46,076 nucleotides of DNA. Source: Klebsormidium nitens. Taxonomy: Eukaryota; Plantae; Klebsormidiophyceae. The stretch lies in NCBI GenBank assembly GCA_000708835.1, contig DF237606.1, positions 1 through 46,076 of the forward strand. The letters run 5' to 3'. The notes under the pieces were generated by a model. It searched no databases and was not told the DNA's origin. It saw nothing but the letters and a program-made list of their open reading frames with translations. This document shows, piece by piece, positions 1-46,076 of this stretch. Position numbers and translations under genes: made by a program. Positions within the stretch are counted from its first letter, which is position 1. Each line of letters starts with the position of its first letter.

Positions 1-77
1 AACCACCTTGCACTTCACCCACAGCTGATGCAAGCACGTGAGGCACCTGACAGCAATGCGCTCCTGGCAACTCTTAA

Positions 78-1083
78 CACTAGAACCGTATATAAGTGCG
101 CCATATATGGCGCAGCTTGCCTCGTTCAAAATAAATGTGCAAAAACTGGAAAACGACCAAAAACAAATATTTTAAAATTATGGTAGGTTACAATTGACCC
201 TTTTCAACATATGTAACATCCTAACTTGTTGAAAAGTTAAAAGTTCCACCCACAACAAGCTTGGAAACAAATGCAAGCCGGAATCAGCAGGCTCCAGTTT
301 TGCCCCAGGAATAAGTGCTCCATATATGGCGCACTTAAATTTTTTGGCGGTTTATTTCAAGGGTCTACAAGCATTTTTTTCGCAAACTCCGTTCATGGCG
401 GCCTTTGGGGTGATCAAAGGATCTCGTACACACTCTTACATGTTTGAAAGCTCAAAAACGTGATGCACAAACCTAGCATTGGTTACGTCGAAAACTGCGC
501 CGTGAGAGCCCGATAAGCTTATTTGGTGTTCGGTTCGAACGTATCGGTGCTTTTTGATATGGATATCCTTTGGTGAGTTGTTGCCAACCTATTGTGGAAA
601 TAACCGGGCTTTTAAAATGACATTCCTCAAATTTTTAGAGACTCGGCGTGGGCAATTCTAGGCATTTTTCTGCATTTTTGACCATTTGTTAGGGCAAATA
701 ATTGACCAAAATAGGCAAAAACAACAGCATTTTCGCAGTTTCAGCCTTGCGGAACTTGAACCTCGGTACCTTAGGTCCAGACCACTGTGTACTAACCCGG
801 TAGACTATCCGAGCGTGCGGTTGGTCGTCAAAATTTAAAATATATACATAACACTACATTCTGCGCGACCAGCCTTTGAATGACGCGTGTTACCTACTTG
901 AAATATCGGCTGAAATTTTTTTCGGGTCGAAATCGAGTGCTAGGGGGGTACTAGGACAGGGTAACGACGTCGGAATCGAAAAAATGTTTAAAACGAGGCC
1001 GTGGCAAATTTGCAAACCTTTGAAAAGGAAAGTGCGCCATATATGGCGCATGCGCCATATATGGCGCACTTACGGTTCTAGTG
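78..1083. mobile_element. Non-autonomous piggyBac-like DNA transposon (1006 bp)
   Basis: Perfect 13-bp TIR CACTAGAACCGTA (78-90) / TACGGTTCTAGTG (1071-1083), flanked by TTAA on both sides (74-77, 1084-1087). Subterminal 18-bp palindrome TGCGCCATATATGGCGCA at 97-114, 1033-1050 and 1051-1068, plus an imperfect copy at about 312-336. AT-rich interior with no credible ORF. Confidence 0.85.
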
Positions 1084-1829
1084 TTAATGTCAACCCTAAT
1101 CTCACCGGAAGCGATGCTCTCTGCAGTACGCCGCTCTATCTGGCCTAACGCACCGCTGAAATGCTGAAGACTAGCATGAGACTCCATGGTTACCACCCTT
1201 CCTTGGCCTACTCTAAGGGGGGCGGACCTCCCTAAGCCCCGTGCGCCTCCACCTACCTCCTGCTACCCGGTCCGATTTTACCGGGCCCTCGAAGTTGCCT
1301 TTTGGACTCAACACAGTCTCCCTAAGTCCCTGAGCACCGACCTCGCTCGGTAGGTGCCCGGTCGGTTAGCCTTAAGTCCCGACCGTTTCGACGCGCGGGT
1401 GATCGAAAATGTCCGGAAATAGTCGTGGGGGTGGTGACGTGGCGTCCTCTACGGTACATGCAACAGAATTTACCGTCACTGCCGAATCCGGCACGAGCGT
1501 TAACGCATTTTCACCGTACGATCCGTCCGGGGCGATTCTGGCCGTCCAGATAAGCCTGAACTTCATTTGGTAGGCCCACGTAGAGTTAAGCTTGGCTCGG
1601 ATTTGACTTGCAAGGAGAGCCGTCAAGTTTGACGGGTTTCATTTTGCACGTCCAGCTTAGAAGTGCTTTTCTTGCCTTCCATGCATGCGCATAAAGCATT
1701 GAATGGAATTAATTAAGTTAAAACACTTTTTTCCACGTTGTCCAAATACCTGTTAGTATTGGCTCCGTGTGGCGACTGGCTCCTGAGCTAGCACAAATTG
1801 GCGCGCAAGCAGCTCGAAAAGTTGGAATC

Positions 1830-3883
1830 ATGGCGCAGACTTTGAATCGAGTTGCTTTCTCCTTGTCAAGCAGCCCTGGTCTGACCACATCCGAGGCATG
1901 CAGATCTCAAGCTCGCAGCAGAGGTGCCACCTCATATAGCGCACATAGCGTGCATTCCTGCCGCTGCGCTCATGCAGCTTCCCCAACTGTCTTATTTGCA
2001 AAGAAAAGCGTGGCCCGGGCAGCTTTCTTTGGGACCTCTATTTCAGGCGAAAAAGTTGGCAATGTTAGGCAAGCTAAGCTCCAGATTGTGAGGGCTGCTG
2101 CCGAGGGGGCTACAGAGTTGGAGAAGGGGTCCGAGGGGCCCCCCGTGCAATTGGGGACGGCGGAGCTTCCAGAGGACATCAATCTGGCCAAATTGAAGCA
2201 GTTGCTTTATCAGGTGTGTGCTCGTCCACTCGCAGCATTGTCTTGAAAAAGTCTGAAGAAATCAAAGGCTAGATTTGTGTTGATGCAAGATCTGAGGGTC
2301 CATGCTTCAGAACCAGCCCAGGCTGTCCTCGGTATGTCTTGGGGCGTTCCTATTCTGATTCTCAACAAAGTTTCTGAAGGTCGCATTTTAGCGAGAGGTT
2401 TCGGGCCTGATTGTGAGGCACATTGGCACCGCAATAGCAAACTTTGTCTTTGGACACCCTCGTGGGAAATAATGGCTTCACTAATGAAATGTATGGAGGA
2501 ACCATCATCAAATTTGACTCGGTCAGGAAGTTAAAGAAGCAGTGCTAACCAGGCCCTTGTTTTTTGAGTGGCTGTGTGTGCGCTGAGACAGACTGCCTGA
2601 GTCTTCCCCATACGTGAGCGATGAGCAACTATCTGTTTCTTACTATGGACCTGGAGAACTGGACGCAAAGGCAGCCCTATGCAGTGATGTATCAACATAA
2701 CGCCCACGCCCAACTTCCTTAGCAGACCAAAGCAACTAGCTTGAAGAGAACTGGGGACGCCTTCATGAAGTGCTGCGCGCCGAAGCTCACAACGACTGCC
2801 CGGACACTGATTGCAGATTATTCTGTGGCAGGAGAAGGCTGGGGCTTGTGCGAAATTGCAGCTCCTTTGAAAATCATTGAGGAAGGCTAACTCCTCGTGA
2901 CTAATGTCTCTGCAGTGGGCAAACAGCATAGTCACATCTTCGGCTCTGCCACTGCCATTGCCCCTCAAGGTAAGCCAGCACCTTAAAGAACCAGTGGTTG
3001 CAGAGTTTGATGAGATTATGCGAGTGCTGGCTTTCTGCTTGACCAAGTCCATGGGGTTGTCTCCTGCTGGGTCGTCATTCAGGCTAACTCCGCGTCCTCA
3101 TTGGGGTCAAGGTTCTTATCTGATTCACTCTCTGGCTCCACCTTCTCTTCTTAGTGTTGGAGAGTATATCTTCTCCTTCTCAGGCTGCTATCATGCGGCA
3201 AGTGAGGTTGACATCAGGCGCAGATTTGTGCAGTAGCACGATTTGTGGAAAGCACACAGCAACTTAAAAGTTTACTTGAGCATGGACATCGATGTCGGGG
3301 GTGAATCGTACTTCTGCCCAGATTGCAGATTCCACATCCCGTGCCTTCGGGTGGATTATGCTGACAGAACACCTTGTTGACAATTACTTCCCAGCGGTGT
3401 CTCAAATGCGTATGTGAAGGCCTGCTTTAGTCTTCACGTTGTGAAAAATAGATGCGTCTCTGATTGTAAACGCTGTCCGAGCTTCGGTTCTAGTCAACAG
3501 CCTCTGCAACGGTTGACTTCCGAAATCGTTTCAGCCAAAGGCATCACAAGGACGACGATCTACTGTCAGTTGTTCGACCAGGCAGCGCGGGGGACCAATG
3601 ATTTTGGCGCTCACGGATGCAACACCTCTGAATTCTCTTGCAGGTTGACCCGCTTGACAATGGCGTACGCCTGGCCTTTATCAGGATCGAGGCAGGCGAG
3701 ATCAGCGAGTTGTTCCGGATTGATGTGTTGCTCACCCCCAAAAGTGAAGGGGAGCGAAGACCGATGTTTAAGGTCTTCAGGGATGGTCCTTACAAGAACC
3801 AGAAGGCTGCCTTTGAGCCGCAAGTAATGAGCAGCCTTTTAGCAGCGTTGAAGAAGTCTGTGCCTTTGAGCCGAGGGGAATAG
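1830..3883 (+). CDS. Conserved plastid-targeted protein of unknown function (about 225 aa, 3 exons)
   Basis: Exons 1830-2213, 2916-2969 and 3644-3883; both GT-AG introns are phase 0. The Ser/Ala/Arg-rich N-terminus ending in ...IVRA-A resembles a transit peptide. The spliced core LYQWANSIVTSSALPLPLPLKVDPLDNGVRLAFIRI...FRDGPYKNQKAAFEPQVMSSLLAALKKSV resembles a plant chloroplast protein family that I recognise but cannot name. Confidence 0.8.
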
Positions 3884-6800
3884 ATTGCACACCCGATCCT
3901 GCACACGACTCGTGTTGTTAAGTAGACCATTTTCGGCGAGCTTCCGCGACGCATAGCCAAACAACGCTCCGCGTGTTTGCCGAAGGCCCAACCGCCTTTG
4001 GCTTCGAGCAATTGTTCTGCAACACTGAAACTGACTTTCTTGCCTGCGAGACTTCTTGACGGTACACACTGACCATTTGTAAGGCTCTTGATCTGCACAT
4101 ATGCAGAAAATGTGGTGCACACCGTTGAGTACGTACGGGCCTTTGAATTGAATTTTTTGCTGTGTACGACTTAAGGTCGACATGCATACTGGTGTCTTGT
4201 ACAACGGCCATGCTTCAGTGTTGCATGCGCAATCTCGATCAACTGTTAGTCTGCCGCCCTGGTGTGTATCATTCAGATGTCGGCCGGAGACATGTCGGAG
4301 ATGGTGTGCAAAGCATGGTACCGCCACCGTCCGTCAAGCAGTTTGCTCGTGTCATGTATAGCCAATAATCCGATCCCTCTCCTCAGTACGTCCAACACTG
4401 ATGTTAAACGAGCTTGTGAGAGTTTCAATACGATGAATGAAGCAGATGAATTGGCAGCTAGGCACGGGCCTGTGCATCTCTTCACTGTACAACACTTCAA
4501 GAAATTCATCACATAATGGAAGTCAATAATGATGACGATTAATTAACGGTGTAAGGCATTATGTGGCCCTTGAGATCCTTGACCGAGTATGACTCGATTC
4601 ATACCCGCAGAATGACGGCTTGCATGGTGTAGTAGGGCAACACGCTTCTTGCTGACCGTCCACGTGCACGTGTCATATTGCGCAAGTTTTTCTCCTGAAC
4701 TCTGCGGCCTCAGATTATCGTCTTGACTATTCTATGCGTGATGTACTTCCTTGTTCTTTGACGCTGACGCTTCACACGCTCGGGTCGTGGAACCGTCGAG
4801 GGGTTTAACGTTTCACACGAGTTGATGAGCTTGTTCGCTTATGTTGCCCGCCAGCTAGCTTCTCGTCAGAATTTCTTCTTGATCTGCAGTACCAGAGGTA
4901 TCATGGGTTTGCTCCTTGGCATTGGCCCTATTCAAATTCGAATCGGACTGATTTACCAGTAAAATGTCATCTTCACTGACACATCGGGCTGTCACGTCCG
5001 TCCAGGTCGCTTCGCCAGTTGAGTACGGCAAACTCAATCTGCGCCGCGACCCTTCGAAAATTCTCTGGAAGCTGGGAATCTAGATCGACATTCCTAAAGA
5101 GAGATCCTGAGCTTTCCTGCTGTCTCGGATCTAATGTTGTTTTGCTGATGGTGAATGTTTTGCCACAAGTTTTGGCTGCTACATGATTTCTCCTCCGACC
5201 TTCTCACGCACTTCTTGGTTCCGGATATAATCAGCGAGGCGGCTCCTTTGACTTTCCGGAAAAAATTCCAGAGTTTTCGGACGACTTATACGGGTCAGTC
5301 TTAGTCTCTGTGAAGTGCCCGGCTACTTTTGAAAATTTCGTGAAATAGTAGCCGTATACGCGTGCGTGTCTGCAGGACCTTCTGACGGACGACGTCAGCA
5401 AGGTGCAATATCAGGGGAGCAGTCTTCGACACGCCACCGGCTTCGAACAGCGGGCGCAAGTGACATCCCAATATCCAAGGTGCAGAAAGTTTCTTGAAAG
5501 GCACGCGAGGTGTCCAGGAAGGACAAGGATTATGAAATTACGGACGGGGACGTTTGCAAGTAGAGTGCGTGCATCGAAAGTGTCTCCTCGCAAAAATCCG
5601 GGTGATATTCAGCATGTCCTCAGTCCACAAGTCAGGTTAATTGTATGCTAAACAAGAAATCGCGGCGCGTTTCAGCTTTGCCAAGAAGGATCTTGAGACC
5701 AATGAGCAAAGATGAGAGGGAGCAAGGATTGAAATGGTTGGAGAATGAATCTTCGCATTCAAAGGAGTTGAGTAGCATTATCCTCGGAATCAGCTAAAGA
5801 GTGGGGGGCGCCGAGGAAGGCTCCATAATGACCTCGCAAATTTGCATACCGCCAAGGTCCAGGGAGAGAGGGACTATCAAGAAGCTGGAATTGCGGGGAG
5901 CTTGATGAGGAGGCGTTCCAAAACGCTGCTTTGAAGGCACTTCAGACGAAGGTATGCAGAATGGGTTCCATGCGACCTTGTGCGATGCTTTCTTTGAGTG
6001 CTTCAAGGATGAGGTGTCTCATTAACAAGCGAGCCAGTTTGCAGCTCCCCTCCTTTTACTCAAAAAGCAAGTCATCGCACAAAGTTGTTCCATTACAGAT
6101 TCTTGAAGATGCAGCAGAATCAGAAAGGAAGGCCCTAGAAGATTCAGCTTTTGTTCGCCTGCATTCAGGTCTCCTCGGTACAAGCCTTCGTTAAATCTCC
6201 TGGCAGACCTAGGTAGAACGGCAGATGATGTGTTTAGGCAGGGTTTTTGGCAAGAAAGGCATCTCATGTTGTCACTACTTTTGAATTCCCCCCTAACTTT
6301 GACAAGCTTCATCAAGCTATTGGGGAATCTGATGGCTGCTAGGTATGGTCTGAAGCCAGAAAGAGGGCCATGGAGGCTTTGAATTTTCCTCGTATTGTTT
6401 CTGCAAGCAACTCTGCTGATCAGCTGCTACGAGCTGGTGAAAGAATTTTTCCAGATTGGTCAAAGATTTCTAGCCGTCGGTCAAGGGAGACTCTTGCTTT
6501 CTTAATGGCAGCGGTATCTCGTTGTGCTTGCACCAAATTTGTGCATGAGAAAGGGTTTTCTTGAGGAATTCCTTCGTAAAACTCAGCTTGTCATCCGTCT
6601 AGTATAAGTGCCATGTAATGGAAGGGATTGCAAAGTGCTCTTATCAAGTGACTGATCAAGTAGTTTCGGCCAGACCTGAAAGGAAGGGCGAGTAGAAAGA
6701 CGTTATGCCAGGATATCAGAGCACTTCTAAGACGAGAAGAGTATGGCATAGACTGCTTATCTTTTCACTTGATCATTTTGAGCTTTTGTGTGGATTGCCC

Positions 6801-8349
6801 TCACTACGATACCGTCAAAGCTTTTACGAGATTCCCTTCTTTGGACGAGGCCACCAACAGATCTTGTAGGTGTCCTCCATTTCAGTCTTCCCAGCTGAGA
6901 TTGGAATCTTTCCATCGATTTATGTCACCCAAGATGGGCCTGATCAGAGGGAGCACTCGATGCCGCTTATGGCGACATCAGTACTGCAGATAAGGGATCA
7001 TCCGATTCTACGTCTATATCAAAGGGTCGATTCGTTTATAGATAAGAAAGGCTATAGATTTCCGTCTGAGTTTTGGCCTCGTTCCATCTGCAGGGAATGC
7101 TCTCAGGGCAGCATGCGCCCTGAGGACCACAATCCATTGGTGAATACACACCTCAAGCGCGCTGAAGAAAGATGCCTGAAGGCTTCGCATTCCTCTGTGG
7201 TCTGTCCTCCACAATCAGGTGAAATGAAAACCAAGCCACAGTAACAAGGCCAGTCAGCATGCGTCACGCGAAACTTCGCAATTGAGGCAAACTCTCGTTG
7301 ATGCTACTTCATTGAAATGGTGCAATACTAGCTCCTACAACCATTCAAAGCTCCAACCGATCTTCGTTTTGTGACTAGAGTGTAGGAAAAACCAGATACA
7401 AGCTTGAGAGTCAAAACAAAAGAAGCTCGGTCAGATGATTCTTGCTGAGGATTGGACTCAGCGCTTGCAGTCGGATGCAACGGAATCACTGGCATCAGAT
7501 TCAACTTAAAAGCTAAGCAGACGCAAAATTCAAGAGATGATGGTCTCAATCAGGTCCTTTTGCTTCTATTGCAGGTGGATCGCGCATGGATGCAGACCTA
7601 TTTCTGCTCCTCGACTCGAGCGCACAAGATAGTTTCGAGTTCCTCAATGCAACCAAGGAGCTCATTCCCAAAGGGCAAGCCATCTCCGCGCTTGAAGAGA
7701 GCGCACTATCGGGTCCTGCTCGTTCAAGTATCTCGGTCGAAGTCCAAGGACAAGAACCTGAAAGGTTGACGCGCCGAGCACAAGACCATTCTCAGGTTGG
7801 TTTTCTTCATGGTTTACTTGTCTGTCGATATCTTCCTGGAATCGACCCGATCATGTGAAGAGTAGTTCTTAGGTGCACGGAAACAAATTCGTTAAATCCT
7901 GAAAGTCAAATTGCATCATAAGTGAACAGGAAGCCAAAGAAGAGTGCCAGCTCAACAGAGTCCTCTGAGAAACTGCAAATCATGTGCAAAGTCGATACAG
8001 GAATCACCACTTCATATCATTCTTTACAAACTTGAGACTCGAGGCAGGATCTACATCTTCAGTCGAGAATTTAAGAACAGAACATTTGGACTGACTAGCT
8101 TGAAGCGGAAGGGTGAAAGGCTATTTAAGAATGATTTCTGAATGTTCTTCCACAGGTTAATCTAAAAGCTAGCCAAATTACCTTTGGGTTTGACAGTTTT
8201 GCTTAAGGCCTTGACTCTTGTTTTCGCAGGCTGCCAATTTGGAAGCTTCTGTGAGTCTTCTGTGCCATGAAGGGAACACTGAGATACTGTATAGCAACCC
8301 CGTGACGATCAGCCGGAGGGAAAGCATCGACGAGTCAAGTGGAGAAGGA

Positions 8350-11300
8350 ATGGAAGCAGCTCAAGGGGGATCCCCCGCCAGCCAAGAGATGAAGCAGAAC
8401 TCAACGGCCGAGGGAGAGCCAGGAGCGTGTACCATCCTGCAGGCAGAAACCATCAACGAAAGCAGAACGGAGAACCTTACGACGACATTGGAGACGACCG
8501 GCACCCCTGAAGACGGTCAAGCTGTTCGTGCTTCTGCGCGAGGAGAACACCTAACTCCTCTGAGCGAGGCTTTTCGGACCGTAGACACAGGGCGTCCGAA
8601 CGGGCTCCTGTGCGTGGCGAAACGGACGCAGCTCCCCACCCTCCTGGATAACTCGCCCCCACAGCAACCGGCGTCAGAAGATGGACAGGCTCCGAAAAGG
8701 CTGGGTTTTGCGGAAAAGAAGTTCGGGCGAGATTTTGAGAGCTTTATTGGCGAAGAGCGGGCCACGGGAACATTGGGGGAGAACCCTGACTTGCGCGCCG
8801 GCTCGTTGGACCAAGCTGAAGATCGGGGCCCTGTGGAGAGGTCTCTTGGTGGCGTCCGCGGCTTCAAGAAGGGCCTGCGGACAGCCTTCCTGAGCCGCGA
8901 CAGGGCCCGGGATGCGGACGGGTTCTTCTCCGCGAGGAGGCTCCCGCGCGCCGCGCGCGCGGGCGATCCCGTTTCTACACAGGCTGGTGTACAGTCTGAC
9001 CAGCGAAGCGAGGCGCTTCCCGGGCAGCCGCTCTCAAACGGCCTCAAAAAATTTGATGGAGTGTTCCCGGAAGGATCTCCAGCAGAAGCGCCCGGTCCCT
9101 TCGACCGAGAACTCCTCACCAGCTTGGGCATCGGCAAGGATTCATTGGAGCGGGCGGCCGGCAGCTCCCCAACGGCGGTCCTCTCGCCGCGCGCGCTCGT
9201 TGCGCAGCCGCCCGACTCCCTCAGTCTGGCCCACCTTTCACCTCCTCTCCAAGCGTATCAGGGAAACACAAACTTCCCCAATCACTATCATTCCCCTTCA
9301 AACGTTCCGGCTTTTGCCCACTCTCCCTCAGCCCTGGATTTTCTCAACTCTATGCAACTCCCGCCTTTTGAGCCTTCTCGAGCCCCGCCGAGCCTCTCTC
9401 AGTTTCTCCAAAGGCCGGAAGTAACTAGATCGGAGGACTCATTTGGTGCTGAGCCGGCCGAAGAAGCCGCCCCGGGAATCTCGGGGTTCAAGTCAATGCT
9501 GCGGAAGAAGCAGCAAGTGCGCCCGGGGAAGTCTACCGAGCCCAACGCGCTGCCGGTTATTCTGGAGGGAAAGCCGGTGGAGCTGAATAGGAGGGTCTCT
9601 GCCAGCCCGAAGTCCCCAATGGTGAGCGAACCAATCTTACGCTCTGCCTTACTGTTCATTTTTCGAAGTGCTCTTTCACTGCCGTGTTTCTGTCTTAAGT
9701 CAGCCATACTTTTGAGACGCAAACTTTCTGTTCTGAAAGCTTAAAAGCCATCGGGTTAAGATTCTTCGTTTCGTATTCGCCGATTTGCCGAAGTGTCTTC
9801 AACCTCCTCATTGCCGAGTTTCAGTCTTGGCAGAGCTTTACATGAATCAGATGCGAGCAGGAGACGAGAACGATTATTAAGTCAGCCCCTGCCGGAATTT
9901 GCGTTCCACGGTCTTCTTTCCAGGAGCTTCATCGCAGACACCTTTCCGAATCCAAGAAATCAAAAGATATGAAGCGACCTGTATCTCGTGACCTGTTCGG
10001 TCAGAATCAAACAGATAAGCGGCAGAAAGGAATGTGCTTTCTCTTTACCTATTCCGGCAGGATCTGGTGGAATCGGATGACCCGGTGGGAGGAGCCGAGG
10101 ACGTAAACGGACGGCGCAAGCAGCCCGGCCGCGGCGTGAAGCGGCCGGCCGCCAACTCGCCGTCGGCAGTGGGCAAGCGCAGCTCGCAGTACCGCGGCGT
10201 GACGAAGTGAGGAACTTCGCAACACAGTAAAGTAGAATGTTATTCAAAGCAGTAGAACCTATGAAGGCTTGCATATTCAAGCTTGAGAGTCCTGCCAAAA
10301 GAAGACTGGAGCAAGCAGCTTGTGTCTCCGGATGTTGCTCAGATCGTTGATTCGTTGTGTTCTTTCCAACGACCAGGCACTGCAGTACTGGGCGTTACGA
10401 AGCTCACCTGTGGGACAACAGCAGCCGCAAGGAGGGCATCAACAAGAAGGGACGACAGGTGTACCTGGGTGAGCTTGTACTCTGAAGCCGAGCAGATGGA
10501 GGCATCTTCGCGGCCGCCAAAATGCTTAGTCTTTCTGCGGCTCATCGACCTTCAGAGATCTCCAAACTGACCCCGGAAAGATGACGGCTTCGCGTCTGAG
10601 CAGCTCTCAGATTTTTTTGTAGCAATCGCAAAGAGATGCTGTCAACGATGAAAGTATTTCGAGGCATATTTAGGTCTGTAAGTCTTTTCGCTTTCTATCC
10701 GGTCAGGCGGGTACGAAAAGGAGACGGACGCAGCCCGGGCGTACGACCTTGCCGCTCTCAAGTACTGGGGCGTAGGCACCAACTACAACTTTCCGGTAAG
10801 CTCCAGCGGATAGCGGACTCTGAAGGCTTCCTCAATTCAGCGCTTACACGATGGTGTAGGAGCGTTCCTTCGGGCTATGGGAGGGAAGTTTCGAGTCAAG
10901 CCTAATCGATGAGGTACAAATTAGTTGCTTTCCTGCTGCTTTTGATGACCTGCGTCTAATCAACAACTTTCCACCATGGATTTGCAGCTGAAGGACTACG
11001 AACAGGACCTCAAAGAGATGGAAGACGTGTCTCGCCAGGAGTTCGTCGCCACCCTCAGAAGGTGAGGCGAAATTGAGGAGCATAAGAATAATTGATGCCT
11101 CATATGAGCAAAGAAGGAAGACATACCTAAGGCCCTCATCTTCGTATGATCGGGTTCGCTGGATTGCGCCCTTGCAAAGGACTCATGAGTTCAGCCGTTC
11201 AGGTAAAGTTGAACGACATTACGCTGTGCACCCATTGCCTTTTCGAAGCAGTACCCTCAGAGAAGATTCAATCCTTCAAAGAAGCCTCAGAACATGGACC

Positions 11301-13274
11301 CGGGAGTATCTGCGGAGACTTCGCTTAATTCGGAGGCCGCAGATCATGGCTTGCTCCTTGTCTTACATGTGATACGAAGTTGCGCTTCTGGACGCCGTCT
11401 TTCTGAAAATTTGAACGGTTGCGCTGAGAACGAGACATGGCTCCTCAGCTTTTCGAGAAACGCTCCTGCTTCTGGGTGCAGGACTTTCAGATGCCGGCTT
11501 TTGCCCGTTCAGCTCAAAGAGCAAGGCTCCAAACATTGACCTCCTGATAAATGAATTTTCCACGCAACTCGTGCAGGAAGAGCAGCGGCTTCTCGCGCGG
11601 CGCGTCCAAGTACCGCGGCGTGACGCGGCACCACCAGCACGGCCGCTGGGAGGCGCGCATCGGGCGCGTGCTCGGGAACAAGTACCTCTACCTGGGGACG
11701 TACCCGACACAGGAGGAAGCGGCGCAGGTGAATTATTCGTCCTGGGAGAACCTTGTCTCAAAAGTCTTTCTGATGACGATTTTTTGGAGTACTCGAAGAA
11801 GTGAGAGGGCAGAATGACAAAGGAAGACCGAGGGGCGAATTCTGGAAAAGCAAGCGAGCGCTAACGGAGGTTCTGGCTTCTCTTGGGTTGCATAATCATC
11901 CACGTTCCTACGTGTATGTGATTCCAGAAGCGTAAGAGCGTGCGACGAACAGCACCATTTCCTACCTGAACGTGGAGTAATCGAAACGCATATTTCAAAC
12001 GGTTTGCTGATCGCCCCTCTGATCGCTCGCGCAGGCTTACGACATCGCCGCGGTCAAGTACCGGGGCGTGCACGCGGTCACCAACTTTGACCTGAGCCGC
12101 TACCTGGAGTTCATGCGCCCCGGCGGCAGCCAGACGCTTCCGGCGCCCCCCTCAGCGGACAGCGAAGGCGGGACGGGCGCCGAAGAAGGCTCGGACCTGA
12201 CTTACGGGTCGCCTAGAAAGAGAAAGAGAGCGGGCTCTGAGCGGCCGGCGGCTCGTTCCTTTGAGCCCAGGGTCCTGTCTACGCAGGTGAGCCGCTTTGC
12301 AGTCAACAAAGATGACAGTAAGTTGACTGCATGGAGCGCTTCTGTGCGTTCGGAAACAGTTTGTCGGAAGAATTGAGACGTGGGGCTTGTGGGCGAGGAT
12401 CGTCTGGAGACGTGATTGCGGATGAAAACTAACGTTGCTGCTTTCATCCTGAAACGGAGGGCACTGAAATCTGCGGGAAAATTGTTTGCAATTTCATGCA
12501 AAGTGCTAAGAACCATTTGACGGCCTCTTTGACAATTCTGGCTTGAACAATCTTGAGTCCCCTCTGCTGCGCCGGATGGTCCTTTTCGGAAGCTGAAGTA
12601 AGACGATTCCATTCTTTTTTCAAGGATAGGAAAGAAGCGATCTAAACCGTGATTTCTCGTGACACCATAGCAGGTTTTGAACGCTTCGACGAGACAGCCT
12701 ACTCAGAGCACTTTGTACGGATAATTCCATTAGATTTATCACTTTCCTCTTGCGTTTCCTCGGAGCAAAGGACGCGTTCTGTTTTCTGACGCGTTCCCTT
12801 TAATCCCCGCAGATAGTGATGCCGTCCCCAGCACCACGTTTCCCCGAGCCGGCGTCTCCCACCGAGCCGGCGTCTCCTTACCAAGTCGACCCGCGAATCG
12901 ACCCCCGCTACGCTCCTCTATCAGTCGACGATCAGCAGGCGCTAAGTGACCAGTTCTACTTTGGGGGGGAGTTCTCCCCCACCCTAGACCAGCCTTTCAG
13001 CCCCCTGAACACCACCCACGCCGTTCATCTGCCGAACCCCCTCCAATACTGCCAGCTCGTTCCGTACCCGAACCTGTCCCTGAACTTTCCCCAAGCTCTG
13101 AGCCAGTTGTTCCCGGTCTATCCTGGGCTCGGCCAGTACCCCCAGACCTTGCCCGGTGCTTACGCCCCGGGTCTTCAAGTGGGGTCAGATAACAGGGAGG
13201 GTGCGGAGGATGCGGTGCATGCGTCGAACGGGCTTGTGCCGCCCGGGTACTCTGCCTGGGACGCGGCACAGTGA
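8350..13274 (+). CDS. AP2/ERF transcription factor with two AP2 domains, basal-ANT/WRINKLED1-like (about 845 aa; possible upstream exon 7586-7795 would give about 955 aa)
   Basis: Exons 8350(or acceptor 8230)-9621, 10061-10206, 10377-10468, 10707-10795, 10988-11061, 11577-11727, 12035-12286 and 12813-13274, all phase-consistent. R1: [62 protein letters not shown]. Linker: [31 protein letters not shown]2: [64 protein letters not shown]. The start codon is uncertain. Confidence 0.92.
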
Positions 13275-16200
13275 CAAGATACGATCACAACAACGGAGTG
13301 GTCAGAGGAGGCGGCTGATGTATTTAACATGCGCTCGCATCCTGCTGGGAGGGGAGTACCGTTCATTGGCGAGGCAGAAAGGTTGACACAACAACGGGGC
13401 GGTCTGTGGAGAGCCCCAAAGCTCTGCTATTTAACGAACTAAATAACTCGTTCGAGATTCTGGGCTGACGCGCTACATCGTCAAGGGTGCTGCATAAAGC
13501 ACTTCGTAGCATTCCACGCTTGAGCCGTTTCTGCATGCAGATAAATGCTGCGCATTCGAACTGTGCCGATAAGCTCTGTAAAACTAAAACCAAGTTGCGC
13601 CACAGTTGTAGGTGAAGCAGGAAGCTAACCCACAAAGATTTTGATCAAGAACCGTAAAGAAACTAAGACAAGTTGCTAACAAAGGATAAGGCTGAGCTGC
13701 GCAGATCAAGACAATATAGAGATCAATACCAAGGCCACGAATAAAGCAAACGTTTGATAGTGAGTGATAAGGTTTGTATCGAATAACAGCCTCGCGTGCA
13801 TCTAAACACTGTAATGCATTGTCAAAACTTGGACCAAAGCTTTTCTTGTTACATACGTGTTTTGCCAAACCCGCAAACGTATGCGAGATGTTTTCCTGTG
13901 CGGATCAGTTTCTTTGTCTATGTTCCACTGTCAGGAAATAGGCTAGTGAATCCGGAAGGCCGCGCGGATTGAATTCACCATGAATTGCCCGCTAAAGAGT
14001 TGAGTAGGCAAGTCAACTGCATTCATAACGTCCTTCGGTTCAAACCCCCTGCACCTTGATGCTCAGGTCATGCGGCGAATAATACACTTCATTGGGGGTT
14101 TAATCACACGATGGCGACGTGTCTGATTCGAGCTGGTACGCCGTTGATCGGTATCGACACAGACTAGATCTTTCGTACCTCTGACATTTGTGGTATTCCT
14201 TTGTAATTGTGGGAGTGATACGCAGATGCCAGAGATGCTCAGGCTCATGCCCATCTGTAGTACAAGCTCGGCACTAGGGCTGTCGAAACGAAAATTAGAG
14301 ATCACGATTGAAGGATCGAACAAGCTCAAAGGTTGAATACGCATGACTCAAGTGGCGCAGAGCTCACGTTGATAAGTCTTGGTTCTTTCAAAAAAGCGCC
14401 ATATTGAAAGATAACAACGATAGCAACAACAAGTGATTAAATAGTTAAACCCAAAGTTGACACGCTCTGCACCCGTACCCACCCCTAGTAAAACTCACAT
14501 TACCCTTCATGGCGCTTACCCTTTCTGAACTTGATCGGGAATTTCGATTTAGTAACATTTGTCACGTAGATGCTCTAGCTCGACCATTTTGAGTACCAGC
14601 TCGGCAGCTGCGTCAATGTGACATTCGAAGTACGTTCTTGTACGTTTGATCGTTTTATGTATGTTAGTGTTGGGCAGTAGCATTTACTTCCTATTATCCT
14701 AGCTTACAGTTTTTAGACAGGCCAGTTAGAACTTATGATGGCAGTGTTCCGGTATCCTTCCTCATTACGATGACAACTGACAGCTTGTGACCACGAAGTT
14801 TGAGATTCGAAAGTAGGGAGACCATGAGTAAAGTCTATTGCATTCGGACCTTGTCCTCTCCGATCATGCATTGTTGATATTGCATGTTCAAGTTGATCTG
14901 AGTTGATCTAGGCAAGCCGGTGGGCGCCTCGGCGCACGGGCCGCCCTGGCGGCCCGCGCGCGACAGCAAAATCCAAAATTCGTAAAACGGTTGACGGTAT
15001 CTACATGAAATGATGACGGTGATTTGACGCACGAACTCCGGAATCATTTTCAGGTCATATATACAGTCTCCTGAAGCATTGACGTTTGTCCAGACGGCAA
15101 GGCCGCTACAAACCAGCTTTTTGGAGAAGGGTGCGCGCGCTTTCCTAGAGTTTAAGCCACTAGTGTACGGTAAGTTGCGTGGCCAAAATGGAATTACCTA
15201 TGTGCCAACCTCGACGCACACTCTAGGACTAGAGTCTCCGGGAAGCTGTGCACGCTGCCTACACTAATCAACAGCTTACAGGTTAGTCTTAAAATTGACT
15301 AGGACCACAATGACAAGGCCTACTTATTATGCAGTCGTCCTTCGCATTTAAACCTAGAAAGCGACACCATTGGATCCTCGGTGTTTCAAGAGCGACAGCA
15401 AGCGGCTGAAGATATTTTCTGTCGTTTTAAGGTCGGGCAATGCAGGAATGAACTTAGCATCTGCATGCCTGCTAGGTTGATACCGCAGCTTTGGCAACGA
15501 TAAGTTTGCCTTTGAAATAGGCGACGCGCTAGCTCCGGTAGCAGCGGTCCCTGAGGAGGGCGCTGATTCTGGCTGTGAAGTGATATGAATGCTGCTGATT
15601 GTAACCTTCTTCCGAATACTGCTGCTGGCAACATATTGCTATCAATTTTAAACACAATAAGTTGTAAACACATCAATTTGCACTTTAAGTCGACCATTGG
15701 CTGAGCAAACAAGAGGAGGCAAGAGACATGGCTCTCAAAGTGTACAGCAATAAGACTCTTCAGGGCGAGTTCCATCACACATACATCTTCTGGGATACCA
15801 TTTTTCCTAAGTTTAATCGCCTTCTTCTGGAGAGATCACCTTCGTTTTCTTTTTCAAGGAGGGCATGTTGACGTCCAAGATGAAAGAAATTGAAGCACAG
15901 TGCTAAAGCGCGTTGGCGCAACACACGCCTGAGAAGCGTTGGCTAGGATGACTAAGAGTCTTCTTCTGGAACTCATCAGCGTTTGTTGCGAGGATCCGTT
16001 TATGACTACAGTCGACAATCTGTTGAAGAGCTGACAATCTCCCTGACTTTCTCAGCTACGCCGATTGCATGCAGCAACTCCAATCACTTTGCTTCCGCTG
16101 TATGTTAATAATTGGACCAAGGACCGAGAGGGAATTTGAAGCAGCAACTCAAGAGGAAGTCCTGAGATTCTTGATTCACATACGCTTGTTGGAGAACGGC

Positions 16201-16629
16201 TCTTGCTTCGGATGCTGCAGACAACTGGAACGAGGACCGCCTCCAAGCTTCCTGTTCCTTTGATGAAAGCAAGAAAATAGCAGGCGGGACAGGCGCCAGG
16301 GTAAGCAGCTGACCGCTTAAGGAGGAGCTCCTCATAGTTAGCGCTTAACCTGAGGCTTTTAAAACCCTGGGCAGGCGCAAGTTTAATTAAGCCTGCTCCA
16401 GATCGGGGCTTGTCAGCCACATGATAGGTGCCTTCGCCATCGGCGAATACGGGTAATGTTTGGCTACCAAGGTCAATCAGCAAGCCAGGTTAAGCACGGC
16501 AATCCTGTGTTGCTGCTGGGGCAGACAGTAATGTACCATTTGTCTTACCGACTGACATAAGCTGCTTCTTGGAACGAAGCAGCGGACAGAACGATCTGAA
16601 TGCTCCTTCCAGAGCTGCTGTGAACGTCT

Positions 16630-18290
16630 CAGTGGCAGTCTTACCTCGATCAACTTGGTTATGAAAAAGGGAAGGTGGTGCAACGAAGCTCTTCTGAAAC
16701 TTCTTCAGCTTCTGCTAACCTCCCATAGACCAGTCCACTAACCCCTGCCAAGCTCTGCCTAAACCAGTCAACTAATAAACACGGTTACCTGTTTTCGTTA
16801 CAGACGCTCGTGTCCCGGGCAGATGAAGGTTTTCCAGAGATCAGCAAAAGCGTGAGCAATTACAACGAGGCTTTCATTAACATCCCGCACTACACCCGGT
16901 TCAACCAACCGGACACCAAGGAGCGGATCCTGCCCTCTGCCTCCGCAGCAACGGTCAGCGCCGCAAGAGCTCTCCGCACTAAGAGTTTATTGACGTTGCT
17001 GGCTTCGTTGTGGACCTCGAATGCCTTGGCAAGAAACGTCTGAAGAGCTGCGTTCTTCGAAAGACTTTGAAAGGTCGTCGAGCTCAACAATGGGCGTTTA
17101 TACGGCGAAGTTAGGGGGGCCACAGTTGCTTAGAATTGAGACACGTGGCAGGTTACGTGCGGCCATGTGAGCCCGTTTCCTTTTCACTCACTGCCAAAAT
17201 TGGATCCTTCACAGCCTCTTTCAAATCGACTGTCGAGCTGCCGACTTTCAAGGCTCGTTTTCCAGGTGTTGACGCCCTGAAATAGCCTGCGCGATACATG
17301 CTCAAAGGCTCTGAAACACACGTCCAAAAAGGGACACGTATGGATCTCACCGACCCCGACGATGAGATTGTCACGAACATGTGAGATTCTGCCACGTGTC
17401 CAGGGAGGCCCTGCTGAGTCGAGCAGCACCTTTTACCAGAAGGCGGTGCTCGAGCCCCGGCCGGAACCCAAGCCAAAAACGAGGCCCATGGTTAACAAGG
17501 CGAACATCCACGAGATACACCAGCCAAGGTGAGAGGCTAGGAGAGACCTTACGTGGAGACTTCCAAATTGAAAAGTGACTTTCGGATCGTCGACCAGCAG
17601 GAACAATGGCCACTATCGAGTCCCTCTTGTATTCCGGGCATCGAAGAATACAGCATCATCTTCGTAGAGGGCCAGTACGTAGCTGCATGCTGGCCGTTAC
17701 GCTTCGACTTCGATGACCTCCTGTGCCTTTGCTGCGAGAAAAGCATAACGTGCGCACCTCGATACCCTCGGTTTGACGCTCTTTCCCGAGTCAGGGTCGT
17801 TACAACCCGGCAAAATGAGACAAGCTTTGTGTTTCCTGCAGGGCAACGGGCGCCCCTTTGGAGGGCTACGGGGCAACTCTGCCCGGGCACAAGAAGGAGT
17901 CCGATCCGAGGCAGGTCACCCATCGACAAACATCCAATTCTGATCGACTTTCTGTTCTGCTGTTTCTGATCTGGAACGCTCGACGCCGATCCTAACGCTC
18001 CACCGCTTTCCGTAGACTTCTGCTTTCAAGCGCACATGATCTAGAGCGGAGGCTCGTGTCATGATTAGACCAGGTCTAGCTTCAGAGTTCCACTAATCTT
18101 TCCAAACAGCTACCAACATCCGATCGGGAACGCTAACCATACACTAACCAGGGTTGTTGAAGGCTGAGCTTTCCTTTCTGCCAGTCAAAGGTGGGTTACG
18201 ACTAACCAGCGCATGTACGTCGATGACCCGGCGAAGGCCCGGCTGCGGCCGCCCCCCCCCGACAAGCTCGACGATGAGGTAAGGGATCAG
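16630..18290 (+). pseudogene. Decayed RPA70-like OB-fold (ssDNA-binding) gene, possibly Helitron-associated
   Basis: Spliced fragments read LDQLGYEKGK|TLVSRADEGFPEISKSVSNYNEAFINIPHYTRFNQPDTKERILPS...RTK, then a frameshift near 16983 gives EFIDVAGFVVDLE. Further on are KGSETHVQKGTRMDLTDPDDEIVTN (after an in-frame TAG near 17283) and SIIFVEGQYV. The order and spacing resemble RPA70 DBD-A/DBD-B (GKVYxISR, NxYEI, IDVIGVV, KRxLxLxD). The match is by eye only. Confidence 0.4.
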
Positions 18291-20598
18291 ACTGAAGGGT
18301 TTCACTTAGCGGAAAGCTTTCCTTTTAAGAACCGGATCATCGCGCAGATATTATGGGTCTAAAGTGGACGATATGTAGCCTCCACTTGACATCGAACCCT
18401 TTACGCCCTGTTTACCGAATATTTGTTCTATTTTCGGGCTGTCAGTGAGCTCGCTTTTGTCGCATATGGGCAGTAGGGATGATCTTCACTCTGCCGCAAT
18501 ATTGTCTGAAGTTTTTTGCAGAGGGACAGCGTTCTGAGGCCCACTGATCCGCAAAACCGTCTCCTTCACACCATCGACGAACGTGGTTGACAGGATTATA
18601 ACCCGGCTCAATTTGCCGTGCAAAAGCTTCAACCATTGTGCTATTGAGTCCTTCGTCTACAAAAGTCCCCGGTGCTTCTTCTCGTGCAGCGGTTCGTAGG
18701 TGGTTTACCAGCCAGCTGTAACCCCAACTTCCCGGAAAAAGGCCGGTTGCTGCCAACCGACCGAACCTTCTTCCGAACCCGATCTTTTCCTGGGGACGAC
18801 GGGACAGCGAGCGATGTGAGGCCGAATGGGAAAAACTGCGGTCCTTCTGGATCTTGCCTCAGCCCCTGCCATTAAACTGTTTCAGCCCTGGCTACCAAAC
18901 GTAGTGAAACGGCAAAAGCGGAGCCCAAACGCTCCTGTGTGCCCTCTGCATCCAAACGTTTTCCATTTCCGAATGTTGCTGTGATTGCATATGGGCTGTG
19001 AAGGTGGTCAGACAAAACTGAGGAAGCCTAGTGTGCCCCCGTATCTTGTTCGGAAATGTTCAACGCATTTTTCGAGTGCGAGTCATGCTCCATGCATCTT
19101 TCGGGGCCTTCTGACGGTCTAAAAGGTTGGTTATCAAATCGGTTCTCGGTGTGTGATTTCGTGCAGTGTTTGAAGGGATCCCCTGTTGCCAGCAATAGCG
19201 CCCAGCTGGATTGAAACCGACACCCTTTATGCACATGATCGGGCCGGACCCTGTGTCAGAGCTAGGCGCTTTTGTGACGGAGTCAGCCTTATGTACGAAC
19301 CGCAAGCGTGAGCAGTATCAAGCGGCGGTTTGTACGTGGGCGAAGAACATCGTAAAGGAATAACGAGTAACTGGACTTTGCACAACTTGGTCGACTGCCT
19401 GGTAAGCTTCTTTTTTCGCCATGGGCTATGTAAGGCAATAGCGGGCCTCGGACGAAGTGAAGGAGCTACAGCCTTTGGAAGATCCCAGCTGTAGTTATGA
19501 CTCAGAAAAGTCCCATCTCTCTGCATGTACTGGGAAACGTGAGAACAACCGCATTCCTCAAAAGACTGTTTCCACGAGTACGTTTTTGCCACAAGCACAG
19601 AACTTCTCAAGATTTTACGCCGAGTTGGCTACTCAGCCGAACGCACCCGGCCCATGACGGCCGTTGCTGAAGAATTGGTCTCAACAGCCGACGCTGCAAA
19701 AACGTGCCAGCATGGTAGAATCGCGGCAGACGAATGTGGGATCCGAGCGTCTCGAAGCGCGTCCAGGTATATGCAAGCGACGTGACGCAAACAGCAGTCA
19801 TGATGCGATTATTTTACTCTTGCAAGCACCGCGCTGAGCTCGTACTTTACAATGCATTCATCTGGATTCATTTCAGATCCGAGAGCTGCATGTACATGCA
19901 AGCTATGTATGCATAGCAGATACGTTGGATGCGAGCCGCCATGCAGTGAGGCTGCTTGACGAAAACCGTCAGTGCTGACCTGCATCCGCTTGATTGACAT
20001 GCGTGTCACTGCCACTGTATCCTGGTCTATAGTATCGAGGTTCTTGAAAGTTTCTCAATTGGCAATTCGAGTTCTGTTTTTGAAAGGACCTCTTCGCAGC
20101 TAGCTTCACAATGAGGCGTCGGACCGCTGATCGATAGATCTACAACCATGCCGCCAGCTTGCTGAGGTCAAGTTGAAACGATGCTGTCACTTTGCACACA
20201 CGAGCCGAATTGTGCGCGGGGCCATGCAGTCGCGGGTCATTCAAATAGCAGGTTGGGTCAGCCTTTCGGCAATCCAAGAGCTGATGAAAACCAAATGCTA
20301 CAATCGAACATAATTCTGAAAGATTCGCAGAGGGAAAGCATACTCTGACTACGTTGGCAAGGCATTGACCCATGAATCGATAAGGTGGTCCGCTACTTCA
20401 AGCTAGCTTGATCCAATGCACTTTAGTTTAGATCTTCATGTTAGGTACCTAACCGTTGATCTTCATCTTATATCTAGCTAGCTTGATGCATGTTCCGGGA
20501 TCCAGTCTTTGACGATCTTCGAAGGACTCAAACCGCGTGTCTTTCCTTGCCAGTCTTTACGACTACATGCCTATTACAAGCTTACGGTACAAAGCTGG

Positions 20599-20726
20599 CA
20601 CCTCTTTGTCAGCAGCATGCGCTATTTCTATTCAAGCACCTCAACCTGCGTACCATTCCTCTCAGATTTCTTCTCAGCCTCTCCAATTGTTAGAAATCCA
20701 GCTTGCTTCCGTTCTGTACAACATCC
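20599..20726 (-). repeat. Degenerate tandem copy of the last ~45 codons of the F-box-like ORF
   Basis: Aligns to 20823-20972 with two internal deletions (about 12 and 15 bp). It reads VVQNGSKLDF*QLERLRRN...CC* versus VVKHGSKLDLNELDRLRKV...CC*. Confidence 0.75.
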
Positions 20727-20827
20727 TTTTCAAAATGCTAGCAAGAACGTATGCAATGCATGTCTACTTGTCTACATATCTACTACAAGGTTACAGGACA
20801 AAGACGGGTCAGGCTTACACATCTTTG

Positions 20828-22294
20828 TCAGCAGCAGCTCTTTTCGATCAAGCACCGTTGGCAGGCCTCGACCTGCGTACTAATCCTTTTAAACACCTTT
20901 CTCAACCTATCCAATTCATTCAAATCCAGCTTGCTGCCGTGCTTGACAACCGTGAGCTTCTGTACAACGTCCCTCACTGCTAGCAAGAACTCGCTGATCC
21001 TCCCTGTGTATTCCATGTTCAGAACAACGCTTCTCAAACTGCTCAGAGAGAGCGCCTCCTGAAAGCGCACCCTTGTACCATACCCCGCATTGAATTCTCC
21101 CATCATGATGTCTACGACGCTCTCCCCGAAGACTAGATGCTTCACCGCGTGCCGGAGAGAGAACACGCGCAGGGAGCTCAAGAAACTCTTCCCCGGTTCG
21201 CTAACCACCCTGGTTAACAACTCTGTTGTCTCTACCGAGGGTACGCAAAGCAGAATTTTCAGCATGTCAGTACATGACCAGAGAGTGTCGCTCTTTCCCA
21301 ATACCAGTTTCTTCAAACTGCAACCCTCTAACCCCCCTAGAAACCCCATAGGCCCCCGCACCGTCACCTCTTCCAAGCTGTGTGCCTTTAGGAACAAACC
21401 GGCTCCCCCCGCACAGTCCAACACCCGTAGACTAGGGACTCGCAAGCTGACATCCTTCCCTCGTACAGGCAGCTTGATCACCAGCTCCTGGAGCGTCTCC
21501 GACCGCAGGTACCGAGTCGCAAAGTCCCCCACAAAGTGACACGTCCGCAGGTTGCTGACACCAGGGATCAGCTCAGAGGGGAACACACAGCGCCTGGCCT
21601 CCACACCGTGCGCCTCGCTCTGCATCGCCTGCTTGACAAAGAACTCCAGCTTGGCAGGGGCGCTCGCCGCAGAGGGGGGGGGCGCCTCCTGGGTCAGAAT
21701 GTCCCCCCAGGACCCCATTGTACAGATTGACAGGGTGCTGTCCTGGCTTCTGGAGATGAGGGGAAAGTCAAAGACCAGCTTCGCAAAGGGGAACATCGCC
21801 ACGTGCTTTGTCTCCTGGACGCCTGCCTGGCGGTCCACCCACAGCCTTTGCACCATGTTGAGCTTCTTTCCCTCCAAAACCACCTCCTCTAGTTCCGAGT
21901 ACCCCACCAGGACACACGAGAGCAGTACTATGTCGGTCGCCTCCATCTCCGGAATGTAGAGCTTCAGGCGCGCCAACGTGCCTTGATACGGCGCCACCAT
22001 TCGTCCCAGGCTGGCTAGGATTGTGGAGCTGCTCGCAATTCTGCTCCCCAGCTCTAGTTCCTTGACAGTGGCCCCCTTGCGCGCTGCCAGGTGTCGCACC
22101 AAAGTGTCAATCTCTAGCTGGGAATCGAGCTCATTGGCCTGAATGCGCGTCCGTGGAAAGGACTCCTGGACAGCATCGCGCATTGCCCGCGACACGCACA
22201 GCATCTGCCGGCGGCCATCGCTGTTCAAGCGATGCAGGATCTGGTTGACGACGTCGCTCGAGAGGCTGAGCAGAGCAGAGACGGCGGGAGCCAT
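20828..22294 (-). CDS. Intronless F-box-like protein with degenerate LRR-like C-terminal region (about 488 aa)
   Basis: Single uninterrupted ORF of about 1.5 kb. The N-terminal LLSLSSDVVNQILHRLNSDGRRQMLCVSRAMRDAV fits an F-box pattern. Repeated LxxLxL motifs follow (VKELEL, LARLKL, LEEVVL, LQELVI, LRVLDC, LKKLVL, LRSVVL). Likely start is the ATG at 22294. Confidence 0.7.
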   Translation of the reverse strand: MAPAVSALLSLSSDVVNQILHRLNSDGRRQMLCVSRAMRDAVQESFPRTRIQANELDSQLEIDTLVRHLAARKGATVKELELGSRIASSSTILASLGRMVAPYQGTLARLKLYIPEMEATDIVLLSCVLVGYSELEEVVLEGKKLNMVQRLWVDRQAGVQETKHVAMFPFAKLVFDFPLISRSQDSTLSICTMGSWGDILTQEAPPPSAASAPAKLEFFVKQAMQSEAHGVEARRCVFPSELIPGVSNLRTCHFVGDFATRYLRSETLQELVIKLPVRGKDVSLRVPSLRVLDCAGGAGLFLKAHSLEEVTVRGPMGFLGGLEGCSLKKLVLGKSDTLWSCTDMLKILLCVPSVETTELLTRVVSEPGKSFLSSLRVFSLRHAVKHLVFGESVVDIMMGEFNAGYGTRVRFQEALSLSSLRSVVLNMEYTGRISEFLLAVRDVVQKLTVVKHGSKLDLNELDRLRKVFKRISTQVEACQRCLIEKSCC

Positions 22295-22855
22295 TCTGTG
22301 AGCCAGCAGCACGCAGAGATACTGAAAGAATGGAGGACATGTCCTGTGCCAAAACTTGGTTAATCCGCATTTCACCTGTCAAAAGCCCCAAGGAGTTCGA
22401 CCCCAAGTTCTGGTGTCCAAAGCCCGCCAATAGCCACTGGCACCAGCAGTCCACCAACATGACAAGTGTCACCCGCACCTTGGGCTCCGGCATTCTTTTG
22501 CGTCCCGCTATGAAATTCAAAGCGACGGTGCAATACTGGACTAGCTGCTGAGTCGCAAGAGGCGTTACAACTGAATCCCGATTCACGTTACTCGGATACA
22601 CGCTAGCAAGCGTGCTTGAGGGTGCCCAACCAGCTGACGCTGTGCTGACGTTGCATTAGTACTCAGGTGAATCCCAGGTCGATCTTACGTTGTGATGACG
22701 TTGCAACAATAATCAGGTTCCAGGCTGTCATCGTACCGTATTTAATGCCTTCTTAAACGGGGTGTTTGCGAGATTTTATGTGCCCAGGGCTTCTCAAACC
22801 AAAACCTTGAACTCGGTTCCGTTGTCTGCCTTTTTACCTGGTCCATTATTGTCTA

Positions 22856-23163
22856 CCGTAGTGGAAAGGTATGAATTCCGAAAAAATAAATAATTATTTG
22901 CCTATCGGAAAGCTACATTACCACTTTTTGGTTCGGAAAGTGGAAATTCGCATTCGTTAAATAATTGCTTGAGTGATATCGGATTTCAAAAAATCCAACC
23001 GGGCACACTAAACACGGCTTTTCCGGGGCAAAAATGGGCTCAGGACCCATTCCCGGTCACATTCGGATTCAAGGTCGGATTCATTAAATATCCGCAAATG
23101 AAGTCGTATTCAATTAAATAATTGCCATTTTCGACCATTCGGAATCATACCTTTCCACTACGG
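22856..23163. mobile_element. Tc1/mariner-superfamily (Tc2/pogo-like) MITE, 308 bp
   Basis: Perfect 19-bp TIR CCGTAGTGGAAAGGTATGA (22856-22874 / 23145-23163), extending to TTCCGAA with one indel. TA dinucleotide on both sides (22854-22855, 23164-23165). AT-rich non-coding interior. Confidence 0.85.
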
Positions 23164-23276
23164 TAACCAAAAGACTAACCATAACCGCCCCCCGGGGCAA
23201 ACAGTAGGGTATTAGTTGCCGAAAGTTCGGAGCAATCAATCAATTGTCAGAGGCTTTCTTCTCACCCCGTTACCGG

Positions 23277-23475
23277 ATACTGGTAACTCCGGAGTGACTT
23301 AACTGGTGAGTGACTTAAGATTCACAAACCCCGACCAAACAAACTTAAAAACCCAACCCAAATAATCACCCGCTCCGCACCCGAACCCACCCTAACCACC
23401 ATACTAACCCCACCCGTCCCCCGGGCGCCTTTCTTAAGTCACTCGCCTGTTAAGTCACTCTTTAGTTACCAGACT
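23277..23475. mobile_element. MITE of about 199 bp with 41-bp TIRs and a 9-bp direct flanking repeat (Mutator-like)
   Basis: Inverted repeats 23280-23320 and 23432-23472 match at 36/41 positions, and each contains GAGTGACTTAA twice. CGTTACCGG lies at 23268-23276 and 23476-23484. The exact boundary is ambiguous by 1-2 bp. Confidence 0.7.
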
Positions 23476-24754
23476 CGTTACCGGTGTCCTGGCAATAGCC
23501 GCGCACCACGGGAATCTCGAAAGCCCACCGGGGCGCCCCGAGAGAAAACAGGAAGCGACCAGGTCACCAGGGCCTACTACCTGGCTCGCCGATCCAGGGC
23601 GCTGCTCTTCCCGGTCTGCCGCTGCGGCGCGTGGAAATCTCACCGAGGGCGCTGTGCTCCCCCGGCCCCGGTCCAGGCTGCGGCCGGGGGACCGCCTGCA
23701 TCGGCATATGGCGACATGTGACAACAGGTTACAGAGCGCCGTGACGCGCCGCCGTCCAGCTCCTGGCGCGTGTCGTCGTGTGCTTGTCACATGCGCATTG
23801 AGCAGGCAAGCTGGGCTCAGTCGTAGGATAGCCCCCAGGGTCTGGGGGCCTGTGCTCCAGCTAGCCTGGCAGTTGGAAGCTACGGTAGGTAGATCTACCA
23901 GTTGAAGCTCGGGAAATCATTGCAGTTTTAAAGTGGGCGTCCGATTTCAAAGCTCCGGAAATGCGCACTCCGTGCATCTGAGTCTTTTTTTGACGGACCA
24001 GATTGCAACTTCGACCAATCTGGGCCCCCACCACCGTAGATGGCCTTGGGGTGTCCATGCATGGCCTATGCCCACTTTAAGTTCGCGCATCATTACTGCA
24101 ATGATCAATGAAAAGTTTACATCGATCTATGCAGTCGTTGCGAGGGACCCGAGGGATAGGTTTGAGATTTCAACTGGGTTTATTCAGCTATAAAGCTCAC
24201 GCTAACATTCGGTAGCTACGCCTTCAAAATCCCGGCAATTTGACATGAGAATCTTGTGTACCGATGCCATGGAAGCTTATGTTGAGTTATAAGTGAAGGC
24301 CCTACGGCATGTTGACGAGAACCTCATACACGCTCTTCTTTGCTTGGCTCCGACGCGGGTAGCCCCGGACTTTCTAAGTTCACGTTGAAGAGAGACTGGA
24401 ATCAACACAAAAATGGCTGGAAGTGGACGGCTGTCCGACTCGGAGATGTTGAATGACCACCTGCGACGAACAAGCCGACCATCGCAAACCATCGAACATT
24501 GTCCAACATGACGCTCGACCAAGCAGATCTACTGGTCGAATAACACAGAAAGAGTGCGCCAAAGTCGAGTCGCTCGCAACGGAGTTGTCGTCTCGTAGAC
24601 CAGCACAAACAGCGCCACATTGCTCATTCTTGAAGAATAGGACAAGCCTCTGCCTACGCCTCTTCGTATCAAGCGACGACCCATGTTGGGCAAGCTCATT
24701 TGCCCTCCTGAGGGTAGAAGCCCATAAAAATGCAGCAAAAACGACTTGGCGTAT

Positions 24755-27700
24755 TTACTCGTCTTTCTCTTCCTCTTCTGACTCGTAATACACGGCCTGT
24801 GGCTGTGTCGATGCATATGCGGGTGCGATGAAGCGGGGCGCTGCCGCGGCCGCTTCCGCGTGCTTCAAGATGGCCTCCCGAGGATCTTCCTCGGCGGCCT
24901 TGTCCTTCATGAGCCCACGCTCCTGCATCACAAAGGTTCACAATTTTAAAAGCTGGTTCTCTACTTAAAAAGCGACAGGAAGTGCAGTTCTCTACATCGG
25001 ATGAAGGGGACCTCGCCAACTGTGTACCGCTGAGTGCAGACCGCGTTAGCTTCCAGGGTTCTGATCTCAAATGCTCTATCTCACCGATTATGCACTCAAT
25101 GTAAACGCGTCTGATCTGACAAGTTGAGCGGGATCAATCCAGCTTCTTGAAGCAATGGTCGTGTTCAAAGGAGTGGTCAGCTTCCCACCGACTGTACTAC
25201 AGCACTTTGAGATGCGGTAATTCCTTTTTGTTCTACTTTCCAACGACGACAAACGAAAGTGGACAGTCAGGCCTTCAGTGCCTCGAAAAAGGGTTCTAGA
25301 CTTCAAACGCAGGCAAAGGGTGTCAACCAAGAATCAAACGCGACTCGCAGATTATGCTTCTCCAAAATCGCTGCGCTTCGATTGCAGCAGTCTGTGCAAG
25401 CAAAAGAAGAGCAGAACAGGCCCTAGAAGTTAAGACTCATTCAAAATAAAAAGCAAACGTTGGCTTCAGAGATGTCACCAGGCTCAACTTCCAAGATCCT
25501 TCCAAAATCTGTGATTGAGGATCAAGAGCTCCAAGATGCAGCATCCGTTACCAGGTCCACGAACCCCTTGATCCTCGACAAGCCGTCAAACAACTCTCCA
25601 ATTCGACAGTCCCACAATACCGGAGCTGACAAAGACAACGAAACCCAATTTCGAATTCCTGCTCCTCGCACCTCTCGCCCACATGCACGTCTACTTCCGC
25701 TACAGTATTCAACGAAGGACCCTCATCCTTCAGAATATTCCAACCCACCTTGAGCAGGTATTGCGTCAGCAGGCTTCCCGGCGCCTGCCCGATCCGCCCC
25801 TTCATCCCCGGGCCCGACACGGGCAGGTCCGGCCGCTTCGACGTGACCGGATCTTTCCGCGCCTTCTCCCGGGTCTTCTTCCGTGACAGCTCCTCCCGGA
25901 ACAGCGGAAGCGCGTGCGGGTTGTGGATGAGCGGCTTGGATTCCAGGTAGTCGTCGACCGACTTTTTCCGGGGGGCGCGGGGGACGCACACGAGCGCCCC
26001 CCGCTCCGAGAGCGCGGGGTCGTACAGCACGTGCGTGGCGCCCTCCTTTTTGTCGCCAACGCTCGCGAAGATCTGCATGGAGGGGGGGGACGAAACTGGC
26101 TGAGGAGCGGTTTTGCAGGTAGACTCCAAGGGCGCGAATCTTTGTATCAGAGATGTGGGGTAACCTCGGAGTCAGAAATTTCTCTGTGTAGTCTACAGTG
26201 GCGGGAATCTGCGAAGGCAGGGATGAGTTGTGTACCCAGAGCTGACAAAAGCGTGGAGGTTCGACAAAGTAGCAGAAGCCCTGTGAACGGCTCAGATTCG
26301 GGAGGTGGGATTGACTTCAGGCATACTGTTACAGCAATCATTTGACAGAGGCAACCAAGTTTTGCAAGGCAATGTCTTGTCGTGCCTAGCGAACAAACGA
26401 TGCATGAGCAAAGTCAAGCTCGACCAACTACGAAGAGCCACCGCCGAAACGCGATGCCTGCGCAACGACTCCGCATTACAATGAGCAGACAAGCAGGAAG
26501 CCTCCCGCTCCTCAAACAAAACTCGTGCCCAAACCCCTTCCAATTTGCTATGCAATGCGCACAGATATCAGCTGCACCCACAAGAAATCCAGCAACCAGA
26601 AGATGGGACGCGTTGGCAGGCTTACCTGATTCAGTCTAGGGTGCCAATGCACGCGCACAACGCTCTGCGTAGGCGCGATCCCCACTTTCCGCACCAGCTC
26701 GAGCCTCTCCCGGTCGAAGAACACGATCTGGCCCCCCGGCGCGTCCTCCCCTTTCTCGTAAGAAGTCCCCGTGACAATGAGCTGCTCGTCCGGACTGAAG
26801 GCGACGTTCGTATGCCCGTATGAGTTGGGCAGGTCGCCGAAGACGGCGACGGGGGCCTTGAACTTGCGGGCGTCCCAGACCTGCGAGAGCAGTGTTGTCA
26901 ATTCGGAAAACTCTGGACCGAAATCAGACTACCTTAGCGAATCTGCGAGTATACGCAGGACGAGAGATATGCGATAGCACTAGTAGCACGTCATCAGTAG
27001 CCCTCTCCTCAGCTGGGGACGGTTTGCAGGGAACTCCGCACAGCAATCAGCTCCAGCACCACTGTCTTCGCCTGAACCATCGCAATCATCTAGCCGCCCC
27101 AAAACTTTAACTTGACACCAAGAAGCACATGCGCTCTCCCTGCCGTTGGGACCGTGTAATTCGTGACACCAATTACCACTACGACCAACTCTCGTATCCG
27201 CGCTCGCCCTGACTTCGAGTCGTCGGTTGATCAGTGAACTCAAGACAGTGCCAGGTTTGGTATGCCGAAGGTATGGTATCATAAGTTCCTCGACTAGCAT
27301 CCGACAAGTCCGCACTCTCAACCCAAAGCCCGACCTCCCGCACACAGGAGGCGTCCCGCCCCGTCGCATTCAAGCGACAAACCTCCAACACACAAATCTT
27401 GGATTGCAACTCACAGTCCCTGCAATCTTGGTTGCACACGCCAATTTAGCGACCCTCAGAGCGAAACCCGCGGCTAGAAGGTCCGGTCGAGCCCGATGCC
27501 CCTCTTTCACCCCTCACCTTGAGCGTTCCGTCCGTCGCCCTCGACAGCACCATGTTCCCGTCCGCGGCAAAGCACAGCCCGCTGATCTCCTCCCCGTTCG
27601 TGTGTCCCTTCTCGACGTACAGATCCGGGCGGCTGCCCCAAGCGCCGCGGACGTTCCATATCTGGACACAGAAAACAAGTTCATGCCTTTCGAACGTTCC

Positions 27701-30700
27701 TAGAAGGTGTAAAAGCTTAATTTGAGAGGCATGGAGGCTCAGGAGGCGAAGCCGGAACGTGTGTCCTCAACCAATCCTTCAAAAACTCGACCAATTTTTC
27801 CAAACTTTAGATACGAAAAGGTCATGTTGTTTGACATCAAAACCTAAGGCAAGATCAGTGCGGATCGCATCCAACAATGCTTGGAGTGTCCAGTAGAAGC
27901 AAGACAGCATCTACGAAATGCACCCCCCATAGGTTGACTGTTCAGTAAGTTCTACAAAAGCCAACAAGGAATGTCCAACGAAAATCTTTGGGTCGCTGCC
28001 TACCTGAATGGAGCCGTCCGCCAGTCCTGCGGCCATGGTTTTGCCACCTGGCCCCCACGTGCACGTGGTCACAGAGATGCGCCCGGGGCGGGCTAGCTTG
28101 GGCTTGACGACCTGGAGAGACGGCAGCAACTAGGTTCGGGAACTTTCTGCTCAAATTCAAGCCGATTTGCCCGTTTGGTAAGCTCAAGAGTTGGCAGACA
28201 GAGTCGGGAAGCAGACGGACCAAACGACACGAGCGCTGACCTGCAAAGAGGCGTCCTAACTAAATTGAGGAAGTTTCTGCGATTCGAGGAAGTGCGGCCT
28301 TGGCAAGAGATGGCTCGAGCCCACAGGAAGAATTTGCAAGCTACAGTGATTGTTCATTTGCTGGAGACTATGCCCAAGCCGGCCTGCCTACTTTGCGAGT
28401 CAAAACAATCAATCGAGTAGCTGCCACTCAGCAGATCCGATTCGGATCGAACTCAAGAAAGATGGTAGAAAAGAAAGGATGACTTGAAGGCAACGCCACT
28501 GGGACGGGGAGGGTTGGTTTCAGGGGTTTGGAGTGCGCAGGGGTGCGGAGCAGGTACTTTTTGCATTAGGATCTTTTGCGGAGGTCGATTTGAGTATATT
28601 CTTGGGTGACTTTTTGTTTTCTTGAGTTTCGTAGATGCGGCCCAGGGGGACCAGCTGCGGCTTCTCTACATCACCTGTTAGCAAATCTGAAAGTCGATTC
28701 AAGCACAACTAGAGAAGCAACGACGGCTTGATCACCTAAAGCCAGCCACGCAGAGAAAAGCGCCTGTAGGCCTACAGAGTGAGGATTTGAACTCGGTTGC
28801 CAGAAAAGGTAAATCCAAGTAATAGTGCAGCGCCGGATTGCGGCGCCTGAATAACGACGCTGCCAAAAGCACGTCGTCATCCGAGAGTACCGATTTGAAC
28901 AGCAATAATTGAGCTCTTCGGTCGCCAGAGGAAGGTAAGTCCCCTAACGCCCTCTCAACACCAGCAGAAGCAGACGCGCTCCAAAAAACAGTCAACCCTC
29001 GCCGCATCGTCGCACCTGCTTCTGCTGCTTGAAGTTGGTGACGTCCCAGATGCGCACCGTCCCGTCCTCGGATGACGTCAGCGCGGTCTGCCTCTCGGCG
29101 GGGTGCCACTCGCCGTAGGTGCAGCCCGTGATGTGGCCCTTGGTGTTCTTGGCGTCGCGGATGTACATGTCGCCGCGCACAAACTCGCCCTGGCACGCGC
29201 CGTCACGGTCGTAGATCTGTGGAACAAGAAAGCAGGAATCAAACCTCCTTCTGCATATCTTGCTTAATGCACACCTCTCCATGTATAAGCTCGCTCTGGT
29301 AGCGGTGATTGCTTTGAAAAAAAGACGCAGTGATTGCTTCTGAACTTGCTGCATGTACATGTCGCCGTACACAAAATCGCCCTCGCACGCGCAGTTGCAG
29401 TCGTAAATCTGCCCAGCATCAAAATAGATCAATGACAATTTGGCTAGGAGTGGGTTTGCTTCGTTAAAAACCCGAAGCGAAAGTAGTCTCTGTAGTTACG
29501 TTGCGAAGGTCGGAAGCTACTGAAGAAGGTTTCGAAAGGAGCCAGGTTCCCGATCATGAGCAATACAAGACGTTCAGGCCAGATGCATCGGACTCGTCCT
29601 GCTTGTCCCCTTGAAAGCGAGTAGCCAGAAAGTGTGGCTTGACGCAATTGCATCATCGCAAACGCACTGGTTCGCTCGAGCACCCCAAAACACGTGCAGA
29701 GTGGAACACACAACAAGCCAACCTCTTGATACATCATTGAGGCTGTGCCGTGGTTTTAAGCCACCTTCTCGAAAATGCAGTCACAGTGCAAGTCCGGTCA
29801 ACATCTTCAACTTGCGATCATTCCGCTTCTTGTTTGCCCAGCCTGACCCAGTGACCTGGACCAGATCTCAAAGATAGTACTCCACAGTATTCCTGGTCAT
29901 CACTTTCTTCGCATAACCTTAGACTTACGCATCTATTCCGTCCAGGATAAAGAGACCCTCTCACCTTGGCTTGCGCCGACCCCGTAACCACCAAGAAGCG
30001 GTCCGCCGTCGGACTCCAGCTCAGCGCTCGCACCGCATGCCCCTCGCTCGGCTCCAAGTGCCGGAAGCTCTTCAGCCGTGCGTCCATCCCGTTGAAGTCA
30101 AACATCTTAACCACGTAGTCGTAACCCCCGGTTAGCACCCTTGACCCGGTTGGGTCCACCGCCAGCGCCGACACGACTCGCGTGTGCCCCTTGAGCCGGA
30201 TCTCGTGCTCCAGCGGTATCCTGTACGGGTCCGAATCCGTTTCGTCCTTGTCCGAATCGGCTGACTCTGCGTCCGAACCGTCCGACTCCCCGTCCAAACC
30301 GGCCGAACTTTTTCCAGGGGGCTGTGGGGGCCCCACGAGCTCCTCTGGGGGGGGTCGCGGTGGCCCCACAGCCACCCCCCCGTCTTCGTCTGATCCCCCC
30401 GAAGGATGGGGCGGCCCGGCAACCCTCTCTTCCTCTTCCTCTTCTGAACCGTCTCTTAAACGATCTTGCAGAATCCTAGCGTCAGAACCAAAAGGCCCTG
30501 TCGTAGCTCCGTTTCCACTGGGGCCAGCCCTGTCGAACTCAGGCTGACTGGCCCCAGCAGGGCCTCTGACCGCATTCATTCCGCCGTCTACTCTCGCCCG
30601 CTTTGCAGCCGCTTCTCCATTCTCCCCTTCCCTGGCACTGACTGGGCGCGCCAGTGCTTCCTTGCCCCCCGGAATGACAGAATCCTGAGCAATGCTGGCA

Positions 30701-30870
30701 CCCCCAATGTTGAATGCAATCTTCCCCTTTTTCGGAGCTGCCCCCGCCCCAGGCCGTTTCGTTTTGCTGTGCACGTTCTCGAGCGCCTCGCGCTTCGCCT
30801 CCTGGCGGCCGAAGCCGGTGGGGAACGCGGCGCGCAGGCCCTCATGCATTTCCGCCTCGTCCTCGACCAT
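24755..30870 (-). CDS. WDR70: WD repeat-containing protein 70 / gastrulation defective protein 1 homolog (701 aa, 7 exons)
   Basis: Exons 30870-29965, 29216-29016, 28111-28004, 27661-27518, 26880-26626, 26072-25749 and 24922-24755; all introns GT-AG, phase 0. Motifs: LRAAFPTGFG, LKGHTRVVSALAVDPTGSRVLTGGYDYVVKMFDFNGMD, GDMYIRDAKNTKGH, IHNPHALPLFRE, GPGMKGRIG, EEDPREAILKHA. Confidence 0.95.
29353..29411 (-). repeat. Intronic duplicate of the WDR70 exon-2 acceptor and first 19 codons
   Basis: 50/59 nt identical to 29161-29219. It encodes IYDCNCACEGDFVYGDMYM versus IYDRDGACQGEFVRGDMYI and keeps a CAG acceptor 192 bp upstream of the normal one. Confidence 0.85.
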
Positions 30871-33635
30871 GACGCCATCCTGCGATCGCAACAAACGATA
30901 TGTATTGCGCGTTTCTTGTTGATCTCTTCGAGGTTTCATCTTCAAATGATGCGAACACGGTGGGCTTCTAATGGCTGCGGCGCAAGACATCACCTCAGCC
31001 TGGTTCTCGACTACTCATGCCATCTGGCGACAACGACGTACAAATCTGTTTTGATTAGCCTTTCTCGTTGACTTCCTTCTATTTGTTCCTCCCAACTTGT
31101 GCAACTCGGTTTGGTTCAACCCTTGCCCTCACCGGTTGCCTCACCAATCTTCAGCCAGGAAGCTCAAGTTGAGGACTATGGTCTTACGAATCTACTCAGA
31201 AGCTGTTCCTTGTCTGTTGGGCCTCGATTAGCCTGATCAACTTTGTTTGACCATAGTTTCGGGGTGCCACGCGGTGCAAGGTCATGTCAAAAGCGCGTAG
31301 CGGGTGAAAGAAATACCAGTGGGGCGAGAGAGAAGGAGACGAAGCTGGTCTTGAGTTGATCTGCTGCCCATCTCCCATCTCGCTTCCTGATTGCCAAAAA
31401 GTGCTGTCATACCGTAGCACAATGATTTGCCCTTCAGTCCTACCACGAGTAAACGATTCCTAATCCACGCTTGACCAGGTATGAACCACACTCACGCAGA
31501 GTCAAGGATCCCTTTTTTCATTAGCAAGATATGCCTGAATGCAGAGAAGACCTCCCTCAGCAGAACGAGCTCAGAACGAGCTCAAATCAACCACTTCAAA
31601 CCAGGAACGTTGAACCCCAAGCGCATGCTCACTGTGAACTTAATAACTTGCCTAAACCCTTCTAACCGTGCTGCAAACCACGAACGAGACTCACCGGAAC
31701 CGGGCCAGCCTCGTCATCCTCATTATCCTCTTCTTCATCATCCCCAGACTTGGCCCCTCCGTCTTCCGCCGCGCTTCTCGGCCCTTGAAAGAAGCTTGCC
31801 TGCTGCTGAGCCTGCAAAGCAAGGACAGAGTATTGGTCAAAAGGTTTAAAATCCTTTAAATTGGTACTGGAGGCCTACTTCAGAAGCCTGAATACTAGTC
31901 TGGAACACCATCCTGGTCAGCAGATTGAGTGACTGCATTTGCAGCAGGAAGGTTATGCCCCTCTTACTTCTTGCATGCTCCTTTTACTGCTTGTATGCGT
32001 AAACAAGCCAAATAACCCCAAGATTTTCAACAATGAGGGTTGGCAAAAGCTGTTCCAAGCAAGAGCTCTCCTTAGAAGGTATGCAAATCAAACCTCAGTT
32101 TGTGGTGTTTTAGTGGGGCAACTGAGGCCAGTCCTGATATGCCTCTCCCCACTATCCTCTCCAGAAGCAACCTACGCAGAAGCATCTCTCCACTGCATCT
32201 TCTTCCTCTCTTCATCTGCTTTTCAACAGGGCCATATAAAAGAAGGGCGACTTGAAAAAGGCCTAAAAAGGGACCCCGCAAAAGTGACTAACACCACCCC
32301 TAGCCATCCTAACACTGTGTTTCATTCTCGCTGCTGCAAGATGGGGTGGCTCCAGACAATACCTCACCTGCGCTTGCGCCCTTCGCTGCTTCTCCCTCAA
32401 TGCCTCAATTGAGCTCCAGCCCCCATCTGGAGACAGCAAAAACGAAGATTGGAGAACCGACCGAGAATCAAAGAAGGTGCTCCTTATAAGCTGTGGGCAT
32501 AGGCATGGGTCAGCAGTGCGAAGAATGACGAAGAACACAGCATCCAGCAGCAGAGTTCCTAGAGATTATTATGTGGCTCTCAAAGATACAATGATTGTAC
32601 TCACAGGACGCCCTTTTTGTAGGATAGGTGGCGGCGCGGACACAAACAAGATGATGCTGAACGGCGAGGGGCTGTGATTGAACATGTATGAGCGAGCGAG
32701 TTGTTTTGTCTCCAAAACAACGTCTTTTTCGACCCGCACAAGCGTAAGAAAGGAGTCACAAGAACCGCTCGCAATTGACATTGACGTGTCAAGCAGCCAA
32801 CAGCTTACCTGTCCCCGGCCTCTGCCTTTCTTTTGCCGCCTGCCTCAACGCTTGCTGCAGCAAGAAGAATCAGTGAGATATCATTGAGGGAAACATATAG
32901 CGAGAAGCGGCTTGTTGCAACGGGTTACAAGAGACATCTTAAGGAGAGGTGGTTCCGCCGCTGGAACAGCGCTAAACAAAAAGCTATATGGACACTTGCG
33001 TCCCCAAGCAATTGTAAGTCATAAAGAGACTCTGATGGCCAAAGGTGGTCGTACCAGCTCAGAGTCCTCATCATCTGAAGGCATTGTGTTGCCCTGTCCC
33101 TGCCGCTCGGAAGCTTTGTACAACAGCTAAACTGATGTTCTCTTTTTCAAAAGCCCGTGCCCAGCAAAAACGTGCTGGTCCTACAAGACACAAATTTCGT
33201 CATGGCGTCTTCCTGCAGGCCAGGATTTTATGCAGCCAGAGTTTGAACTTTGCTGCTGCCATGGCTGCTGCGGCTCTGCGGGGCTTTGCTAAACACTTTT
33301 GCGCAAGCAAAGGCACACCCGCACATTCTACAGCTGCGGGTTATTAGAGCGCACAGTCCTGAGCGCGCGGCTGCTAATACGTGCCGCGCAACCGCTCCCA
33401 CTTTCGGCTTACCAGGTTTCCAGCATTCTGCATTCCAGCATTCGATGTCATGCATGAACGTTCTGTACGAAGGGATTCAGATTCAATGGAGGGGCACGAG
33501 CTGCTTGCAGCTCAGATCAGGAGTTGTGCAGCAGTGGTGGTTGAGCCAAGTAAATCTTCTGGGCCTAATGTACCAGTCACATATGCTCATGAAGCGTTGC
33601 ATTGAGCATCGTTTACATAGCAGCATTGCGTGTCG

Positions 33636-36600
33636 ATGGATAGTGAAAGGTTAGGCGAGATGAGGGCGCTGGTCATCTTTGCAAGGCTCCCTGTCCCAGG
33701 AAAAGTGAAGACAAGGCTGGCTGCTGGCATTGGCCCCGAGGCAGCAGCCTCCTTCTACAAGGCCATGGCGGAGCAGATTGTTGTCGAAAGCGCAAAGTGA
33801 GCGCAACCTCTTAGCACAAGGCAAAGCATGATAGCGAGCTTGAAGTAACTGAAAGCTTCCATTAAAGGAATTTCATTCTGACCAGCAAGTTTTGAGGGTG
33901 TCGCTAAGGAATAGTGCATGTAAGCCAGCTGCTGCCGTCGCGAATGTGCTCTGTTTGAGGATCGTTTGTTTTCTCACAGGATACCTTAGAACAATTTGTT
34001 AATGTCAGTGTTTGCTTGAGATTGACAAAACAAGAGATACGAAGTCCTTCATGGATATATGGACATTTTAGCAAGATCAATAACATACCACTCATGTTTA
34101 CTCTCGATTGCGAACTGCCAGCAAGGAAGGTCTTTGTACACTAACAGCTCCGCTGATGATCATGGAACGCTTTCCATTACAACCTTATTTTGCTTCTTCT
34201 TCAGATGCAACACAAACATAGTGCGGTATCTCTTCCATTCAGAGCCGAACGACCGAGAAGGGGTCCAGGAATGGATGGCGGCGCTGGGGCAGAAAGACAC
34301 TCTGAAGCTTCGAGTCCAGGTATGTCTGCCCTGTGATATCCACAGAAGCTCCAGATCCAAGATCGATTAAATTAGGGTGTGGTTGTTGCAAAGCAGAAAG
34401 CAGACGGGCTGGCTTTTTGTTCATCACCTCAGTAACATTAGGTTGCTGGTATGGATTTCTGCCTCGGCAGAAATTCCGGCAAAGCACCACATGCACTGCT
34501 GTGGGCCCATTGGCTCTGTAGTTTGTAGAGATGGCATGACATCTGGAGGCTAAAGATGAAGGGGCTCCAGGATACTCAACGGCACAGTGCGCATGGGCAC
34601 CGGTGCTGTTGGAGGAGGGTCAGGTCAACGCCTGGAGCATGTCGTGCCTTCACCCTTGACCCTCTGTGTGCAGTCCACCAAAGGAGATGTCGGAGGCCGC
34701 ATGCGGGACGCCTTTGAAGAGGTTTTCAAGACCGGCGTTGATCAGGTGCAGTGTTTTCACTTTCCTTCAACCCTTTTCTTGGCAGCATGTTCTAACCTTG
34801 ACCTTGCCATCACGGTGCGCTTCTTCCGAGCTTTTTCCCGGTTGTGCCTCGTCACGTGCCCCAGACTTGGTCTTCGAATTTGAGAACAAGCTTCTGGTTG
34901 AGGGTGGCCTTGGAACTGTCGTCACACCCGCGGCTGATTGAAAGCCATCACTTTTGAAAAGTCGAAACGTTTCCAAAAGGTCGTGACCATCCTAAACAGC
35001 ACTCAGAACACCATCCAGGCCAGCAGAAAGTGCAGTACGACGTCGCCCTCAAACTCGACCGTTTCTCGACTTCGAATTGCACCCTTGCGCATCCTAGACT
35101 CAACACACTGGCCGAGTTCTGCAGAACGCTCGCTCGCAGAAGTTGTGGGGCATAACTCGTTGTTTTCAGGACATTGACCGGAAAGTCGTTCCAGCTTCCA
35201 ATTTTGTCAGGCCTTTCTCGTGTCAGAGCCGGCTTGCTCACATGATGGATATGCGCCAGAAGCATTGCGTTTCGCGAGGACCCGATTGTGTCACTGGCAT
35301 CCTTATTAAAATAATCAGTGTAATCGACCGATGGTACAAGCTTACGAACACAGTATAGGCGAGAGAAAAGCGACGATTTTTGCTCGCAGGTGGTGCTGAT
35401 CGGAACCGACATCCCGGATTTGACGGCGGACGTCATGGAACGGGCTTTTAAAGCGCTCGAAACGGCTGACGTAAGCCACTCCTTCGTCTCACATCCGGGC
35501 AAGAGAGACGGGGTTTTGACGGCGTCGTGCCTTTTCTGACGACAACAAGGCCGAGAGATGGGCAATCTTGCATACTGTTTCAGACTGATAGTCATATATC
35601 AGGGGTTCGTCGGGCTTATAATGTTTTTGAATCGGAGATCACAGAAGCAACGATGGTCTTGTAGAAGATGCATCTGAGTGAAGGACTCCACTGGTTGTCC
35701 ACGAAGAGCGGTCGCTTAAGCCTTTCGACTCTTTTGCAACTGTCACGGCCGCCCGCGCAGGGCTGTGAACCTTGAATCGGGGCTCCGAACAGTAAGAGCC
35801 CGGACAAGGAGAATAAGTCTTCGCACAATCGGAACCGGGGACACTGTTGGAAAGGTGATGGCGTGGGGCCGCTGAGCTTTCCGCTTGTTAGACCCGTCAG
35901 ATGTTTGGAGAATCGCATTCGGACGGTTTAAAATGACATTGTGGGTAGAACCTGCACAGGTTGTGCCTCCGACGTGGTTTCCGAGGCAAAGCTTAGAGGC
36001 CGTCAGATTTGAGTTTAGGAATGCATCAAGGGCTGAGAGCACCGCCGTCGCACCGACTCCGTCCAACAGCGTCCCCGATTCTGATTGTGCGAAGACTTAT
36101 TCTCCTTGTCCGGGCTCAGTAAGAATCGTTCAGGTTGCGTGGTCCAGGCGCAACAGTCCTTTTCTTGGATGCTTTCGCTCTGGTCCAATAAGCAATTGAG
36201 TGGAACGCACTCACTTTCTCTCCCTAAGCTTCGGTTTCCCTTCACATGCTGACGGCGGCTGTGCTCTGGTTCAGGTCGTACTGGGGCCCGCCGCTGACGG
36301 CGGCTACTACCTTATCGGGCTCAAGCGGTTGCACGAAGTCCTTTTTGAGGTGAGGGCTTGAGTAACAACTCCAGCGGTTATAGAACCATTTGCTTGTCCG
36401 TTGATACAACGGGGGATTCAAGAACGAACATCAAAAGCGGACCATTGCCGCAAGGCTCAAAGTCATGACTCCGCAACTTTGAGCGACGAGTTTTAAGTTC
36501 TGTGAACCCAACTTCTTACCTACCAACGAAACTTAGCCCCCCTCAACGGAGTCGGGATGTCATAGTTTCAAAAATGTATTTGACTTCTGTTGTGTTAGTC

Positions 36601-36882
36601 AAAACGGGCGTGCTTGTATTGAAATGTGTCTTGTCGTACTTAATCCGTTTGCAGGGGATTCCGTGGAGCTCCTCTGAGACTAGGGCTGCAACCATCGCTG
36701 CTGCTGAACGTGCGGGTCTGAGAGTTGCCCCGTCCTCGAGCCTGCCAACTCTCGCAGATATTGACACCCTAGACGACCTAGAGAACTGGTATACATCAGC
36801 TCGAACAGAAGTGCACGTGTCACCAACAGGTGTCTGCCGCTTGGCTGCCCAAGTACTGGCAGCTCCCTTAACAAAGAGCTGA
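33636..36882 (+). CDS. DUF2064 / TIGR04282-family (CofC-like GT-A fold) glycosyltransferase (243 aa, 6 exons)
   Basis: Exons 33636-33796, 34205-34319, 34674-34745, 35390-35470, 36275-36349 and 36655-36882. Diagnostic motifs: LVIFARLPVPGKVKTRLA, GDVGGRMRDAF, VVLIGTDIPDL, VVLGPAADGGYYLIGL, IPWSS, LADIDTLDDL. An upstream coding exon cannot be excluded. Confidence 0.9.
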
Positions 36883-37689
36883 TGTTCACTTGCGTGCATC
36901 TAGTACTGAGACGGAACGGGTAGTTGGATGCTCGCGCGACGTTGACGACTGAATTTAATCTAGGGCCTGGTATCAGCATACGCAAAGTGTCGAATCAGTA
37001 GCTCCTCCTGGGAAGCCCAATCGTTTTTCAGTTGCCTCTGCTACTGGAAAGTCCACGTTTCCTGTGCGCTGCCAGCCTGCATACTGCGCCCAATAGTTGT
37101 TGTAGATCCCAAGCAGGCCCGCCGAGCGCAGGCTGCCACTGCCAGGTGCTTGACACAAGGCCATGGTTGATTTCAAATTGCTGGCGTGTCGGTGCCGTAC
37201 TTGTTCTCGTCTGCAGGCGGCACGCTCGCTACTAGCGCGACACATTGCACATAGAGCATTGTCACGACATACCCATCTGTTCTTAAGAACTCATGGGTGA
37301 AGGTATAAGCTGGCAATGCATGTCATGCATCCCTGCAGTAACAAGCATGCATGCCATATGGCAAGCTATAGGCGGCTTGAGCTGCAGCTATCCAGTACCC
37401 GCGGCAGTGCCATGCGGGTGGGGCAATATGACAAGCTATTTTCGAATGCTACACCACCGCCGCCTTTCAACTTGAGCCGCCTTCGGGGCACGCCTGTACA
37501 TGACCAGCTCGAAGCCCGGGCATCGCATGTGCTAATGATAACTTAGCACATGCCGTCTCCATTTCGGCGCACGTTATCCTGGTCCGTATTTAAAACACAT
37601 GATACTTTAGTGCTTATATGCACTGGCACGAGGATGCATCGGGCCGCATGAGGAACTTATCAGTCTCCGCGCGATATCGCAAATGTGGC

Positions 37690-38307
37690 ATGCATCCGGT
37701 TACCCCCGCGGCTGCCCCCCCGGCTGCGGCTCCAAGCAACCGCCCCAAACCCGCAGGCCCGGGGACCGTGGCAACCACGTCCACCGGCCCCCCCGCTAGC
37801 GCCGGGCCGCCCGCACAGCGCAGAGCGTCATACCCCACGGAGCATATCCTGGTGGTGAAAACGACTCGCCGGGACAGGTTCCTCACTGAGTTCAACACCC
37901 ACCTCAAGGATCCCCTCCTCGCCGCGGGTTTCGGCCGCCGCACGATCATGGACGTGGTCCAAACCTGGCGCCCGTTCACCAAACGCGGGTACCCAAAACG
38001 CACATGGGCGATGAGCTTCGGCTCGGTGGCAGACACGGATGCGGCATGGGCCAAGTACGAGCCCCTTAGGGAGGCAGTTTTCGCCCAGGGACTCCTCATT
38101 GAGAAGTGCATGCCCAAGGAGGAGGCGGCGCCGGCGAACGCGGCCGCGCATGTTCGCACCACCACCCAACACACTCAAGCTATTGCAGCGGCGGAGACAC
38201 TGGCGCCCACCGACAACGCGACCGGCCGTAATCTGACGCCGGACGACTTGCAGGACCTGGCCAGATTCCTCTGCGACCGCCTCATCAAGGGCAAGACCCA
38301 GGAGTAG
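37690..38307 (+). CDS. Intronless orphan ORF (205 aa) with Pro/Ala-rich N-terminus and predicted RRM-like core resembling retrotransposon ORF1/Gag
   Basis: GC-rich ORF in lower-GC flanks. TATA-like TATTTAAAA at 37587-37595 and AATAAA at 38464-38469. The core HILVVK...IMDVVQTWRPFTKRGYPKRTWAMSFGSVADTDAAWAKYEPLREAVFAQGLLIEKC shows a beta-alpha-beta-beta-alpha-beta pattern. The function is inferred. Confidence 0.6.
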   Translation: MHPVTPAAAPPAAAPSNRPKPAGPGTVATTSTGPPASAGPPAQRRASYPTEHILVVKTTRRDRFLTEFNTHLKDPLLAAGFGRRTIMDVVQTWRPFTKRGYPKRTWAMSFGSVADTDAAWAKYEPLREAVFAQGLLIEKCMPKEEAAPANAAAHVRTTTQHTQAIAAAETLAPTDNATGRNLTPDDLQDLARFLCDRLIKGKTQE

Positions 38308-39001
38308 AAATGCTTGTCTAGCATAAACAATTAGCCACGATCATTAGTCATCACGCCAACCGCCGTAGCCGTTTGCATAGCTTACAAAACATACTATACA
38401 TCCCATCCGTGTGCATGATTTGCTAAGTTGCAGTGTGTTAGTGTGCTGCTTGTTTTCTGTAGTAATAAACATTGGACATGACTTGCAGCCGTAGCAAGCT
38501 GCAGAGTCAATTCATTGTACCCCGGTCTCACCGGAGCATTGCCCGATGGCTCAACGTGGCCCAGGGTTTATAAGAACATGTGACCATCAAGCCTGGCCGC
38601 CGTCGAGCCTTACACGGTAACCAGATGTTGTCGCAACATAGTATGCGCTCCGCTCATATTGTGCAGGCTTCGCATCAATAATTGCAGCGAAGGTCTCGGC
38701 TTGTCTGCGCGGCATGGCCCCTATAACGAGAGCAGATGACAAGAATATTGGCGGAAAAGAATTTCTGATTTGACTTCAGATCCTGACTAAACTCGTTGAC
38801 TAGTCTACCGGAATTAGTTGGCTAACAGGTGACTCAAGACGAGCCTCATTTACTTGTAAGGATCAATCAAACACGGCACCTGCGTAAGAAAAACTTCACG
38901 GCTCCTCTCAACTTGGATTCTACTCTAGCTACACGCGGGCGGCATCAAGAGGTGCTGCCCAAAAGTCAGCATAACTTAGTAATTGACTCAACTCGGGCAA
39001 G

Positions 39002-42000
39002 CTACGCAATCTGGTGCACCCATATCGCGCTGATCTTGGGCGCTTGAGGCACACCCGTCGGGTACACTTGCAGGCTGAGGATTCCCTCGAGACCCACTTG
39101 GATGTAATTGGTGACGACCGGGGCCGCAGCGTAGCTTTTATGGCCCGCCTCCTTGAAGGGGTCGTAGCCCAGCACCAACCAGTCGCCGTTGTAGTTCAGG
39201 TTGAATGTCCGCTGGCCATCTCCTGTGACCAATCCCGGGCCGCCAGGTGGCTGCGGGCCGTACGAGATCTCGGCGAAGAAGGCGTCCGACTGCAGCAGGA
39301 CGAACTCGTAAGGCTCCCTTTATGTTCGAAGATTCGCTGGCTCGTACTACAAACTGGGCAGATCAGCGCGGTGGCTTCGGCTTCTCACACGCACAGGGGC
39401 AAATTATCAATGCGGAATGAGGGAGAAACACAGGGCAGATCTGTGACAGCCAGCCGTAAGCCATGACCATGTCCACCTACGTCACTTAACGATGCAGCCT
39501 TTGAGAATTCAACAGCACAACGGAGTCGAGCAGATGGTAGCAGCTCAGATCCAGAGTGCTCTTACGATAGCCCGCAACAGCCGCACGTCCTTGTTTCGAA
39601 AAGGTGATCTGCACAAAAACGCCCATACTCGCAGCTACTTGTTTTTGCTGTTCCAACAATACGTTTTTCGGCAATTCCGACATCAGGCCTTCTTACCTGG
39701 TACAGGCCGGGAGGCACGCGGAACTTGTACGTGTTGAACCCAATCCTCTCACAGCGGAAGATTGTCGGGTCGTTCGTCTGGCTGATGGGGAACGTGTCGT
39801 TCAGGCAGAAGGCGTACCCGCCCTGAGGCCCCTTGATGTTGGTGCGGCAGTAAGGGGAGTTTGCAGGGACCTGCGTAAGTGCAGAACAGAGTGGTCACGT
39901 CACGTGTTTGAATGAAGGTGATGAAGACTCCCGAGTGCTTTATTGCCGCGCTTGAGGAAGCTGAACAAACCGATCTTGGGAGTTCCCTGATCGAAGAAAG
40001 CCAAATAAACCAGAGAGGACCAACGCTGGGCCGGGTACCCCAAATCCCAACAAGGTAAACCCGGCCGAAAGCTTCAAGGTCCAGAATCGTTTCTGTACAG
40101 AATCGGACGCATTCCAGCTCAGAAGCTCTTTTCATCATACAAAAAAGGGTCTAAGCGTGGCCTTGGCAATCTGCAAAAGTCCACTCGCTGCTCAATCTTT
40201 ACGCAAACAGAATTCTTACGTTTCTGACCCACGCATGTTCCATTTGCTCAAAAAGCTTGTGGCCATCTGCATCGAAATGCAACTCACCACATTGCCCGGG
40301 TCGCACTCCACTGTATCGGCGTGGAACGTCACCCCGAAGGACGAGTTGTAGTCCTTGAAGTCCCCGCACACGACGGCGTAGCTGAACCCGCCCGGGGGAA
40401 GAGGGAAGGGCAGCTGAGGGATGGCTTGGGCGGGGCCGGGGGCAGGGGCAGTCAGAGCCGGAAGCTTAGGGAGGCTCGAAACTGCCGAACAGACGTTGAA
40501 AGGTTTAGGGTTCGGTTCGTGCTTCTGAGGGATATAGGTTTGGGCTGAGGGCACTCGGCATTGGAAGCTTCATGAACTGCGGCGGGTTAAAATTTGAAAC
40601 TAGAATGATTAGGGTTTTTTAGGTCTTCGGGTTTGGCTGGATGCAGGGGCAGTTAGGGCCGGCAAATTAGGGAGCTTTGCAGCTGCGGCGATAATCCGGG
40701 AGTTAAGAGAGACGTGTGTCAAAAGCGCTGGGCTTCTTGTCCGACAATTTGTGGGAGCTTCCGCTCGTCTCCTTGGCATCGGCGTCCTGTGTCTATCATT
40801 TTGCTTCAGATTCTGAAGCAGAAAGGAAAGATCTCTAAGAGAAGGAAAAGATACTGAAACAAACATAGGATGCAAGTGCGGGACTCTTCAACAGCCCCTA
40901 CTTAGGAGCTTTCGCTTTTTTGATTTTAGGTCAGCTTCCGCTCCTCTCCTTGCCGATTGCATCTTTTGTGACTCGATTCTGGTACAACATCCGCCGCAGA
41001 TGGAAAGACTACCAAAACAGAAAAAGCCATCTTCTAAGCACAAAACCCGGACCAGGATCCACCAATCAGCCTGACCAGTCGCAGAGGCAATGTCCTGGTC
41101 ATCTGAATAGAAGGGAAAGATAGGGCTTGGCTACTCCGAACTTCTTCTCGGACCCTCAGCGCCACTCGATGCACATTTCGCGTTTTGCTAGAACCAAGAT
41201 CAATCACAAAGGGCCATAAGGAAGGACCAGCACAAGCCGGCGCTCATTCTTCGTATGTACCAATCGCACTTGAACGCCCCAGGTGAAAGAACGTGCTGCT
41301 TTGTCAGCCTACTTGAAACAACAGCACAGACCGACAAAGTGCAGTACTTGACAGCGTGATACATAAGCCACCTCGCTGAATACAGAATCCCCCCGCTGGA
41401 CACTTGCCGGGCAGACTCCCATTTGCGTTTCCTGGGCCGATGAACAGCTTGCGGAGAAAGTAAGGGCAGCAAAAGCACGGAGTCCCAAGACAATACTCAC
41501 CGGTCAGATTCCCTGTTGCGGTAGCAAGGCCCGGGTGGATGAACAGCCCGTTGATGATCGGCTGCCCGACCACCGGCACGAGATCAATCTTCAACGTCCC
41601 TGACGTCACCACCACCTCCTTCTGAATCACGAGCGCCGTCCGGTTCCCCCCGCTCTGGTTGAAGATATCCAGGTTTGCAATCGCGAGCGCCCCCTGCAGG
41701 TTCACGCTAAAGACCCGCTGTCCGGACCCGACGCCCGGCTCGATCTCCGCGAACTGCAGGTCGACCGCGTACTGGCCGTTCGGGACCGGGATGTTGTACG
41801 ACACGGGGCCTTGGAGCGCGGTTGCATAGACAAAGTCGTCGATGCCGGTGCCGATGGGGAGGAACACCTGGTAGGGTGGGTACGAGCCGGTCGTGGACTG
41901 GGGGTTGAGGGCGACCACCCGGGAGTCGTTGGCGTTGTAGTAGGCGTCCTTCTGCAAGGGGTCAAGGTTTTGGGTTAGGCAGTGGTTACTGAGATCCGGT

Positions 42001-44958
42001 TTAGTAATAGCGTGGCTCGGAGGACATTCGGGAGTGGATACGTGGTTCAGATTCTGATCCAACAGGTGTTCAGCCGGTCTGATCAGATTGCCGGGCCTTT
42101 TAAGGAAACTGCCCTTACTTCGAATCAAGCCTCGCCTTTCTGGTTCACACCTAGGCAAGTTCTTGCGAGGAGCACATTCACTGGTGCTGAAAAAACAAGT
42201 AGAATCGTGCCTCTGGTGTAGTGCGGCTTCTAGATCACCGACGTGGACACCAGCTGTGTGTTAAATGCAAAGCGGACCCTATTACCATGCCGACGCCCTG
42301 TTTTGAAGCTTCCGTCCTCTGTGTTCTGCATGCAAGCGTGTCAGCATGTATTCTGTGATGATGAAAAGGCCTGCATGTGAGCCGAGTCTCAATTCAGTCT
42401 CGCAACCAAGAGCTCACCTTGTAAACTATTCCGAGGCCGCTAAGGACATCCATGATTGACCCCGAATCAATCCCCAGTGAGAAGTTGCCCGTGGCGTTCG
42501 TGTTGGGGTAGCATTTGATCCCCGACACAGTGGCGTTGGACTTCAGGCTCCCGAACAGCACGTCCCCCACAAACTCCAGCTTCAGCAGGCCGTTCGTTAC
42601 CGTGACCGGCTGCTTAACCACCAGCGGCACATTGTAACCGACCGTCGCGACCAAGTCTAACTGCATGACTGCGGGCACGTGGTTAATCTTAACCGTGAAG
42701 ATCCGCTGCGAAGGCTTGGAGAAGACAAACTCGCAGAGGTGGAGCTCGACGACGTACTCCCCATTGGGAACGTTGATGAGATACTGAAAGTCGTTTTCGG
42801 TTCTGCCGGTCAAGTAGAGCTGCGCATCGGGGCCCTTGTAGGTTACAGGCACCGGGTACAGCTGCTGAATCTCAACGGTGTTGTTGTCTGGGGTTGTGTT
42901 GGCGGCCAGGGTGTTATTGTCGGGGAGGGTGTTGTTCCGCACAACTGCCACGGTTGCGTTGGGAACGGCTGCGGCGGTTGCGTTGAGGAGGGTGGCATTT
43001 GCCGGGCGGGGGAGCGTGGCATTTGCCGCGGTTGTGTTCACTTGAAGGAGGTTCCTGCCGACCCGCGAAGTGATGTTTGCAGGGGCCGTCGCGGTGTTGT
43101 TGATGAACTGGAGGACTGTGATGGGGCCAGCATCGGTGGTGAAGAACTTGTCCCCCTCCCAGACAGACCCGTCCGCAGCTCTATACTCGCCCCCCCCGCA
43201 GTTGATGCTCCGCGCAGTTGGAGGTGGGGGAAGAGCGGTGAACTGGTCGTTGTCGTACACGCGGATGCCTCTGATAGACGGCTCATAGATCCGCGGCACG
43301 AGTGTGACCAGGAGCAGGCCGTTTGTGACTGTCACGTTCTGAGTGGTGGCAGTGACTGCCTTGTTCTTGGCGCCAGCCCAGGCAAAGGGGTCAAAGTAGG
43401 AGTAGGCCACCTTGCCCTGGTAGAGAATGTCGAACACCCTCTGGTTCGAGCCAGAGTACAAACTCTCCGCAGCAAGAAAGTCGACCGTGTAGATGCCGTT
43501 GGGGAGGTTGATGGCATATGCGAGATCCTGTGCCAGAGAGATAAACATCAGCAACTAGTGGAGGGGAGTTTTGATCAAATCTTGAACATGTTCTTGTAAT
43601 GCTGGCACCGCCTTGATTCACTCAAGGGAACACCAAATGACTATGTTTGGCCTTTTCAAACTGCTTACCTGTATCAGTCTCTGAGCTTTGCTGTCACATG
43701 AGTAGACTCTTAACGGTCAGACTTGACGCAAGCATACTCTTATTTATCGAGCAGGTTGTTACATCCAGCGAGATGGACATATGCAGGGCAAAAAAAGCTT
43801 CGGGCGGAATTCAGCGGTATAAAGGAATCAGAAGCACGTCAGCTCAATGTCGACCACAGTAGTTTTGACACAATAAGTGGTTATAGACTGGTAAACCACA
43901 GTTGTTACATGCAAAAAGCGATGGCTGACTTTGTATGCAGCATAGACATGGTCAGAGCTGCCTGAACAAGGACTAGGTCAAGCAGAAGTCGCATACTCTT
44001 GGTTTTGCACCACCGGATGAAATGTCACTGCAGACTTTTGGAAAAGCTGGCTTTATCTTAATCCCTAACCGGATGACACCACAGCTTTTGAGATGGTGTT
44101 GGCAAACATAGAGTGGACAACTTGAGGCATAGTTCAAGGGTTGACTTGCCATTGCGGCAGTGCAAGGTGGCATCCGGTAGAAAGACTCAACAACCAACTG
44201 TGCTCCTGTGATTAGCCAGCAGTTGATTTTGTCCAAATAATACGTCATCTAGACCTCCAAGAGCGCAACATTGCATAAAGCAACTACCTTTCTCCAGACT
44301 TTGTCAATTGCTCCAACGTCGATTCACCAGAACCAAAACAACAGCAGGTCAATCTTGTCTGTACTGACACGACAAGATGCCACTTACCAGACCATAACGC
44401 TCTGTGATAAAGATGTAGTCGTCACCATTGTAGGCATTCGTCTGCAGAAAGAAAAGACAACAGTGATGAAATCAGATCTTGGACTTTGGCATACCACACT
44501 GAGGAGCTATAGAAGATTTGCAGAAACACTCTCAATTATACTTGTAATGTATGAACGTCAGCATGCTAGCTTGGAGCCAAGTATTGAGCAAGTCCGGAAA
44601 TGGTCAAAAATAAAAGCCAAGAGAGAGGGCTACTCACAACGTTGATGTTAGTGGTGTCATTAAGTGTGCCATGCCCTATGTTCCAGTCTGTAACATGGTT
44701 GCTGCTTCCGTAATAGTAGCGATCTGTGACAAATGTTGTCGGCGGATTTGTCTTCTGATTCTTGTTCACCCAGACAAACTGGTTATTAGGGTCATAGATG
44801 GGACCTGGACCGTAGCTGACGCCATCGTAGTAGATAGGAAGACTTGGTTCCGCTGTTGTGTTTCCCCCACAATTGATCGCAACATAGACAGCAGACACAG
44901 ACTGGACAAGGAAGAATGCTGCGCATAGACAAGCCGCTGCATTCAGAGACCGCGCCAT
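39002..44958 (-). CDS. Secreted protein with four malectin carbohydrate-binding domains (about 844 aa, 7 exons)
   Basis: Exons 44958-44638, 44441-44388, 43527-42418, 41951-41501, 40424-40288, 39870-39697 and 39289-39002. Signal peptide MARSLNAAACLCAAFFLVQSVSA. Four repeats of (A/S)INCGG...(T)ERxG..F.Y.I.VPNG.Y.V.L.FAE...QRVF. No transmembrane segment or kinase before the stop codon. Confidence 0.88.
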
Positions 44959-45154
44959 CCCTGCTGCTGGACGTCCACAGCAGACACGGGCAATGCTGCC
45001 TCTTGCCACCACTCAAGGACGGCAGTTCAGCTCCCTACCACAGATTTCACTCTGGCCAATCTCAGATCTGTGCCATTGAAACTCAGCTCAAGCCCCGGAG
45101 TCAGACTCAGAGTCAGCGTCAGGGACGCTGCACAGATCCAGAGCGAGACGAGGA

Positions 45155-45413
45155 GTCGGCTCAAGCCGGAATCTGCACAAAATTTTGCCCTCTGGCTTTG
45201 AGCAGCAGGGGCCAGGGCGGCATTAAAAAGTTTGAAATTGTCGGCTCAAAGCCGGGTACTCCGGATTCCAGTCGGCTTATCAAGCTTTCACACCTATCCC
45301 TCCCCGGCTTCAACCCTGCAGCCTCAAATTATGGGCCGGCTTTAGCCGGGTACTTTTCATTTCAGTCGGCTTTTCAAAATATTGTACGGCCCCCCGCTCA
45401 TTTGTTCGCCGAC
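45155..45413. promoter_or_regulatory. Cluster of five GCCGAC (DRE/CRT core) motifs and three CGGCT-n-AGCCG mini-palindromes upstream of the malectin gene
   Basis: GTCGGC at 45155, 45240, 45271 and 45365, and GCCGAC at 45408. Palindromes at 45157-45168, 45242-45254 and 45336-45349. A regulatory role is inferred only. Confidence 0.35.
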
Positions 45414-45794
45414 CCCGGCAGTCCAGACTCCACATGATACCTATCGACATTGGCACCAGAGAGGAACGTCCCTAGCGAGTCTTCGGTCACAAGCATGACC
45501 GGTGTCAACGGGGAGTCCAGGGTGATCTGGATCACTCTGTGCTGGCACTTTTGCAGGTTTAAGGTAGAAGTATGGCATTCAACCGCCTGCAGAACCCTAG
45601 GTCACGTTTTGGGTCACGAAAGGCCCCAATCTTAACCAAATCGAGTCGAGTGTTTTGCATTGGGTTCGAGGCCCCAAGGGGGTCCTAGGACCCGGGTCTC
45701 GAGGTGTCTGGACCCCTCGAGCCACCCGCACCACCCGGGGAATCTTGGCTCTCTCAGAACTGGGGGGGGTCACATTCTATTTTTCGTAGCTCTC

Positions 45795-46076
45795 ATATGG
45801 CTGTACAAACGATGGCGGAAAGGGGCTTGGACGACCTCGGCCCATGCAGGGATATCACACATTTTCGGTGGGGAGGAACTGTAGTTGAAAATTGAGGTTT
45901 CCAATCACCCGTCTGTAAGAAACCCCTGACTTTTGCAGTTTTGGGGGGTTTCTTACCGACGGGTGACTGGAAACCTCAATTTTCAACTACAGTTCCTCCC
46001 CACCGAAAATGTGCGATATCCCTGCATGGGCCGAGGTCGTCCAAGCCCCTTTCCGCCATCGTTTGTACAGCCATAT
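45795..46076. repeat. Long near-perfect inverted repeat (132-bp arms, 18-bp loop), reaching the window end
   Basis: Arm 45795-45926 versus the reverse complement of 45945-46076 matches at 129/132 positions (mismatches at 45857, 45904 and 45914). Confidence 0.95.

Follow-up and report, generated by a model that had tools for sequence, protein, structure and literature searches.

A TTAA-flanked, putatively piggyBac-type non-autonomous transposon in the streptophyte alga Klebsormidium nitens

What kind of mobile element occupies the 1,006 bp between two TTAA tetranucleotides near the end of a Klebsormidium nitens scaffold, and what sort of transposase would move it? The window, by which we mean the whole stretch of DNA that was analysed, is a complete scaffold of this streptophyte alga (46,076 bp), and the element lies within an intergenic region 73 bp from the left scaffold end. 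The ORF beside it is 100% identical to KFL_006570010 of K. nitens, in agreement with a preliminary description of this DNA, which had assigned it to a green-lineage genome. The first exon of KFL_006570010 (DUF7148), given here for context only, occupies positions 1830-2222 on the plus strand (approximate limits, taken from the ORF). The start codon of this gene is located ~740 bp downstream of the element, and relatives that are 72-74% identical are present on Logan contigs. Other coding sequences of the window include an uninterrupted 508-aa ORF without a Pfam match at 8218-9744 (plus strand, region GC 55%), a WD40 ORF at 29818-30993, and two neighbouring ORFs with malectin domains at 41304-43554 on the minus strand (E 1e-31 and 4e-18), which are probably exons of a single malectin-domain gene.

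The borders of the element can be read directly from the sequence. TTAA is found on both sides, at 74-77 on the left and at 1084-1087 on the right, as a putative target-site duplication (TSD). Immediately inside, the left 13-bp terminal inverted repeat (TIR) CACTAGAACCGTA (78-90, plus strand) is perfectly complementary to the right TIR (1071-1083, minus strand). With the TTAA included, the inverted repeat is matched at 17/17 positions, and the two ends are complementary over 41 bp at 90% once a 4-bp TATA indel is allowed. The outer flanks read ...GCAACTC on the left and TGTCAAC... on the right, with no further direct repeat outside the TTAA; the empty site would read ...GGCAACTC-TTAA-TGTCAACC... 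TTAA is rare in the window (119 sites per 46,076 bp, 0.26% of positions), and a search among all 119 sites returned no TTAA-flanked TIR pair free of mismatches other than this one. In Markov simulations, such pairs occurred at a mean of 0.16 even when 2 mismatches per 12 positions were tolerated. We found no second copy of the element within the 46-kb window.

Inside the TIRs, both ends carry an 18-bp palindrome. One perfect copy, TGCGCCATATATGGCGCA, is located at 97-114 (bp 20-37 from the left tip, LE20-37). Two tandem perfect copies of TGCGCCATATATGGCGCA fill positions 1033-1068 at the right end (1033-1050 and 1051-1068, corresponding to RE34-51 and RE16-33), and a left internal copy with 1 mismatch is found at 316-333 (bp 239-256 from the tip), within an extended palindrome at 312-337. 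TIR and palindrome are 6 bp apart at the left end and 2 bp apart at the right one, so that the spacers are unequal. The tandem right copies extend, when flanking AAG/CTT is included, into one perfect palindrome of 42 bp (1030-1071). Each site consists of half-sites TGCGC/GCGCA placed 8 bp apart around an ATATAT centre, giving TGCG-N10-CGCA overall. Elsewhere in the 46 kb, no sequence comes within 3 mismatches of TGCGCCATATATGGCGCA (expected by chance 0.01). The arrangement is non-random. The anatomy recorded in the preliminary description, that is, TTAA and 13-bp TIRs at 74-1087, a palindrome 6 bp inside the left TIR and a tandem pair 2 bp inside the right one, the 42-bp palindrome, a distal imperfect copy near 312-336, and TGCG...CGCA symmetry with unequal end spacing, agrees in each of these points with the coordinates given here.

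The interior between the palindromes of the two tips (115-1032) is non-coding and richer in A+T, without an ORF of recognisable origin; the GC content of the whole element is 0.425, as against 0.52 for the window. No credible coding capacity was found inside the element, which we therefore regard as non-autonomous. Its longest ORF, used as a protein-search query, had 0 look-alikes in the protein collection, and there was no piggyBac-like Pfam match in the 16 ORFs of the window that were scanned (23 ORFs of at least 150 aa in total). Neither Rfam nor ARAGORN reported an RNA family or a tRNA inside the element. On the minus strand at 720-830, a T5 run comes after a B-box-like GGTTCAAGTTCC. A tRNA-derived unit at this place was considered and rejected: neither ARAGORN nor Rfam detects one, and shuffled sequences fold at least as well. 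Rfam miRNA matches on the 42-bp palindrome were likewise dismissed as spurious, being far below threshold.

Non-autonomous elements are usually classed by their termini and TSD (PMC4455052), and the TSD is the decisive feature available for the choice of superfamily here. TTAA, the duplication that characterises piggyBac, is present on both sides as read from one copy. TTAA is itself palindromic, and a single copy can also be parsed as a TA or TWA duplication. Tips of piggyBac elements are usually of the CCYT type; the CACT tip of the element agrees with this type at 3/4 positions. The preliminary description had reported that the TIR matches that of Trichoplusia ni piggyBac at 9/13 positions, and comparison with the TIR printed in PMC5861402 reproduces this figure (P about 0.001). 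This identity is weak evidence because the En/Spm (CACTA) TIR fits about equally well (8/13), and the T. ni piggyBac and En/Spm TIRs match each other to the same extent (8/13). The palindromes of the element (LE20-37, LI239-256, RE16-33 and RE34-51), as far as can be judged from their positions, follow the piggyBac layout and so lend support that is specific to this superfamily. Palindromes in subterminal position as such, however, also occur outside piggyBac. Taken together, TSD, termini and palindrome arrangement make piggyBac-type the best reading of the element. We infer from these sequence features that a non-autonomous member of the piggyBac superfamily, a cut-and-paste DNA transposon, has inserted at TTAA here, with a probability of roughly three in four. 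The assignment to piggyBac proposed in the preliminary description is thus retained as the best reading of TSD, termini and palindromes; it is read from one copy, and the TIR match offered in its favour does not discriminate.

Several other readings of the same bases have to be weighed, and most of them depend on how TTAA is parsed. The element could be of Tc1/mariner type (Stowaway-like). In that case TA would be the duplication, ACACTAGAACCGTA a 14-bp TIR, and the T and A on the outside chance neighbours. The sequence allows this parsing, as TA sits within TTAA, and in many genomes no class of MITE is commoner than the TA-targeting one (PMC5199201, on insects). However, both a chance T at 74 and a chance A at 1087 would be required (about 1/16), the resulting tips would be atypical, and subterminal palindromes that are single at one end and double at the other are a piggyBac layout. 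We therefore consider a Tc1/mariner origin unlikely. Tc1-like elements have an IR/DR layout, unlike the palindromes of the element. Somewhat less likely again is an origin from Kolobok or Sola3, as other groups that target TTAA, or from an undescribed TTAA-specific family. Kolobok elements make TTAA duplications and occur in chlorophytes, but the rule that their termini read 5'-RR..YY-3' fails for the CA..TG ends found here (PMC9587614). Slightly poorer than these as a candidate is a Tourist-like element of PIF/Harbinger type, which would have duplicated 3 bp. Moving one tip by one base lets TTA or TAA appear on either side; the tips then become unequal by one base, and the extra flanking base has to agree by chance (about 1/4). 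In addition, the tips of Tourist/PIF elements are G-rich, and the CACTAG tips of the element are unlike them.

The tip sequence itself brings in CACTA (En/Spm) transposons, of which the element might be a non-autonomous member that has CACTA termini and subterminal repeats and whose 3-bp duplication has decayed. The tip does read CACTA-G, the TIR agrees with the En/Spm TIR as given above, and subterminal repeats are present. Yet the 3 bp adjoining the tips differ (TAA on the left, TTA on the right) while the 4-bp TTAA is perfect, and there are just four repeat copies, all of them palindromic; En/Spm has many oriented 12-bp motifs. We consider this origin highly improbable. The least probable reading of all, to which we give hardly any weight, is that of a chance or structural inverted repeat that was never mobile. 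Its only support is that no second copy is seen in the DNA searched. Against it stand the 17/17 inverted repeat and the confinement of four 18-bp palindrome copies to its interior (expected 0.01), as well as a GC content of the element below that of its surroundings.

We also looked for relatives of the element and for its transposase. An exact pattern scan for the TIR plus palindrome returned 0 matches in viral contigs, and so did strict and looser scans of metagenome contigs and a scan of prokaryote genome contigs. The left end of T. ni piggyBac, scanned against the viral contigs, had 0 matches as well. The DNA searched thus consisted of viral, metagenome and prokaryote contigs and, from K. 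nitens, of the window. No link between the element and any sort of transposase was found there, which counts against the piggyBac reading.

Under the piggyBac reading, mobility of the element would depend in trans on a DDD enzyme of piggyBac type encoded elsewhere. We infer this protein partner and its binding to the element by analogy with the solved piggyBac and piggyBat complexes. The preliminary description had taken the intact TIRs and TSD to point to a recently active family and to an autonomous transposase elsewhere in the genome; here, too, both count as proposals. In such a scheme, the transposase dimer would use its catalytic core to grip the tips (13 bp each) along with the TTAA beside them, and cleavage would take place at the TTAA/tip junctions. 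A dimer of the C-terminal DNA-binding domain would sit on the 18-bp palindrome, with its G/C-rich half-sites and A/T-rich, bendable centre; the copy at 97-114 is a putative site of this kind (compare PMC5861402 and PMC7351741). The end with two abutting sites may draw a second dimer. Since one end would offer a proximal and an internal site and the other two abutting ones, an asymmetric and probably tetrameric synapse could result, of the sort that has been proposed for piggyBac and that it needs. In piggyBac, the dimer of C-terminal domains binds and bends its palindrome, and activity in cells requires unequal ends (PMC7351741). CRD dimers on A/T-centred palindromes, together with asymmetric ends, are the established mechanism of piggyBac and piggyBat (PMC7351741, PMC11707139).

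The preliminary description had further stated that piggyBac is rarely reported from green plants. This claim is weaker than it was worded: according to a 2017 survey, the superfamily occurs "in eukaryotes, except in plants" (PMC5381638), but in 2025 its presence in "land plants and algae" was already on record (PMC13461360). Klebsormidium is not named in the searched portion of the text of PMC13461360, and the papers searched included none that links piggyBac to Klebsormidium or to streptophyte algae. If the assignment is confirmed, a streptophyte alga would join the hosts of piggyBac, and a compact, apparently undamaged end pair would be at hand for tests with the cognate transposase. A stronger version holds that K. 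nitens harbours a live piggyBac family whose ends keep an insect-like three-place layout of TGCG...CGCA palindromes. We regard this as a tentative proposal, with the odds against it. If it were true, recognition of the ends by a dimer of C-terminal domains would be either very ancient or horizontally transferred across kingdoms, and the mini-element with its cognate transposase would provide a TTAA tool that is native to the plant lineage and works seamlessly. Of these points the layout of the ends deserves more interest, but the locus adds no new kind of system.

Three other repeats were noted in the window. At 23280-23472, a short MITE-like element carries inverted arms of 41 nt (88% complementary) on either side of an A/C-rich core; since TTAA sits inside each arm, it does not count as a TTAA-flanked element of piggyBac type. 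Another MITE-like element, of 322 bp, is located at 35796-36117 and has 56-nt TIRs that are 95% complementary. Exactly at the right scaffold end (45795-46076), a 132-nt inverted repeat (98%) encloses an 18-nt loop and may be either a foldback sequence or an assembly artefact.

How closely does the element resemble systems that are already known? CACTA/En-Spm transposons share with it a CACTA tip, a 13-bp TIR and subterminal repeats; they differ in the duplication, as the 3-bp one is absent here and a perfect 4-bp TTAA flanks the element. Kolobok elements share the TTAA-specific 4-bp duplication and are known from some green algae; they differ in the type of their termini, 5'-RR..YY-3' versus CA..TG (PMC9587614). 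Within piggyBac, "Group 4" comprises elements of fungi, land plants and algae, and like the present element it occurs in the green lineage (PMC13461360). The element is only a candidate member of this group, which is the likely home of the cognate transposase.

The similarity to piggyBat of Myotis lucifugus concerns the TTAA target, the presence of several palindromes for CRD dimers on one end, the asymmetry of the ends and the A/T-rich centre of the palindrome (PMC11707139). In contrast to the element, piggyBat has three sites at 44-bp spacing on its left end and none on the right (PMC11707139). Neither the palindrome of piggyBat nor the fold of its CRD is related to its counterpart in T. ni piggyBac. 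The piggyBat tip also begins with CACT.

The comparison with T. ni piggyBac (IFP2) extends over more features. Both elements have TTAA flanks, and their TIRs show the 9/13 identity described above (PMC5861402, PMC7351741, PMC5381638). The CRD sites of T. ni piggyBac are located at LE17-33, LI180-196 and RE45-61 and read TGCGT-N7-ACGCA, that is, TGCG-N9-CGCA (PMC5861402). As in the insect element, the subterminal palindrome has outer TGCG...CGCA bases and an A/T-rich centre, and sites are found close to both tips, with an additional one ~200 bp into the left end; the "left internal" LI180-196 is paralleled by the copy at 316-333. The spacing from the tips is also unequal between the two ends in both. 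The differences lie in the tip (CCCT in T. ni piggyBac versus CACT), in the half-sites and their distance (TGCGT, 7 bp apart in a 17-bp site, versus TGCGC, 8 bp apart in an 18-bp site) and in the spacers (3 and 31 bp versus 6 and 2 bp). Unlike T. ni piggyBac, the element has two abutting perfect sites at its right end, carries no transposase gene and resides in a streptophyte alga. Hence, at the level of sequence, the likeness covers the outer bases, the type of centre, the internal site on one end only and the unequal ends, but not the exact spacing. Overall, the analogy suggests that the insect rule, in which a C-terminal dimer meets an A/T-centred TGCG..CGCA palindrome on unequal ends, may hold far outside animals.
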